From Fidelibacterota bacterium (GTDB lineage: Bacteria > Fidelibacterota > UBA8477 > JABMPR01): a stretch of DNA of 64,000 nucleotides. Position numbers and translations under genes: made by a program. This document shows positions 1-64,000 of this stretch, in pieces (position 1 is the first letter of the stretch; every line of letters begins with the position of its first letter). Under the pieces are notes generated by a model. The model did not search any database and was not told the origin of the DNA. It saw only the letters and a list, made by a program, of their open reading frames with translations. Location: the NCBI GenBank assembly GCA_021734325.1, contig JAIPJF010000005.1, positions 4,028-68,027 on the forward strand, given 5' to 3'.

Positions 1-1289
1 CCTACCGTATCGATCTTTCCATGTACTCCTGTGAGGACCTTGCCGATGCTGTTGATCCAAGTGATGGATCCCAGAACCAGGCTCCCGTTGCAGAAGCAGG
101 TGCTGATCAATCAATCGATTGTGTGGTAGAATCAGCAGACGTGACCTTGAGTGGTTCCGGTAGTGATGCTGATGGTGATGACCTGACCTACAGCTGGAGC
201 GATGGTAGTTCAGTTGTTTCTACTGACGCCAGTTTCACAACTTCACTTGGTGGCGGTAGTCATACATTTACACTGACCGTTTCAGATGGCCAGGTAAGTG
301 CTTCGGATGTTGTGACTATAACTGTCAATCTGGATGAAACTGCTCCTACTCTGACCCTGCCAGGTGACATCACACAGGCAAATGATCCTGGTGTTTGTGG
401 TGCTGTAGTGAGTTTTGAAGTGACTGGCGATGATGATTGCAGTGCCGTGACAGTGGTATCTGACCCGGAATCTGGTAGCTTGTTCGGAGTTGGAACGACG
501 ACTGTAAATGTGACAGCCACAGATGCTGCTGGTAATGAGACTACAGGTTCATTCAAGGTTACAGTCGAGGATAACGAAGCCCCAAGTTTCGTTGTCTCTG
601 GTACACCCACAGTCATGTGGCCGCCAAATCACAAATACAGCTCCTTTGATGCATCTGACTTTGTTGTCTCCGTAGATGATAATTGCTCGGATCTCAGTGC
701 AGCTGATGTTGTGATCACGCGTGTTACCAGTGACGAAGCTGAGGATGCAAAAGGCGGTGGTGACGGTAGTACCAAGAAAGACATGGTTATCAATGGAACT
801 TCTCTCGATCTACGTGCCGAAAGACAGGGTGGCGGTAACGGAAGAGTCTATACGATCTATCTGTCCGTATCCGATGAGCATGGTAATTCCAGTACTGCTA
901 GTTATCAGGTCCAGGTCCCCCATGATAAGAAGGATACGGCCTTTGATGACGGTCCGGCATACGAGGTGAATGGTTCTACCTTAGGGAAATTCACTGGAAA
1001 CCGTGATAATGCAGATCTTATTCCTGACCGATATATGCTGGCACAAAACTATCCGAACCCCTTTAACCCCAGTACCAGCATCAGATACGATATGCCTGAG
1101 GAGGGATTCGTGAGCTTGAGTGTTTATGATATACAGGGTGCCTTTGTTGCACAATTGGTACGTGATTACCAGTCAGCTGGAATCCATCAGGTAAACTTTG
1201 ATGCGAGCAGCCTGGCTGCTGGAACCTACTTGTATGTTCTCAAGGTCAATGGTGAACATCAGGTTAGGAAAATGCTCCTCGTCAAATAA
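1..1289 (+). CDS. Surface protein with PKD-like and HYR-like Ig-fold repeats and a T9SS C-terminal sorting domain; the 5' end lies outside the window
   Basis: The frame is open from base 3 to the window edge, and the first Met (21) has no signal peptide. 'DLTYSWSDGS...HTFTLTVSDGQ' is PKD-like. 'APTLTLPGDITQANDPGVCGAVVSFEVTG...GTTTVNVTATDAAGNETT' is HYR-like. The C-terminus 'NYPNPFNPSTSIRYDMPEEGFVSLSVYDIQG...YLYVLKVNGE..KMLLVK' is the classic Por_Secre_tail (T9SS type A) signal. Confidence 0.8.
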   Translation, partial: YRIDLSMYSCEDLADAVDPSDGSQNQAPVAEAGADQSIDCVVESADVTLSGSGSDADGDDLTYSWSDGSSVVSTDASFTTSLGGGSHTFTLTVSDGQVSASDVVTITVNLDETAPTLTLPGDITQANDPGVCGAVVSFEVTGDDDCSAVTVVSDPESGSLFGVGTTTVNVTATDAAGNETTGSFKVTVEDNEAPSFVVSGTPTVMWPPNHKYSSFDASDFVVSVDDNCSDLSAADVVITRVTSDEAEDAKGGGDGSTKKDMVINGTSLDLRAERQGGGNGRVYTIYLSVSDEHGNSSTASYQVQVPHDKKDTAFDDGPAYEVNGSTLGKFTGNRDNADLIPDRYMLAQNYPNPFNPSTSIRYDMPEEGFVSLSVYDIQGAFVAQLVRDYQSAGIHQVNFDASSLAAGTYLYVLKVNGEHQVRKMLLVK

Positions 1290-1310
1290 ACCAACCCGTA
1301 AATATGAACA

Positions 1311-1345
1311 AAACAAAAGCTCCAGAAATGGGGCTTTTGTTTTGC
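1311..1345 (+). terminator. Rho-independent terminator after the T9SS cargo gene
   Basis: Stem aaacaaaagctcc / ggggcttttgttt (one G-U pair), 6-nt loop agaaat, running into the T-rich tract ttttgttttg. It lies about 20 nt after the stop codon. Confidence 0.8.
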
Positions 1346-1634
1346 TCTCATTACCGAATGCCTACCTTCGTCAAAATATAAACGAAGAGTTATGCCAAAT
1401 ATCATTAGCCAGTACCTCATCTAAAACAGGGCAATGAATTTGGTGAAATAGTTTAATGGTGTTGTTCCTTCTTCCTGAGCCACCACAAGTTTGGCTGAAT
1501 TTGACAGTCAATCATTCCACAGAGCTTATTTAGTTGTTCCCCACACCACTTAATACGATATTGTTACACCTTGCTAAACATTCTGGGGAAAATATGGAAG
1601 CGTTCTAGCAGATTGTCGGGCTCTAGGGGGCAAA

Positions 1635-4600
1635 ATGAATCTTAGTAAAAAAGATCTCAGAGCACAGAACTCAGAAATCGAATATTCTCATGAATTGATG
1701 CAGTACATCATTGAGCACAGTCGCAGTGCCATTGCAGTTCATGACAAAGACTTAAAATATATATACGTCAGTCGCCGCTATCTTGAAGAGTACGGAGTAC
1801 AAGAGCAGGATGTTATCGGCAAACATCACTACGACATATTTCCAGACCTCCCCCAGAAATGGAGAGATGTTCATCAGAGGGTTCTAGCTGGAGAGATATT
1901 AAGCGCTGAAGACGATCCCTATCCCAGGGCAGATGGACGTGTTGACTGGACCCGATGGGAGTGCCGTCCCTGGTATGAATCTGATGGTTCCATCGGTGGA
2001 ATTATCGTTTATACCGAGGTCATTACCGAACGCAAACAGGCAGAAATTCGTTTAGCCGAAAGTGAAGAGCGATTCCGTAATATGTTTCAGAAGCATAATG
2101 CCATTATGCTTTTGATCAACCCTGAGAGTGGAAAGATTATTGATTCAAATAATGCGGCGGTGTCATTCTATGGCTATTCGAGCCAACAACTATCAGAGCT
2201 TCGGATCCAGGATATAAACCAGTTATCTGATGATGAGATAGCCGAAGAGATGCGAAAGGTCCTCAATCAATCAAAAAATTATTTCATTTTCCCACACAAA
2301 CTAGCCAATGGCAAAATTCGCACAGTCGAGGTTCACTCGACACCGATGGAAATCGATAATAATACGCTACTCTTTTCCATAGTTAATGATATCACCAAGC
2401 GCAAGCAGGCCGAAAAGACCATTCAGAAGCAACAGTATTATCTCGAAAAAGCCCAGGAAATGGGAAGCATTGGTACCTGGGAGCTTGACATAAAAGAGAA
2501 TGTTCTCATCTGGACAGAGGAGAACTATCGGATATTTGGGGTACCCATTGGAACCCCTCTCACCTATGAGATCTTTTTTAATCAGGTACACCCTGAGGAC
2601 AGAGATCATGTGAATCATGCATGGATGGCTGCCCTGGAAGGCAAGCCATATGACATTGAACATCGTTTGCTGATCAACGACAAGGTAAAATGGGTAAGAG
2701 AAAAAGCTGATATTGATTTTGATGAGAATAGGAAAGCAGTCCGTGGCATTGGATTCACTCAGGATATTTCAGATCGCAAGAACACGGAATTGGCACTGGT
2801 AGCCGAGAAAACCACCGCTCAAAAATATCTGGATATTGCCGGGGTCATGATCGTTAGTTTGAATGCAGAGGGTAAAATCACGCTCATCAATAAAAAGGGA
2901 TGTGAAATACTTGGTTATTCTTATCGTGAAATAATAAATAAGGACTGGTTTAAGCTATGTATTCCTGAAGAAGAGCGTGAAATGATCAAGGGTGTCTTCC
3001 AGAAGCTGTTTGAAGGCAAGATGGAGCTCATTGAGTATTATGAAAGTTCAGTTATTACTAAGGAGGGCGAAACTCGGGTAATTGCCTTTCATAATTCAGT
3101 AATCAGGGATGAGAACTCACAAATCACACATATCCTGTCTTCTGGTGAGGATATCACTGAAAGAAAGCTTTCTGAGAGGATGTTGAAGGAGGTTACAGAC
3201 CGTTATGCCATGGCCATGAACGCAACAAAGGATGGCATATTTGACTGGAACCTGGTAACGAATGAAATATACTACTCTCCAGGGTGGAAGGGTATGCTGG
3301 GCTTTGCTGATGATGAACTAGCGAACGATTTTTCCATTTGGGAGCAATTAACTGCACCCGAGGATGTGGAAAGATCCTGGAAAATGCAGACAGAGCTTAT
3401 CAACAGAAAACGTGATCGCTTTGAAATAGAATTCAAAATGAAACATAAGGATGGACATTGGGTTGATATCCTGTCTCGTGCAAATGCAGTTTTTGATGAT
3501 ACGGGGCAGGCTATTAGAATAGTTGGAACGCATATTGATATCAGTGAGCGGAAGCGAGCAGAAGCAGAGAAATTGGCCCTGGAAAGCCAGTTGCTTCGGT
3601 CTCAAAAGCTGGAGGCCATCGGCACGATGGCCGGCGGGATCGCCCATGATCTCAACAACATTTTACAAGAGCTCTATCTGTATACGGGGATCCTCAAGGA
3701 TCGCCTGCCTGCTGATGAACAACTGCATTCGATTGTTCAGAACATCAAGGCAGCTGAATATCGTGCCAGTGATCTGGTCTCTCAAATGCTCACCTTTAGT
3801 CGACGAGAAAAAACAGAGCTAAAACCAGTCAAGATTCAGAATCTTCTTAAGGAAGCACTAACACTTATACGGGCTTCAACACCCTCAACCATCGAGATCA
3901 ATCACAACATCGACACAGACTGTGGTGCTGTGCTAGGCAATGTCAGCCAGGTTCCCCAGGTGATCATCAATCTGTGTAACAATGCCGTCCACGCCATGCG
4001 AGATGGTGGCGGTACTTTGTCTGTTAGCCTCAGGGAAGTGGATGCACTGATTAAAACGGAGGCAGGAGAAGTGGTACCGTCAGAGAATGGCGTTGTAGAG
4101 CTTATGGTTAACGATACCGGCCACGGAATGGATTCGGAAACATTGGATCTGATCTTTGATCCCTTCTTTACCACAAAAGATGTGAATGAGGGTACAGGTC
4201 TGGGCTTGTCCATGGTCCACGGGATTGTGAAAAGTATGCACGGCCAGATTGAGGTGATGAGTGAACCAGCTAAAGGAACAAGCATTAGAGTCCTGTTCCC
4301 CATCACTGCCGAACAAGAGCAGCAAAGTGGTGACCCCGCAGAAGCGCCCAGAAAACCCTCCAGAGCATTAAAAATCATCTTTGTGGATGATGATGCCATG
4401 ATCGCCAATGCCGGTAAACTGATCCTCGAAGCAGAGGGCCACATAGTCGATACTGCGAAAGATGGACACGAGGCATTGGAACTCTTTCAAAAAGAAGCAA
4501 GTAGTTATGATCTGATTATTACCGATCTTACCATGCCCAGGGTGACAGGATTGGAGCTGGGAAATGCTGTGCGAGAGCTCTCTGCAGACGTGCTCCTGGT

Positions 4601-4757
4601 TTTGATCAGTGGTAATCTTGATCCTAAATTGCAATCAGAATTTGAATTACACGGTTTCAATGCTTTTTTACGGAAACCCTGGACAGCTACTGAATTGATC
4701 AGCATGATCAATTCGCTGGAGCTTGGGAGACATTCTCAAAATCCAGGAGGGTCTTAA
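1635..4757 (+). CDS. Hybrid sensor histidine kinase: about five PAS/PAC domains, HisKA, HATPase_c and a C-terminal receiver
   Basis: Repeated PAS/PAC blocks each end in '..DITERK/DISERK'. The H-box is 'LEAIGTMAGGIAHDLNNILQ'. The G-boxes are 'DTGHGMDSETLDLIFDPFFTTK..GTGLGLSMVHGIV'. The receiver is 'KIIFVDDD...DLIITDLTMP...LISG...FLRKP'. Confidence 0.9.
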   Translation: MNLSKKDLRAQNSEIEYSHELMQYIIEHSRSAIAVHDKDLKYIYVSRRYLEEYGVQEQDVIGKHHYDIFPDLPQKWRDVHQRVLAGEILSAEDDPYPRADGRVDWTRWECRPWYESDGSIGGIIVYTEVITERKQAEIRLAESEERFRNMFQKHNAIMLLINPESGKIIDSNNAAVSFYGYSSQQLSELRIQDINQLSDDEIAEEMRKVLNQSKNYFIFPHKLANGKIRTVEVHSTPMEIDNNTLLFSIVNDITKRKQAEKTIQKQQYYLEKAQEMGSIGTWELDIKENVLIWTEENYRIFGVPIGTPLTYEIFFNQVHPEDRDHVNHAWMAALEGKPYDIEHRLLINDKVKWVREKADIDFDENRKAVRGIGFTQDISDRKNTELALVAEKTTAQKYLDIAGVMIVSLNAEGKITLINKKGCEILGYSYREIINKDWFKLCIPEEEREMIKGVFQKLFEGKMELIEYYESSVITKEGETRVIAFHNSVIRDENSQITHILSSGEDITERKLSERMLKEVTDRYAMAMNATKDGIFDWNLVTNEIYYSPGWKGMLGFADDELANDFSIWEQLTAPEDVERSWKMQTELINRKRDRFEIEFKMKHKDGHWVDILSRANAVFDDTGQAIRIVGTHIDISERKRAEAEKLALESQLLRSQKLEAIGTMAGGIAHDLNNILQELYLYTGILKDRLPADEQLHSIVQNIKAAEYRASDLVSQMLTFSRREKTELKPVKIQNLLKEALTLIRASTPSTIEINHNIDTDCGAVLGNVSQVPQVIINLCNNAVHAMRDGGGTLSVSLREVDALIKTEAGEVVPSENGVVELMVNDTGHGMDSETLDLIFDPFFTTKDVNEGTGLGLSMVHGIVKSMHGQIEVMSEPAKGTSIRVLFPITAEQEQQSGDPAEAPRKPSRALKIIFVDDDAMIANAGKLILEAEGHIVDTAKDGHEALELFQKEASSYDLIITDLTMPRVTGLELGNAVRELSADVLLVLISGNLDPKLQSEFELHGFNAFLRKPWTATELISMINSLELGRHSQNPGGS

Positions 4758-4770
4758 TCCCTCTTATTTA

Positions 4771-5304
4771 TTAATCAGAATTGGATGGCCAGGGACGCTT
4801 ACTCTCAGCCTGTATCCAGGCGTTTACCCAATCCGGAAGGGGCTCATTCCAGTCAAGGTCTGGGAATTCCTTGAGCACCTCTTTTGCCGGTATCAATCCA
4901 GATTTAGATACCACCCCGGCTTTCACCAATGCTGAAGAGCAAATGTTGTCCTGACACCACATTTCCTGCAAAAAATAGAACCAACGCTCATCATGGGAGA
5001 GCACACGGGACTTTAAAGTGTATCTTCTCAAAAAGGGAATTCTGCGACGGTAGCGGATGCTGATACCGCCCACTGCCAACCCCCAATTCTTTTTGCGCAC
5101 CACCTCCATCAGTCCGACTCTCACACCAAGATCATAGCGCCCCAGATCCATGAGAGTGAGCTGGCGACCATTATTAATTTCGCCGTACATATCAATATCG
5201 TTGATTCCTGCTCTCAACGTGATCTGACTGATCCCGTCAAATTGAAGTGTAGGTCTAAAACGAGCGGTTAGTACTGTTCGCAGGGTAAGCAGATAGGGAT
5301 ACAT
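4771..5304 (-). CDS. Hotdog-fold acyl-CoA thioesterase-like protein (4HBT_2-like)
   Basis: 177 aa. The 'INDIDMYGEINNGRQLTLMDLGRYDLGVRVGL' pattern resembles thioesterase-like hotdog proteins. It converges with the kinase gene across a 13-nt gap. Confidence 0.55.
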   Translation of the reverse strand: MYPYLLTLRTVLTARFRPTLQFDGISQITLRAGINDIDMYGEINNGRQLTLMDLGRYDLGVRVGLMEVVRKKNWGLAVGGISIRYRRRIPFLRRYTLKSRVLSHDERWFYFLQEMWCQDNICSSALVKAGVVSKSGLIPAKEVLKEFPDLDWNEPLPDWVNAWIQAESKRPWPSNSD

Positions 5305-5539
5305 ACTTTCACGAGCCTTTGCTTTGAATATTTAGTCATCAGTTTATTTCCAGTTATATAGAAATGCAGGCCCCTTAAAACAACATGTATTGGGCAATAT
5401 AAAGGAAAGTAATGAGTTGAATACACGCTTCAGGTAGGGTTTTGCCGTGGAAGAAACTGAAGTCCATTGTTCGGGTCACGAGAATCTGATAAGCTCTAGC
5501 ACCTCTAAATTTTGTCGGGACGAAATATTTTCTGTCACC

Positions 5540-6571
5540 TTATTCTGGCACGCCAAGGGCAACCAGGGGAACACCAGGATGGGCCGCTGCTGAGTCGGCA
5601 TGTCCGAGAATCAATCCTGCCTGGCTGGCCTTAATGGTCTCCAGACGTTTCCCGAATACATTCCTGATCTGAGCAAGACCCTGGCCTCCTCTGACAGACA
5701 TCCCCGGTTTTACCATGAAGCGGATGACGCCTGTGTGAGTTCCGTATGGTTTATCAGTGTAACGCAGGATTCTCCTCGCTTGATATTGGGAAGGAAGGGG
5801 ATATCTAAAGGGCTCTGTCGTCTGGTGAACAATGCCTAATGTTGCCAGCATATTCCATATACCATTGAATCCGTGTTCCAGATTCAGCTCGCTGAAAACG
5901 TGGGGTTTCCCCAATTCGACTGTTAAAGCGGGGATGTTTTTTTGCAGGAGAGTGTAGGACAGGGATGTGTATAATTCATCCGTATCCCTGATCACACAAA
6001 AGCCTGAATCAAGTGCGATGCGCTGGATAAATGAAACAGTTTCAGCTTGTGCCTTTCCCGGGTCATGGTCAATGAGGACATAGGGAATTGATTCAATCCA
6101 GTCATTATGCAGGTCCAGCACCAGATCAGGTCGGGTCTCTTCGATCACCTTCGATATGGCATGGGCCATGCGTTCACCAAGAGTACCATCCGGATTTCCA
6201 GGGAATGAACGATTCAGATCTTCCCTGCTAAGCGGGAGATGACGTGTGGCTGTTTCAAATCCCAATGGATTCATCAGGGGCAAGGCATGAACGGAGCCAC
6301 ATAAAAGGGCTTTGCCAAGACGTTTGAAGAGCTCCTGAATGATCACCATTCCACTGACCTCATCTCCGTGCCCACAGGCGGTGAGCCAGAGGGTCGGACC
6401 TGGTACGGGGCTCACAATGGACATACGGGGCAGCCGACGACGGGTAAGATCCGAGGCTGACAGAATATTCACAAAGGAGTAATGTTTACTTGCTGTCTTA
6501 TGTGATGAATTCAAATGCTTCAAAATTACTCCTCGATTAGCTCGGATATGTTCGTCCAAAGTGGGGTTCAT
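5540..6571 (-). CDS. Succinylglutamate desuccinylase/aspartoacylase (AstE/AspA) family zinc hydrolase
   Basis: 'GPTLWLTACGHGDEVSGMVIIQEL' carries the HxxE zinc motif. 'NPLGFE...R....DLNRSFPG' and 'LDLHND' are typical of M14-like AstE/AspA proteins. Confidence 0.7.
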   Translation of the reverse strand: MNPTLDEHIRANRGVILKHLNSSHKTASKHYSFVNILSASDLTRRRLPRMSIVSPVPGPTLWLTACGHGDEVSGMVIIQELFKRLGKALLCGSVHALPLMNPLGFETATRHLPLSREDLNRSFPGNPDGTLGERMAHAISKVIEETRPDLVLDLHNDWIESIPYVLIDHDPGKAQAETVSFIQRIALDSGFCVIRDTDELYTSLSYTLLQKNIPALTVELGKPHVFSELNLEHGFNGIWNMLATLGIVHQTTEPFRYPLPSQYQARRILRYTDKPYGTHTGVIRFMVKPGMSVRGGQGLAQIRNVFGKRLETIKASQAGLILGHADSAAAHPGVPLVALGVPE

Positions 6572-6798
6572 TCCCGACAGCTTAAACTCTTTTCATAGAC
6601 AAGTTGGGTGGTCTCTGATCCCAAGTGCGCATAAATTTAATTCTTTTACCACTCATTAGATCAATTGATTTTAGGCCTTGGAAAATTGTGTGACCACTGT
6701 CCGATTCTGTCTGAGGACTTACCTTAGACCATTTTTTTCTCGCCCACTCCTGACCCCCATTAATTGAGTGTCCTATTGATATTCGCTTCAACAGGAGT

Positions 6799-6827
6799 AT
6801 ATTCAATTTTCGCTTAAAATTGAATAT
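6799..6827. promoter_or_regulatory. AT-rich perfect inverted repeat immediately upstream of the TPR kinase gene (possible operator or hairpin)
   Basis: atattcaatttt-cgctt-aaaattgaatat: 12-bp arms with a 5-nt spacer, ending 18 nt before the ATG at 6845. Confidence 0.3.
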
Positions 6828-6844
6828 GTGGAGCATGTAAGGGT

Positions 6845-9049
6845 ATGCACTGGTACGCTATATTTTTCCTTCTGTTTAGTATCACTCAACTTTTTTCAGG
6901 TATTGACAGCTTGAGGTATGTGATCAGTAACACGACTGGGGCCGATCGGATTAAGGCCAGGCTGGAATATTCTGAGGAAAGCGCTGGCAGTGATTATAAA
7001 AGCGCAGTCAGTCAAGCTGAGGATGCCTTGGCAGAAGCGAGGGCTATCCACGACCAGAGTTTTACTGTGCGAGCTCTGACCCAATTATCGATACTCGAAA
7101 GACAAAAAAGTGATCTGGACAATGCAGAAAAGCATTTACTACTTGCACTCCCGCTTGCTGAAGAAATGAAGGACTTTGAGTTGAGCAGTAAAATTCGCAT
7201 GGAGTTAGGGCGGGTCTATATCTCACGCGGTGATAATTACATGGCTATGGAATATGTCAAAAATGCCAGAGATGATGCAGAGAAGATCAATAATCATAGG
7301 ATTCTGGGATCCTGTTATGCCATGATTAGTAATATTTACAGGGTGCTCGGCGTCTTTGACAAATCCCTGGAGTCAATTATTCAGGCGAAAAGTGAATACG
7401 AATTGGCAGGTTTTGAGGAGGGGGCGGCTTGGGTTGCCTACTCTTTGGGTCGTCTTTATCGTGATCTCGGTATGTATGATGAGGCAATGAATTCTGTAAA
7501 TGAGGCATTAGCGACTTACTCAATCATGGCCGAAGCAAATGGTGATAGTATCGGTGTCGCGCTCTGTCTCGATCAAATCGGATTGCTCCATTTGGAGCAG
7601 AATAATGCTGAACTCGCACAGAGTTACCTCCTACGATCCTTGAAGATTTACACTGAGGGAAATTCGAATTATGGAGTCTCCAACGCCCGGAAAAATCTGG
7701 GGAAAGTGGCATATGTCAATGGGCATTATACCATAGCAAAAGAATATCTCCAACAATCTCTGGAAGAGAAGCTTCGGATTCATGATGCTCTCGGCATTCC
7801 AGGTGTCTATGAATATTTGGGACTGGTTCTTGTTGGAGAGGGCCATTGGCAGGCAGGAGTCGATACGCTTATCGTTGGTTTGGAGAAGGCGAATTCCAAC
7901 AATCAACGCCAGGCTCAGTTTAATCTCAATGGGCATTTGGCGCACGCTTTCGAGGATGTCAATATGCCGTTAGAGGCTATAAAATATTATAAATTGCAAC
8001 ATAGTTTACAGGACTCTATTCTTCCCAATCCCGTTCGATTCAAACTGCCTGAACTTCGCAGTATATACGAGTCTGAGCAAAATCGTCAGGAAATCAAAGA
8101 GCTTAATCAGAAAAATGAGATCATCAAATTGGAATTGGCGCGACAGCGAGCGATTCAATGGGGATTATATATTGGCAGTTTGTTCCTGCTCATCTTTACC
8201 GCAGTGGTGATCAGACAATACCTAAATGTTCGCAGTTTGAATTCAGTGAATGAAGAACTGATCAAAAATCTGCAGCTGGAAATCAAACAGCGTAAAAAAG
8301 CTGAAGCTGAGCGCCTCATTGTTGAAAATAAACTGAGACAATCTCAAAAGCTGGAGGCAGTGGGTACCATGGTGAATGGTATTGCCCATGAGCTGAACAA
8401 TGTTCTTCAACGGATATTTCTGTATGCTGGAATTTTGGAGAATCAACTCCAGGATGTCAATAGTAAGCATAGTTTGAAAGCAATCATGGACAGCGGTGAA
8501 TACGCAAAGAAGATTGTTACCCAGGTTATGATTTTCAGTCGGAGATCAATCGCAGCCATGGAAGCACAGGATCTTCAGCCCATCCTGAAGGATGCCCTTG
8601 ACCTGGTAAAAGCTGAACTTCCCACACAGATAGAGCTCATTGAAAATATCCCCGAAGACCTTGGTCCAGTCCTGTGTGATGCCACTCAAATGAAGGAAGT
8701 TATTTCAAATTTATTAAAGAATGCTCTTGAAGCGATGGTCGATGGTGGCAAGCTGAGTATTGATTTGCACAAGGTCATGTCCAGCGAGCTGAATGGAAAT
8801 ATAAATGAATCGAAGAATCAGGTCTCCCTTGAATTGAGTATCTCAGATACGGGTCATGGAATTGACCCAGAGACACTTGAAAAAATATTTGATCCCTTTT
8901 TCACAACCAAAGAGGTTGGGAAAGGAACAGGTTTGGGTCTATCGGTTGCACATGGTCTGATCACCCAAATGGGCGGAAGTATTTCGGTGGCAAGCCAGAT
9001 CGGGGTGGGGAGCACCTTTCGGATTTTGCTACCGCTTTTTGAATCCTGA
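6845..9049 (+). CDS. TPR-repeat sensor histidine kinase
   Basis: N-terminal signal/anchor, then about 400 aa of TPR-like repeats ('AAWVAYSLGRLYRDLGMYDEAMNSVNEAL'), one TM helix ('WGLYIGSLFLLIFTAVVI') and a coiled coil. The H-box is 'LEAVGTMVNGIAHELNNVLQ'. The ATPase region is 'DTGHGIDPETLEKIFDPFFTTK..GTGLGLSVAHG'. Confidence 0.85.
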   Translation: MHWYAIFFLLFSITQLFSGIDSLRYVISNTTGADRIKARLEYSEESAGSDYKSAVSQAEDALAEARAIHDQSFTVRALTQLSILERQKSDLDNAEKHLLLALPLAEEMKDFELSSKIRMELGRVYISRGDNYMAMEYVKNARDDAEKINNHRILGSCYAMISNIYRVLGVFDKSLESIIQAKSEYELAGFEEGAAWVAYSLGRLYRDLGMYDEAMNSVNEALATYSIMAEANGDSIGVALCLDQIGLLHLEQNNAELAQSYLLRSLKIYTEGNSNYGVSNARKNLGKVAYVNGHYTIAKEYLQQSLEEKLRIHDALGIPGVYEYLGLVLVGEGHWQAGVDTLIVGLEKANSNNQRQAQFNLNGHLAHAFEDVNMPLEAIKYYKLQHSLQDSILPNPVRFKLPELRSIYESEQNRQEIKELNQKNEIIKLELARQRAIQWGLYIGSLFLLIFTAVVIRQYLNVRSLNSVNEELIKNLQLEIKQRKKAEAERLIVENKLRQSQKLEAVGTMVNGIAHELNNVLQRIFLYAGILENQLQDVNSKHSLKAIMDSGEYAKKIVTQVMIFSRRSIAAMEAQDLQPILKDALDLVKAELPTQIELIENIPEDLGPVLCDATQMKEVISNLLKNALEAMVDGGKLSIDLHKVMSSELNGNINESKNQVSLELSISDTGHGIDPETLEKIFDPFFTTKEVGKGTGLGLSVAHGLITQMGGSISVASQIGVGSTFRILLPLFES

Positions 9050-9302
9050 CAGCTTGTTCGCGAAGTCGTATCGGGAAATTACCTGGAAAACCAGGTCAGT
9101 TCGTGGATTTCGCAGAAATAAATTATTGAAATAGATCAACTTCTTAATGTTTAAGCCATTCCTTGAGTTCCGGATTCCGGCTTTCCCTCCAAAACCCAGT
9201 TAAAAAAAACAAGTGTGCTAAATCACCTAAGGTTTTGATTTCTTTTACCTTTACAAAAAATTAATGTAAATTAATGATAGAATTTTAACTGCCAAGGAGG
9301 CA

Positions 9303-11669
9303 ATGATGAAAACCAATCGCTTTAATTTTCTAATAACAAGTATGCTCCTGGTCGCCAGTATTTTTGCTCAAACACCAGATCTGGTATTGCAGCAGAACAT
9401 TGATCCAGCATATATCAACTACCTTAGTTCCAAAGAAGCAGACTGGGAGGCCCAGGTGGCCATCGCTGATGATGATGCAGCAACCATGAAGGCCTACATT
9501 GGACTGGCGGTACTGTCCTTCGCCTGGACCCATATCGATGCGGATACTGCCCATGCGGATCTTGAATTGGTGGTTGATTCTATCCAGGCGAACCTTGATT
9601 CGGTCTTCGCACGTCTGGAGGATGACATTTTCTCCATGCTTGACCCCTGGGAGATGAATGCGGTGCTTAGCAAGCTCACCGATTTTTTTAATACCGGTGA
9701 TTATGCCGCCTTGAGAGACTTTATGAACAGCATGGATGAAACCCTGGGATACAATTTTGACCACCTCGGTGATATCATGGATAATCTCGGTCAGGACATT
9801 GAAGACAATTTCACCATCAACGATTTCGAGCATGGGGTGAGCTATGTGTATGACCACGAGGCTGATTTTGAATTCTCTCTGCAGATACTGGCCACTGATG
9901 TTCCTGATACAGTATTCATCATCGATCGTGCCTTCTTCGACCATGTCCACGATCTGCAGTGGCTCGGTGATTCGTTAGGCACTCACATGGAATTTGTGGC
10001 AAATTTCATGGATTCAGTCATGAACAGCAACAATGTGGACATCATGCCCGCAGTCGACACACTCAGATTGGGTTTGGCCATGATGGATGAAATGTTAGAT
10101 ACTGTCCGTGTGATCATGAGTAGCCAGCCCTTTAGCCCCTTTGAAATAGATACAGCCCCCATTGACTCCCTGCAGGATTTTATCTCCGAAATTGATGCCC
10201 TTCTTGGTGGGAAGGAATATTCCTTTGGACCAGAGACGGAAGGTAAGACCATCAAGCCGTTGGCCCTGATCCAATTGTTTCCTGACGGTGAGTTTATTGA
10301 TTATTTCTGGGAATTCTATCGAGTTCCCGATAAAGCCAGCTTTACATTTGGAGGGATATTCCCCTATGGTCTGGATGCACAAACGCTGGACCTGATCTCA
10401 CCTGACATGGTGGTAAATAACTGGGATGATGATACAGCCCTCGAACTGAGATTGGATAACTTGAAAGCAGGCTGGGAAGGCGAGCTCCTGGCCCATCCTG
10501 CTGACCCTGATGCCCATTTAGGTCTGGCAGCAATCCTGGGCTACGATATGATCAATAAATACAGTGCAAGCTTTGATGAGATTTTCAGACTTCTGGATGA
10601 TGGCCGGATTGACAGCCTTACCTATCTCTATGATTGGGATAGTGTGGACATCTTTAAGGACCTGGATGTGATAGAAGATCATCTCTCTTATTTTACTGAC
10701 GCGGATGAGGCAACCAATTTTATGGTCCTTGTCAAGAGCCAGCCTGACGCACTGGGCTCCTATATCATTGGCCCTGGATCTGAATTTGATATTATCCCGA
10801 TTCCAAAGCCTGCTGTGGCTGCACTTCAAATGGAAATAAAAGTACTGCGTGGAGCGGCTGAGCTTATGGTTGACGGCATTTCAGCAGCTTATGCCGAGCT
10901 GGATGATATCTTTGTTCTGAATTTGGATCCCAGCGTACTTGACTTCAGTAATGTCGACACTGATCAGGATCTGATCCAGATGCTTGAGTTATCAAATCCC
11001 AACTTCCTGACCCTTACTCCATACGGACATGAGAAATTCATTCAAATGGGAGAGGATATTGAGCTAGCCACGAATACAATTCATGAGTTCTTCGAGTTGA
11101 TGTCAGGATTGGCTGTTGCCATGGAACCCTATGCCAATGATTTTGATATGGATGGTGTTTCCTTTATCGCAGACATGGAAGAGATGGAGGATATGACATT
11201 TTCCGTTTGGCAGGATTTTGCCATACCAGACTCCATGATGTGGATGAATGACGAACGGGTCAATTTATCCGCCTGGTTTGACAATCCTCCCTCCAGCTTC
11301 CTGCTGATGTGGCGTGGAGAGGTCTTTGGAAATGATCAGACCTGGGGTGGTTTGTTCCCGGACCGCTACATTACTGCTACCAATCCGGATAGAGAGAATT
11401 TGCCAAAGGAATTTGCCTTATACGAGGCTTATCCCAATCCTTTCAATCCAGTCACCAACATCCGCTTTGATCTACCTGAGGATGGACTGGTAACGGTGAG
11501 TATATTCAATATTCGCGGGCAGCTGGTGGAAACCCTGGTTCAGGAAGAACTATCCGCTGGCCAGCATATTATCCCGTGGGCTGCACAACAAATGCCATCA
11601 AATTTGTATTTGTATCAGATTCAATACGCTGGGAAAACGAAAACAAATAAGGTTCTATTGATTAAATAG
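9303..11669 (+). CDS. Secreted, strongly acidic protein of unknown function with a T9SS C-terminal sorting domain
   Basis: RBS aaggagg. Signal peptide 'MMKTNRFNFLITSMLLVASIFAQ'. The C-terminus 'YPNPFNPVTNIRFDLPEDGLVTVSIFNIRGQ...YLYQIQYAGKTKTNKVLLIK' is a Por_Secre_tail. The body is Asp/Glu/Phe/Met-rich, and I saw no Cys. Confidence 0.8.
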   Translation: MMKTNRFNFLITSMLLVASIFAQTPDLVLQQNIDPAYINYLSSKEADWEAQVAIADDDAATMKAYIGLAVLSFAWTHIDADTAHADLELVVDSIQANLDSVFARLEDDIFSMLDPWEMNAVLSKLTDFFNTGDYAALRDFMNSMDETLGYNFDHLGDIMDNLGQDIEDNFTINDFEHGVSYVYDHEADFEFSLQILATDVPDTVFIIDRAFFDHVHDLQWLGDSLGTHMEFVANFMDSVMNSNNVDIMPAVDTLRLGLAMMDEMLDTVRVIMSSQPFSPFEIDTAPIDSLQDFISEIDALLGGKEYSFGPETEGKTIKPLALIQLFPDGEFIDYFWEFYRVPDKASFTFGGIFPYGLDAQTLDLISPDMVVNNWDDDTALELRLDNLKAGWEGELLAHPADPDAHLGLAAILGYDMINKYSASFDEIFRLLDDGRIDSLTYLYDWDSVDIFKDLDVIEDHLSYFTDADEATNFMVLVKSQPDALGSYIIGPGSEFDIIPIPKPAVAALQMEIKVLRGAAELMVDGISAAYAELDDIFVLNLDPSVLDFSNVDTDQDLIQMLELSNPNFLTLTPYGHEKFIQMGEDIELATNTIHEFFELMSGLAVAMEPYANDFDMDGVSFIADMEEMEDMTFSVWQDFAIPDSMMWMNDERVNLSAWFDNPPSSFLLMWRGEVFGNDQTWGGLFPDRYITATNPDRENLPKEFALYEAYPNPFNPVTNIRFDLPEDGLVTVSIFNIRGQLVETLVQEELSAGQHIIPWAAQQMPSNLYLYQIQYAGKTKTNKVLLIK

Positions 11670-11682
11670 AATCGCTGGCACC

Positions 11683-13131
11683 TTGATTTCATCACAAAAC
11701 ACGTGGAAGAAGCTTATGCTCTTCCACGTGTTTTTCCTTATGTCCAATTCTATCATTGCCCAGGAATTCTTCTCCCTGCTGGACGATGTGTTCGAGCAAT
11801 CGAATGTGACCAGGCTGAGTCTGAAGGATCTTCAGCAGACACAGTTGAAACTATCCACAGAATACGCTTATCAGGATTATTATCGAGAATCGAAACCTGT
11901 TGTTGGCAACCAGATGCTATCAGGGAATAACAACGGTCTGAGCATGATGGGTACAAATGCCAGGGGACATTTAAAATATGGGTTTATTACCTGGATACAG
12001 GGACAGAGTCAGCATTTTTCTAACCTTGATGCTGATCTGGATGTCAATGCGGATTATCTCCGCACCACCAGCAGTGTGCACCTTCAGATTGCCCTGGCCA
12101 CAGAGAAATTACTGTGGGGCCTGGGTATGGAGCAGCAGCAAAAAAGCCTTGATGCGCAGATTCTGATCAATGCCTATCCCACTTCGGATGACTTGCAGAT
12201 GAACCGCTACTTTCTTGATTGGCTGGAACCCAGTTTTGGGAACCAGCTGGATATTCAGGGTGAATTTGATTTGATGGCTTTTCAGACCTATTCGACAATT
12301 ACCCTATGGACCAATCTGCTTGTAAAACTAAATTACAGCCAATCCGACCAGATATTTTCTCCCAATATGGACTATCTGAATGATTCCAACATCCCGGAAC
12401 TACAAGGTAATCGGCGCATGCTCTTTAATGGTGTCTATGGTAGACAATGTCTGGGAATAAGCCTGGAAAGACCAGCTTGGTTACTAATACCGCAGATAAA
12501 ATTACATAACGCACACGCTGATCTGAACATCCTAAATACCCTGCCTGAGATCATTATTGATGATTTTCATGAGTACGGTTGGCTGGAATTGGATCGTAAA
12601 GGAGCCTCCATTGGATTTGGTGCTCTGCTCAGGGATTTGAATTTAGAAGCCGGGATTGGCTACTCTCTATGGGATGCAACTGCAGACCTGGAAACCCCGG
12701 TGCTTGGACGGTACTGGTTTTTCCCAATCTCGCATGCAGCCCAAGTGTCTATTTCTGGTAAAAGTATCTCACAGCATTTGAACCTCCGGAGAGATTTGGC
12801 TAACGGGAATTTTGGAGTAGGGCTGCATGGGGGCTACCAGCATACCTACTTCGACCTCACGGTCAAAGGTGAGGCCGAACTTGAATTCAATATCCGGTCC
12901 GTTCCCATTGACGCACCTTACCAATTCCACTTGCATGCGATTTCGGTCGGGTTCCCCATGAGTTATACCTTCAAAACTTTTTCGTTAGTGTATGAATTCA
13001 ATCAGACCATGCCCTGGTATAAGAGAGTGGATGACAGCGACCTGAAACTTCAAGGGGAAGGAACACATCCAGACAAGGAAATCAGAGGGGGAGGGGAACA
13101 TGCGTTCACCTTTAGTTGGACACTCAGGTAA
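11683..13131 (+). CDS. Hypothetical secreted or outer-membrane protein; start codon uncertain (TTG 11683, ATG 11716 or ATG 11740)
   Basis: Long ORF with coding-like composition. Only the TTG start gives a full signal peptide ('MISSQNTWKKLMLFHVFFLMSNSIIAQ'). Alternating-polarity segments suggest beta structure. I recognised no family. Confidence 0.55.
   Translation: MISSQNTWKKLMLFHVFFLMSNSIIAQEFFSLLDDVFEQSNVTRLSLKDLQQTQLKLSTEYAYQDYYRESKPVVGNQMLSGNNNGLSMMGTNARGHLKYGFITWIQGQSQHFSNLDADLDVNADYLRTTSSVHLQIALATEKLLWGLGMEQQQKSLDAQILINAYPTSDDLQMNRYFLDWLEPSFGNQLDIQGEFDLMAFQTYSTITLWTNLLVKLNYSQSDQIFSPNMDYLNDSNIPELQGNRRMLFNGVYGRQCLGISLERPAWLLIPQIKLHNAHADLNILNTLPEIIIDDFHEYGWLELDRKGASIGFGALLRDLNLEAGIGYSLWDATADLETPVLGRYWFFPISHAAQVSISGKSISQHLNLRRDLANGNFGVGLHGGYQHTYFDLTVKGEAELEFNIRSVPIDAPYQFHLHAISVGFPMSYTFKTFSLVYEFNQTMPWYKRVDDSDLKLQGEGTHPDKEIRGGGEHAFTFSWTLR
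11696..11734 (+). terminator. Perfect 15-bp hairpin with a T-run (intrinsic terminator or attenuator) after the acidic T9SS cargo gene
   Basis: aaaacacgtggaaga-agcttatgc-tcttccacgtgtttt followed by t. It starts 27 nt after the stop at 11669 and overlaps the first codons of the next predicted ORF. Confidence 0.6.
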
Positions 13132-13333
13132 TGTTTACCGGTGTCCTGGCAGCATATCACAAAAGTCTAATCTTAACCAATATTGCCCTTGAAAAGAGTT
13201 TGTAAAGCTTGATTTAGAATTATTTTGAAACTCAGGGTTAACAGGATTTTCCCTGGATTTGATTTTTTACTCGCACGGACAAGCTAGTTTTGAGTTTTTT
13301 AATAATTATTAGTGCAATCAATAGGGGTTCCAC

Positions 13334-15562
13334 ATGCCATCATCAAAAATAATCTGGACAAAGATTGACGAAGCGCCTGCTTTGGCCACGTATATGCTTC
13401 TGCCAATTGTCAGAGCCTTCACAAAAGATACTGGAATTGATATTGAGGTCAGTGACATTTCGCTCGCCGGTAGAATTATTTCTCAATTTCCAGACCATCT
13501 TACCGAAGACCAGAAAATGGTAGACGCCTTGAAACAACTTGGTGATTGGACGCATTCTCCTGATGCAAACATTATCAAGCTGCCCAATATCAGCGCATCA
13601 ATACCTCAGCTCAAAGCTGCCATAGATGAATTGCAGAAAAAAGGGTACCAGATACCAAATTATCCAGACGAGCCTGCAACCGTAGCTGAAGCGGAGCTCC
13701 AGAAGCGTTTTGCCAAAGTACTTGGATCAGCCGTAAACCCTGTTCTACGTGAAGGCAACGCGGACCGCAGAGCTGCCATGTCAGTTAAACGTTTTGCTCA
13801 GAAAAATCCCCACCGCATGATGAAGGACTGGCCAAAGTCAGGCTCCAAGACCCGGGTGGCTCACATGAATGAGCAGGATTTTTATGGTTCCGAGATCTCG
13901 ATGACCCTTTCTGAACCTACTGTAGCAAGGATCGAAGCGGTAGCGGCTGATGGATCGATTACTACACTTAAGGAAAATCTGGAACTGCAAAAGGGTGAGG
14001 TGGTCGATGCCTCTGTGATGAATATCAAGGCGCTGCGCGCGTTCTATGCCAAGACCATCGCTGATGCCAAAGAAGAGGGGATTCTCCTTTCGCTCCACCT
14101 GAAAGCAACGATGATGAAGATCTCTGACCCCATCATGTTTGGTCATGCCGTTTCTGTTTACTATCAAAAAGCTCTGAATAAGCATGCAAAGATTCTGGCT
14201 GAGGTCGGTGCAAATGTGAACAATGGTTTGGCAGATATTCTGAATAAACTGGACCGCCTCTCATCAGAAAAGCGAGCAGAGATCGAGGCGGACATCAATG
14301 CCGTATATCAAGATCGACCCGCTCTGGCAATGGTTGATTCATCAAAAGGAATTACCAATCTCCACGTACCCAACAATGTGATCATTGATGCTTCTATGCC
14401 CAATGTTGTCCGTGACGGTGGTCGGATGTGGAATAGTAATGACGAATTGCAGGATGTTATCGCCATGATCCCGGACCGTTCCTACGCGACGATCTATTCT
14501 GAGATCATTGAGGATTGCAAAGTGCTTGGTCAGTTTGACCCTGCCACCATGGGAAGTGTTTCCAATGTGGGTCTGATGGCTCAGAAAGCGGAAGAATATG
14601 GCTCACATGACAAGACCTTTGAGGCCGCTAATGCTGGAATTATCAGGGTAGTCGATGCTGATGGGAAGGCACTCCTGGAGCAGACGGTTGAAGCAGGTGA
14701 CATATTCAGAATGTGTCAAGCCAAAGATGCACCGATTCAGGACTGGGTCAAGCTGGCAGTTTCCAGGGCAAAAGCAACTGGCGCTCCAGCGGTTTTCTGG
14801 CTGGATAAGGATCGCGGTCATGATGCACAGATGATTCAAAAGGTTGAGCGCTATCTAAAGGATCATGATACCAGTGATCTGGACATCCGGATCCTCAGTC
14901 CTGATGAGGCCATGAAATATTCACTGGTAAGAGTGCGCAAAGGTCAGGACACGATCTCCGTTACTGGCAACGTCCTGCGGGATTATCTCACGGACCTGTT
15001 CCCCATTTTGGAGTTGGGGACCAGTGCCCGAATGCTTTCCATCGTTCCGCTCATGAAGGGTGGTGGGTTATTCGAAACTGGTGCCGGCGGTTCAGCTCCC
15101 AAGCATGTGCAGCAATTCCTGAAGGAGGGGCATCTGCGCTGGGATTCCCTCGGTGAATATTGTGCCCTGGTCCCCTCATTTGAAATGATCGAGCAGAACT
15201 CGGCCAATCCAAAGGCCGGCATTCTGGCCAAAACCCTGGATCAGGCGATCAGCACCTATCTGGAAAATGAAAAGTCACCATCGCGAAAAGTGAATGAGCT
15301 GGATAACCGGGGATCGAGCTTCAGTCTGGCCCTATATTGGGCAAAAGCACTCTCTGAGCAAACTCAGGATCATGAACTGAAGATCAAATTTGAACCAGTT
15401 TACAGCCAGCTTTTGCAGAATGAGGAAAAGATCAATAAGGAACTGTTAAGTGCTCAGGGTCACCCGGTAGATATAGGCGGGTACTATTTCCCCGACGAGG
15501 AAAAGACCGAAAAGGCCATGCGGCCAAGCGTGACATTCAACAGGATCATTGAGGCGCTTTAG
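13334..15562 (+). CDS. icd: Monomeric NADP-dependent isocitrate dehydrogenase
   Basis: 742 aa. The N-terminus '[22 protein letters not shown]', the length and blocks such as '[11 protein letters not shown]' and '[18 protein letters not shown]' match the monomeric IDH family. Confidence 0.95.
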
Positions 15563-15597
15563 CCATTGAAAAGCCTTTCGAGATCAATGGCGATTGT

Positions 15598-16296
15598 TCA
15601 GATATTTTTCAGCCGAGGTATAATCATGTCTGCCATCTCATCGATGGAGGATTTTTCATTATTCAGGATCAGATGGTACAGGTTGGGATCTGAAATATCC
15701 ATCTTGGTGAAATGCTCGATGAATTTATTCCTCTCACCCTGACGAGCCTCTATGTGCTTTCGCGCCTCAACCGCAGATATGCCCATGCTCTGCATAATAT
15801 TATGGATTTTGAAGGACATGGGTGCAATGAGACGAATATGAACTGTATTTGGGAAGTTCTGGGCAATGCAGACACCACCCCGGCCAACGATGATACTATT
15901 ACCAGCCCTGGCAAAATACTGAATACTCTCCTTGATGTAGGTGAAAGCCTTTACCGGTTTCGTTGCATCTGGACCCAACAGATTGGCCATCATGGACTGG
16001 AAGGCCGGGCCGATTTGAGTAACATAGTTTAATTCTGATTTAGAATATCCGGAACCCTGCGCAACCTTCTCCAAAAGGAGTCGGTCCAACATGATCCACT
16101 CCTGCTCATCCTCAAGCTCCGCACTAAGCCTGTTGGCCAGGGTCTCAGCCAGGACATATGCCTGACACCCATATTCACGGGAGATCGTAATACAGGGTCT
16201 GGGAGCCAGGTCTTGCTTTGCTTGTCGTTCTGTCCAATCAGTCCAGACCTGTAGTCGCTTCTCAATGCCTGGAGGAATCGCAAAATGGGTCTTCAT
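15598..16296 (-). CDS. Cytidylate kinase-like family protein
   Basis: 'ITISREYGCQAYVLAETLANRL' and the overall size and pattern are typical of the cytidylate-kinase-like (AAA_28-like) family. The substrate is unknown. Confidence 0.55.
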   Translation of the reverse strand: MKTHFAIPPGIEKRLQVWTDWTERQAKQDLAPRPCITISREYGCQAYVLAETLANRLSAELEDEQEWIMLDRLLLEKVAQGSGYSKSELNYVTQIGPAFQSMMANLLGPDATKPVKAFTYIKESIQYFARAGNSIIVGRGGVCIAQNFPNTVHIRLIAPMSFKIHNIMQSMGISAVEARKHIEARQGERNKFIEHFTKMDISDPNLYHLILNNEKSSIDEMADMIIPRLKNI

Positions 16297-16503
16297 TTCT
16301 TTTCTCCTTATCGGGAGAGAATGCCCAGGGTTAGATTGAAACCGATTCCAAAGTCAAGTAGCAGGATAACGTGAAAGTTTGTGAGTATTCTCAACCGTTG
16401 ATAAGTTAATAAATTGAAAATTATAAACCACTAGGCAAATGCAGGTAGTAAAACAGAAGGAGTCTTTTAAACAGGGAAGACTAAGGGATTAAAAAATCGC
16501 TGA

Positions 16504-17292
16504 TCAATCTGCTGTGTAGGAAAAATCCTTCATCAAGGGGCCAGCAACTTCCATGAACTCGGAAATTTGATCAGGACTGAGATCTTGATGCCAGCGCCCG
16601 ATTTTTGAATCATCCAGGGGCTTGATCACACGATCCCGGCTGATATGATGACTCTTGGATATCAGGTGGGATTGTTCATGGTGAGCGGCCATTTCTGGTT
16701 CATAATCGAGACCCATGAAATCACAGGCTTTTTGAAGTACTGTCGAAGGGTCCCTGATAAGCTGTTCATATGATAATAGGTAAAAGTTGGCAGGGGCTTT
16801 CTCCTGATAATCCAACATTGTCTGATGCGTATTCACCCAAACCTCGGCAATCTTGGCAGGGGTTTGATCCGTACTGAATTTTTTTGTGCCGAATTGAGAA
16901 GCCATCACATCCCGACCATCCCGCACAATATCCAGGATGCGGACATCTGGCCAGCGTTCCAGACATGCATCATAATTGCGTAGTATTTTACAACCCCAGA
17001 TCTGTTTATGTTCGTTTTCCATCTTGTAACGACAAACGTTCTCAACAAAATCGAGCTGCTCCTGAATACTCACGCCTGCTTGTCGGATCATTTTCCTGGC
17101 TTTGAGATAAGGTATGCCAGCACGTTCGCTCATGTACTTTCTTAAACGCTTATGCAGCTCAGGATTCTCGAGATAATGGGGATAAATTTCATAGGACATG
17201 GATATGAGACTGTGGCTGTCAAGGATGGTACAAAGCAAAGTGCCACCACTCCGACTCATGCCTCGTACAAAAACGGGTCCGGCTTGATTCAT
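16504..17292 (-). CDS. Sulfotransferase family protein
   Basis: The N-terminal PAPS 5'-phosphosulfate loop 'RGMSRSGGTLL' and a downstream 'IVRDGRDVMAS' (3'-PB-like) fit soluble sulfotransferases. Confidence 0.7.
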   Translation of the reverse strand: MNQAGPVFVRGMSRSGGTLLCTILDSHSLISMSYEIYPHYLENPELHKRLRKYMSERAGIPYLKARKMIRQAGVSIQEQLDFVENVCRYKMENEHKQIWGCKILRNYDACLERWPDVRILDIVRDGRDVMASQFGTKKFSTDQTPAKIAEVWVNTHQTMLDYQEKAPANFYLLSYEQLIRDPSTVLQKACDFMGLDYEPEMAAHHEQSHLISKSHHISRDRVIKPLDDSKIGRWHQDLSPDQISEFMEVAGPLMKDFSYTAD

Positions 17293-17302
17293 TTAAAATT
17301 CC

Positions 17303-18154
17303 TTATCTGCCAACTGTCTCTTTCCAATAATCCCCGTCAGGAGTCTGCTCGTAGAATGCTGTTATCTGCTGGAACCAGTCAAAGCGGCTCAAGTTTTTAT
17401 AGGTCGGGTTTGCTTCATCCTCGATAAGATTTTGACTGTAGTATTGCGGATGAATCAATATCTGGTATCGTTTTCCAGGTTTCATCTTTTTTACGAAACG
17501 AAGCAAATCACCCTTGCGTCTTGGGGCTGAAGCAAGCCCACCATCACTGAAGCGTGCCGCAAACTTTAAGGGATCTCCATTGTGTACCCAATGGACATTG
17601 AGTTCTGGGTCAACCTGCTTTAAAACTTCATTTGACTTGCCGCGGGAATCTCTGATTCCGCCGTGGAAGGAATAATAATTCACTTCAAAATTATGCCTGA
17701 GTGCATTTAAATCAGCTGTAAATATTTCCCTGGCGTGGTCAAGATCGAAAAGTGCCTGTTCGTAGGCGTTGGAATGGTATCCAATAATGATTCCAGCTGT
17801 GTCCTGGAAGTTTTTTAACTCAAGGAGCTGTGCATCAGACAAATACTCAGTATACGCAAGCTCGCCACTACTTTTTAGTAGCCCACGGTCAACACGACGA
17901 TGAAAGATCATCACATTTGAGCGGATTTGATATTCCTTCTGTACCTGGAGAATGTCCAGCGTTTGCTGAACCTGGCTATCTACATCATGCTGGATCACCA
18001 CATAGATCTTGTTTGGATCTCGTATTTTTTTCCACTTTGATTCATCATTACGATCACCATGAACGAAATCTGAGTAAGCGATAACTTCGATCTCATCCTG
18101 ACGAGCCAGAAAGGCAAAGAAATCAGATAAATATTTGAACGGTATATAGCCCAT
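17303..18154 (-). CDS. Hypothetical protein, possibly a polysaccharide-deacetylase (CE4)-like fold
   Basis: 'VVIQHDVDS', 'IIGYHSN' and 'ILIHPQYY' resemble the metal/His motifs of deacetylase-superfamily proteins. The match is weak and made by eye only. A 10-nt gap separates it from the sulfotransferase gene. Confidence 0.4.
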   Translation of the reverse strand: MGYIPFKYLSDFFAFLARQDEIEVIAYSDFVHGDRNDESKWKKIRDPNKIYVVIQHDVDSQVQQTLDILQVQKEYQIRSNVMIFHRRVDRGLLKSSGELAYTEYLSDAQLLELKNFQDTAGIIIGYHSNAYEQALFDLDHAREIFTADLNALRHNFEVNYYSFHGGIRDSRGKSNEVLKQVDPELNVHWVHNGDPLKFAARFSDGGLASAPRRKGDLLRFVKKMKPGKRYQILIHPQYYSQNLIEDEANPTYKNLSRFDWFQQITAFYEQTPDGDYWKETVGR

Positions 18155-18203
18155 CTAATGATAAATACTTATTTCGACGGTCATTGTCTATTAAAATTTG
18201 ATC

Positions 18204-18872
18204 CTATTTGGTGATTTCAGCATCTTCAATGATGTTCGGATAAAAGTAGCCGGCTCCAAAATCCTTATCAAGGGTGAGCACTCCTTTTGCTGTCACACGC
18301 ATACCGACATCAACGGAATTATCACCTGTTGTGATGACGATTGTTGATGAATCAGATTCACCATCACTTAGATGGATCCATGTTTTTCCCATAATTCCGT
18401 GAAGAACCTTAATCGCTTCACCCTGGATCGAAATTGTGTGATTATTCAATACGTCCCTTGATCGCTTCACCTCAATGATCGGCTTGAATCCGGGTAGCGT
18501 CTTGTGAATTGTTTTGGGAGCGGTCATTGACATCATCTTATGGTCAGGTCTATTGAGCTGGGCATTTGCTGCAAATAATATTCGCGGGAAAGTTCTATTC
18601 ATTGTCTTGCTATGGAAGTCTACCATCCACATTTGACCTTCAAATTCAATTTTTGCACCTACAATTGCAGGCATCAGGCGAACTGCTATCCAGAATGTGC
18701 TGTCTGCCTCCTCAATTTGAAAATAGCTATAGCCACCAGACTCCAATATCTCCTTCACAATCCCGGAATGTTTTCCCTCCTGACCCATTAGAAATGAGCT
18801 AAGCCCTAGAAAAAGAATGAGTATAGTTAATACTCTTCGAGAACCGGGGTGCTTAATATCTTGATTGGCCAT
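18204..18872 (-). CDS. Secreted or anchored protein with two related small beta-rich repeats (OB-like); function unknown
   Basis: N-terminal anchor 'VLTILILFLGLSSFLMG'. Repeat 1 is 'GGYSYFQIEEADSTFWIAV', repeat 2 is 'GKTWIHLSDGESDSSTIVITT...DKDFGAGYFYPNIIEDAEI'. It starts 8 nt after the radical SAM gene ends. Confidence 0.55.
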   Translation of the reverse strand: MANQDIKHPGSRRVLTILILFLGLSSFLMGQEGKHSGIVKEILESGGYSYFQIEEADSTFWIAVRLMPAIVGAKIEFEGQMWMVDFHSKTMNRTFPRILFAANAQLNRPDHKMMSMTAPKTIHKTLPGFKPIIEVKRSRDVLNNHTISIQGEAIKVLHGIMGKTWIHLSDGESDSSTIVITTGDNSVDVGMRVTAKGVLTLDKDFGAGYFYPNIIEDAEITK

Positions 18873-18880
18873 ACTTAACC

Positions 18881-20407
18881 CTATTCAGATAGTATATTGA
18901 GTTGTGTCAGTGTATGGGGGTGTATGACCCCTGTTTTCGTCTTCGGGTGTTTGCCGGTCATGGCGTCGAACATGCGTGAAAATGCCGATTCCTGACCAGA
19001 GCTCCGAATAAGCTCCGTTAAGAATGAGTTTTTCATAATCAAACGCATGGAGGTCTTCAGGTACTCTTTCTTGAAAGCATCAGGTTCAGTAAAAAAGTCA
19101 TGAGCCTTATTCATGTAATATCTTCTGTAGCAATCCACAAGTTGACTGCGGACCTCCTTCAGGCTCATGGTTTCTGGCTTTATGATAGGTTCAACCAGAT
19201 TGTACCTACCATAATCATACACCTCGATGAACGGTTCCATTTCCCTATACATTTCAGCATAGGGCCAGGGAGTAATGGCCAGAAAATGGGCAAAATCCGG
19301 ACTGTACTCTTGCGCGAGACGGAGTGTTTCATCAATACTCTCTTTGGTTTCCCAGGGAAAGCCTATCACAAATGATGTTTCAGTTATCATGTGATGCGCA
19401 TGGATAAGTCTGATTGCTTTCCGAGACGCCTCGATGCTCAATTCTTTATTGATCAGATCCAGCGTTTCCTGGCTGGTGGCTTCAAGACCGATGTAAATAT
19501 GGATGACCCCGGCAGCCTTATATTTTTCTAGAATATCTTCATCCCTTACAATGTCCTCAGCCCTTGTTTCAAGCAAAATGTAGACATCTAATTCGCTGAC
19601 AATAATGAGATCAAGCAGCCGCTCCCACCGCTCTCTATCTTTTGTAGGATATTCGTCCACGAATAGAAAAATATTGACGCCGTATTCTGAATGCAAGTGC
19701 TGCATTTCTGCTAGAATATTTTGTGGATCGCGGCCTCTCCAGGTTTTCCCCCAAAATTTTTGCTGAGAACAAAAGGTGCAGCCATGGGTGCATCCTCGAG
19801 AGGTGCTAATGGCCGCTAACCTGGAATCAGGGATAACAAAATATCGGTAATCTTCCCAGTCGATGAGATCCCAGGCTGTGGGTAGACTATCCAAGTCCTG
19901 ACAGAAAGGTCGTACCGCTGTGTGCTTTACTTCACCCTCATCAACATAGGTGAGTCCTGCGACATCTTTGACATCGTTCCCTAGATCCAGGGCTTTAAGA
20001 AGCTCAGGAAGTGTCTCCTCGCCTTCACCGACGACGATATAATCAATGATATTTGAATGCTCTCCAAATAGGTCTTGATAACAAAACGTTGGATGTACGC
20101 CACCCATGATCGTTTTTACTCCCGGGTGAATCCGCTTCGCCAGAGCCAGGACATCGATGCTGGCGTTAATACTTGCAGTGATTGAGGTGATGGCAATATA
20201 GTCAAATGCTTCCCGCCTGAGTGTGGTTCCAATTTCTTCAAGACTGTGCTGCTTTGACATGGCATCATAAATTTTTGCTTCATATCCGGCTTTTCTGACC
20301 GCTCCAGCGAGATAAACGAATACGAGTGGCATCCAGGTTCCTGCCGATTCAACCACGCCAGCGTGATAGGGAGGGGTGATAAATAATATTTTTTTCTTAC
20401 TACTCAT
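18881..20407 (-). CDS. B12-binding-domain radical SAM enzyme
   Basis: N-terminal cobalamin-binding Rossmann-like domain ('KILFITPPYH...AITSITAS'). Radical SAM cluster motif 'SRGCTHGCTFCSQ' (CxxxCxxC). The long C-terminal helical tail is typical of class B radical SAM proteins. Confidence 0.9.
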   Translation of the reverse strand: MSSKKKILFITPPYHAGVVESAGTWMPLVFVYLAGAVRKAGYEAKIYDAMSKQHSLEEIGTTLRREAFDYIAITSITASINASIDVLALAKRIHPGVKTIMGGVHPTFCYQDLFGEHSNIIDYIVVGEGEETLPELLKALDLGNDVKDVAGLTYVDEGEVKHTAVRPFCQDLDSLPTAWDLIDWEDYRYFVIPDSRLAAISTSRGCTHGCTFCSQQKFWGKTWRGRDPQNILAEMQHLHSEYGVNIFLFVDEYPTKDRERWERLLDLIIVSELDVYILLETRAEDIVRDEDILEKYKAAGVIHIYIGLEATSQETLDLINKELSIEASRKAIRLIHAHHMITETSFVIGFPWETKESIDETLRLAQEYSPDFAHFLAITPWPYAEMYREMEPFIEVYDYGRYNLVEPIIKPETMSLKEVRSQLVDCYRRYYMNKAHDFFTEPDAFKKEYLKTSMRLIMKNSFLTELIRSSGQESAFSRMFDAMTGKHPKTKTGVIHPHTLTQLNILSE

Positions 20408-20777
20408 AGAGAGACATTGATCTTCTTAACCGTGTTTGGATGACTAACCCCCATATGACAAGACTGACAAGCAAAATATGTTTTACGATGAGTGCGACTA
20501 TTTGTCCCCGTCCAGCGGCCGGTAACCATTCATATTGTTCATAAGCCATTGTTCTGATCACACCACCGATGATAATCCATATCCAGGCTATCCAGATCGC
20601 TTTTCTGAAATAATTATAAATTCCGATGTATAGCGTCATCCCATCCCGGGAGAGATCCTTTTTACTGGATTTATAGAGATAGCTGAGACCAAACAGGCTC
20701 ACAAATAACAAGGCTACTGCAAAATCATGAAAAAAATTGTTCAGCATGATGAATATTGACATGAACACTCCCATCAT
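20400..20777 (-). CDS. Small integral membrane protein (3-4 TM helices, His residues in the helices)
   Basis: 125 aa and hydrophobic. 'FFHDFAVALLF' and 'IVKHILLVSLVIWG' place His residues within predicted helices. Its start overlaps the upstream stop (TGATG), and its stop overlaps the radical SAM start by 8 nt (ATGAGTAG). Confidence 0.7.
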   Translation of the reverse strand: MMGVFMSIFIMLNNFFHDFAVALLFVSLFGLSYLYKSSKKDLSRDGMTLYIGIYNYFRKAIWIAWIWIIIGGVIRTMAYEQYEWLPAAGRGQIVALIVKHILLVSLVIWGLVIQTRLRRSMSLYE

Positions 20778-21790
20778 CAGAATTTATAGAACTTTAGTTC
20801 GGTGCTGGCCATATCAGTAATCATAATTAAGCGCTTTTCATTGTCAATTGCGAGATTTATCGGGGATTCCAGTTCTTCACCGTAGGTTAATATCTGGGTC
20901 CCAGACGGGTCAAATACGTGGATCATGCCGGTTTCACTATCTGCGATATGCAGTCGGCCTTGCTGGTAAATTCCTGAGGGATCAAATACACTGTCTGCTC
21001 GCGCCAGGAATTTCGGTGATGGGATATTATCGAAAGCCATTCCCTGGGGCGATTGTAGCGCATTGCTTTCAGGTTTGACCAGCAGGCCCATGTCTCTGCC
21101 ATTACAGCTAAACACTCTTACATTCGCCGGGTGTAAAGTGCTAACGAGTAGCCTTCCATCAGGAGATATGATACAGTAGCCAGGGGCGAAGAAATCTAAA
21201 TCAGACCCGTTTAAATCCGGCGCGGAAAAAATGAGTTCTCCTGGTTCGCTGATTCCCGGTTTTTCCATGATATTTATGGCCATGACCTGCTGAAGTTTGC
21301 GGTCAGTGACATAGAGGACACCATCGTGCAGGGTAATGCCATATGGACGTAATCTGCTCACGTGGTCAGGCAGCCAGGCGATACGCTGAATCAAAGTTCC
21401 CAACAGGTCATAAATACGTAAATCACCTATCTGACTATCGGTCATATAAATATGATCATGATCCGCAGTGATTCCGGTAATGGAACCTTTCCCCTCATGG
21501 GATAGGTCCAGTCGCTTGATGAATTTGAATCGCGTATCAAAGATGTCAACGAGAGATTTATTGTGATAGGAAAGAAAACGATATTGATCTGTCGAACAAA
21601 ATGCGAAGGGGCGCAGGTTTTTATCATCAGATAATTTCAGGCTCCCAAGGTAAACAGGAGGCTCATCGAATTGCGTGATCACGTGAGTATTCTGTATCTT
21701 TCTTTCCAGTGTTAGCCAGTCATCGTGACTGAAAATAGATATACTGAAAGCCAGAATAGCCCCCACAAGAATGGGGGTGCAGATCTTCAT
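20777..21790 (-). CDS. NHL-repeat six-bladed beta-propeller protein (paralogue 3)
   Basis: Start chosen at 'MKICTPILVGAILAFSISIFS' (signal peptide). An alternative ATG at 21826 would overlap the ccsA stop by 8 nt. Repeated 'GITxD..hIYVTD....I.hasp' blades (e.g. 'PYGITLHDGVLYVTDRKLQQVMAI'). Confidence 0.8.
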   Translation of the reverse strand: MKICTPILVGAILAFSISIFSHDDWLTLERKIQNTHVITQFDEPPVYLGSLKLSDDKNLRPFAFCSTDQYRFLSYHNKSLVDIFDTRFKFIKRLDLSHEGKGSITGITADHDHIYMTDSQIGDLRIYDLLGTLIQRIAWLPDHVSRLRPYGITLHDGVLYVTDRKLQQVMAINIMEKPGISEPGELIFSAPDLNGSDLDFFAPGYCIISPDGRLLVSTLHPANVRVFSCNGRDMGLLVKPESNALQSPQGMAFDNIPSPKFLARADSVFDPSGIYQQGRLHIADSETGMIHVFDPSGTQILTYGEELESPINLAIDNEKRLIMITDMASTELKFYKF

Positions 21791-21818
21791 TACTTTGCTA
21801 TTGATCAGGGAGTTCAGA

Positions 21819-22637
21819 TTAACCATAACTGTGAATGGTCTGATAGACGTAACCAACACCCCACAGAGAGAAAGCAGCGATGAGTACGGCGATAATCGCA
21901 TACCAGGCAGTAAATTTACCCCGCAAGCGTTTAAAGGTGAAGTGTATATGGAGATACAGTGCATATACGATCCAGGTGATCAAGCTCCAGGTCTCAATGG
22001 GATCCCAGGCCCAGTAACGTCCCCAGGCATTATTGGCCCACACCGCCCCGGAAGCGAGCATAATAGTATGGAAAAGGAATCCCATCATGATATAGCGAAA
22101 GACCATTTCATCTAATAGTTCAGGCGTGCTTGGGTTTATTTTATCTCCGGCTGTTGATTGTCGATTCCTTTTTAACCACATGAAGCTTATACCTGCTGCG
22201 ACGAGAAACAGGGCCACACTCGCAGTAGCAAAACTTGCATGAATAAAGAGCCATACGCTATCCAATCCTGCACTCAAGGGTTCACCTGCATAGGAGGGGG
22301 TGCTGGCCCAGCCCATAAGCAAAAATGATCCACCACTTACCCCCAGTCCGGCCAAATCGAATCCCTTACCCTGTATTTGAAGTATGAGATAGAATAAAAT
22401 GGCGAACCATGCTGTAGCAGAAGCAGATTCAAACAGCGAAACAAAGGGAGGGTGCCCAGTGTAGATCCACCTGAGGATCTGGAAGAGAGTATGCATACTC
22501 AATCCAAAATAGACTGCAATGATGGCAAAGGATGAAAATTTGTCCTTTGCAAAAAAGAAGGCAATACAAAAGACTCCAAATGCCGTAGCATAACTTAACA
22601 CTGCCAACCAATACGAGATAATTTCAAATAATTGCAT
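21819..22637 (-). CDS. ccsA: Cytochrome c biogenesis System II haem-handling protein CcsA/ResC
   Basis: Polytopic membrane protein with the Trp-rich WWD motif 'WGRYWAWDPIETWSLITW' and flanking conserved His residues. Confidence 0.9.
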   Translation of the reverse strand: MQLFEIISYWLAVLSYATAFGVFCIAFFFAKDKFSSFAIIAVYFGLSMHTLFQILRWIYTGHPPFVSLFESASATAWFAILFYLILQIQGKGFDLAGLGVSGGSFLLMGWASTPSYAGEPLSAGLDSVWLFIHASFATASVALFLVAAGISFMWLKRNRQSTAGDKINPSTPELLDEMVFRYIMMGFLFHTIMLASGAVWANNAWGRYWAWDPIETWSLITWIVYALYLHIHFTFKRLRGKFTAWYAIIAVLIAAFSLWGVGYVYQTIHSYG

Positions 22638-23937
22638 GTTTTTGCTCTGATTCCTCTGTGTGAATTGGGTCCGTTTGAGGAGAAAGGGTAATTAATGGAT
22701 TGAGCAGTGGCTCCAATTCTGATAACAGGTCTTGGATTTCCTTATGCATGCTTGCCCTGTATTTTTCTGCTTTGCTTGAGATCTTGATGCTCGTGTAATG
22801 TTTCAATTCGTCAATGCTTATCATGATAGTGGTCCGACTGAACAAAGCTCGTAACAGAAGTCCGATAATCATAGATATTAAACCCATCTGGAGAGGAATT
22901 TGTCCAGGATTAGTCTGCAGTTCGAATTGATTCCAGGTTCGGATGTCGGAGTAAAATATTTGAAGACCCTGCAAAAATCCAGATGCACCAGGGAATAATG
23001 ATAGGGAGGCTGTCATGGTATTTGGACCTTTGGGCTCTTGGATCGAGATCTGGAGCTTGTTTTGATCTTCGATCTTCAGGTTTAAAACAACACCATTGGG
23101 CAGAGTAAAATGATCCGAATGGATACGCGTACCATTGGTCCAGCGGTTCGCAATTCTGATATATCCAGCAAGTTGTTGTCCTGTGTCATCAAGAATTCTG
23201 AGACCTGGTGAATACCCCCAGTTCATTAAAATGAACCCGTAGTCGTCTATATGTCCCCCTTCTCCATAAATGATTGTTTTTTCAGTATGGGTTTTAGGGG
23301 AAAATACAGTAGCACTACCGGGAGTGACCACTTGATCCTTGTACAATACGGGGGGGATGAAACTGCTCAGGGACACAGAGAATGACTCCCGAGTCCCTGG
23401 AGTGACAAACCAGCCTGGATCTGAATGCTGCCAGGATTGAGTTGGACTATCAAAAGTTTCACCCTCTGTCAAGGAGAAAACCATTTTATGACCCAAGGCC
23501 ATATTCATGAACAGAGCGATTAAAATTATTAATAAGGCGAAATGGAATATAAATGAGCCCCAAATACCAACATTCAGGTTTGAATAGGTCATGCCAGTAT
23601 GGAAGAGGTATCTGCGATTAAAGGATCTGACATTTGTCATATGCTCGGTTATGATCTCCTCGACCTGCTGACTTCGGAAGGGGGAATAGAGGGCAAATAT
23701 CTTGGGCGAATGCTTGAAGCCTGTCTTTGCAGCCTTCGATCGTTTCAACTCACTTCTTATACGACGGAAAAGAGAGAGCGAGAGCATGATGATGGTCAGG
23801 AGTCCTAATGTTACACCTATCTGTTCCAGTGAACCCACGTCTACGATTGATGGGAAAAGGGCAATATTCACAGACAAGATGAGCAAAGCGATTAGAAATA
23901 GAAATGCGAGTCTATTAATAGTCAAAAATCGAGACAT
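22624..23937 (-). CDS. ccsB: Cytochrome c biogenesis System II protein ResB/CcsB-like
   Basis: Start chosen at 'MSRFLTINRLAFLFLIALLIL'; the longer ORF would overlap the upstream cytochrome gene. The topology is ResB-like: N-terminal TMs including the His-bearing 'IFHFALLIILIAL', a large soluble domain and a C-terminal TM. It overlaps ccsA by 14 nt. Confidence 0.7.
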   Translation of the reverse strand: MSRFLTINRLAFLFLIALLILSVNIALFPSIVDVGSLEQIGVTLGLLTIIMLSLSLFRRIRSELKRSKAAKTGFKHSPKIFALYSPFRSQQVEEIITEHMTNVRSFNRRYLFHTGMTYSNLNVGIWGSFIFHFALLIILIALFMNMALGHKMVFSLTEGETFDSPTQSWQHSDPGWFVTPGTRESFSVSLSSFIPPVLYKDQVVTPGSATVFSPKTHTEKTIIYGEGGHIDDYGFILMNWGYSPGLRILDDTGQQLAGYIRIANRWTNGTRIHSDHFTLPNGVVLNLKIEDQNKLQISIQEPKGPNTMTASLSLFPGASGFLQGLQIFYSDIRTWNQFELQTNPGQIPLQMGLISMIIGLLLRALFSRTTIMISIDELKHYTSIKISSKAEKYRASMHKEIQDLLSELEPLLNPLITLSPQTDPIHTEESEQKHAII

Positions 23938-23957
23938 TTTTGCTAAAGTTTCATCTC

Positions 23958-25841
23958 TTAGTAATTTGTACCTTTGTGGGTCTTGGCACAATTTGCCGCA
24001 CCTGATTCTGACCAGCATTTGGGCACAGTGAAATCAATGTCTGCAATATAGCCGTTTACGAAGGCTCTCAGAGGTTGGGCAGTACCGGCACTGGATAATT
24101 GCTCATTTGTCACATATGCTTTATTCTGTCCATGGACATAGATCACCTTACTGTTTCCCCCTGACGTTGCCCCTATTTCAGAGCTTTCATACATATGGCA
24201 TGAGAAACATCCCATTGTCAATCGATGGGCACTTTTTACCGAGGGATGTTGACCAAATTGAGAGGACACCAAGCCACCATTCCAATAATTTGCATAGGAG
24301 TGGCACACATTGCAGAGGGGCGTGCCATTGGTTGCATCGCTGGCGATTGTCGCCACCAACATGGCAGATTGATTGGATGCGGGATCTGGGCTGTCCACGA
24401 TAACCGAAGAACCATGTGGTCCGGTGGCGTCAGTTCGATCAGGTATTCCTGTACCTGTGGACGTCCATCCTAAATCACTTCCATGACAATCTGAACATAG
24501 CACCAGACGGGTTGCGGAATCAAATGGGGGATTGGCATTGCTGGAATTCACCCACACGGTTTCATTTCTCTGTACAATTCCATGTGTGGAAGCATGGTTA
24601 GGATTGATCTCAAGGGCGATATTTCTTTTGCCTGCACCCTGCGTCGTATAATCAGAATGACATTTCAGACAGATCTGCCATTCAGCTGTCACCGGGTCCA
24701 CCACTGTATAGGTGATTGTAGGGCTGCCAAAATCGTTTGAGTTATCGGAAAAACTAGTTGGAGGCGTCCACCAGGTTGGCTGAACTCCCCATGTTCCTTT
24801 TAGAGCCGTTGCTAACGATGAGCCTGTCGTACCACCTGCAAGATGTGGCTCATGACAATCAAAACACTCTGCGTGTCGCTTGTCTGGATCTCTGAAAAAT
24901 GTATCTGCAGGAGCGGTCATAAATGTTTCACCACTAACATGAATTCCGGAAATTGTATTTGTTGGATGAGCATTGAGACTATTTAGTGGAGTCTCTATAT
25001 CCAAACTTCTGCCGCTGCTGGTCCCTGTTGCTGCTGTTGGTGCGTGACACCCCGAGACAGAGCAGGTAGCTTCTTCAACACCGGATAAAAGTGAGTTCCC
25101 ACCTCCATGGGGTTTATGACAGCCGGCACAACCTGTGGTATAATGAGCGACATCCACATCCCAGCCTGATTTAGCGTGACAGGTATTACATAGGTCTGCA
25201 CTGGGTTGGTGCAGGAAAGGTGCATATGTGGTATTGTGAGGATCATGGCAGGTATGACATTCAACGGTACCAGAAATATCATTGGGGTCAAGAAGGACAC
25301 CGCCAGTCAATGATGGATCCCAAGGGAAAGTCCTTGCGACAAGGTCTGGATCCTGACCCGGTCCACTTCCCTGATCATAAGTGAATCCGATTGGATGATC
25401 ATCTGTGAGATCGGTGCCTATGTATCCTGCGGCAACAAGTGGCATGGTTGTGACGCCGCCGGCCATGGTAATGGCGGATCCCGTGCCACTCCCCGGTGCA
25501 TTGTATACAGAACCGATAGCCACGGTTCCATCGTGACAGCTCATACAGAGTTTGGATTTGTCATTCGGTTGTGATGGTGTTGCATAACCTGAGAGCCTGG
25601 TGCTTGAGTATAAAGTATAGTCTGTTACAGAGCTCATCTGTTGGTTCCAGAGCTGATCAATGGTCTGGGTACTATGAGCAGTATGACAGAAAATGCAAAC
25701 CCCTTGTTCTGTGTCGGCCTGGTATGTGGCTCCCGTTGAAGAAGCTGAGAGGTCGTGCTTTGAATTTATAATTGATTGACCGGAGAGGACTGCATTCATT
25801 ACAAGGGCAGAAATAAACAAATAAAGAAGCTGTCTAATCAT
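23958..25841 (-). CDS. Multiheme cytochrome c, 11 haem-binding motifs (10 CxxCH + 1 CxxxxCH)
   Basis: Signal peptide 'MIRQLLYLFISALVMNAVLSGQ' (ATG 25841 overlaps the upstream stop by 8 nt, ATGATTAG). Motifs: CIFCH, CMSCH, CHTCH, CNTCH, CAGCH, CSVSGCH, CFDCH, CLKCH, CSDCH, CNVCH, CFSCH. The N-terminal 'SKHDLS...CIFCHTAH' resembles the doubled-CXXCH family. Confidence 0.95.
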   Translation of the reverse strand: MIRQLLYLFISALVMNAVLSGQSIINSKHDLSASSTGATYQADTEQGVCIFCHTAHSTQTIDQLWNQQMSSVTDYTLYSSTRLSGYATPSQPNDKSKLCMSCHDGTVAIGSVYNAPGSGTGSAITMAGGVTTMPLVAAGYIGTDLTDDHPIGFTYDQGSGPGQDPDLVARTFPWDPSLTGGVLLDPNDISGTVECHTCHDPHNTTYAPFLHQPSADLCNTCHAKSGWDVDVAHYTTGCAGCHKPHGGGNSLLSGVEEATCSVSGCHAPTAATGTSSGRSLDIETPLNSLNAHPTNTISGIHVSGETFMTAPADTFFRDPDKRHAECFDCHEPHLAGGTTGSSLATALKGTWGVQPTWWTPPTSFSDNSNDFGSPTITYTVVDPVTAEWQICLKCHSDYTTQGAGKRNIALEINPNHASTHGIVQRNETVWVNSSNANPPFDSATRLVLCSDCHGSDLGWTSTGTGIPDRTDATGPHGSSVIVDSPDPASNQSAMLVATIASDATNGTPLCNVCHSYANYWNGGLVSSQFGQHPSVKSAHRLTMGCFSCHMYESSEIGATSGGNSKVIYVHGQNKAYVTNEQLSSAGTAQPLRAFVNGYIADIDFTVPKCWSESGAANCAKTHKGTNY

Positions 25842-26844
25842 TGCTGCTGCTCCTGAGATATTGAAAAATCTGGATGCGCCCATTCATGGTATCAGCAATG
25901 TAAATCTTATCGTTATTATCGATCCATATTCCAGAGGGCATATTGAATTGTCCATGCCCATTTCCTGGGCTTCCGACAACCAGAAGTAATTGGCCCTCGG
26001 CATTGAAAATCTGGAATACATTAAACAGGTTGTCCACGACATAAATGTGATCCTGACTGTCACTGGCAATTCCTTTTGAACGCATAAACGTTCCCTGCAC
26101 ATCTCCCTGTTCTCCAAATATGTTTGTGATTTTATGGCTCTCATTCACTGCTTGTACCCGGAAGTTCATGGAATCGTTTATATACAGGTGTTTCCCTGTT
26201 CCCATAAATACAGGAAAATTGAATTCACCTGGACCAATGCCCTGCTGACCAAACTCAAACAAATATGTACCATCAAGGTTAAAGATGAAGATCTTGTGAT
26301 AACCCGTGTCTGCGACATATAATCGATTTTGATAGATGCAAAGTCCAGTCGGTCGAGAAAAATATCCCTCTATAGCATATTCCAATCGTCCTTTTTCATT
26401 GAGGATAAAAACAGACCCTATCTCCGAATCACTTATAAATATTTTTCTGCTCTGGGAAACCACAACATCTACAGGACTGATAAAAGGAGTTGAGCCGGCG
26501 TGATCAATGCGCTGGTAGCTTTTATCCTTTTGGTCGAACACATGCAGTGTCCTTAGTCCCTGATCTGTTACATACAGCCTGCCCATTCCATCGACGCACA
26601 AGCTTAGGGGTTTGACCAGTGACTCACTTCGGGAATCTCTTCCTAAAACGAAATCGACCACCTTGCTCCAGAATTTTTTTTCAATTCCCAAATCCTGACT
26701 GGAATAAATACTCGAGACGTAGCGTATGCGTGCCATTTCAGGTGGTTCGGGCCAGACGGGTTTCTCCTCTGCCCAGGCGAAGTCCAATGCTCCCAGTAGG
26801 AGAATAGTAATGCAGAGGCCCTTTATTGGCAGAAAAACTTTCAT
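25834..26844 (-). CDS. NHL-repeat six-bladed beta-propeller protein (paralogue 2), secreted
   Basis: Signal peptide 'MKVFLPIKGLCITILLLGALDFAWA'. NHL blades include 'GEFNFPVFMGTGKHLYINDSMNFRVQAV' and 'GQFNMPSGIWIDNNDKIYIADTMNGRIQIF'. Confidence 0.85.
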   Translation of the reverse strand: MKVFLPIKGLCITILLLGALDFAWAEEKPVWPEPPEMARIRYVSSIYSSQDLGIEKKFWSKVVDFVLGRDSRSESLVKPLSLCVDGMGRLYVTDQGLRTLHVFDQKDKSYQRIDHAGSTPFISPVDVVVSQSRKIFISDSEIGSVFILNEKGRLEYAIEGYFSRPTGLCIYQNRLYVADTGYHKIFIFNLDGTYLFEFGQQGIGPGEFNFPVFMGTGKHLYINDSMNFRVQAVNESHKITNIFGEQGDVQGTFMRSKGIASDSQDHIYVVDNLFNVFQIFNAEGQLLLVVGSPGNGHGQFNMPSGIWIDNNDKIYIADTMNGRIQIFQYLRSSSND

Positions 26845-26923
26845 ATACCTAGGTAGTCCATCTAATTATGTGCCAACGTAACCTGGGATAGCTTGAGAAT
26901 GATGATAAAATTCACTTTCTATG

Positions 26924-28597
26924 CTATAACGTTATCGTTATTGGACGGCTTATCGTAATAAAATATCGATTCCCGGAATTGAATTTACTTTCTCGATATT
27001 CATATCGAAAGCTGATTCGATATGCGTATACACGTGCGTTTAAATTTGCATTCAGGGTCGTTGAAATGAAATGCACCAAATTACTTGTATCAGTTGGGTC
27101 CGATCCAATGGTTATTGTTTGATGACTGTATAATCCTGAGATCTGAGTGGAAAAATTTCGAAAAAGACCTGAATTGGCAAAGCTGATTCTGGCTGATCTC
27201 GCTTTATCAAGTGGCTTATCAAGGTTTGTCCACGAGAGGTTTGCCTCCAAGCTTCCGGTTGTGGCTCGACCCAGTTTTATATTTGATCGGCCTTTTAATA
27301 TTCTTGAATGGACAATGTCGGAGCTACTGACCAGGCCAGTGCGTGCCTGCCCTTGAATGACACTCAAATCCAGAAATATATTTGAGCTGACATTGCTTTG
27401 AAATCCAAAGTGAACGCTATTTCTAAATGCTGAGTTAGACAAATAGCTCAACAGATGTGTGAAGCTTTCTTCTCCATTCAGCTCAATTTTTTGGTTTAGC
27501 TTCCATCTCATTCTACCACTGATGCTCAAGGTGTTTGCATAGTGATATTTCTCCTGGTGTCTTAATCTCTGTACGCCAGTCTTATCGCTGATGGTCAAAG
27601 AAGTTCGTGCGCTCCTGATCCGCTTGTTGTATAGAAAATTGGCTCTGACCCAGTAGGCATTTTCGGACATGCGTTCAACAGGTGATATGGAATTGGTCTC
27701 AGAAAGATCTGCTCCCAGGGATAGACGTTTACCATTTGGAAGTGTAAACGAACTTGAATGAATTGCGCTGATCGATTGAGTGCTGAATAGGGCAGTACTC
27801 TGCTTTTGCATACCAAGCACTGTTGTATGACGCGTACCTGGAGGAGTATCAGGGATAATATTTATTTTTCCGTTCGAAGATTGGGCCTGATTAAGTTTGT
27901 TCAGATTTGCCTGTGTCGTTATCCTGATTTTGTCAATCAATCTGGTGAAGGAATTAAAAGAAACAGTTTCGTAGGTATTATCAAGATTCACCAGGTAATT
28001 ATGATCCCTTGCCTTGGAATAATACATCGAATAGCCAGCTGTTACATCACGACTCTGATTATTGATGGCAATTGAAAATTGATTCCCACTTTGAAGCAGC
28101 GCGTTTTGATTTGCAATTTGTGAAAGACTAGTACTATAAACGATCTTTGGCAAAAGTTTGGTCCCGGGTATACTTCCCTGAAGTCTCAGAAAATCATTGT
28201 TCTCAAATATTTTCCCCAATAATTGGGATGATCCATTGCTCTCTTCTCTTCTATTCCTTATAAGGCTCAGGCTGATCGGAAAGCGCGATTTTTTTAGCAG
28301 GTTGCTTCTTAAGTTATAATTCCATTGTCTTGGTATAAAAGTCGTGCTCCCAGCGGCTTCACGTATCAGGGTCCGTTGGTCATTATAAGCTGTGGTTAGA
28401 ACATAATCACCGATGCGCTCATGGAGAAGTCTGCCCATGATCCTTAGCTGATAGTTTTGGCGATAATTTGAAATTTGATTGGCATCTTTATCAAACGAAT
28501 TTGTCATATTGAGCGTTATCGTCGATATCTGAGCAATGCCGCTTGACAGCAGGATCAAAATAAAAAAACAGACTTTATAACTGCTCTTGAGAGTCAT
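26924..28597 (-). CDS. Predicted outer-membrane beta-barrel protein (candidate porin of the cytochrome cluster)
   Basis: Signal peptide 'VCFFILILLSSGIAQ'. 557 aa, Ser/Thr/Asn/Arg-rich with many short alternating hydrophobic/polar stretches, no Cys-haem motifs and no TM helices. I recognised no family by eye. Confidence 0.55.
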   Translation of the reverse strand: MTLKSSYKVCFFILILLSSGIAQISTITLNMTNSFDKDANQISNYRQNYQLRIMGRLLHERIGDYVLTTAYNDQRTLIREAAGSTTFIPRQWNYNLRSNLLKKSRFPISLSLIRNRREESNGSSQLLGKIFENNDFLRLQGSIPGTKLLPKIVYSTSLSQIANQNALLQSGNQFSIAINNQSRDVTAGYSMYYSKARDHNYLVNLDNTYETVSFNSFTRLIDKIRITTQANLNKLNQAQSSNGKINIIPDTPPGTRHTTVLGMQKQSTALFSTQSISAIHSSSFTLPNGKRLSLGADLSETNSISPVERMSENAYWVRANFLYNKRIRSARTSLTISDKTGVQRLRHQEKYHYANTLSISGRMRWKLNQKIELNGEESFTHLLSYLSNSAFRNSVHFGFQSNVSSNIFLDLSVIQGQARTGLVSSSDIVHSRILKGRSNIKLGRATTGSLEANLSWTNLDKPLDKARSARISFANSGLFRNFSTQISGLYSHQTITIGSDPTDTSNLVHFISTTLNANLNARVYAYRISFRYEYRESKFNSGNRYFITISRPITITL

Positions 28598-28664
28598 AAA
28601 CGACGCTTATAAAGAATTGAGATTATTCCCATTTCACAATACCCCACTTGCCCTGGAAATAGAA

Positions 28665-28701
28665 AAAGGACCAAAAAAGTTTTGAGCTCCCTTGGTCCTT
28701 T
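28665..28701 (-). terminator. Rho-independent terminator directly after the tetrahaem cytochrome gene
   Basis: On the minus strand: aaaggaccaa-(17-nt loop)-ttggtccttt followed by ttctattt. It lies 40 nt after the stop at 28741. Confidence 0.8.
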
Positions 28702-28740
28702 TACCCGGTTTAAACGATGATTAAGCCGTGGGAGAAATCC

Positions 28741-29388
28741 TTATTTCGAATGACAGGTGATACATAGTGCGCTGGAAGCATTGCTCTTCCGTAAAAATGT
28801 ACCGTTCGTGTTGTCATGCGGATCATGACAGCTATTACACTCAACCTTGCCATTTGTCAGCTTCAAACCGCCTGTGCTTGTGACCGTAGCTGCTGCGACG
28901 AATCCAGAAGCATCTGCAGCAATACTTTCAGAGTATAATATCCCAACTGGATGATCACCACTTAAATCCCTTGTCATGTCTGGCATACCGGCAGCAATGA
29001 TTCCACTAGTCACATTTCCACCATCAGTTATAGCAATGGTTGCACCACTGGCACCAGATCCCGATTCATTCAGTATGACGCCGATAGCTGTGGCACCATC
29101 ATGGCAGCTCATGCAGGCAGTAGATCCTTCGCCAGAGGAACCGGCTGTGCTAGCCAGGGCCACAGTGTTGTAAGTGGCTATGGTTCCTGATCCCTTGTTC
29201 CAGAGCAGGTCAGCGCCATTGGTTGTGTGTGGCGTATGGCAAAAGATACAGGTACCCGTCTCAGTTGTAGCGACAGCACCACCGCTGGTCGAACTGGTGG
29301 ACAGGTCATGCTTTGTGTTCGCGATTTGAGCATTTGTCACGCCGATAGCGATCAACAGCACTAAGCTTGAAAGTAACAGTTTTTTCAT
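28741..29388 (-). CDS. Small secreted tetrahaem cytochrome c (215 aa), Ser/Thr/Gly/Ala-rich
   Basis: Signal peptide 'MKKLLLSSLVLLIAIGVTNAQ'. Motifs: CIFCH, CMSCH, CNSCH, CITCH. It is collinear with the first four haem motifs of the 11-haem protein (KHDLS, CIFCHT.H, LWN, CMSCHDG..AIG, DHP.G, VEC..CHDPH, LC.TCH.K). Confidence 0.95.
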   Translation of the reverse strand: MKKLLLSSLVLLIAIGVTNAQIANTKHDLSTSSTSGGAVATTETGTCIFCHTPHTTNGADLLWNKGSGTIATYNTVALASTAGSSGEGSTACMSCHDGATAIGVILNESGSGASGATIAITDGGNVTSGIIAAGMPDMTRDLSGDHPVGILYSESIAADASGFVAAATVTSTGGLKLTNGKVECNSCHDPHDNTNGTFLRKSNASSALCITCHSK

Positions 29389-29506
29389 TTTTTCCCCTCT
29401 TCGTTTATAAGCCGGATAGAAATCTAATTCTACCTTTTACAATACCTCCAATTTCAAACATCTGTATTTGTCGATACTATTGTTTGTCACAGGTGAGATA
29501 ACTTGC

Positions 29507-29522
29507 GGCAATATCCGTGCCA
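29507..29522 (-). promoter_or_regulatory. Near-consensus sigma-54 (-24/-12) promoter for the tetrahaem cytochrome gene
   Basis: The minus strand reads TGGCACGGATATTGCC against the consensus TGGCACG-N4-TTGCW, with exact GG-N10-GC spacing. The -12 GC lies about 120 nt upstream of the ATG at 29388, inside a 230-nt intergenic region. Confidence 0.75.
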
Positions 29523-29619
29523 TTAGGAAATAATGACAATAGCACAAATAAAAGATTAGAGCAATTGTTGTTAAAAGTAAAATAATGTGATATGAGAGTA
29601 TTGGCTAGCTGATAGGCGT

Positions 29620-30633
29620 CTATCCCGCTCCAAGAAAGCGGAATACCTGGACACGTGAATTGTGCTGATCAACCACATAAATCAAATTATTTTCGTCAAT
29701 ATGTATCCCCATGGGAGTATGAAATTCACCCGCAGCAGTTCCGGGAATACCGACAAATAAATAGACATTGCCAGCTTCATCAAATATTTGGAAATTGTGG
29801 TACATCCCGTCTGTCACAAAGATATACTCATCATTTGTGACTGCCAAGCCCTTGGGTCTGTAGAGATCACCAGGGGCATCACCTGCCTGCCCGAACTTGG
29901 AAATGAAATTTCCGTCGAGATCAAAAATCTGAACTCGGAAATTCATGGCATCCACGACATAAATTTTATCATTCTTGATGGACATATAGGAAGGAAAATT
30001 AAACTCACCCTCTCCACTTCCTCTTGCGCCAATGGTAAACAACTGATCTCCGCTGTGAGCATTAAAAACAATGATTTGATGTGAATTGCTATCGGTAACG
30101 TAGAGTCTGTCTGTCCCGGCATGATAGGCTAAGCCTCCGGGTCGGTTCAATTCGCCCTTTTTGCCTATCAGTTTTATAAATTTGCCGTTTGTGGTCATAC
30201 AGACAATTTTTTGCAAATAGCTGTCGGCTACCCAGATAAGACTATCATGGATGGCCAGACCTACAGGCCATAATAATTTAGTCTTTCCCTGCTGACCAAT
30301 TTTTCGAATTTTGCCTTGCTCTCTGTCGAACACTTTTATTGAGCGATCGGCACTATCGCTGACATAGACATTTCCCCTGGCATCTGTCGCGACATCAAAG
30401 GCTTGAATGAGCTTTTGACCGGCTTCCGCACCAAATACAATGGTGCTAAGTTTGTCTTGATAGCTTTGTCCCTGGAAATATTGATCCTGTAAAATTTCAA
30501 CAAATTCAATTCGTGCCTGATCTGGAGGATCCGGCCAGACGAGCTCTGGCCACACTGAAACTGTTGGTGTACACCCAGTGAGGGAAAAGAGCGTTGAAAT
30601 AAAAGACACATATAATTTGATTATTTTTTTCAC
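29620..30633 (-). CDS. NHL-repeat six-bladed beta-propeller lipoprotein (paralogue 1)
   Basis: Lipobox 'LFSLTGC'. NHL blades include 'GEFNFPSYMSIKNDKIYVVDAMNFRVQIF' and 'GEFHTPMGIHIDENNLIYVVDQHNSRVQVF'. It is clearly paralogous to 25834-26844. Confidence 0.85.
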   Translation of the reverse strand: MKKIIKLYVSFISTLFSLTGCTPTVSVWPELVWPDPPDQARIEFVEILQDQYFQGQSYQDKLSTIVFGAEAGQKLIQAFDVATDARGNVYVSDSADRSIKVFDREQGKIRKIGQQGKTKLLWPVGLAIHDSLIWVADSYLQKIVCMTTNGKFIKLIGKKGELNRPGGLAYHAGTDRLYVTDSNSHQIIVFNAHSGDQLFTIGARGSGEGEFNFPSYMSIKNDKIYVVDAMNFRVQIFDLDGNFISKFGQAGDAPGDLYRPKGLAVTNDEYIFVTDGMYHNFQIFDEAGNVYLFVGIPGTAAGEFHTPMGIHIDENNLIYVVDQHNSRVQVFRFLGAG

Positions 30634-30649
30634 TGGAAGCGTCCTTTAT

Positions 30650-31699
30650 TCAATTATTGGGATCCTGCTTAAGCACCTCAAGGGAGGGGGGAACAGGGAG
30701 TTTCAATCTTTCTGGAATGATAAATTCAGGCTGCTCAATATCGGTTGTTTTCCCATTCTCATTCGCTTTGAGTGCACTTAGCGATGGAGCCAGCGGTAGA
30801 TCGTAATCTTTGGGACCTACATAGAATTCAGGTCTACTGATTGAACTATCATAAGGGGGACTGAACAGACCAAACCCACTGAATAAATCTTTCAGATCCT
30901 GCCACAAGTTTGTGTGCTTGGCAAGCGGAAAACCAATCAGGGGTCTCGTCGAAAAACCTGCCATAGCCTGTATGACCGGTTGTGATTGATCACCAGACAT
31001 GCAAAAGCCGTATGCCATGCCCACCTGTAAATGACTGAAAACGAAGGTCTTGATCCCGGCATTGATAAATGATTCATATCCTTCAGGTGCAGACCCATCC
31101 AGAAAATACTCCCCGCTGACCTGAAGATTCTTGAACAGGGGTCGACTTCCAGCCAATCCGAAATACAGCCCTCTTTTTACTCTCCTCTCCTCAAAGGTCC
31201 TTTCCTGCAAACCGACTTGTAATATTGCATTCACATTACCCAGAGTATACTCTGAGATCAAGGTAGCCTGGTAAAAACGATAATTCGAGACGGATGAAGG
31301 GAGAGGATTGGAAATATATTCCACCTGTGAGGACTTTGCTGAGAGGGCGAGATTAGCGTCATGCCAGGTAAGCAGGTTGATCTTTGTGCCAATTTGTGAA
31401 TCACCAAGTAAAGCATTATTAAAGGTACTTTGCTGATTATGGGAAAGGAAAATCTCAATTTTGGGAGAAATCCCCAGGGCAAAATTAAAGGGAATAAACT
31501 GACTTGAATGAGCAGGCAGCAGTCCGATGCGGATATGGCCAACATCCAGGGTCTGGGCACTCGGGATATAAAACAATCCCGTTGAACCATTCAAGCTTAT
31601 CCCGAGATCTGGTATATATGGTGATTGATCTGCAGCATGGAGGCCGCAGACAACTTGTAGAAACAGGGCGAACAGGACAAGTTTGGGTGTATGTTTCAT
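30650..31699 (-). CDS. Secreted, outer-membrane-like protein with a Pro-rich C-terminal tail
   Basis: Start chosen at 'MKHTPKLVLFALFLQVVCGLHA' (signal peptide, 4 nt after the upstream stop). 'STGLFYIPSAQTL' resembles the N-terminal motif of YjbH-like beta-barrel proteins. The C-terminal roughly 80 aa are Pro-rich. Confidence 0.5.
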   Translation of the reverse strand: MKHTPKLVLFALFLQVVCGLHAADQSPYIPDLGISLNGSTGLFYIPSAQTLDVGHIRIGLLPAHSSQFIPFNFALGISPKIEIFLSHNQQSTFNNALLGDSQIGTKINLLTWHDANLALSAKSSQVEYISNPLPSSVSNYRFYQATLISEYTLGNVNAILQVGLQERTFEERRVKRGLYFGLAGSRPLFKNLQVSGEYFLDGSAPEGYESFINAGIKTFVFSHLQVGMAYGFCMSGDQSQPVIQAMAGFSTRPLIGFPLAKHTNLWQDLKDLFSGFGLFSPPYDSSISRPEFYVGPKDYDLPLAPSLSALKANENGKTTDIEQPEFIIPERLKLPVPPSLEVLKQDPNN

Positions 31700-31703
31700 A
31701 GGC

Positions 31704-32909
31704 CTAATTTTTAAAATGACATTGTTGACAAAGCTCACTCCAATTCCCCCTCAGCAGAAATTCCTCATCTGAAGCGTGGGGGTGGTGACAGGAGGCACAG
31801 CTCAATTCGTGATCAGGATCCAGGGGATTTGGGTACCCTGAATGAGGATGTTTTTTGACCGGGTGGAATCCAGCTTTGATATGATCATGGCAGCTTAGGC
31901 ATAATTCATTTGTCTTTTTAACAAGGAGGGCGTCAGCCGATGTTCCGTGGGGGTCATGACAAATGAGACAGCTTTCCTCCATGGGCGGATGGATATTTTC
32001 CATATTGTTAACTTCGTCTTCCTGATCGCTATGACACATCATGCAAGTACTCGGGTCTCCGCGGAAATCTTCTAGAAGTTGATGTTTGGGATCGGATCCA
32101 TCATCATGACAGGAATTGCATTCCATTTCTTCAGTGGGAGAATGCATCATTGCTTTGTCCAGGATTGATGAGTGGCAGAACGAGCAGTCGTCTTCCTCCA
32201 TCTCCGTATGACAATAGGAGCACTTTTCCTCATTTTCGCCATGGAACTCACTACGGACGGCATTCTCAGGGACATCTTCAGCCAGAGAGGAAATGAAATA
32301 ATAGAAATTCAGGGTGTCGGCATATTGCAATTCATATTCTTCGTTCAGGAAATGCAGATAGAATGAATTAGAACCAGGTTTAAACGCAAGTTGTGAGGCG
32401 ATGAGGTCTGGATGATTGGGGCGACTTAATGGATTCAGTATCCTTTTCTCAACATTCCAGCCAATTAAAGTGATTTTCAGATTAAGAGCGTTAATTTCGG
32501 TGACTTTTTGAAGGGCCCGTCGGAAATCGGTCGTTCGCCAGAAATCTTCCAGATCGAGGGGGCGACTGGTTGAAAAATTGTATTCATAGGTCGAGGTGTC
32601 ATTATTTATATGAATAAAATTCAGGATCATGATATTGACATTGAACCGAGGGGTGAACATGTTCATCATGGTTTTGGGAAAGGCATCTTTTTCCTCGGGA
32701 CTGAGGATGCCCATTGATGTACTGATAGTTGTATCCTGGAGGAGTTGGTATTCGGTGCGGGTAGAGGAAGTGTAGAGTGCTTTTAAAAACCCTCCCTGTG
32801 CATAACTGATTTTTTCGTGGGTTAGCGGAAAGAGTAATTGGAGATCATCACCGTAATTAGGGCTGGATATTAGAACCAAAAACAGCAGAAAAAGGACATG
32901 TATTTTCAT
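31704..32909 (-). CDS. Octahaem cytochrome c with a roughly 220-aa N-terminal non-haem domain
   Basis: Signal peptide 'MKIHVLFLLFLVLISS'. Motifs: CSYCH, CSFCH, CNSCH, CMMCH, CLICH, CLSCH, CASCH, CQQCH, all in the C-terminal 180 aa. 'CHDPHGT...LL....LCLSCH' is a doubled-CXXCH-like spacing. Confidence 0.95.
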   Translation of the reverse strand: MKIHVLFLLFLVLISSPNYGDDLQLLFPLTHEKISYAQGGFLKALYTSSTRTEYQLLQDTTISTSMGILSPEEKDAFPKTMMNMFTPRFNVNIMILNFIHINNDTSTYEYNFSTSRPLDLEDFWRTTDFRRALQKVTEINALNLKITLIGWNVEKRILNPLSRPNHPDLIASQLAFKPGSNSFYLHFLNEEYELQYADTLNFYYFISSLAEDVPENAVRSEFHGENEEKCSYCHTEMEEDDCSFCHSSILDKAMMHSPTEEMECNSCHDDGSDPKHQLLEDFRGDPSTCMMCHSDQEDEVNNMENIHPPMEESCLICHDPHGTSADALLVKKTNELCLSCHDHIKAGFHPVKKHPHSGYPNPLDPDHELSCASCHHPHASDEEFLLRGNWSELCQQCHFKN

Positions 32910-32981
32910 TACGCAATCATTTCTGTTTGCAGCGAGTAGGCCGCAATATATAAAAGTTAGTGAACATTGAGAGAATAGATG

Positions 32982-32997
32982 TGCATATATGATACCA
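32982..32997 (-). promoter_or_regulatory. Possible weak sigma-54-type promoter upstream of the octahaem gene
   Basis: The minus strand reads TGGTATCATATATGCA. The GG-N10-GC spacing is correct, but only about 9 of the 12 specified consensus positions match. It lies 73-88 nt upstream of the ATG at 32909. Confidence 0.3.
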
Positions 32998-33187
32998 TAT
33001 CCACAAAATTTTCAATATTTTCACTGATTCGAGACTGAGCAGGTTGGGCAAAAATCTCAGTAGTGCATTGAGATCCAGCTTTTTAGAAAAATTGAGCGAC
33101 AGGATTATTAATTAACTGTCAGTTCAAGACATTAATTATTTTTGGTATAACTGGCCCCGGGACTAACTTCTTCTCAATTCACAAGCT

Positions 33188-34660
33188 ATGTTGAGGATTT
33201 CCATATATTACCTGTTTTCACTTGCTGTCATGACCATTTACGGCGGACAGGTCTGTCCTTTCATTGATACCCTCACCGTATTTGAATGGGGAAAGACGCT
33301 TTCTGCCTTTTTTCTTATCCTATTTGTTGTTCGACACCAACTCATTAAGAAATTTGTGTACTCGAAACCGGCCATGCACCAGCCAAGGCAACAGATGGTT
33401 TTCGAATTTTGTCTTTTTATCATTGCCGGGATGGCCATCGCCACCTACAACCACTTTGTTTATGTATTCCCACCTATCGGGAGTGGGGGCAAGGTCACTG
33501 TTGGCATGTTCACACTCGGCTCATTCCTCGCCATGGACATGGCATTGCTCAGAGAGCGTCTCATCCTACAGGAGGCTAAAGCGCATGGTGAACGTCTAGC
33601 TCCTGTGAAAGAATTTAGTTCTCTGATCAAAAAGTTCACAATCTTTGCCATCCTGGTCCTATCGTTCGTGTCCGTGGTCATTCTGCTGGTCATAAGCAAG
33701 GATATCTATTGGATCTCAATGGCAGAGATGGAGGATCTGGATGATGTTCGAAGGACAATATCATTTGAGGTCCTGTTTGTCATTATAATCACTCTGGGTC
33801 TGGTCCTGAATCTGATCTACTCCTATTCCCAAAATCTAAAACTTTTCTTCGCCAATGAGACACAGGTGCTTAACGAGGTGAATCAGGGTAATCTGGACGG
33901 CTATGTTCCCGTTTTGAGCAGGGATGAATTTGCCCACATTGCAGAGCATACCAACCAGATGATCGATGGGCTTCGAGAAAAACGACGTATTCAAAATATC
34001 TTTGGTAAGGTGGTCAGTCCGGAAGTTGCCACCCACCTGCTCTCCCTCAAAGAAAATGAGCTCAAACTGGGAGGACAGCGTCGTGAACTGGTGATTCTGC
34101 TCTCAGATATCAGAGGTTTTACCTCACTCACCGAGAATTATGAACCGGAAGAAATGGTCGCAGGGCTGAATAAGTACTTCACTGACATGGTGAAGATCAT
34201 CCATAAAGAAAACGGTGTGGTTGATAAGTTTATCGGTGATGGGATTCTGGCTGTCTTTGGTCTAACGGATACAGAAGAGGCTCCTGAACAGGCCTTGAGG
34301 GCTGCACGCGAGATGTTCAATATCTGTCGGGAGAATAATACAAGCTATGAATTACCCATTAAAATGGGTATAGGGATTCACTCAGGTGTCGTGATCGCCG
34401 GTAATATTGGGTCTGAGGAACGGCTGGAATATACGGTAATCGGTGATGCGGTCAACGTCACCGCCCGACTGGAAACACTGACCAAGGATCTGGATGCCTC
34501 CATCGTAATCTCAAAGGCCTTGTACGAAAAATTAAAACAATCCCGAGAGGATCTTCCCTGGCAGGATCATGGTCCCCAAACCTTAAAAGGTAAGCGTGAA
34601 AAAATTCATGTTTATGGACTTGCCATAAACAATGCCGATTCAAATCCAGTGAAAATATAG
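33188..34660 (+). CDS. Membrane-bound class III adenylate/guanylate cyclase (multi-TM sensor, HAMP, cyclase)
   Basis: N-terminal TM helices and a HAMP-like linker. The catalytic core is 'LVILLSDIRGFTSLTE...VDKFIGDGILAVFG...GIGIHSGVVIAGNIGSEERLEYTVIGDAVNVTARLE'. Confidence 0.9.
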   Translation: MLRISIYYLFSLAVMTIYGGQVCPFIDTLTVFEWGKTLSAFFLILFVVRHQLIKKFVYSKPAMHQPRQQMVFEFCLFIIAGMAIATYNHFVYVFPPIGSGGKVTVGMFTLGSFLAMDMALLRERLILQEAKAHGERLAPVKEFSSLIKKFTIFAILVLSFVSVVILLVISKDIYWISMAEMEDLDDVRRTISFEVLFVIIITLGLVLNLIYSYSQNLKLFFANETQVLNEVNQGNLDGYVPVLSRDEFAHIAEHTNQMIDGLREKRRIQNIFGKVVSPEVATHLLSLKENELKLGGQRRELVILLSDIRGFTSLTENYEPEEMVAGLNKYFTDMVKIIHKENGVVDKFIGDGILAVFGLTDTEEAPEQALRAAREMFNICRENNTSYELPIKMGIGIHSGVVIAGNIGSEERLEYTVIGDAVNVTARLETLTKDLDASIVISKALYEKLKQSREDLPWQDHGPQTLKGKREKIHVYGLAINNADSNPVKI

Positions 34661-34934
34661 CATTCTAAAGGCAGATATTTTTTCTGTTGTCAGTCGATTC
34701 ATAAAGGCACCTGCCGACCCGGGATAATTCTCAGAAATCCAGATTATTTTCGATTGTCATATTTGGAATATAGCAACCAGAAATATCGACAGATATTAAC
34801 TCTCATTTTTATTCTGAATATCGAATCTCAGTACGCGTGTAAATTATGATAAAAACAGTCATTAATATAAGTTGCATCATATATGCTGTTATCACATATT
34901 AAATGACTGCGAAAAGCTTCAATATGGGGAAAAT

Positions 34935-36947
34935 ATGATTAAGGAACAAAAAGGGTTATCAACCTTCATCCAGGAACTCCGGAATCGTCGTGTTTTTCGG
35001 GTAGCTACGGTGTATCTGGGAACCGGTTTCGTCATACTCGAAGCGGCAGATATGATCTTGCCACGTCTCGGATTGCCAGATTGGACCGTGACCTTCATCA
35101 TGATCCTGCTCGGCTTAGGATTCCCTGTTGCCCTGGGTCTCGCCTGGACCTTTCAGTTTACCCCCGACGGCCTAAAACGCTCTCCCAAAACCGGTGAAAA
35201 GCAGAGTCCCGATTCCAAACCCTTCACTGGCAATGCCATCATCATCGTTCTGCTGGCTCTGATTCTGGGAGTTCTGGCCTATCCCCGCTTTTCCAGAAAC
35301 CCTGATCACAGTTCCCTCCAGAATGCATTGGTGGTTCTGGATGAAAAATCGGTGGCCGTGCTACCCTTTACGCCCTTTACCAAAACGGCAGAGGATGAAA
35401 GTTTTGCCGATGGCATGCATGACGATATTCTGACACAACTTTCCAAAGTGGGAGAACTGAAGGTCATCTCTCGCACCTCTGTGATGAAGTACAAGGAAAC
35501 CACCAAATCCATTCCGGAGATCGCTGAAGAGCTTGGTGTTGTTAACCTTCTCGAAGGAAGTGTACGCCGGGCCGGGGATCAGATCCGAATTGTGGCTCAG
35601 CTGATCAATGCCAGGACAGACGAGCATCTATGGGCGGAGACCTATGATCGCACCTACGCAGACATCTTTTCCATTCAATCTGACGTGGCCAGGAAGATCG
35701 CCAGCGCTCTGAAGGCCAAACTGAGTCCTCAGGAAAGTTCTTATATTGAGTCTCACTATACAGACGATCCAGATGCCTGGGAATTATACCTGAAAGCCAA
35801 GCTCTTGTATGCAGCTGATATCACCGACAAGGATTCTATCGTAGTTATTCTGAATCAGGCAGTTGAAAAGGATCCTGACTTCCTGTTGCCTTACGCACTT
35901 TTAACCCGCATCAACGCCTGGCTGTATTTCGATGGGACGGGTACATATCCAACCCCCGAGAGGCTAACCCTTGCTCAGAAGGCTCTGGACAAGACCATAT
36001 TCCTGAATCCCGACGCCCCTGAAACCCACATGGCGAAGGGTTACTTCCAATACTATGCCTACCGAAATTACCAGAAAGCACTGGAGGAGATGAACCTGGC
36101 TCTGGAGATGCAGCCCAACAACACAGAATTGATCGCCGGGGTTGCCTATGTAAATAGACGTTTGGGTCAATGGGGTGAAGCTACTCGTCAAATGGAAAAG
36201 GCTGTCTCCTTGGACCCCAATGACGCCCAGAAAGTAGGTGAATTGCGAGATATGTACCTTATGCTGAAAGACTGGGAGCGCGGGCAGAAATTCGAGCAGC
36301 GTTTGGAAGCTGTTACTGGGGGAGTTGGACCTGAAGTTGACAACGGTCGCTACTGGATCCCATTGTGGGTGTCCGGGGGAGATATTGTTGCCTCCCGCAA
36401 GACTCTGGATGACCTCATTCGGACCTCAGGCAAAAAAAAGAACAGGGGTAAACGATTTAACCAGGCCATCTATGAACGCGATTTTGATCTGGCCTACGCC
36501 GTGGCCATGGAAAATGGTCAACTTTCGCTTAGCGAGACACTCAGTCTCCTTAACAAGGTATCGAAAGATCTAATCGATCTCAGCATTTTGGACTCCCTGA
36601 TGCAGGTAGTGGAGGAGCAAGCTGTACAGGAACCAAACAACTGGGTGCCACTAGCCGACAAAGCACTGATTCTGGCAGCCCAAGGCCACTCGGAAGAAGC
36701 AATAAAACTTGCCAAATCTGTGGTCAAGGCAATGCCCTTAAGCCGCGATGCCTTAGGTGGTGCTGATGCACTCACTTATCTTGGGGATATCTATTTATGG
36801 TCAGGTTTGCCTGATTTGGCGATCCAAACTTATGAAGCCGTTCTGGCAGTTCCCAATTGGAACAACAGAACTCAATTTTTAATCGATCCCTATTATGACC
36901 CCCTCCGTGGACATCCTGACTTTGGGAAACTCCTCCCCAATCCTTAG
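34935..36947 (+). CDS. Membrane-anchored TPR-repeat protein with a TolB-N-like domain
   Basis: Start chosen at 'MIKEQKGLSTFIQELRNRRVFRVATVYLG'. It has a TM segment. 'KSVAVLPFTPFT..EDESFADGMHDDILTQLSKVGELKVISRTS' is TolB-N/CsgG-like. The C-terminal half consists of TPR-like repeats. Confidence 0.7.
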   Translation: MIKEQKGLSTFIQELRNRRVFRVATVYLGTGFVILEAADMILPRLGLPDWTVTFIMILLGLGFPVALGLAWTFQFTPDGLKRSPKTGEKQSPDSKPFTGNAIIIVLLALILGVLAYPRFSRNPDHSSLQNALVVLDEKSVAVLPFTPFTKTAEDESFADGMHDDILTQLSKVGELKVISRTSVMKYKETTKSIPEIAEELGVVNLLEGSVRRAGDQIRIVAQLINARTDEHLWAETYDRTYADIFSIQSDVARKIASALKAKLSPQESSYIESHYTDDPDAWELYLKAKLLYAADITDKDSIVVILNQAVEKDPDFLLPYALLTRINAWLYFDGTGTYPTPERLTLAQKALDKTIFLNPDAPETHMAKGYFQYYAYRNYQKALEEMNLALEMQPNNTELIAGVAYVNRRLGQWGEATRQMEKAVSLDPNDAQKVGELRDMYLMLKDWERGQKFEQRLEAVTGGVGPEVDNGRYWIPLWVSGGDIVASRKTLDDLIRTSGKKKNRGKRFNQAIYERDFDLAYAVAMENGQLSLSETLSLLNKVSKDLIDLSILDSLMQVVEEQAVQEPNNWVPLADKALILAAQGHSEEAIKLAKSVVKAMPLSRDALGGADALTYLGDIYLWSGLPDLAIQTYEAVLAVPNWNNRTQFLIDPYYDPLRGHPDFGKLLPNP

Positions 36948-37155
36948 GCGTATAGTGGTCATGCCGGCAGCTATCACCCGATTATTTTTCGCTGATTACA
37001 TCCAATCCAAATCACAGTATTTGATTCTTTGACAACCCACAGAGAATTATTTTTAGTATTAATAGATAAATATAGAAATAGTTGACTCTAGCAATTTGAC
37101 TGATCCCTGATTATATTTTATGCATATTTTTCAATCTTGATTAACAGGAAGTATT

Positions 37156-37629
37156 ATGAATAAACGGGACCCCTTGGAGGAATCGCCTCCTGGACTGACC
37201 TCAAGACGATCATTTCTAGACATTTTGCTTGGTGCCACTTTGTTTGCCTGGCTGGGCTCCATGATCTATCCAGTCATTCGATTTCTTATTCCCCCCAAGC
37301 AGCCGGATCTCAATGTAAGCAGCCTGGATGCTGGTATGGCGGATGCATTTAAAAGAAATACAGCAAAGATTTTACGATTTGGTCGAAAACCTGTGATCCT
37401 GGTTCGGAAAAAAGGGGGAGAATTTAAAGCTCTATCGGCAACCTGCACCCATCTTGACTGTACAGTTCAGTATAAAGATGATACAGAGCAAATCTGGTGT
37501 GCCTGTCATAATGGTCTTTATGACCTGGAGGGACGAAATATCTCCGGGCCACCGCCCAAACCCCTGACACCCTTTAATGTCACCGTAAAAGAAAATAAGA
37601 TATTTGTGACCCGGGATGAGAGCGCATAA
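37156..37629 (+). CDS. Rieske [2Fe-2S] subunit of a cytochrome bc/b6f-type complex
   Basis: Tat-like 'SRRSFLDILLGA' plus a TM helix. Cluster boxes 'CTHLDC' and 'CACHNG'. It shares an ATAATG stop/start junction with the cytochrome b gene. Confidence 0.9.
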   Translation: MNKRDPLEESPPGLTSRRSFLDILLGATLFAWLGSMIYPVIRFLIPPKQPDLNVSSLDAGMADAFKRNTAKILRFGRKPVILVRKKGGEFKALSATCTHLDCTVQYKDDTEQIWCACHNGLYDLEGRNISGPPPKPLTPFNVTVKENKIFVTRDESA

Positions 37630-38681
37630 TGTCTGTCACTAGCTGGCTGCAAGAACGTTTTGATATCGCGGCGGTGCAGAAATTTGCTGCTAAAAAGCAG
37701 GTCCCCGTGTTTTTTGGGACGGTCTGGTATTATCTCGGCGGTGTATCCCTATTCTTGTTTATTCTACAAGTACTGACAGGAATACTTCTGTCCCTTTATT
37801 ATCAGCCCGGTGCGGCGACCGCCTATGAAAGCGTAAAATTTATTGTCAGCAAGGTTGAATTTGGTTGGCTCATGCGTGAAATCCACAGCTGGTCGGCAAA
37901 CCTGTTCGTCTTCTTTATCTTTCTTCACATGTTCACGGTTTTCTTTTCAAAGGCCTATCGAAAACCCCGGGAATTGACCTGGGTTTCAGGTATGATCCTG
38001 CTGGCCCTGGCCATGGTATTTGGTTTTTCAGGATATCTGCTACCCTGGAATGAGCTGGCCTATTTTGCCACCAAGGTGGGCACAGACATCGCCGGAGCGG
38101 TTCCCTTTATTGGCAGCTTTCTGACTCAGGTACTACGTGCAGGGGATGAAGTATCTGGAGCAACACTTTCCAGATTTTACAGCATTCATACAGCCATATT
38201 ACCGCTTGTGTTTATCGTTTTCCTCGGGATACACCTGATCATGATCCAGGTCCAGGGCATGAGTGTACCTGAGGCCCAGGAAAATGTTCCTCCCGAGAAG
38301 AAAAAGACCATGCCCTTCTTTCCGAATTTTGTCGTGCGTGACTTGATGCTGTGGCTGATCATGCTGAATGTCATCGCATTGCTGGCCGTTTTTTTCCCCT
38401 GGGAAATTGGCCTGAAAGCCGATCCCCTGACTTCTGCACCAGCCGGGATCAGGCCGGAGTGGTATTTTATGTTCATGTTCCAGACGCTTAAATTATTACC
38501 AGCACATCTATGGTTTTTGGAGGGAGAGGTTTTTGGCATCCTCATGTTTGGTGTTGGTGGGATTATCTGGCTTTTGGTCCCCTTTCTCGAAAAACCGAAA
38601 TACACAAAACTATGGACCAGCGTTGGGGTGGGTATAGTGCTGTATATGATCGTGCTTACAGCCTGGGGGTATTTAGTATGA
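37629..38681 (+). CDS. Cytochrome b (fused b6 + subunit IV-like, 350 aa)
   Basis: 'WYYLGGVSLFLFILQVLTGILLSLYY', 'GWLMREIHSWSANLFVFFIFLHMF' and 'PEWYFMFMFQTLK' are hallmark cytochrome b/b6 and PEWY Qo-site motifs. Confidence 0.9.
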   Translation: MSVTSWLQERFDIAAVQKFAAKKQVPVFFGTVWYYLGGVSLFLFILQVLTGILLSLYYQPGAATAYESVKFIVSKVEFGWLMREIHSWSANLFVFFIFLHMFTVFFSKAYRKPRELTWVSGMILLALAMVFGFSGYLLPWNELAYFATKVGTDIAGAVPFIGSFLTQVLRAGDEVSGATLSRFYSIHTAILPLVFIVFLGIHLIMIQVQGMSVPEAQENVPPEKKKTMPFFPNFVVRDLMLWLIMLNVIALLAVFFPWEIGLKADPLTSAPAGIRPEWYFMFMFQTLKLLPAHLWFLEGEVFGILMFGVGGIIWLLVPFLEKPKYTKLWTSVGVGIVLYMIVLTAWGYLV

Positions 38682-39958
38682 GAATCTTGACCATGCATTT
38701 AATTGTTTTGCTTTATTTCATCACCTCCGTAAACACTTTCGGGCAACAACCGGAAGATGCCTGCTATCAATGTCATCTGGAGATTGATCAGGATCAGGAT
38801 GCCGACGATCGACTGTTCAAGAATTATCTACAAGATATTCATGTCCAGCGTGGTTTCGGTTGTGCAGACTGCCACGGTGGAGACCCAGAGGCTTTTGATG
38901 ATGAGGATGCAGCTATGTGGGACAATGACTCCTACCTTGGAGAGTTGAGTCCCCTGGACGAGGTCAAAATGTGTGCAAAATGCCACAGCAATCCAACATT
39001 CATGAGCAAATTTTCTGTCTCTGTATCGGTTGACCAGGAATCGCAATACTGGAGCAGCAAACATGGCCAGGAGTTGAAACAAGGGAATGAGAAGGTGGCC
39101 ACTTGTAGTGATTGTCATGGTGTCCATGGGATACTGGCAACGGATAATCCAAATTCTGCGGTCTACGATTTTAATGTGCCCAAAACCTGTTCAAAGTGCC
39201 ACAGTTCAAAGAACTATATGGCAGGTCTACTGGATAAAACGGATCAGTATGATGATTATGTGAACTCCGTCCATGGGGTAGCGCTTCTTGATAAACAGGA
39301 TGTTGCAGCACCGGCTTGCAACGATTGTCACGGCAATCATGGAGCAGCCCCTCCAGAGATAGGGTCGATAAAGGAAATTTGTGGTTCTTGTCATGCCCAA
39401 AACAGGGACTTGTTCCAAAAAAGTCATCTCAATAAGATTTTTAAGGATAGGGGCATACCTCAGTGTGAAAGTTGTCACGGGAATCACAGAATTCTGAAAC
39501 CTTCTGACAACTATTTAAAATGGGATGGTGGAGTTTGTGTTAAATGTCATCCGGCAGGGGGTAAACCAAAGCTCCTGGCAGCTGAATTATTTAACATTCT
39601 CGACAGTCTGAATACTCAATTAGAATCAGCAAATCTGCTCGTGGAGCAAGCTGAAATCAAGGGCATGGAAATATCAGAGCTATATTTCAGCCTGGAAGAG
39701 GCTCATAATGCACTGATACATTCCCGGACAGCCGTACACAGTTTTAACAAGGATTTCCTGTTGGAAGCAGCAAGACCGGGATTGACAGCCAGCGCAGATG
39801 CTCTAGCAGGAGCTCAGGCATCGCTTAATGAATTTGATTTTAGACGGAAAGGATTGTTTGGCGCATCCCTGATCTTCTCATTTTTAGCTCTACTCCTATA
39901 TCTGAAAATTAAACAAGTCGAAAGCAGCAAGCGAAAGGATACAAAACATGAAAAATAA
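38678..39958 (+). CDS. Nonahaem cytochrome c with a C-terminal membrane anchor
   Basis: Start at 'MRILTMHLIVLLYFITSVNTFGQ' gives an ATGA overlap with the cytochrome b stop. Motifs: CYQCH, CADCH, CAKCH, CSDCH, CSKCH, CNDCH, CGSCH, CESCH, CVKCH. The C-terminal TM helix is 'LFGASLIFSFLALLLYL'. Confidence 0.9.
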   Translation: MRILTMHLIVLLYFITSVNTFGQQPEDACYQCHLEIDQDQDADDRLFKNYLQDIHVQRGFGCADCHGGDPEAFDDEDAAMWDNDSYLGELSPLDEVKMCAKCHSNPTFMSKFSVSVSVDQESQYWSSKHGQELKQGNEKVATCSDCHGVHGILATDNPNSAVYDFNVPKTCSKCHSSKNYMAGLLDKTDQYDDYVNSVHGVALLDKQDVAAPACNDCHGNHGAAPPEIGSIKEICGSCHAQNRDLFQKSHLNKIFKDRGIPQCESCHGNHRILKPSDNYLKWDGGVCVKCHPAGGKPKLLAAELFNILDSLNTQLESANLLVEQAEIKGMEISELYFSLEEAHNALIHSRTAVHSFNKDFLLEAARPGLTASADALAGAQASLNEFDFRRKGLFGASLIFSFLALLLYLKIKQVESSKRKDTKHEK

Positions 39959-40559
39959 ATTATTAACACTTCTTTTTTTAACAGGTGCCATTACTGGAAC
40001 CATCTCTGCTCAAGCCCATGAATTTGTCGGCACACAAAAATGCAAGAGTTGTCACAAAAGTGAAAGTAAGGGAGCCCAATATGTGCTTTGGGAGAATTCC
40101 GCGCACGGACATGCCTTTGAGACCATGCTCTCTGATCAGGCAATCGCTGTCGCAATGAAACTTGGCCTGAAAACCGCTCCTTCCGAATCCCCAGAATGTC
40201 TCGTTTGTCATACCGTAGGTTTTGGTAAAGGGGGATATGAAGTGAAAGATGCTGCCTTCTGGACTCCTGCCGAAGATGATCGGGATGGTCAAAAAGCCGT
40301 CAAGCGCATGGAAGGCTTGCGAAATGTGGGCTGTGAAATGTGCCATGGTGCTGGTGGTGACTATATGAAGAAGAAAGTTATGGAGGGAATATTTACCGGC
40401 GAAATGATGGCTGCAGATTATGGGCTCCTAAAGCCGACAGAAGAAACCTGCAGGGGATGTCATAACAAGAAAAGCCCCACTCATAAGGAATTTAATTTTG
40501 AAAAGGGCTTGGCGAAAATAGCTCATCCTTACCCCGAAGGGATGCGTCCAGGTAAATAA
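39948..40559 (+). CDS. Tetrahaem cytochrome c, c554-like family
   Basis: Signal peptide 'MKNKLLTLLFLTGAITGTISAQA'. Motifs: CKSCH, CLVCH, CEMCH, CRGCH. 'CKSCHKSE..GAQYVLWENSAH' resembles the Cytochrome_C554 family. It overlaps the upstream gene by 11 nt. Confidence 0.85.
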   Translation: MKNKLLTLLFLTGAITGTISAQAHEFVGTQKCKSCHKSESKGAQYVLWENSAHGHAFETMLSDQAIAVAMKLGLKTAPSESPECLVCHTVGFGKGGYEVKDAAFWTPAEDDRDGQKAVKRMEGLRNVGCEMCHGAGGDYMKKKVMEGIFTGEMMAADYGLLKPTEETCRGCHNKKSPTHKEFNFEKGLAKIAHPYPEGMRPGK

Positions 40560-40589
40560 ACCATACCATACAATTGAGTGTAGGCATAA

Positions 40590-40613
40590 AAAAGGCAGCA
40601 GGAGCTGCCTTTT
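40590..40613 (+). terminator. Rho-independent terminator ending the Rieske/cyt b/cytochrome c operon
   Basis: aaaaggcagc-agga-gctgcctttt: a GC-rich 6-bp core extended by A/T pairs and followed by T residues, about 30 nt after the stop. Confidence 0.75.
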
Positions 40614-40918
40614 CAGTATGTCTGGAAACGTACTTTCATGCTAGCCAATCAGGCAATTTTTGTTTTAATACTTAGCCCTTCATTGATTAGTATCAAGGGT
40701 GTGTAGATTTTGTCAATTTGCACATGGACCGGACTCGAATCTTTTAGCGTATTAGAAAGGTCTGTGGACATTTTCAGTGTTAAAATTTCTCCCCTATCTG
40801 TGTTTATTATTGTGTTCACCCAATTTAAGACTATTATAGTCACGTATATATGAGTTACGCACCTTTAGTATCCAAAATTTCTTCTATGTTTAATACATTT
40901 ATTATTGCGAGGTAAATC

Positions 40919-43591
40919 GTGGCAAGTGTCAATTTAAATCATGATACAGATCCCCAGGAAACCGGTGAATGGCTGGATTCCCTGGCTGCTGTCTTTGAAG
41001 AAGCAGGGGTAAACAGAGCTCATTTTTTGGTCAATGAACTCATTGACTATGCCCGAAGACATGGCGTTCGATTACCATACAGCCCCAACACATCCTATCT
41101 AAACACGATTCCCGTATCTCAGCAGCCTCAATTCCCTGGTGATCGTGAGATCGAACGACGCATCAAATCCATCATTCGCTGGAATGCCATGGCCATGGTC
41201 GTCAGGGCAAACAAGGCCAGTGATGGTATAGGCGGGCATATTTCAACATTTGCTTCATCGGCCACTCTGCTGGAAATTGGATTCAACCATTTTTTCAGAG
41301 CAGCTACTGACGAATTTGGGGGAGATCTGGTCTACTTCCAGGGACATGGATCACCAGGCATTTATGCTCGTGCCTTTTTGGAAGGCAGACTCAGTGAAGA
41401 GCATTTAATCAATTTTCGGCGAGAACTGGCTCCCGGTGGTGGATTATCGTCTTATCCACACCCTTGGCTCATGCCGGACTTCTGGCAGTTCCCGACTGTT
41501 TCAATGGGCTTGGGACCTTTGCAGGCCATCTACCAGGCCCGTTTTATGCGCTATATGGAAAACCGTGAGTTTATTCCCAAAAGTGACCGCAAAGTGTGGG
41601 CCTTCCTTGGAGATGGGGAAATGGATGAACCGGAATCTCTGGGCGCAATCACGTTAGCCTCCAGAGAAAAGCTGGATAATCTCATTTTTGTTGTGAATTG
41701 CAATATGCAGCGACTTGATGGTCCTGTTCGGGGTAATAGTAAGATCGTTCAGGAACTTGAAGGTGCCTTTCGAGGCGCCGGTTGGAATGTCATTAAGGTG
41801 ATCTGGGGTTCAGAATGGGATGCATTGTTGGCCAGGGATAAAGATGGCATTCTGGCAAAACGCATGGAAGAGGTCGTAGACGGTGACATTCTAAAATACA
41901 TTGTCGAAGGCGGTGCCTACATTCGTAAACACTTCTTTGGGAAATATCCGGAATTGCTGGAAATGGTTAATCATTTAAGTGATGAGGATCTAGAAAAGTT
42001 GAAACGGGGAGGCCATGATCCTGTAAAAGTGTATGCCGCATTTGCCGAAGCTTTTGCCCACACGGAGCAGCCAACCGTCATTCTTACCAGCACGGTGAAG
42101 GGCTATGGAATGGGGGAGGCCGGTGAAGGTAAAAATATTACCCACGGCCAGAAAAAATTGAATGATGAGGAACTGAAGGCATTTCGCAGCCGCTTTGGTA
42201 TCCCAATTTCTGACGAAGAGGTTGTTAAGGCACCCTTCTATCGTCCAGATGAAGATTCAGAAGAAATAAAATATCTGAAAAGTCGGCGTGAAGCCCTTGG
42301 AGGCAACTTTCCAGTTCGCCGCCAGGCCGCTGACCCGCTTAAAACCCCTGAACTCAGTTCATTTTCTGCCGCTTTAGAGGGAACCGGGGATCGTACCCAA
42401 TCCACGACAATGGCTTTTGTCAGAATCCTGGCCATGTTGACGAAAGATAAGACGATCGGGAAAAGAATCGTGCCGATCATACCGGACGAGGCTAGAACAT
42501 TTGGAATGGAGTCGTTATTCCGCAGCCTCGGTATTTATTCCAGTGTAGGTCAGCTCTATGATCCTGTGGACTCAGATCAGTATCTTTATTATCGTGAAGA
42601 TATCAAGGGTCAGATCCTGGAAGAGGGAATCACCGAAGCCGGCTCCGCCAGTTCCTGGATATCTGCAGCCACCTCCTACAGTACCCATGGTGTCAATATG
42701 ATGCCTTTCTATATTTATTATTCAATGTTTGGTTTTCAGCGCGTGGGCGACCTGTTCTGGTTGGCCGGTGATATCCGGGCTAGGGGATTCCTTCTGGGAG
42801 CAACTGCGGGTCGAACAACACTCAATGGCGAAGGTCTGCAACACCAGGATGGACACAGTCTCCTTGCGGCAGCGACCATTCCGAACTGCCGTGCCTATGA
42901 CCCGTCCTATTCCTATGAGATCGCAGTTATCATTCAGCATGGTATGCAGCGGATGATGAATGATCAAATTGATGAGTTCTACTATCTCACACTGGAAAAC
43001 GAGCCCTATCAGCATCCCGCCATGCCAGCAGGGGTTGAAGAGGGTATCATCAAAGGGATGTACCAGCTCAGTACAACGGGTACGGCAAAAGATGAAAAAC
43101 ATGTCCAACTCATGGGATCAGGTGCAATTCTTGGAGAAGTTCTTGCTGCAGCATATATGCTAAAGGATGAATGGCGGGTGACTGCCGATATCTGGAGTGT
43201 CACCAGCTATTCTGAACTTCGCCTGGATGCCCAGGATGCTCAGCGCTGGAATCGTCTCCATCCCACTGAGGAAAGAAGACAGGCATTTGCCTGTAAATCC
43301 ATGCAGGATAAAGTAGGTCCAGTCGTTGCAGCCTCCGATTATATCAAGCTGGTAGCTGAACAAATTGCCATTTTCCTCGATAAACCTTTTGTCGCTTTGG
43401 GTACTGATGGGTTTGGACGCAGTGAGTCCAGAGAAAATCTCCGTGATTTTTTTGAAGTGGATCGATATTCGATTGTGGTGGCGGCTCTTTATCAACTGCA
43501 AAAACTAGGTGCAGTTACTTCTGAACTTGTCGCCAAAGCCATTAAGAAATATGACATTTCAACTGAAACCGAAAATCCGGTTAAACGATGA
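40919..43591 (+). CDS. aceE: Pyruvate dehydrogenase E1 component, homodimeric type
   Basis: 890 aa, GTG start 6 nt after gaggt. 'DPQETGEWLDSL', 'GGHISTFASSATL', 'GDGEMDEPES' (ThDP motif) and the overall length match AceE. Confidence 0.95.
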   Translation: MASVNLNHDTDPQETGEWLDSLAAVFEEAGVNRAHFLVNELIDYARRHGVRLPYSPNTSYLNTIPVSQQPQFPGDREIERRIKSIIRWNAMAMVVRANKASDGIGGHISTFASSATLLEIGFNHFFRAATDEFGGDLVYFQGHGSPGIYARAFLEGRLSEEHLINFRRELAPGGGLSSYPHPWLMPDFWQFPTVSMGLGPLQAIYQARFMRYMENREFIPKSDRKVWAFLGDGEMDEPESLGAITLASREKLDNLIFVVNCNMQRLDGPVRGNSKIVQELEGAFRGAGWNVIKVIWGSEWDALLARDKDGILAKRMEEVVDGDILKYIVEGGAYIRKHFFGKYPELLEMVNHLSDEDLEKLKRGGHDPVKVYAAFAEAFAHTEQPTVILTSTVKGYGMGEAGEGKNITHGQKKLNDEELKAFRSRFGIPISDEEVVKAPFYRPDEDSEEIKYLKSRREALGGNFPVRRQAADPLKTPELSSFSAALEGTGDRTQSTTMAFVRILAMLTKDKTIGKRIVPIIPDEARTFGMESLFRSLGIYSSVGQLYDPVDSDQYLYYREDIKGQILEEGITEAGSASSWISAATSYSTHGVNMMPFYIYYSMFGFQRVGDLFWLAGDIRARGFLLGATAGRTTLNGEGLQHQDGHSLLAAATIPNCRAYDPSYSYEIAVIIQHGMQRMMNDQIDEFYYLTLENEPYQHPAMPAGVEEGIIKGMYQLSTTGTAKDEKHVQLMGSGAILGEVLAAAYMLKDEWRVTADIWSVTSYSELRLDAQDAQRWNRLHPTEERRQAFACKSMQDKVGPVVAASDYIKLVAEQIAIFLDKPFVALGTDGFGRSESRENLRDFFEVDRYSIVVAALYQLQKLGAVTSELVAKAIKKYDISTETENPVKR

Positions 43592-43619
43592 TCTTGGGTG
43601 AATGCAGGGAAAGTGAATC

Positions 43620-44900
43620 ATGCTTAAAGAAATAATCATTCCTGATCTTGGGGAAGGTATTGACTCTGTTGAAGTAGGGGAGATAAATATCAATCCAGGT
43701 GATCATGTAGACGTCGGCGATATTCTTGTTGTTCTGGAGAGCGACAAGGCATCCATGGAAATTGAGGCTGAAGTTGCCGGTACGATCAAAGAGTTGCGGG
43801 TCACACCAGGTGCTGAGGTCCATACCAATAGCATTTTAGCCATTATAGATCTGGATGATGTGACAGAGCAGGCAAGCATCCTCGATTCTGAACCCATTAT
43901 CAAAAGAGCACCGGAGATAAAAACAGATCCCAACCCAGAAAAAGGTTCCCTGGTTGCTGCTGAGGAGGAGATTCCGAAAGCCCCCATTGAGGTGCCGACA
44001 ACGAAACGGCGTCTTGTCCCAGCCAGTCCCTCCGTGAGAAGATTTGCCCGTGAATTGGGTTGTGATATCAATCTGGTTGCTGGTACAGGGCCTAAGGGTC
44101 GCATCCTGAAAGAAGATATCCAGAATTATGTAAAGAATATCCTCACAGGGATGCCCGCTGGAGGCGTACCTCGACCTCCTCAGGCTGAAATTGATTTTAG
44201 TCAATGGGGTGAAATTGAAACAAACCGTTTGAGTAAAATTCGGCGGGCCACGGCGATCAATCTACAAAATGCCTGGCAAACCATACCCCATGTCACTCAG
44301 ATGGACGAAGCTGATATTACTGATCTGGAAGCCTATCGTCAATCGCAAAAGGATCAAGTTTCCAAAGCAGGTGGCAGGCTTTCCATTCTTCCTTTTATCA
44401 TGCAGGCAGCTGCAAAAGCCTTATTAAAATTTCCTGACTTCAACAGCTCACTGGATGCTGAAGGCCAAAATCTTATTCACAAGAAATATATTCATCTTGG
44501 AATTGCAGTTGATACTGAAGCGGGGCTGGTCGTACCTGTTATCAGGGATGCGGATCAGAAGGATTTGATCCAGCTCTCTGTTGAATTGGTTGATGTTAGT
44601 GGGCGTACAAGGGATCGTAAGATCAAACCTGCTGAATTGATGGGCGCCACATTTACAATCTCAAGTTTAGGTGGTATTAGTGGAACCGGTTTCTCACCGA
44701 TTATTAATCCACCACAGGTTGCCATATTGGGAGTCTCTAAATCGATCATGAAACCGATGTATGATGGACATGAATTCAAGCCGAGACTAATGCTCCCATT
44801 TTCCTTATCCTATGATCATCGTGTTATTGATGGGGCCTCAGCCGCCCGCTTTACAAAATTTCTTGCGGCAGAATTATCCGCGGTTAAAAATCAGTCCTAG
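43620..44900 (+). CDS. aceF: Dihydrolipoamide acetyltransferase E2 (single lipoyl domain)
   Basis: Lipoyl motif '[12 protein letters not shown]'. E3-binding domain '[33 protein letters not shown]'. Catalytic motif '[12 protein letters not shown]'. Confidence 0.95.
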
Positions 44901-44913
44901 ACAGGAGTCGTTT

Positions 44914-46329
44914 ATGTCAGAGTCAATCCATGCAGAAGTAGTTGTCCTTGGAGCCGGACCCGGAGGTTATGCCGCGGCTTTTCGTGCCTCTGATCTTGGG
45001 AAAAGTGTTGTCCTTATTGATAAGGGGAAAACCCTGGGCGGTGTTTGCTTAAACCGGGGATGCATTCCATCAAAGGCCTTACTTCATCTGGCTCGAGTGA
45101 AATCAGAAAGTGCGGAAGTAAAGAGCTTTGGATTAAGTTTTTCTGAACCGGAATGGGATCTGGAGGCAGTGAAAAAGTGGAAGGATGAGAGAGTCGTTGG
45201 GCGCTTGACCAAAGGAATCGCCGCCCTGGCAAAGGTTCGGAAAGTTCAAGTTATTGAAGGCTCTGGGGTTTTTGTTTCAAAAGATACTATTGAAGTCACC
45301 AAGGAAGATTCAGTTACTCAGGTCACATTTGATGATGCCATCATAGCTGTTGGATCCCATCCGACCAAAATTCCTGGATTCCCTGAAGATCCCCGTATCA
45401 TGGATTCAACATCTGCGCTGGAGTTAGATGGTATTCCTGAAAAATTGTTGATCATCGGGGGTGGCTACATCGGATTGGAGATGGGTACCATTTATTCTGC
45501 AATGGGATCTGAAGTAACCGTGGTTGAATTTATGCCAAACCTATTACCTGGTGCTGATCCCGATGTGGTCAAGCCACTTGAGAAGCGTCTGCAAAAGGAT
45601 TTTGCATCCATCCGTACCGCTACAAAGGTTCAGGGCATTGAAGCTCTGCCTGATCATCTTGCAGTTAGCATAGAAGGTGCAAATGGCGTTGAGACCTTGA
45701 GTGTGGATAAAGTGCTGGTTGCCGTGGGTCGCCGTCCAAATACCCATGGGAGTGGTTTTGAGACCATTGGTCTGGACATAAATGAAAGAGGCTTTATCAA
45801 AGTCAATCAAAGACGTCAGACCAATATTCCACACATTTATGCCATTGGTGATATCACTGGTGATCCCATGTTGGCTCATAAAGCGACTCACGAAGGCAAG
45901 GTGGCAGCTGAGGTTATTGCCGGAGAGCCGGCAGCATTTGATTCATCTGTCATTCCTGCTGTTATATTTACCGATCCTGAAATTGCCTGGGCTGGTCTTA
46001 CTGAGACCCAGGCTAAAGAGCAGGGAATCGAGTATGATAAGGGTGTGTTCCCCTGGTCTGCAAGCGGTCGTGCGCTGGCATTGGGTCGCACTGAGGGTTT
46101 TTCAAAGGCACTGTTTGAGAAACAGACCGGCAGACTCATTGGGATGAGTATTGTAGGGACAAATGCCGGTGATCTCATAGCCGAAGCTGTTCTGGCTATT
46201 GAAATGGGAGCAGATGCTGAAGACATTGCACTTATTATTCATCCCCATCCAAGTCTCTCTGAATCGGTTGGCAATGCAGCTGAGATAGTTGCCGGGAGCA
46301 TCACAGACCTATTCGCGCCTAAAAAGTGA
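44914..46329 (+). CDS. lpd: Dihydrolipoyl dehydrogenase E3
   Basis: Start at 'MSESIHAEVVVLGAGPGGYAAAF', preceded by RBS aggag. Redox disulfide motif 'GGVCLNRGCIPSK'. The C-terminal interface contains 'HPHPSLSE'. Confidence 0.95.
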   Translation: MSESIHAEVVVLGAGPGGYAAAFRASDLGKSVVLIDKGKTLGGVCLNRGCIPSKALLHLARVKSESAEVKSFGLSFSEPEWDLEAVKKWKDERVVGRLTKGIAALAKVRKVQVIEGSGVFVSKDTIEVTKEDSVTQVTFDDAIIAVGSHPTKIPGFPEDPRIMDSTSALELDGIPEKLLIIGGGYIGLEMGTIYSAMGSEVTVVEFMPNLLPGADPDVVKPLEKRLQKDFASIRTATKVQGIEALPDHLAVSIEGANGVETLSVDKVLVAVGRRPNTHGSGFETIGLDINERGFIKVNQRRQTNIPHIYAIGDITGDPMLAHKATHEGKVAAEVIAGEPAAFDSSVIPAVIFTDPEIAWAGLTETQAKEQGIEYDKGVFPWSASGRALALGRTEGFSKALFEKQTGRLIGMSIVGTNAGDLIAEAVLAIEMGADAEDIALIIHPHPSLSESVGNAAEIVAGSITDLFAPKK

Positions 46330-46469
46330 GCTGCAAATCGGGGGCAATTTCAATTAGCAGGATCTGCAGAAGGTCATCACGCACTATTGGATGGTTTCAG
46401 TATGCGATTATATTTTACGAGAAATCTAGATATTTTAAATGACCCTGAAACACATCTAAAAGGCCGATT

Positions 46470-46925
46470 ATGCAATATCGATTGATAGATCATGGGACTG
46501 ATGCCTATGAACAATCGCTGAGACTGAGACATGATCTTCTGAGAGTTCCTCTTGGAATGGACTTGTATGATGGTTCTTATGATGATCTCAGCCAGGAACA
46601 TCGATACTATCATTTTGGAGCCTTTGATGAGGAGGGGAAGCTGGTTGCCAGTATCCTTGGTATCCCCAATTCCCCCTCGGAGGTACGTTTAAAGCAAATG
46701 GTGGTTTCAAAGGTTCAGCAGAAAAAGGGGATAGGGAAAAGACTCTTTTTGGCTTTTGAAGCCTATTTATTGAACCTTGGCTTCAAGGTTTTTATTCTGC
46801 ATGCCCGGAAAGCAGCCTATGGCTTTTACTTGAACATGGGCTATGAAATCATTGGTGATGAGTTTGAGGAAGTGGGCATCCCCCATTATAAAATGTCAAA
46901 GAAATTTATTTCAACTTCCGACTAA
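46470..46925 (+). CDS. GNAT family N-acetyltransferase
   Basis: 151 aa. The acetyl-CoA binding motif 'VQQKKGIGKRLFLAFE' fits the Q/RxxGxG/A pattern. Confidence 0.8.
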   Translation: MQYRLIDHGTDAYEQSLRLRHDLLRVPLGMDLYDGSYDDLSQEHRYYHFGAFDEEGKLVASILGIPNSPSEVRLKQMVVSKVQQKKGIGKRLFLAFEAYLLNLGFKVFILHARKAAYGFYLNMGYEIIGDEFEEVGIPHYKMSKKFISTSD

Positions 46926-46965
46926 TATCATTAGGTTACTTTTACTCAATTAGATGAAATGAAAA

Positions 46966-47001
46966 CCGCCCATCCCGTGTAGCGTTCTCCGGGATGGGCG
47001 G
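46966..47001. terminator. Bidirectional rho-independent terminator between convergent genes
   Basis: ccgcccatcccg-(12-nt loop)-cgggatgggcgg: a perfect 12-bp GC-rich stem flanked by an A-run (5') and ctttctttt (3'). Confidence 0.85.
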
Positions 47002-47027
47002 CTTTCTTTTCTAAAACTAAATGGTGC

Positions 47028-48275
47028 TTAGAACATATAGACGATGTCTGCGCAAATAGCAAAGGTTCCGAAAACAGCTGGGTCACCACTAAAAAGCATC
47101 TGTGGTCCCATAAGCCAGAAATTGTTATTGATCAGGACATCCAGTTTAAGATCACCATAATTAAATCCCATACCGGCATTGTAGTTATAAATACCATTGG
47201 CTCCCAGTACGAAAGATGATTGGGTATCCTCGTCATCAACCAAACCAGATTTGTAAACCTGAGTTGAACTTGAGTAGCCCAGGGAAGTGATCATTCGTTC
47301 CATGCCAAACCTGAGAGACGCGTATTTAAGTTTGGCCTCCAAACCTATATTAAATACAGGTGCAACAATGCCGAAACTCATATCAGTATCCTTGGATTCG
47401 CTTCCACTCAGAAGATTTTCATCAGCAGTGCGAGAAAAATTCATAAGGCCACCGAGACCATAGACCAGGAATATCTTGTCATTTGCTAAATTCTGGTTGT
47501 TAAACAGGTGATAGCTTGAGTAGATGGAGAATGCGCCCTCTGACTGGTCCTCAATTTTTGTGTTTGCAGCAGTGTATTCGCTGGAAGATCCTTGATATCC
47601 AATCCCGAATAATGCATAACTATTGTCGAAAAAGAATAATCCTTTCTTTGCTCTGGCTTTTGTCTGCAGAACAAAGCTCAGCTTGGAAGCTTTACCTTCA
47701 TCCTTGGTCGTGCTTGCTCCAGACTTCACTTCTCTGAAATAACTACCATGAGGTGTTGTCAAAGCGCCTACGAGTGCATTAATATCATCAGGAGTCAGGC
47801 CAAAAGACAGGTTGGTTGAGAATTCAGTATCACCCATATCCATACCAAACTCAAAATCCATCATCATATTCAGCTTGGATAAAGAAAATTCATCGGTCGT
47901 TGGTGGGGCCTCTTTGTCATCATCCAGGCTGGAGTCCCGTATGATACCAAAACGTCCCCCCAGACGGATGGCGCTCTTGCTCCCAAGACTGCGCAGAACA
48001 TTTATATAATCGTCTTTCTCAGTGCTTCCCCCATAAAATCCCCAGGTCTTTCCGGGGTCGCCCACGACAAGGAGATAATCTGGACTGGCCAAATGTACAT
48101 CCCGAAAATACACTAAATTCATATCGTTAATTCTTTGTGGGAAAAGTTGTATAGATGCATCGTCCCCCGGCAGCATATACGGGTCATTCCCCAGTGCCTG
48201 AACTCGTTTATCAGTTGCAAGTGCAGAGCTGAGTACTACGAGTATGGCCAAAATTGTCACAATAAGCTTCTTCAT
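47028..48275 (-). CDS. Predicted outer-membrane beta-barrel protein
   Basis: Start at 'MKKLIVTILAILVVLSSALA' (signal peptide). The body is Gly/Ser/Asp-rich with alternating strands. The C-terminus '...ADIVYMF' ends in an aromatic residue, as is typical of OMPs. Confidence 0.55.
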   Translation of the reverse strand: MKKLIVTILAILVVLSSALATDKRVQALGNDPYMLPGDDASIQLFPQRINDMNLVYFRDVHLASPDYLLVVGDPGKTWGFYGGSTEKDDYINVLRSLGSKSAIRLGGRFGIIRDSSLDDDKEAPPTTDEFSLSKLNMMMDFEFGMDMGDTEFSTNLSFGLTPDDINALVGALTTPHGSYFREVKSGASTTKDEGKASKLSFVLQTKARAKKGLFFFDNSYALFGIGYQGSSSEYTAANTKIEDQSEGAFSIYSSYHLFNNQNLANDKIFLVYGLGGLMNFSRTADENLLSGSESKDTDMSFGIVAPVFNIGLEAKLKYASLRFGMERMITSLGYSSSTQVYKSGLVDDEDTQSSFVLGANGIYNYNAGMGFNYGDLKLDVLINNNFWLMGPQMLFSGDPAVFGTFAICADIVYMF

Positions 48276-48693
48276 TATTTCCCTTCCTTTTATACCTTTA
48301 GTGTTCAGAATTATCATAAAATATAACTCCCAGAATCGAGAAAACCAAAACCATCATTATAGTTGCCTTTATTAATAATTAGTGAAAGTGAGTCATCTCA
48401 CTGAATATAATATATGACAAATATACTCACATAATGGCATTATAAATGGGGTTACACCAAAAAAATAAAATTAGAAAATCAGCATTTGTAACTATCGATT
48501 TTGACATTATATTCTTTTCGCAATTAATAATTAAAGTGAAATATAGGATAAAATCAGTCATGATTAGCGACTGTTTTTTTAATTCCGATATTGAAAAATT
48601 ATTGTAACCCCTGTCTTGAAAAGATGATGGCTGAGATCAGCCTTTGCATAGAAAACTATAGCTCAAATAACACCATCCGGAAAGGGTAACTGA

Positions 48694-49839
48694 ATGGGTA
48701 AATTAATGGAAACCAATGAAGCCCTGGAACTGTCCTACTCTGAAGAGTTGGCCGCACAGGGAGTATCACGTCGCAGTTTTTTAAAATTCTGTACAGCCAT
48801 TACGGCAGCTATGGGTCTGCCTGCATCCATGGTTGCCAGAGTAGCAGAAACGATTACAAGTCCAAAACGAACACCTGTAATCTGGTTACATTTTCAAGAA
48901 TGTACCGGTTGCACTGAATCTCTCTTGAGAACAACACATCCAACGGTTGAAGAACTGGTACTCGACATCATATCTCTCGATTATTCAGAGACGCTCTGTG
49001 CTGCTGCCGGACATCAGGTAGAGAAGTCACTCAATGACTCTGCAAAGGCAAACGAAGGCAAATATATACTGGTTGTAGAAGGTTCCATTCCCGTTAAAGC
49101 GGATGGTGTCTATTGCAAAATAGCCGGTCGTACGGCTTTGGATATACTCAATGATTATGGTTCAAGGGCTGCTGCCATTGTTGCCATAGGATCCTGTGCT
49201 TCATGGGGCGGTGTCCAATCATCCAGTCCCAATCCAACTGGCGCCACCGGCGTTCATAAGATTATTAAAGACAAACCTGTGATCAATCTTCCAGGTTGTC
49301 CAGCCAGTCCATACAACCTGCTCTCAACTGTTCTGTATTACCTTACACTGGGCAAACTTCCTCAATTGGACAGTAAAGGTAGGCCGAAGTTTGCCTATGG
49401 ACGATTGATCCATGAGCATTGCGAACGTCGGCCCCATTTTGATGCCGGTCGTTTTGCGCTAGAGTTTGGGGATGAGGGCCACAGAGAAGGTTATTGTCTG
49501 TACAAACTCGGGTGTAAGGGTCCAGAAACTTACAACAACTGTTCCTCCATTTTGTTTGGGGATGTTGGATCCGGTGCGTGGCCTGTTGGGACAGGACATC
49601 CCTGTGTTGGCTGCTCGGAAGAAGGCGTTGGGTTTACAAAATTCATCCATGAACAAGCGGATGTTTATACTGACACACCTCCTGCCTCACATTCAGGGAT
49701 TAACAGTGAGAAAGCTGGGGGTATCACTGTTGGCGGGGCCGCCGCAGCAGGTGCTGTTGGTGGTATTATCGTCGGAGCCAGTGTCATGGCTGCGAAAAAA
49801 ATGAAGACTGAAGCAAGCGCAACGGAATCAGACGCATAA
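48694..49839 (+). CDS. hybO: [NiFe] hydrogenase small subunit (membrane-bound uptake type) with Tat signal and C-terminal anchor
   Basis: Tat motif 'SRRSFLKFCTAITAAMG'. FeS ligand blocks 'LHFQECTGCTESLL' and 'GSCASWGG'. Distal-cluster Cys/His pattern 'HEHCERRPHF...CLYKLGCKGP.TYNNC...GHPCVGC'. C-terminal TM helix. The gene order matches hybOABCD. Confidence 0.93.
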   Translation: MGKLMETNEALELSYSEELAAQGVSRRSFLKFCTAITAAMGLPASMVARVAETITSPKRTPVIWLHFQECTGCTESLLRTTHPTVEELVLDIISLDYSETLCAAAGHQVEKSLNDSAKANEGKYILVVEGSIPVKADGVYCKIAGRTALDILNDYGSRAAAIVAIGSCASWGGVQSSSPNPTGATGVHKIIKDKPVINLPGCPASPYNLLSTVLYYLTLGKLPQLDSKGRPKFAYGRLIHEHCERRPHFDAGRFALEFGDEGHREGYCLYKLGCKGPETYNNCSSILFGDVGSGAWPVGTGHPCVGCSEEGVGFTKFIHEQADVYTDTPPASHSGINSEKAGGITVGGAAAAGAVGGIIVGASVMAAKKMKTEASATESDA

Positions 49840-49849
49840 GGAGTTGAAG

Positions 49850-50827
49850 ATGAACCTTGAACGTAGAGATTTTTTAAAGGTTCTTTCAGCCGGTGCATTG
49901 ACTGCTGGTAATGTCACGAGTGTTTTTGCTGATATTAGAAAAACCTTGTCACCTAATGCCGTTGGTATTCTATATGATGGAACCATCTGTATTGGGTGTA
50001 AAGCTTGTGAGGCTGCTTGCAAGCAGTACAATGATATGCCGCCTGAAAGCGGAAGTTTAGAAAAAGCATATGGTGTGAATGACATCTGGGACGATACCTC
50101 GGATATATCTGAAAAAACGCTGAATAAAATCAAGTTATTCGAACATGGTGATGCTTCAGTGCGCAATCGTGAAGAGAATGGCTTTGCATTTGTCAAGAGG
50201 GCCTGCATGCATTGCGTGGATCCTGACTGTGTCTCAGCTTGTCCAGTGACCGCACTCACTAAAAATGAGACTACGGGTATCGTCGAGTACAATAAAGATG
50301 CCTGTATAGGTTGTCGCTACTGTATGGTGGCCTGCCCGTATAATGTGCCAAAATTCGAATACGCCAAGGCCATACCGGAGATCGTAAAATGTGAAATGTG
50401 TGGTCATCGTCAGGTTGTGGGTGACATACCCGCTTGTTGTGAATTCTGCCCGACGGGTGCCTCTGTATTTGGCAAGGTAACGGACCTTCTGAAGGAAGCG
50501 CACAAGCGTATAGATCTTGCTGTCGGTTCGAGTTATGACTACCCCATGAGAAACTTGGATTCCGGAGATACCAGTCCGAAGACAGTCGCATCCTACATCA
50601 ACTACATCTATGGTGAGAGGGAAGGTGGCGGTACACAGTATCTACTTCTTTCTGCTATCCCATTTACAAAACTTGGTCTACCGGAAGTATCTGAGACGTC
50701 TTCTGCGTCCAAGTCCGAAGGTCTCCAACATGGGATTTACAAAGGTATGGTAGCCCCCATCGCACTTCTGGGTGGACTTTTGTATGGCGCTTACCAAACA
50801 ACAAAAAATGAAAATTCAGAAGGTTAG
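49850..50827 (+). CDS. hybA: Tat-exported 4x[4Fe-4S] ferredoxin-like subunit (HybA/NrfC/DsrO type) with C-terminal anchor
   Basis: RBS aaggag 6 nt upstream of the ATG. 'RRDFLKVLSAGAL' is the Tat motif. Cys clusters 'CIGCKACEAAC', 'CMHCVDPDCVSACP', 'CIGCRYCMVACP' and 'CEMCGHR'. C-terminal TM helix 'MVAPIALLGGLLYGAY'. Confidence 0.85.
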   Translation: MNLERRDFLKVLSAGALTAGNVTSVFADIRKTLSPNAVGILYDGTICIGCKACEAACKQYNDMPPESGSLEKAYGVNDIWDDTSDISEKTLNKIKLFEHGDASVRNREENGFAFVKRACMHCVDPDCVSACPVTALTKNETTGIVEYNKDACIGCRYCMVACPYNVPKFEYAKAIPEIVKCEMCGHRQVVGDIPACCEFCPTGASVFGKVTDLLKEAHKRIDLAVGSSYDYPMRNLDSGDTSPKTVASYINYIYGEREGGGTQYLLLSAIPFTKLGLPEVSETSSASKSEGLQHGIYKGMVAPIALLGGLLYGAYQTTKNENSEG

Positions 50828-50836
50828 GAGGAGCAG

Positions 50837-51979
50837 ATGACACACGAAAGAAAACCGCTCGGCGGCAAACTGCTCACAAAACCGTTCTGGGTTTTACTGA
50901 GCCTGGCAATGATCGCTGGTTTGTTGCTGATCAAACGCTTTCTGTTTGGAATAGGGGCAGTCACAAACCTATCAGACGGTTATCCCTGGGGCATCTGGAT
51001 CGTTTATGATGTTCTGGTGGGAACTGCACTGGGTTGCGGTGGCTATTCAATTGCACTCCTGGTTTATATCTTTAATAAAGGTGAGTATCATCCGCTGGTA
51101 AGAACTGCGCTTATGACCAGTGTCTTTGGCTACACCCTTGCCGGTGTATCTATCTTTATTGATATTGGTCGCTACTGGCAGATGTACAACGTATTCTTAC
51201 CCTGGCATATTAATGTGAATTCCATCATGTTCGAAGTTGCGGCATGTATTGGAGCATACGTTTTTGTGCTCTGGCTGGAATTCTCACCTACATTCATGGA
51301 AAAGCTGAATGCCGACAAAGCGAAAAACAAAATGAATAAAGTACTTTTCATTTTTATTGCCCTCGGTGTGGTCTTGCCGACCATGCATCAATCGTCCCTT
51401 GGATCATTGATGATCATTGCAGGTGAGAAACTATCACCCATTTGGCAGACCAGCTGGCTTCCTCTCCTGTTTCTACTCACAGCAATCACCATGGGTTATG
51501 CCATCGTGATTTTTGAGTCTCTGTTTACAGCAGTGGCTTTGAAGAGACCCCTGGAGGAAACTCCAATACTGGGTAAGTTGAGTAGAATCATGATTCCCTT
51601 ACTCGTTCTTTTTATGCTCTTACGTTTTGGTGATCTGGCCTGGAGGGGTCAACTTGGAAATATCTTTACCAACGGATTGTTGGGTGGCTTTTTTGTAATC
51701 GAAAACATACTGTTTCTGATTCCAATCGTCATGCTGGCATCCGCCAAGAACAGAATGAAAGCAAGTACTCTGTTCTGGTCATCCGGGGCCATGCTTCTGG
51801 GAGGGGCGCTCTATCGATTTGATACCTTCCTGGTTGCCTTTAATCCAGGTCCGGGATACCATTATTTCCCATCAGCATCAGAAATCTTGATCACAGTTGG
51901 CATCGTTTCCGTTGAGATCATGGCATATCTGATCTTTGTTAAGAAGCTCCCGGTTCTGCCGGTGGTCAAAACTTCATAA
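50837..51979 (+). CDS. hybB: NrfD/HybB-family integral membrane quinone-interacting subunit
   Basis: 380 aa, about 10 TM helices. 'YPWGIWIVYDVLVGTALGCGGY' and 'LPTMHQSSLGSLM' are NrfD/HybB-like. It sits between the hybA-like and large-subunit genes. Confidence 0.85.
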   Translation: MTHERKPLGGKLLTKPFWVLLSLAMIAGLLLIKRFLFGIGAVTNLSDGYPWGIWIVYDVLVGTALGCGGYSIALLVYIFNKGEYHPLVRTALMTSVFGYTLAGVSIFIDIGRYWQMYNVFLPWHINVNSIMFEVAACIGAYVFVLWLEFSPTFMEKLNADKAKNKMNKVLFIFIALGVVLPTMHQSSLGSLMIIAGEKLSPIWQTSWLPLLFLLTAITMGYAIVIFESLFTAVALKRPLEETPILGKLSRIMIPLLVLFMLLRFGDLAWRGQLGNIFTNGLLGGFFVIENILFLIPIVMLASAKNRMKASTLFWSSGAMLLGGALYRFDTFLVAFNPGPGYHYFPSASEILITVGIVSVEIMAYLIFVKKLPVLPVVKTS

Positions 51980-52003
51980 ATAGAAGACATGAGGATACTA
52001 TAA

Positions 52004-53710
52004 ATGACAAAAAGAATTGTAGTCGATCCGGTCACTCGCATAGAGGGCCATCTTAGAATTGATTGTGATGTAACCAATGGACAGGTGAGCAAAGCATGGT
52101 CATCAGGTCAGATGTGGCGTGGTATTGAGACGATCCTCAAGGGTCGGGATCCAAGAGATGCCTGGGTTTTCACGCAGCGGATTTGTGGTGTTTGTACAAC
52201 CGTACATGCCATCGCTTCTGTTCGTGCAGTCGAGAATGCCCTGGATATGGAAATTCCAGTCAACGCCCAGTACATTCGCAACATGGTCATTGCTGCCCAT
52301 GGTATTCATGATCATATCGTCCATTTTTATCATCTTTCTGCCCTGGATTGGGTGGATGTGGTCTCGGCACTTTCTGCAGATCCCAAAGCAGCCTCCAAGC
52401 TTGCCCAGAGTCTTTCAGGACATCCAAATAATGGCTGGCAAGAATACAAGGCCGTTCAGGATAAACTGAAAACCTTTGTGGGATCTGGCCAGCTTGGAAT
52501 TTTTGCCAATGGTTACTGGGGACACCCAGCCATGAAGCTTCCTCCAGAAGTGAACCTGATCGCAGCGGCTCACTATCTGGAAGCTTTTGAGATCCAGAGA
52601 AAGGCCAATCAGATCACCACCATCCTGGGGTCCAAAACACCCCATATTCAGAATGTGGCTGTGGGTGGTGTTTCCAACCCCATCAATCCAGATAGTCAGG
52701 CTGCTTTGAATATGGAGAGATTGGCACTGGTCAAAGAACTTATGAACCAGTTGCAGTCCTTTATCTATAATGCCTACATTGTCGATGTGTGCGTTGTAGC
52801 ATCCTTCTACCAGGATTGGCTCGGATACGGATCAGGTGTGATGGATTATCTAAGTGTTCCTGATTTCCCGACAGATTCCAAGGGAACACAATTTGGAACT
52901 CCCGGTGGGTATATTCCCGGTGGTGATGTTTCAAAATTCAAACCAATAACTTCCTTCCATGACAACTATTTTCGCGATGGCGTCAAGGAAAGTGTAAAAC
53001 ATGCCTGGTATAAAGGTGAGAGCAATCTACATCCTTATAAAGGTGAGACCGAGCCCAACTATACTGATTTTCAGGATAATGGCAAATATTCATGGGTGAA
53101 GGCACCTACATTCCTGGGCAAACCTGCTCAAGTAGGACCACTGTCCAATGTTCTGGCCATGTATGCTTCCGGTCACAAGACCACCCAAAAGGTGGCCGGT
53201 GTCGCCCTGGGCAAGATCAAGGCCATCACCAAATCAAGTACTGACATACCGATCACCGTTCTCCACTCGACCCTGGGTCGTCATGCTGCCCGTGCTGTTA
53301 GATGTGCAGTGCTGTTTGAGGAACTGGAGAAGAACTATGATCTCCTGATCAACAATATTGCTGGTGGCGATATGACAACCTTCAATCCTCCCGTTTTTCC
53401 AAAGGGTGAACAACAGGGTTTTGGTTTTCATGAAGCCCCCCGTGGCGTCCTTTCACACTGGATTGTGATCAAGAATGGCAAGATCGACAACTATCAAGCC
53501 GTTGTGCCTTCCACCTGGAATGCAGCACCACGGAATGATAATGATGCCATCGGTCCCTATGAAGCATCACTCATGGGAAATCCAATCGCGGATGAGAACA
53601 AACCGCTTGAGGTATTGAGAACGGTTCACTCCTTTGATCCTTGTCTTGCGTGTGCGATCCACCTGCATGACAATAAGGGGAAGGATATTTCGAAGGTCAA
53701 TGTCCTCTAA
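52004..53710 (+). CDS. hybC: [NiFe] hydrogenase large subunit
   Basis: N-terminal 'DPVTRIEGH' and 'RICGVCT' (L1/L2 motifs). The C-terminal 'DPCLACAIH' Ni-binding motif has Cys rather than Sec. Confidence 0.95.
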   Translation: MTKRIVVDPVTRIEGHLRIDCDVTNGQVSKAWSSGQMWRGIETILKGRDPRDAWVFTQRICGVCTTVHAIASVRAVENALDMEIPVNAQYIRNMVIAAHGIHDHIVHFYHLSALDWVDVVSALSADPKAASKLAQSLSGHPNNGWQEYKAVQDKLKTFVGSGQLGIFANGYWGHPAMKLPPEVNLIAAAHYLEAFEIQRKANQITTILGSKTPHIQNVAVGGVSNPINPDSQAALNMERLALVKELMNQLQSFIYNAYIVDVCVVASFYQDWLGYGSGVMDYLSVPDFPTDSKGTQFGTPGGYIPGGDVSKFKPITSFHDNYFRDGVKESVKHAWYKGESNLHPYKGETEPNYTDFQDNGKYSWVKAPTFLGKPAQVGPLSNVLAMYASGHKTTQKVAGVALGKIKAITKSSTDIPITVLHSTLGRHAARAVRCAVLFEELEKNYDLLINNIAGGDMTTFNPPVFPKGEQQGFGFHEAPRGVLSHWIVIKNGKIDNYQAVVPSTWNAAPRNDNDAIGPYEASLMGNPIADENKPLEVLRTVHSFDPCLACAIHLHDNKGKDISKVNVL

Positions 53711-54191
53711 TCCTGAAGTGGTCGTAATCGGCCTGGGTAACATCCTCATGGAAGACGAGGGTGTTGGTGTCCATGCTGTCCGCCATTTAGAGGATAAATA
53801 TCGCTTTAATCCAGAGATCGAGATCGTTGATGGGGGTACCAGCGGTCTCGATCTTCTGCCGTTCTTCGGACCTGAAAAATCAATCTTACTGATTGATGCA
53901 GTCAATTTCAACATGGAGCCCGGGACAGTCGCCTCTCTGGAAGATGATGCAATCCTCGCCCAACTGGACCCCAAGATCTCTCTCCATCATCTCGGATTAT
54001 CAGATTTGATCAGTATCAGCGAATTGACGGATAGAAAAGCCAAAAAAATGACCCTCCTGGGTATCCAGCCAGAGTCCATGGATAATCTTGATCTGGAGAT
54101 GACGGACACCATCAAAGGCATATTTGACAAGGTTATTCAAAACGCCCTTCGTATTTTGAATGAATGGGGGATTGACTCTCAAAAAAAATAG
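53700..54191 (+). CDS. hybD: Hydrogenase maturation endopeptidase (HybD/HyaD family)
   Basis: Start at 'MSSNPEVVVIGLGNILMEDEGVGVHAV', the typical 'GxGNxxxxDDGxG'-like motif. 'IVDGGTSGLDLL' and 'LIDAV' are present. It overlaps the large-subunit stop by 11 nt. Confidence 0.9.
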   Translation: MSSNPEVVVIGLGNILMEDEGVGVHAVRHLEDKYRFNPEIEIVDGGTSGLDLLPFFGPEKSILLIDAVNFNMEPGTVASLEDDAILAQLDPKISLHHLGLSDLISISELTDRKAKKMTLLGIQPESMDNLDLEMTDTIKGIFDKVIQNALRILNEWGIDSQKK

Positions 54192-54287
54192 CTCGAGAAA
54201 TATGAGCCCTTTGCTAAAGATGCTCGCAAGTAGCAACAGTTTGACATTACAAAAAATATTGGCTTGATATTTGAACGCTTGATTCCT

Positions 54288-54698
54288 ATGAATATTTTTA
54301 CCAAGCCACACTTATTCCGCCTTGCACTTCAATTAATTGCTGTCCACTCATTCGCCGTCGGTGTAGGACTTATCGTGCTTCCCTTTGGAACGCTCTCGTG
54401 GCTTGGATTTACCGTCGATCCCTATCGCTTTTTTTCAACTCAGGGAGGCGTTTTCCATATTGTGATGAGCGTCGCGTATATACTGGCTTCAAGGGAACTG
54501 ATGCACTCACGAAGTCTGGTGGTCTTTATTATTATCGCCAAATGGGCTGCTTTTCTATTCCTCAGTTTATATTTTCTTTTTTCAGAAATGGTGCCGGTCA
54601 TTGCTTTGTCAGCCATCGGGGACGGATTGATGGGTTTGATTGTCCTGTTCTTCTATCTGGAACTTGATCGCATAGAGAATCAACGTGAAAACAGCTAA
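54288..54698 (+). CDS. Small hypothetical membrane protein (about 4 TM helices)
   Basis: ATG at 54288 ('MNIFTKPHLF...'); the track uses TTG 54264. Four hydrophobic helices. It overlaps the next gene's GTG start by 14 nt. Confidence 0.5.
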   Translation: MNIFTKPHLFRLALQLIAVHSFAVGVGLIVLPFGTLSWLGFTVDPYRFFSTQGGVFHIVMSVAYILASRELMHSRSLVVFIIIAKWAAFLFLSLYFLFSEMVPVIALSAIGDGLMGLIVLFFYLELDRIENQRENS

Positions 54699-56238
54699 TC
54701 AACTCCCTGGTCTGGTGATTACTGGAGCTTCTGGATTTATTGGCAGAAATTTTATTGAGACTTTCAAGGATGTTTACCAGATCTATGCCATTGCCCGACG
54801 CAATCAGCATGAGGTAGGTATCCCCCGGCATAAGAACATCAAATGGTTTCTCTCTGACATTGCCGATCAAAAATCTATCAATGGGATAATGACTGAGATC
54901 ATTGCCAATGGCGGAGCAGATTACCTTATTCATCTGGCAGCATTTTTTGATTTCTCAAATGAAGCGAATCCAGAGTATGAAAGAACGAATATTATCGGGT
55001 CCAGGGTAATCTTCGAAGAAGCTTCCCGTCTGGAGCTAAAACGCTTCATTTTTGCCAGCTCACTGGTTGTCTCTGAATTTCCAAAAGCGGGGCAGCGACT
55101 TACGGAGAAAAGTCGACTGGATGCTGACTTTCCTTATGCAGTCACCAAAATTGCTGGAGAATCGATGGCTCGGGAATGGTCAAAAACATTTCCCTGCACA
55201 GTGGTTCGATTTGCCGCGGTCTTTAGTGATTGGTGTGAATACGGACCACTCTATAAATTTTTGGAAACCTGGTCCTCCTCTTCCTGGAAATCAAGGGTCC
55301 TTGGCGGTCAGGGAAAATCCGCCGTTCCCTATATCCATATTGCTTCTCTGGTAAAAATGTTGAACACGGTATTGGTCCAGACTGATACACTACCCGAGTA
55401 CGATGTTTTGATCGGTAGCCCGGATGACAGCAATTCCCATCAGCAACTTTATGATGAAAGCACGCGATTTATTTTTGGAGAGGTTCGCCAGGCTATTCAT
55501 ATGCCGGTACCTCTGGCCAGATTCGGCGTATGGATGTTGGATTTTCTGGGAAAACTCATCAGACGCAGACCTTTTGAGCGACCTTGGATGATGAAATACA
55601 TTGATGAGCGAATGGATGTGGACGCTTCCTATACGCGAGATTTGTTGGCTTGGGATATTGCTCCCAGATATTCGCTTGAGAGAAGAATGCTCCATGTAAT
55701 CGAAAACATGAAAACCTTTCCTGTTGAATGGCATCAAAAAAATGACGAGGCGCTTTATAAATCACCTGATAGACCCAATCTAAAGATCTCTGAAGCACTG
55801 GCATTCCAGGAAGATCATATTTTATCAACAATCCAGGAGCTGATCTCCCAATCCAGCAACGGAGATAGATTTCCATCATATCAGGAAATGGATTCTGAGA
55901 AACTCGCCTGGTATCTGGGGATTCTATTCAATCTGCTCAAAGTCTCGGTGCGTACTGGTGATAGGCTTTCAATGGCAAACTATGCCCGATTCATTGCTAG
56001 CATTCGTATTCATGAAGGGTTTAAATTAGAAGAGGTCGTAGATGTCTATCGCAGTCTCTCACAAATTGTAATAGAAAATCTACTCACATATGACCCCGTC
56101 CGTGATCTTGAACAGCGCATTCGAGATGCTATAGACCTTACGATCCAAATGGCTATCGATGAGATCGAAGAAGCATATGAGACTGCTCGGGAGATCACAC
56201 CATACACCCGATTTGATAAACGGTTTCCCATCAAATAA
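54685..56238 (+). CDS. Extended SDR (NAD-dependent epimerase/dehydratase-like) with a roughly 170-aa C-terminal helical extension, paralogue A
   Basis: GTG start. 'VITGASGFIGRNF' is the Rossmann motif. 'FPYAVTKIAGE' carries YxxxK. 'AAVFSDWCEYGPLYKFLETW' is conserved in the neighbouring paralogue. I did not recognise the C-terminal domain. Confidence 0.8.
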   Translation: MKTANQLPGLVITGASGFIGRNFIETFKDVYQIYAIARRNQHEVGIPRHKNIKWFLSDIADQKSINGIMTEIIANGGADYLIHLAAFFDFSNEANPEYERTNIIGSRVIFEEASRLELKRFIFASSLVVSEFPKAGQRLTEKSRLDADFPYAVTKIAGESMAREWSKTFPCTVVRFAAVFSDWCEYGPLYKFLETWSSSSWKSRVLGGQGKSAVPYIHIASLVKMLNTVLVQTDTLPEYDVLIGSPDDSNSHQQLYDESTRFIFGEVRQAIHMPVPLARFGVWMLDFLGKLIRRRPFERPWMMKYIDERMDVDASYTRDLLAWDIAPRYSLERRMLHVIENMKTFPVEWHQKNDEALYKSPDRPNLKISEALAFQEDHILSTIQELISQSSNGDRFPSYQEMDSEKLAWYLGILFNLLKVSVRTGDRLSMANYARFIASIRIHEGFKLEEVVDVYRSLSQIVIENLLTYDPVRDLEQRIRDAIDLTIQMAIDEIEEAYETAREITPYTRFDKRFPIK

Positions 56239-56277
56239 ATAGTAGGCCATAAAAGTTCAACTGATCTGGGGGTTTTC

Positions 56278-57795
56278 ATGGTGGCGAACATTACTAAATC
56301 TACCATCTTAATCACCGGTGCATCCGGATTCATTGGTCGGCATTTGGTGAGACAATTATGTCCGGACCACAAGATCATCGCGCTGGGTCGACGTACTCAG
56401 AAAGATATTGGTATCGAGGCACATCCAAATCTGGATTGGATCTTGGTCGACCTCATGGATGAGGTCCAGTTGAGGAACGCCTTTCAAAAGATTTCGAACA
56501 TATATGATCTGGATTTTATTTTCCATTTGGCGGCCTACTATGATTTTGGAGATCAGCTACCTTCAGAGCAATATGATAAAACCAATATCCAGGCCACAAA
56601 AACGCTTCTTGAGCTAGCGCGCAGGGCCAAGATAAAGCGTTTTATTTTCACAAGCTCACTTGTCGCGAGCAATTTTCCTCCACCTGGAGGTATGGTTGAC
56701 GAGAACAGCGAACTGGATGCCACTTTCCCTTATGCTATTACCAAACAGATAGGGGAACGGTTTGTTCGTGAAGCCTCTGAATTCTTTCCCTGCACAATTG
56801 TGAGGTTGGCAGCCGTATTCAGTGATTGGTGTGAGTATGAACCATTATACAATTTTCTCAAGACCTGGCTCTCCAAGCGTTGGGATTCCCGAATCATCCC
56901 TGGTCAAGGTAGTATGGCAATACCCTATGTGCATGTATCCTGTGTTATCGGATTATTTGAAAAAATTCTTGAGAAGAATGATGAGATTGGGAATTTTAAT
57001 ATTTTTCTGGCCAGCTCAGATCAGCCAATCACACTTATGGATCTATTCCTGAAATCCACCCGTTGCTATAATGGGATTGAGAGCACCCCCATTTATTTCT
57101 CACCAGCCCTGGCAAAATTTGGTGTCCTCGTAAGAGATACGTGGGGCAGAATTATCAGGAAGAGGCCATTTGAAAAAATGTGGATGATGAATTACCTTGA
57201 TAAACAATTTCCCACAGATTGCTCATATACCAGAAATACACTGGATTGGCATCCAAAATCACGGCATCAGTTATCAAGACGCATCCTCCATTTGATCGAG
57301 AACTTGAAATCCCGTCCGGATAAATGGCATCGGATGAATATCGATCGCTTGAGGCGCTTCGAGGGTGCCAGACCGGCACTGCTATTGGCTGAGGAGATGA
57401 TGCGTGCCCATGAGGAGTTGGTAGACAAGGTTTACACTGAGTTACGGCTCCCGGAGAATAAGGAGCGATTCAGCTTTTATCAAAGCATGAAACCAGAAGA
57501 CCTTACGTGGTACATAAATGTAGTGTTTAACCATCTGTTAACATCCGTCCGCCATGGGGACCGCTCGACAATGATCACTTTTGCCCAGGATCTATCTCAC
57601 TGGAGAATGAAGGACCTTGTGAGTTTAGATGAGTTGTGTGATGTATTGACCACGGTTCGTGATATCTTTGCAAAAGAACTTTACGCAAACCCAAAACTGG
57701 AATCAATGCAATTATTGATCGACGATTACATTACCTTGGCTATCCAATTGGCCATTGATGAGATCAAGGATCTATACGAGAATATTCCACATTAG
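56278..57795 (+). CDS. Extended SDR (NAD-dependent epimerase/dehydratase-like) with a roughly 170-aa C-terminal helical extension, paralogue B
   Basis: 'LITGASGFIGRHLV', 'FPYAITKQIGE' and 'AAVFSDWCEYEPLYNFLKTW'. It is collinear with 54685-56238 over the full length, including the C-terminal 'DLTWYINVVFNHLLTSVRHGDR'. Confidence 0.8.
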   Translation: MVANITKSTILITGASGFIGRHLVRQLCPDHKIIALGRRTQKDIGIEAHPNLDWILVDLMDEVQLRNAFQKISNIYDLDFIFHLAAYYDFGDQLPSEQYDKTNIQATKTLLELARRAKIKRFIFTSSLVASNFPPPGGMVDENSELDATFPYAITKQIGERFVREASEFFPCTIVRLAAVFSDWCEYEPLYNFLKTWLSKRWDSRIIPGQGSMAIPYVHVSCVIGLFEKILEKNDEIGNFNIFLASSDQPITLMDLFLKSTRCYNGIESTPIYFSPALAKFGVLVRDTWGRIIRKRPFEKMWMMNYLDKQFPTDCSYTRNTLDWHPKSRHQLSRRILHLIENLKSRPDKWHRMNIDRLRRFEGARPALLLAEEMMRAHEELVDKVYTELRLPENKERFSFYQSMKPEDLTWYINVVFNHLLTSVRHGDRSTMITFAQDLSHWRMKDLVSLDELCDVLTTVRDIFAKELYANPKLESMQLLIDDYITLAIQLAIDEIKDLYENIPH

Positions 57796-57805
57796 CTAAG
57801 TCGGG

Positions 57806-58336
57806 TTAATCCCGAAGACGTTTCAGCTCCAAATGGCAGCTCTTGCATAATAGATCTGATTTTTGATCCAGCTCCTCGACATAGGTGGTAGAAACCATTG
57901 TACATCCAGGCTGGAAACAGTGCTTTAGACCAAAAGTGTGACCGATTTCGTGAAGGATGGTCTTCAACAGTCTCTCTGCGTATATTTTTGGATCATCATT
58001 CAGACCGTAGCGACGATTATCCAGTCGATGAGCGGAGATCAGAGCCGCTGATCCACCGAGATAGGCCTGACCAAAGATATATCTAAGCACAGGTATAAAC
58101 AGATCCAATTCAGTCACCCCAACAATTTTGTCTTCACCACTTGCCATGGGCAACAATTCTTTGATGATCTCATTGGCATTATACTGTGATCGAACTGGAT
58201 CAAAAAATCGATTTAGATCCATATGATGAGAACTGAGACCACATTCTACACCATAGCGGTTGCTTATGGTAGAAAGCATCTGCTCCAAAATATCAAAATG
58301 GGCAAACTGAAGGGGTATGATCCTAATCAGGGACAT
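57806..58336 (-). CDS. amzA: Archaemetzincin-like zinc metallopeptidase (peptidase M54 family)
   Basis: 'HEIGHTFGLKHCFQPGCTMVSTTYVEELDQKSDLLCKSCH' matches the archaemetzincin signature HExxHxxGxxHC....CxM...(spacer)...CxxC. Confidence 0.8.
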   Translation of the reverse strand: MSLIRIIPLQFAHFDILEQMLSTISNRYGVECGLSSHHMDLNRFFDPVRSQYNANEIIKELLPMASGEDKIVGVTELDLFIPVLRYIFGQAYLGGSAALISAHRLDNRRYGLNDDPKIYAERLLKTILHEIGHTFGLKHCFQPGCTMVSTTYVEELDQKSDLLCKSCHLELKRLRD

Positions 58337-58356
58337 GAAAGTGTCCTGACCTTATC

Positions 58357-59700
58357 CTACTTGGGGCTCTCGATCTTATACTTTTTTATTTTGCTATAGA
58401 GTGTAACCCTATCCACCCCCAGTGCTTTGGCTGCGCGGGAAATATTCCAATCATATTTCTCGAGAATGCTCTGAATATGGTGGCTTTCCATTTCCTGGAT
58501 TGATTCCCAGGTCGGTTGACTTGTGTATTTATCAAGAGGAAGATCATTCAATCTGACAGTATCGCCGGTACCAATGACAATGGCTCGTTCTATGAGATTT
58601 TCCAATTCTCGAACATTCCCGGGAAATGGATAGTTCTCCAGCGCTTTGAGTGCTCTTTTTCCGATATATTTTGTTGGTTTATTCATCTGCTCGGCATACA
58701 AACGAATAAAATGTTCAGCCAGTATTTTTATATCTTCCTTACGTTCCCGAAGGGGTGGTATAGAGATGGCGAAAACATTCAATCTATAATAGAGGTCCTC
58801 TCTGAATTCACCTGCATCCACCATGGATTTTAGATCCCGATTTGTCGCGCAGATAACCCGAAAATCAGATTTATATTCACGGTTACCACCAACTCTGGTA
58901 AAGCGTTTGGTCTCCAGAACTCGTAGCAATTCGATCTGCATTTTCATAGAAATTGTCGAGATTTCATCGAGGAATAATGTAGCACCATCGGCCATTTCAA
59001 ATTTGCCTTTTCTGGCATATTGCGCACCAGTAAATGCACCCCGCTCATGACCAAACAATTCACTTTCCATGAGGGTCTCTGCAATGGCTCCGCAGTGTAC
59101 GGTGACCATGGGGAAAAATCTCCGTGGGGAATTCATGTGAATGGCTTTTGCAATAAGCTCTTTGCCAGTTCCGCTATCACCCCTGATGATCACAGTCGAA
59201 TCCGTATCCGCAACCTGGCGGACTTGCTCGAGGACCTTTAATATTGCCTCACTTCCACCAATTACAGCCTCGATATTCGTCAAACTTTTTATACGTTCCT
59301 GAAGGGAGAGATTCTCCTGGCTCAACTGGATGCTTTGACTGGCATTTCTGATCAGATGACTAACGGCGTCAGGATCAAAGGGCTTACAGACATAGTCATA
59401 TGCACCATCCTTGAGAGCTTCTACCGCCGAATCAACGGATGCAAAAGCGGTCATGATAATCACAACGATATCTTCATTAATTGACTTTATGCGACGATTC
59501 AACTCAAGTCCATCCATGCCAGGAAGTTTGATATCAACGAGAACGATGTGGAAGTTAAAGGCCTCCAATTTTTTAAGGGCGACCTTTGCATCTTCTGCAA
59601 CATCCACATTATAGCCATCTTCCAGGAACCAATTGGATAGAGAATCTCTTACTGAGAGCTCATCATCCACGATCAAAATGGAAAGATTGTTATCCATCAT
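58357..59700 (-). CDS. Sigma-54-dependent response regulator (NtrC family: REC, AAA+ and Fis-type HTH)
   Basis: Start at MMDNN/MDNN (59700 or 59697; ATGGATAA overlaps the kinase stop). REC domain 'ILIVDDE...VLVDIKLPGMDG'. Walker A 'GDSGTGKE'. The sigma-54 contact loop is 'GAFTGA', with 'ESELFGHERG'. C-terminal HTH 'NISRAAKALGVDRVTLYSKIKKY'. Confidence 0.9.
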   Translation of the reverse strand: MMDNNLSILIVDDELSVRDSLSNWFLEDGYNVDVAEDAKVALKKLEAFNFHIVLVDIKLPGMDGLELNRRIKSINEDIVVIIMTAFASVDSAVEALKDGAYDYVCKPFDPDAVSHLIRNASQSIQLSQENLSLQERIKSLTNIEAVIGGSEAILKVLEQVRQVADTDSTVIIRGDSGTGKELIAKAIHMNSPRRFFPMVTVHCGAIAETLMESELFGHERGAFTGAQYARKGKFEMADGATLFLDEISTISMKMQIELLRVLETKRFTRVGGNREYKSDFRVICATNRDLKSMVDAGEFREDLYYRLNVFAISIPPLRERKEDIKILAEHFIRLYAEQMNKPTKYIGKRALKALENYPFPGNVRELENLIERAIVIGTGDTVRLNDLPLDKYTSQPTWESIQEMESHHIQSILEKYDWNISRAAKALGVDRVTLYSKIKKYKIESPK

Positions 59701-61360
59701 CCACACTCCTATCAGCGAGTTCAAATATAAATTTAATTGAAGTTCCCTTTCCCAATTCCGAGTCTACAACAATTTTCGCCTTATGTTGTTCAAGGATTCC
59801 ATAGGTTACAGCCAGACCCAGACCTATCCCGGACATTTCTTTTTTCCGCGAGAAAAAGGGTTCAAATATATGCTCAATATCTTCGGTAGGGATACCGATA
59901 CCATTATCTTTGATATCGATGGTTATATGATTCATATCCTGATTATATGTGCGGTAAGTGACCTGACCCTCAGGGATATTATCCACAGCTTCTAGGGCAT
60001 TGGTCAGTACAGCCAGACAGGCTTGAATGATCTGATTGCCATTTGCCATTACCTGATCCCGGGATGCTGAAAAATCCGTTACGAATTTGACATTGGAGAT
60101 CTGAAAGCTGTGTTGGATAAGTTGTTCCGTCTCTTTGAGTACCGGATTTAATTTAATGAGAACAAACTTTTGATTCGGATCTCTGGAAAAATTTAGCAGC
60201 CCTTTTACAATATTTCCACAGCGAGTGGTTTCGGATTGGATCATGTTAAGATGCTTGAGTATCATCTCCTTTTTTTCATCTGTAAGGACAGGATTCTGGA
60301 GTAGACGGGAAACCAGTTTAGCATAAGTCAATACACCGGCCAGGGGATTGTTGATCTCGTGGGCGACGGAAGAAGAGAGTCGGCCTAGAGATGCCAATCT
60401 TTCTATTTGATAAATTTCATTCTGGGTTCTGGCAAAGTCCTCAGATTTTACCCTGACCTTATTCTCCAGTTCATTAGACCATATCTGCAGCTTCCGGTTG
60501 CTCTCGTTGATGGACTCAAGCATGGTATTCAGAGCAAGTCCCACATGATGGATATCCACAAGATCAGTTGGCTTGACATTTACTCGAACGGTCAAATTCC
60601 CGGCTGTCACCGCCCTGCTGGCCTTGACGATACGATTCAGGGGCAGATTGATATAGTACTGAATGAAAAGTACAATTGAAGTCATCAGGAGAATAAAGAC
60701 GATAGCAATGATGGCAAAATACTGGTAGAGAACACGATTGAGGGCCACATCCATTTCAGCCAGGGGAAGAATAATCTCAAGGAAGCCCAGAACCTCAGAA
60801 TCCTGACTTGTTTCATGGCAGCCGATTGATCGGCAGCCTGATGCAGAGAAAATAGGAGAAAGAACGATCATCTCCCTTCCGGTATTGTCCTCATCGACTT
60901 CATAGACGCAGGTCGCAGGCATACCCCACTGTTTGAGATCCACATCATTTTCTGAATGGCAATGTGAGCAGGGTAACAGGGGGTTTTTAAAATCAGGTTC
61001 CATGGTATGGTGGCGAATATCGCCATTACTATTGTAAATCCGAATTGCTTCAATCCCGGGAATTTCTTTTACTTTCCGGATCGCAATGGCTACTTCTTCA
61101 TGATTCTCAGTGATCATGCTGCTGCGAAGCGTTTGCTCAATGACCGTGGCCATGCGTTTACCACAGCGTGTCGTAACATTTTCCAGATAATTATTAGAAA
61201 TAGAAAAGATGATCCAGGCCAGAAAGGTGAAAAGCAGAATGAAGAGGGTCAAGAGCAGTATTACCATTCTTCCAGAGAGTGAGTTTGGCTTAAAAAAACT
61301 TTTCCAGGAAGTCTGGGAAATGAATTTATTCGATAATTCTGGCTCAGATCCTGAAATCAT
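59690..61360 (-). CDS. Sensor histidine kinase with a periplasmic domain bearing c-type haem-binding motifs, then HAMP, HisKA and HATPase_c
   Basis: TM1 is 'MVILLLTLFILLFTFLAWIIFSI', TM2 is 'YFAIIAIVFILLMTSIVLFIQYYI'. Between them lie 'CSHCH' (nt about 60956-60970) and 'CRSIGCH'. The H-box is 'SSSVAHEINNPL'. The ATPase region is 'DNGIGIPTEDIEHIFEPFFS..GIGLGLAVTYG'. Confidence 0.9.
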   Translation of the reverse strand: MISGSEPELSNKFISQTSWKSFFKPNSLSGRMVILLLTLFILLFTFLAWIIFSISNNYLENVTTRCGKRMATVIEQTLRSSMITENHEEVAIAIRKVKEIPGIEAIRIYNSNGDIRHHTMEPDFKNPLLPCSHCHSENDVDLKQWGMPATCVYEVDEDNTGREMIVLSPIFSASGCRSIGCHETSQDSEVLGFLEIILPLAEMDVALNRVLYQYFAIIAIVFILLMTSIVLFIQYYINLPLNRIVKASRAVTAGNLTVRVNVKPTDLVDIHHVGLALNTMLESINESNRKLQIWSNELENKVRVKSEDFARTQNEIYQIERLASLGRLSSSVAHEINNPLAGVLTYAKLVSRLLQNPVLTDEKKEMILKHLNMIQSETTRCGNIVKGLLNFSRDPNQKFVLIKLNPVLKETEQLIQHSFQISNVKFVTDFSASRDQVMANGNQIIQACLAVLTNALEAVDNIPEGQVTYRTYNQDMNHITIDIKDNGIGIPTEDIEHIFEPFFSRKKEMSGIGLGLAVTYGILEQHKAKIVVDSELGKGTSIKFIFELADRSVDDG

Positions 61361-61431
61361 AATCCCCTCCCAAAGACACTATTTTATTCTGTAAAGTATC
61401 TTGAATGTAAAATATGCAGATTACATGCCAA

Positions 61432-62136
61432 CTAGCAGATCAACGCTCTATTGTTACTGATAGATAGCAGATAAGTCATGAATTTATGCTTGTCGATTGG
61501 AGCGATTCGTGGGGAAGTATACTCTGAATCTGATCGCTTCGCTAATTGGATAAGTCTATATTTATCACAATCATCCCGGGTTTGCTGAAGATATTGTTCT
61601 CGGGTGAGACTTAACTTTTTCGCTTCGCTTGTCTCTTCAATTTCCAGCAGCCATGTTTCTTCTTCAGGTGTGAGATACAATTGAGCTCCATGGATATTTT
61701 CTTCTTGGAAATATGGGTTGGTGACGATGATCTTTCCAGAGAAGGGGGCTTTAAGATAGATAATCCCACCTTCGAGAACAATCCAACCGAAACATTGGTC
61801 TTGATGAAGATTGTTCCCGGGTCGAGTGATTATCACTTTGTGTGTGAAAGAGAGTAGCTGCCAGAGAATTGCATCGATACCTATTCTGATGCGACCAGCA
61901 GCTACTCTCTTGTACCAGAAATGACCTTCAAGATATTGTAGACCGGGGGAGAATTGGACAGATGAGATATCGGGACTTCGAACTGTGAGTGTCTGACTCG
62001 TGGAGCTTGAAGTGCTTGATCGATTTCCCCTGATCATTTCTTTATGGAAATCACAAAGATCGCAGTTCCGTTTTAGGGGGCAGAGTTGATAATCAACGAC
62101 TCCTGCTTCCATCCAAATGCACTTTTGTGATTCCAT
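61432..62136 (-). CDS. GcvH-like (lipoyl/biotinyl-fold) protein lacking the lipoyl lysine, with an N-terminal four-Cys motif
   Basis: The N-terminus 'CIWMEAGVVDYQLCPLKRNCDLCDFH' fits C-x12-C-x5-C-x2-C. The core 'GHFWYKRVAAGRIRIGIDAILWQLL...CFGWIVLEGGIIYLKAPFSGKIIVTNP...EETWLLEIE' aligns with GcvH (HxW..V.vGItD...ESVKA..d.yaPvsG.v..vN...e.WlfkI), but Gly replaces the lipoyl Lys. Confidence 0.6.
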   Translation of the reverse strand: MESQKCIWMEAGVVDYQLCPLKRNCDLCDFHKEMIRGNRSSTSSSTSQTLTVRSPDISSVQFSPGLQYLEGHFWYKRVAAGRIRIGIDAILWQLLSFTHKVIITRPGNNLHQDQCFGWIVLEGGIIYLKAPFSGKIIVTNPYFQEENIHGAQLYLTPEEETWLLEIEETSEAKKLSLTREQYLQQTRDDCDKYRLIQLAKRSDSEYTSPRIAPIDKHKFMTYLLSISNNRALIC

Positions 62137-62163
62137 GTCGATCTGCTTTTTGTTTTCGATTAT

Positions 62164-62859
62164 TTAGCTTTTGACAGCATCAATAAATTCGGTCTGGAAT
62201 TCTTCCCATATCTCTGAGGAAAGAGGTTCTAATACATGATCCCGAATCTCACCACCCTCCTGAAGTAGAACGGGCTCAGGTAGAGGACTGTATTTCCGCT
62301 CTGCGAATGCCAGGACATCACGAAGGCGAGTCTGCTCTTCCTGTACCCACTCACGAGCTTTCTCACCCAATAAAAGCATCTTCTTCTCAATATCCCAACG
62401 CAATGGTTTAAGATCGAAGAGCCAATTCTCGGTGAAATCATTATGGGTCCGTTTACTGAATGTTTTAAGTGCATGTCTGTTTGTACCACTTAAAACTCCA
62501 CTTACCGGAGAGTATATTTTTAATTTTTTATTATCACTCATTAGCGTCGCCAGGTGGTCACCGCGATTAACTGTCTCTCCATTCTGTTTCATGAGTTTCA
62601 GTGAGACTGGTCCGGTGAGCGCAGCCAGGAAGTCATCTATTCCTACCTGTACCTGACCAGCTGATCTCAGAAATGCCCAAGTATGAGTTTTATCAAACAG
62701 GATACCCTTCGGTAACCGTACATTTGACAGTGAGAAGAGAGGGCCTTCTACTTCTTTCAGGAAATTATAAAAGGGGATGAAGACTAAAAAGAAACTGATT
62801 ATGAGAATATATTCAATGCCCTTTGTGGCAAAAATATTGTGATAAATAAAACTATCCAT
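62164..62859 (-). CDS. Membrane-anchored GcvH-like protein lacking a correctly placed lipoyl lysine
   Basis: N-terminal TM helix 'IEYILIISFFLVFIPFYNFL'. The core 'THTWAFLRSAGQVQVGIDDFLAALTG...HLATLMSDNKKLKIYSPVSGVLSGTN...ENWLFDLKP' is GcvH-like. By eye, Asn occupies the position aligned to the lipoyl Lys. Confidence 0.6.
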   Translation of the reverse strand: MDSFIYHNIFATKGIEYILIISFFLVFIPFYNFLKEVEGPLFSLSNVRLPKGILFDKTHTWAFLRSAGQVQVGIDDFLAALTGPVSLKLMKQNGETVNRGDHLATLMSDNKKLKIYSPVSGVLSGTNRHALKTFSKRTHNDFTENWLFDLKPLRWDIEKKMLLLGEKAREWVQEEQTRLRDVLAFAERKYSPLPEPVLLQEGGEIRDHVLEPLSSEIWEEFQTEFIDAVKS

Positions 62860-62871
62860 TGTTTTAAATCC

Positions 62872-64000
62872 TTATGCTTTTGAAGTTTGTGCCATTGTTT
62901 CCATGGTTCGGAGAACTGGCATTCGATGTATAACCCAACGATAGATCCACACCTGGACAAACAGGATGGATATGGTAACAACAAACTCCATCCAAGAGGG
63001 GATATAGCGCGGCAAAACATCCCATCGATAGGCGATGACAGAAATATTCATACGGTTCAGGATGATACCCACCATGGTCATTAATGACGCTAATTTTATG
63101 ATACCAGGAGTTCCAATCCTCACACCATAAACGAAGAGCAGCATGGGTATGAATACAAATCCAAAAAGCTCCAGCAGATACCAGGCGCCCATTGGGGTCG
63201 CCAGCAAGCTGAGAGTGTGATTATGGACCATATCTATGATCTTCAGAAAAAAGTATGCAAACATGGAGATGGCACACACTTTGGACAAGCCCCGGATCAT
63301 GATGTTCTGTCGCTCTTCGGCGTGTTCATCCAACTGATAGGAAAAAACCCGCTGCAGGATACTTCCCTGAAAGATCACAACACTAAGTCCGGCAAATATG
63401 CTGGAAATAAAGAACAAAGTTGGGATGAATTCAGAATACCAGAGCGGGTGGATCTTCTCCTTGGCCATGAGGAACAAAGCGCCTAATCCTGACTGATGCA
63501 GGGTAGAGAGCGTGATTCCAAATACAACAGCACCGATGGTAAGCCGTTTCAGGTTTCGGCGAGCACGTTCTGATCCCAACCACTCAGCCACAGCCGGGGA
63601 AAACTCGATCATTTGGGCAACGATGTATAACATGAAATGCCAGGCCACCAGAAACAGGATGCTGCTGGTACCAAAAGAGTTGCCAATAATCGGATTGATA
63701 ATGTTCCAAGGTTTTCCCAGGTCCAGTATGAGGGCAAAGGCATAAAAGGTATAGGCCAAAAAACCATTTAAGACGGTCACTCTGACCAATGGTTTATATT
63801 TCTTTAGTCCCAGAATATATACCATAAAGGTTAGCACATAAGCGCCACCAGCGAAGGCAACCCCTGTAACAACATTAAACCCTTTCCATAATCCCCACGG
63901 AACACTTTGGGTAACATTGGAAACTGCCGAAAGACCATAAATAAAACGAAAAACGATAATCCCGACCGCCAGAAGTACGGTTGGAACAGAGATAATGTTA
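62872..64000 (-). CDS. NrfD/HybB-family polytopic membrane protein; the 5' end lies outside the window
   Basis: The frame stays open from 63837 to the window edge; I translated '...VPWGLWKGFNVVTGVAFAGGAY' upstream of the GTG used by the ORF track. 'LSTLHQSGLGALFLMAKEKIHPLWYS' parallels 'LPTMHQSSLGSLMIIAGEKLSPIWQT' of the HybB-like protein at 50837. Confidence 0.8.
   Translation of the reverse strand, partial: NIISVPTVLLAVGIIVFRFIYGLSAVSNVTQSVPWGLWKGFNVVTGVAFAGGAYVLTFMVYILGLKKYKPLVRVTVLNGFLAYTFYAFALILDLGKPWNIINPIIGNSFGTSSILFLVAWHFMLYIVAQMIEFSPAVAEWLGSERARRNLKRLTIGAVVFGITLSTLHQSGLGALFLMAKEKIHPLWYSEFIPTLFFISSIFAGLSVVIFQGSILQRVFSYQLDEHAEERQNIMIRGLSKVCAISMFAYFFLKIIDMVHNHTLSLLATPMGAWYLLELFGFVFIPMLLFVYGVRIGTPGIIKLASLMTMVGIILNRMNISVIAYRWDVLPRYIPSWMEFVVTISILFVQVWIYRWVIHRMPVLRTMETMAQTSKA

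Follow-up and report, generated by a model that had tools for sequence, protein, structure and literature searches.

GcvH-like proteins without the lipoyl lysine in a conserved operon with an FeS/NrfD module, a haem-motif kinase and an archaemetzincin

Why would proteins with the fold of the glycine-cleavage H protein, deprived of the lysine that bears lipoate, be encoded beside a membrane subunit of the NrfD family? The question is raised by the window analysed here, a stretch of 64,000 nucleotides of contig JAIPJF010000005.1 from a Fidelibacterota (Marinimicrobia) bacterium, in which a sequence-only reading had linked two such proteins to a partial NrfD gene and to a haem-motif two-component system, a linkage that is plainly visible on the minus strand. 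That reading could not place the set in any described complex, and our literature search agrees with it: no relevant paper was found linking GcvH or H protein with NrfD or HmcB/HmcC, or archaemetzincin with NrfD or sigma-54, and neither a published account of the cassette nor a fitting described complex was found. The explanation that we favour, with confidence slightly better than even, is a sigma-54-driven, self-regulated eight-gene operon encoding a quinone electron-transfer module with cofactor-less H-fold subunits.

The window holds the distal half of this operon, whose genes follow the order GcvH-like A, FeS protein, NrfD, GcvH-like B, Cys-rich GcvH-like C, two-haem kinase, sigma-54 regulator and archaemetzincin, those in the window all being on the minus strand. 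The NrfD-family membrane subunit (HmcC/HybB-like; 62872..64000) is cut by the window edge; the contig extends past it, and the complete gene (416 amino acids) ends at G000:C5:68149 (L001 4150). Next come GcvH-like protein B (231 amino acids; 62164..62859), GcvH-like protein C (234 amino acids; 61432..62136), a sensor histidine kinase (556 amino acids; 59690..61360), a sigma-54-dependent response regulator with the Pfam domains Response_reg, Sigma54_activat and HTH_8 (455 amino acids; 58357..59724), the start of which overlaps the kinase stop, and, as the last gene of the operon, an archaemetzincin (Peptidase_M54, 78.7 bits in Pfam; 176 amino acids; 57806..58336). Kinase, regulator and archaemetzincin belong to the same unit as the NrfD and GcvH-like genes. 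Scans for terminators and sigma-70 promoters gave matches at chance level only. Beyond the window edge, where FeS, cytochrome or molybdopterin partners of NrfD had been anticipated, lie an FeS protein (HmcB/HybA-like) and, in addition, a third GcvH-like paralogue, protein A (236 amino acids). Only the first of the three anticipated partners is present, as a survey of open reading frames and Pfam domains found no cytochrome, molybdopterin or hydrogenase subunit in the operon.

Assignment of proteins A, B and C to the H fold relies on profiles, alignments and models. All three exceed the Pfam GCV_H cut-off of 22.2 bits, B clearly (40.4 bits) and C barely (23.5 bits), and all fall far under the NCBIfam GcvH cut-off of 117 bits (69.8, 43.6 and 26.4 bits for A, B and C, respectively). 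AlphaFold2 (AF2) models were obtained for A and C and compared by Foldseek with solved H proteins, giving TM-scores of ~0.8-0.92 (0.91 for A and ~0.8 for C); the model of C has a pLDDT of 78.8, with low confidence at residues 1-45. The fold proposed earlier for B and C is hence borne out by Pfam for both and by AF2/Foldseek for C. The core motifs HxW, GIDDF, PVSG and PY..GW are kept. Outside the core, B combines a conserved N-terminal peptide (NIFATKGIEY), a single hydrophobic helix at about residues 14-34, which is the N-terminal tether recognised by the sequence-only reading, and a conserved C-terminal helical extension (LQEGGE...WEEFQ.EFID); such C-terminal extensions of the GcvH-like proteins measure ~75 residues. 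In Bacteroidota loci a short GcvH-like gene comes after NrfD, and protein B is its orthologue. With 52 and 26 cluster representatives, respectively, the families of B and C are conserved and therefore not a chance feature.

The lipoylation site is altered in all three proteins. In alignments, the column of the lipoyl lysine is occupied by Asp in A, Asn in B and Gly in C, where the local sequence is EGG; the Asn and Gly had been read by eye before. For B, a gap-free alignment with the H proteins of Thermus thermophilus and Escherichia coli and with the GcvH of the same genome places N109 in the canonical column, followed by K110 and K111, which are the adjacent lysines earlier numbered K133-K134 and considered as a possible lipoylation site. 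Across the family, the canonical column is Gly in 139 of 148 representatives and the following one is Lys in 143 and Arg in 5; among the 17 B orthologues, this neighbouring Lys is replaced by Arg in two. Arginine is not lipoylatable, so that lipoate on the adjoining position is unlikely as well, and the E-x-V-K-A context of lipoylation is absent from A, B and C. Judged by sequence, the H-fold proteins are almost certainly without lipoate, although the near-invariant Lys beside the hairpin tip could be a site of modification. The genome also encodes an ordinary gcvH on contig C24 (EAVKTVADV; 136.6 bits), adjoining a gene that looks like gcvP from a reading of its frame. The cassette genes are commonly named "glycine cleavage system H (lipoate-binding) protein", a label that their sequence contradicts and that calls for caution in annotation.

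Protein C is soluble and carries, ahead of its H fold, the four-cysteine motif C6-x12-C19-x5-C25-x2-C28 and a Ser-rich linker (residues 38-49), both as described in the sequence-only reading. The four cysteines are conserved across Marinimicrobia families, and in this clade C has an additional C115 and a C-terminal C234, although natural variants without either of these two also occur. A word-limited search with residues 1-42 returned matches in Marinimicrobia only. Neither end of C, the N-terminal Cys region or the C-terminal tail, matches a Pfam domain, nor does the C-terminal extension of B. We propose that C is a Marinimicrobia-specific addition whose Cys4 site would bind a metal, the pair formed by C115 and the C-terminal Cys being a candidate thiol switch in this clade.

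The redox genes of the operon resemble known quinone-linked modules. NrfD scores 44.9 bits with Pfam NrfD (PF03916; cut-off 25.8) and, in NCBIfam, 359 bits with HmcC (cut-off 550) and 236 bits with HybB, under the equivalog cut-off in both cases; the genome has three NrfD genes in all, this one included. The FeS protein reaches 329 bits with HmcB (cut-off 420) and 222 bits with HybA. Among 69 FeS sequences, 16 of 16 Cys are invariant, 64 have a Tat motif and all 69 a tail anchor, which predicts a Tat-exported protein that carries four [4Fe-4S] clusters and is anchored in the membrane by its C-terminus, and, together with NrfD, a module of the HybA/HybB or HmcB/HmcC type. For the GcvH-like proteins, the count of Lys and Arg averages 3.5 after the transmembrane helix and 0.4-1.1 before it, and is higher after than before in 134 of 142 proteins; of 123 long forms, 114 begin with a stretch resembling a signal peptide. 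This charge pattern predicts that A and B are single-pass membrane proteins with cytoplasmic H-fold domains, whereas the FeS protein is predicted to lie across the membrane, in the periplasm. NrfD proteins bind no cofactor and a haem-b subunit is missing from the operon; the presence of three cytoplasmic proteins beside a periplasmic redox module is therefore left without an explanation.

Control of the operon seems to be built into it. The kinase presents CXXCH and CX4CH motifs in a periplasmic domain, after which come HAMP, HisKA and HATPase domains, and both haem motifs are kept in 63 of 64 orthologous kinases; the sigma-54 regulator occupies the same position in all cassettes. In this genome, a sigma-54 promoter, TGGCACTTATCTTGAA, lies ~35 nt ahead of where A starts, and a palindrome is located at -95. 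The same arrangement, a promoter TGGCAC-N5-TTGA and palindromes TGTTGA-N5-TCAACA, is found upstream of the operon in both phyla: among 72 Bacteroidota loci, 64 have the promoter and 46 have palindromes ~93 and ~182 bp upstream of it. The stricter form TGGCAC-N5-TTGC was rejected (0/77), the -12 element here being TTGA. As the pairing of promoter and palindrome occurs once in this assembly, the cassette probably regulates itself. No second perfect regulon site was found in this genome, the assembly of which is 84% complete, such that further regulon members could be absent from it; the orthologue of a dodecahaem cytochrome on contig C34 has a sigma-54-like promoter and no palindrome. In one relative (locus L091), the same palindromes serve a divergent sigma-54 promoter ahead of tetrahaem and dodecahaem cytochromes; divergent upstream cytochromes are restricted to L091 and L092. 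A sigma-54-like match between C and the kinase, TGGCATGTAATCTGC (window 61416-61430), was treated as a chance occurrence: its loose pattern is expected ~2.3 times by chance in L001, and no equivalent was found upstream of the 64 orthologous kinases.

The operon is conserved in Marinimicrobia and in hundreds of Bacteroidota, with 527 species genomes matched. The survey of co-occurrence suggested by the sequence-only reading shows that the linkage of GcvH-like genes with NrfD is conserved in the former phylum and widespread in the latter, the Cys-type protein C being missing from the Bacteroidota block. Of 80 Bacteroidota loci, ~65 contain this C-less block, in which the A protein bears a periplasmic PstS-like domain; among loci long enough to show it, 55 have archaemetzincin after the regulator. 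Seven Bacteroidota loci have minimal cassettes, with only a long A, kinase, regulator and M54, and in five of these seven genomes a second family member is absent genome-wide. This gene content indicates that FeS/NrfD is not needed for A, kinase, regulator and M54 to work, so that the quinone module may be an accessory and not the point of the system.

Taken together, the cassette most likely encodes an inducible module of the Hmc/Hyb type that exchanges electrons with quinones and in which H-fold proteins without a cofactor act as adaptor subunits. In the mechanism that we propose, the two c-type haems of the kinase would sense the redox state of the periplasm, and the kinase would activate the regulator, which would bind the palindromes and switch on the whole operon. 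The FeS/NrfD pair would then exchange electrons between the menaquinone pool and carriers in the periplasm, which may be multihaem cytochromes such as those co-regulated in a relative, or perhaps the haem domain of the kinase itself. The H-fold proteins would act as structural or adaptor subunits at the cytoplasmic face, the A type being paired with kinase, regulator and protease and the B type with FeS/NrfD.

The position of the kinase in this scheme can be read differently. FeS/NrfD might itself be part of the sensor and bring the kinase haems into equilibrium with the quinone pool, in which case the kinase would report on how reduced or oxidised the respiratory chain is, while the H-fold proteins relay the signal or form a scaffold toward the kinase core and M54. 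HmcB-type proteins normally dock a cytochrome c, as in the Hmc and Nhc complexes, and within the Marinimicrobia cassette the di-haem domain of the kinase is the sole conserved periplasmic redox partner; moreover, the FeS/NrfD genes are invariably in one predicted transcription unit with the kinase, and the A type remains with kinase, regulator and M54 where FeS/NrfD is absent. However, those same minimal cassettes imply a haem kinase that works without FeS/NrfD, and the L091 regulon, with its ordinary multihaem cytochromes, better fits an output in electron transfer; we regard a sensory FeS/NrfD as unlikely. The archaemetzincin invites another reversal, in which the H-fold proteins are its substrates or regulators and the two-component system has as its conserved output the regulated cleavage of tethered domains instead of electron transfer. 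M54 and the A-type protein are the sole non-regulatory genes shared by all forms of the cassette, down to the minimal one, and both M54, which has no signal peptide, and the H-fold domains would be cytoplasmic. Yet the argument is one of co-occurrence, neither a cleavage site nor a docking motif was found, and to our knowledge archaemetzincin has no established substrate, which makes this reading very improbable.

The H-fold proteins could also be carriers still, if the Lys one past the canonical site (GK motif) bore lipoate, another acyl or a prosthetic group and so served as a swinging arm on the cytoplasmic side of the membrane. The prevalence of Lys directly after the hairpin tip and the retained core motifs agree with this, as does the presence of one BPL_LplA_LipB-family enzyme in the genome. 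Nevertheless, moving the Lys of lipoyl domains by one position abolishes lipoylation, and the Arg substitutions, the Gly-Gly of C, the lost E-x-V-K-A context and a cassette with neither ligase nor lipoyl synthase make a carrier role quite improbable. A bolder extension keeps the fold free of lipoate: recruited as a cytoplasmic domain, tethered to the membrane, for signalling or as an adaptor, it would couple FeS/NrfD and the haem-c kinase to archaemetzincin and, in this Marinimicrobia clade, the Cys4 metal site of C with C115 and the C-terminal Cys would form a DsrC-like thiol relay or switch. We offer this tentatively, as a doubtful possibility; if true, H-fold adaptors would make a new type of device for sensing the respiratory chain, and bacterial archaemetzincins would gain their first physiological context.

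The inducible electron-transfer module that we favour joins known electron-transfer parts with three partners lacking an assigned role, namely a lipoate-less H-fold, a PstS-like tethered receptor and an archaemetzincin. Its carriers are hundreds of Bacteroidota and Marinimicrobia from sediments, groundwater and the sea, relevant to anaerobic cycling of carbon, metals and sulfur. Solving the cassette would tell how quinone-linked electron flow is matched to the extracellular redox state, reveal a non-cofactor function for one of the oldest carrier-protein folds and provide candidate partners for the archaemetzincin protease family.

Among known systems, GcvH and the lipoate-binding LbpA proteins of sHdr systems (PMC6067878) share the fold and core sequence motifs of the cassette proteins, whereas the latter lack the lipoylation Lys, are membrane-tethered or Cys-rich and are extended at the C-terminus. 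The analogy with sulfur-oxidising Hdr-like systems drawn in the sequence-only reading is not supported, given the missing lipoyl Lys and a locus in which no gcvT/P, hdr-like, CCG-domain or lipoate-ligase genes were found. The HybA/HybB pair of E. coli hydrogenase-2 gives the second-best matches to FeS/NrfD and likewise has a tail-anchored FeS protein, but in the cassette no [NiFe] hydrogenase small and large subunits adjoin. A hyb operon does occur ~9 kb away in the same window; it has its own HybA and HybB, paralogous to the cassette proteins (34% and 26% identity), and the cassette pair is therefore not the hyb anchor.

As for regulation, the sigma-54 response regulator BccR of Geobacter sulfurreducens turns on, by redox conditions, the operon of the inner-membrane quinone oxidoreductase CbcBA, composed of a di-haem b cytochrome (CbcB) and a seven-haem c cytochrome (CbcA), with no NrfD, FeS or H-fold proteins described (10.1101/2021.04.15.440034). 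The regulatory logic is alike and the components are non-homologous, making this an analogy of logic only. The module itself most resembles Desulfovibrio Hmc and the related Nhc: HmcB and HmcC are the best NCBIfam matches of the FeS and NrfD subunits, a periplasmic Tat-exported tetra-cluster FeS protein is likewise paired with an NrfD-type quinone subunit, and one Marinimicrobia relative co-regulates multihaem cytochromes. By contrast, scores remain under the Hmc equivalog cut-offs, and the operon dispenses with the HmcA multihaem cytochrome and with the cytoplasm-facing HmcE/HmcF (haem b and HdrD-like), in whose stead it encodes the H-fold proteins A, B and C, a two-component system of its own and the M54 protease.

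The cassette is best read as an inducible quinone electron-transfer module of the Hmc/Hyb type, placed under a two-haem kinase and a dedicated sigma-54 activator and equipped with cofactor-less H-fold subunits. Within the window, all on the minus strand, lie an NrfD-family gene (62872-64000, its 5′ end cut by the window edge; 416 aa when complete), the genes of two GcvH-like proteins, B (62164-62859, 231 aa) and C (61432-62136, 234 aa), and those of a histidine kinase (59690-61360, 556 aa), a sigma-54 response regulator (58357-59724, 455 aa) and an archaemetzincin, Peptidase_M54 (57806-58336, 176 aa). The partial gene at the edge had been taken for an NrfD gene by the sequence-only reading, and Pfam NrfD matches it at 44.9 bits, above the gathering cut-off. 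Partners had been expected beyond the edge, where an ORF survey of L001 (contig positions 64000-82000; adding 59972 to an L001 coordinate gives the window coordinate) found on the same strand, tightly spaced or overlapping, the remainder of NrfD, a 289-aa FeS protein and a third GcvH-like protein, A (236 aa); the expectation thus held for an FeS subunit but not for the others, ORF and Pfam surveys of the complete operon finding no cytochrome, molybdopterin or hydrogenase subunit. Genes for an S1/P1 nuclease and a patatin-like lipase/phospholipase (L001 6248-8003, plus strand) diverge from the operon, and this pair also flanks the cassette in L091, a Marinimicrobia locus. The window's own organism likewise belongs to Candidatus Marinimicrobia, judging by the source names attached to its nearest protein relatives.

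The GcvH fold proposed for B and C is borne out by Pfam GCV_H (40.4 and 23.5 bits, respectively, both above the gathering cut-off), and A scores 66 bits. The lipoyl-lysine position, noted by eye as Asn and Gly, was read from gap-free HMMER alignments of B and C with solved H proteins and corresponds to N109 in B and to the first G of “EGG” in C; the same residues were obtained in a four-way alignment including the genome's own GcvH (IEAVKTVADVFMPVSG). The adjacent lysine pair of B, which had been a possible lipoylation site, is K110-K111 and falls just after the formal position. B carries one strongly hydrophobic N-terminal helix, as claimed, and C has none; the cysteine motif of C is likewise present (C6-x12-C19-x5-C25-x2-C28), followed by a Ser-rich linker. 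With fold, lysine column, transmembrane helix and cysteine motif all found in the sequence, the initial observation was correct. Judging from the alignments, the H-fold proteins are almost certainly not lipoyl carriers, and the public label ‘glycine cleavage system H (lipoate-binding) protein’, which alternates with ‘hypothetical protein’, is contradicted at sequence level by the missing lysine. An ordinary gcvH (136.6 bits) is kept elsewhere in the genome, ahead of a gene resembling gcvP in translated-frame reading, together with a single BPL_LplA_LipB-family gene.

Cluster representatives retrieved by a full HMMER search with A numbered 3,994 at E ≤ 1e-3 and 170 at E ≤ 1e-30, with lengths mostly near 560 aa; the canonical lysine column is Gly in 139 of 148 aligned representatives. 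The AF2 model of A (pLDDT 92.4) superposes on the E. coli and T. thermophilus H proteins with TM 0.91-0.92 and 1.5-1.7 Å. Past the H fold extends a conserved stretch of ~75 residues (W..E..RLRDF … LQ[DE]GGE … PE.WE[DE]FQ..F[IL]D), for which a Pfam scan matched no family. Two proteins from this search have other architectures: P0185 (413 aa) starts like the B proteins, with their conserved N-terminal peptide and TM helix, and continues into two tandem GcvH-like domains, and P0117 (1391 aa) combines three lysine-less GcvH-like domains with FAD_binding_4, FAD-oxidase_C, a 4Fe-4S dicluster and two CCG domains, a GlcD plus HdrD/GlpC-like arrangement, so that lipoate-less H-fold domains occur within a soluble redox enzyme too.

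Of 301 genomes sampled from the phylum, 27 were found to encode protein C; they include 19 of the 22 from the window's genus and members of four other families. The four-cysteine motif of C is conserved in every family examined. Its AF2 model (pLDDT 78.8, residues 1-45 poorly predicted) matched 22 solved H proteins at E < 1e-3, with a target TM of ~0.8. C115 and a C-terminal cysteine are both present in this genome, L089, L091 and L097, and both absent from L096, L098 and L099; the pattern in these seven sequences suggests that the two cysteines may work as a thiol pair in one clade.

By sequence rules, the H-fold domains are cytoplasmic, opposite the periplasmic FeS protein, as argued by an excess of K+R after the transmembrane helix: the 12 residues following it contain on average 3.5 K+R in short forms and 3.6 in long forms, against 0.4 and 1.1 in the 12 preceding it, the excess holding in 19/19 and 115/123 proteins, respectively. 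The long forms, in which a signal-peptide-like N-terminus was scored (114/123), bear an N-terminal domain of ~330 residues related to PstS-type phosphate-binding proteins (PDB 4h1x, 4gd5, 4q8r and 1twy at E 3e-7 to 6e-6 in a profile search; Pfam PBP_like_2 in 6 of 15 members). In B, the helix is preceded by a periplasm-facing peptide, F.Y.NIF[AS]TKG[IV]EY (window 62790-62859), whose conservation among orthologues from Marinimicrobia to Bacteroidota hints at a specific interaction on the periplasmic side of the membrane.

Among NCBIfam models, HmcB (329 bits) and HybA (222 bits) score best with the FeS protein, HmcC (359 bits) and HybB (236 bits) with the NrfD protein; none of the four scores reaches its equivalog cut-off. 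Sixteen cysteines, sufficient for four [4Fe-4S] clusters, are invariant in all 69 FeS orthologues, which also share a C-terminal hydrophobic anchor (69/69) and mostly an RRxFL Tat motif (64/69); the protein is predicted from these features to be a functional periplasmic wire. The genome holds three NrfD genes, one being the HybB of a hyb operon ~9 kb away. Identity of the orphan pair to that operon's HybB and HybA is low (26% for NrfD, 34% for FeS), which makes it a separate module rather than the anchor of that hydrogenase.

About 35 nt ahead of the A start lies a -24/-12 element, TGGCACTTATCTTGAA, with TTGA at -12, and 95 bp further upstream the palindrome TGTTGAGGTATTCAACA; among 76 promoter-like sites scanned in the assembly, only this sigma-54-type promoter is preceded by the palindrome. 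Of 72 Bacteroidota loci, 64 have the same promoter form ahead of the first cassette gene, and 46 have palindromes (≤1 mismatch) at two fixed distances, ~93 and ~182 bp, versus 17/410 random control pieces with palindromes. The presence of both elements in two phyla speaks for control of the operon by the regulator encoded within it, presumably through binding to the palindromes. CXXCH and CX4CH motifs occur in the periplasmic domain of the kinase in 63 of 64 loci, from which we infer haem binding. In L091 (4640-5330), as in L092, the intergenic region contains three TGTTGA-N5-TCAACA palindromes between two divergent sigma-54 promoters; in L091 one serves the cassette and the other (TGGCATTCAACTTGC) serves tetrahaem (188 aa) and dodecahaem (337 aa) cytochrome genes, tying the regulon to periplasmic electron transfer. 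These cytochrome genes are absent from the corresponding position in the window's genome, where orthologues of both (43-46% identity) lie on contig C34 (21442-24010); a sigma-54-like element, TGGCACTATATTTGA, stands in front of the dodecahaem gene, and no palindrome was found near it with ≤2 mismatches allowed.

Two distant relatives of B are embedded in the order long GcvH-like, FeS, NrfD, short GcvH-like, kinase, sigma-54 regulator, Peptidase_M54. Long-form relatives were matched in 527 species-representative genomes; the best 80 are nearly all Bacteroidota MAGs (Bacteroidales, Prolixibacteraceae, Lentimicrobiaceae, Mariniphaga, Draconibacterium, Maribellus), and tblastn with the eight proteins of the window's operon recovered this seven-gene order, to the extent of the contigs, in ~65 of the 80 loci. 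In Marinimicrobia, A is devoid of the PstS-like domain and the gene of the third paralogue, C, is inserted between those of B and the kinase, an eight-gene order retained in the other families that have C.

Seven of the 80 loci (L009, L027, L034, L045, L059, L077 and L079) are minimal cassettes with only the PstS-like/TM/GcvH-like gene, kinase, regulator and M54; FeS, NrfD and the short GcvH-like gene are missing, the sigma-54 promoter is retained, and five of the seven genomes have no second GcvH-like family member anywhere. Gene presence and absence thus ties A-type proteins to the two-component system and the protease, and B-type proteins to FeS/NrfD. That A, kinase, regulator and M54 form a unit of their own counts against the electron-transfer module, whose main weakness is that, with NrfD lacking a cofactor and the operon a haem-b subunit, the contribution of the cytoplasmic partners is unexplained. 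The FeS/NrfD pair might instead connect the sensor to the quinone pool, an unlikely arrangement in our view: pair and kinase share most loci, and the minimal cassettes keep the kinase without the pair. That the H-fold proteins are partners of the archaemetzincin we consider the least probable proposal; the A type accompanies the protease even in minimal cassettes. Scarcely more probable is a modification site shifted to the next residue, where the 148 aligned A-search representatives have Lys in 143 cases and Arg in five; Arg also occurs there in two of 17 B orthologues, so the position is not an obligatory acylation site. In the model of A, residues 108-109 form the hairpin tip and the second strand begins at K110. 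Under the preferred electron-transfer module, the two-haem kinase and dedicated sigma-54 activator would control expression, electrons would pass along the FeS/NrfD pair, and the H-fold domains, without cofactor, may serve as cytoplasm-facing adaptor or structural subunits.

The sequence-only reading knew of no described complex that would fit, and our literature search on these gene combinations found no description of the cassette either. GcvH and LbpA are defined by the lipoyl lysine that these H-fold proteins lack. The FeS/NrfD core resembles both HmcB/HmcC and HybA/HybB, under their equivalog cut-offs, whereas the partner subunits of those systems are missing from this operon. In Geobacter, the sigma-54 response regulator of the BccR-CbcBA system activates an inner-membrane quinone oxidoreductase operon as redox conditions require (10.1101/2021.04.15.440034), and the cassette is analogous to it in regulatory logic only.
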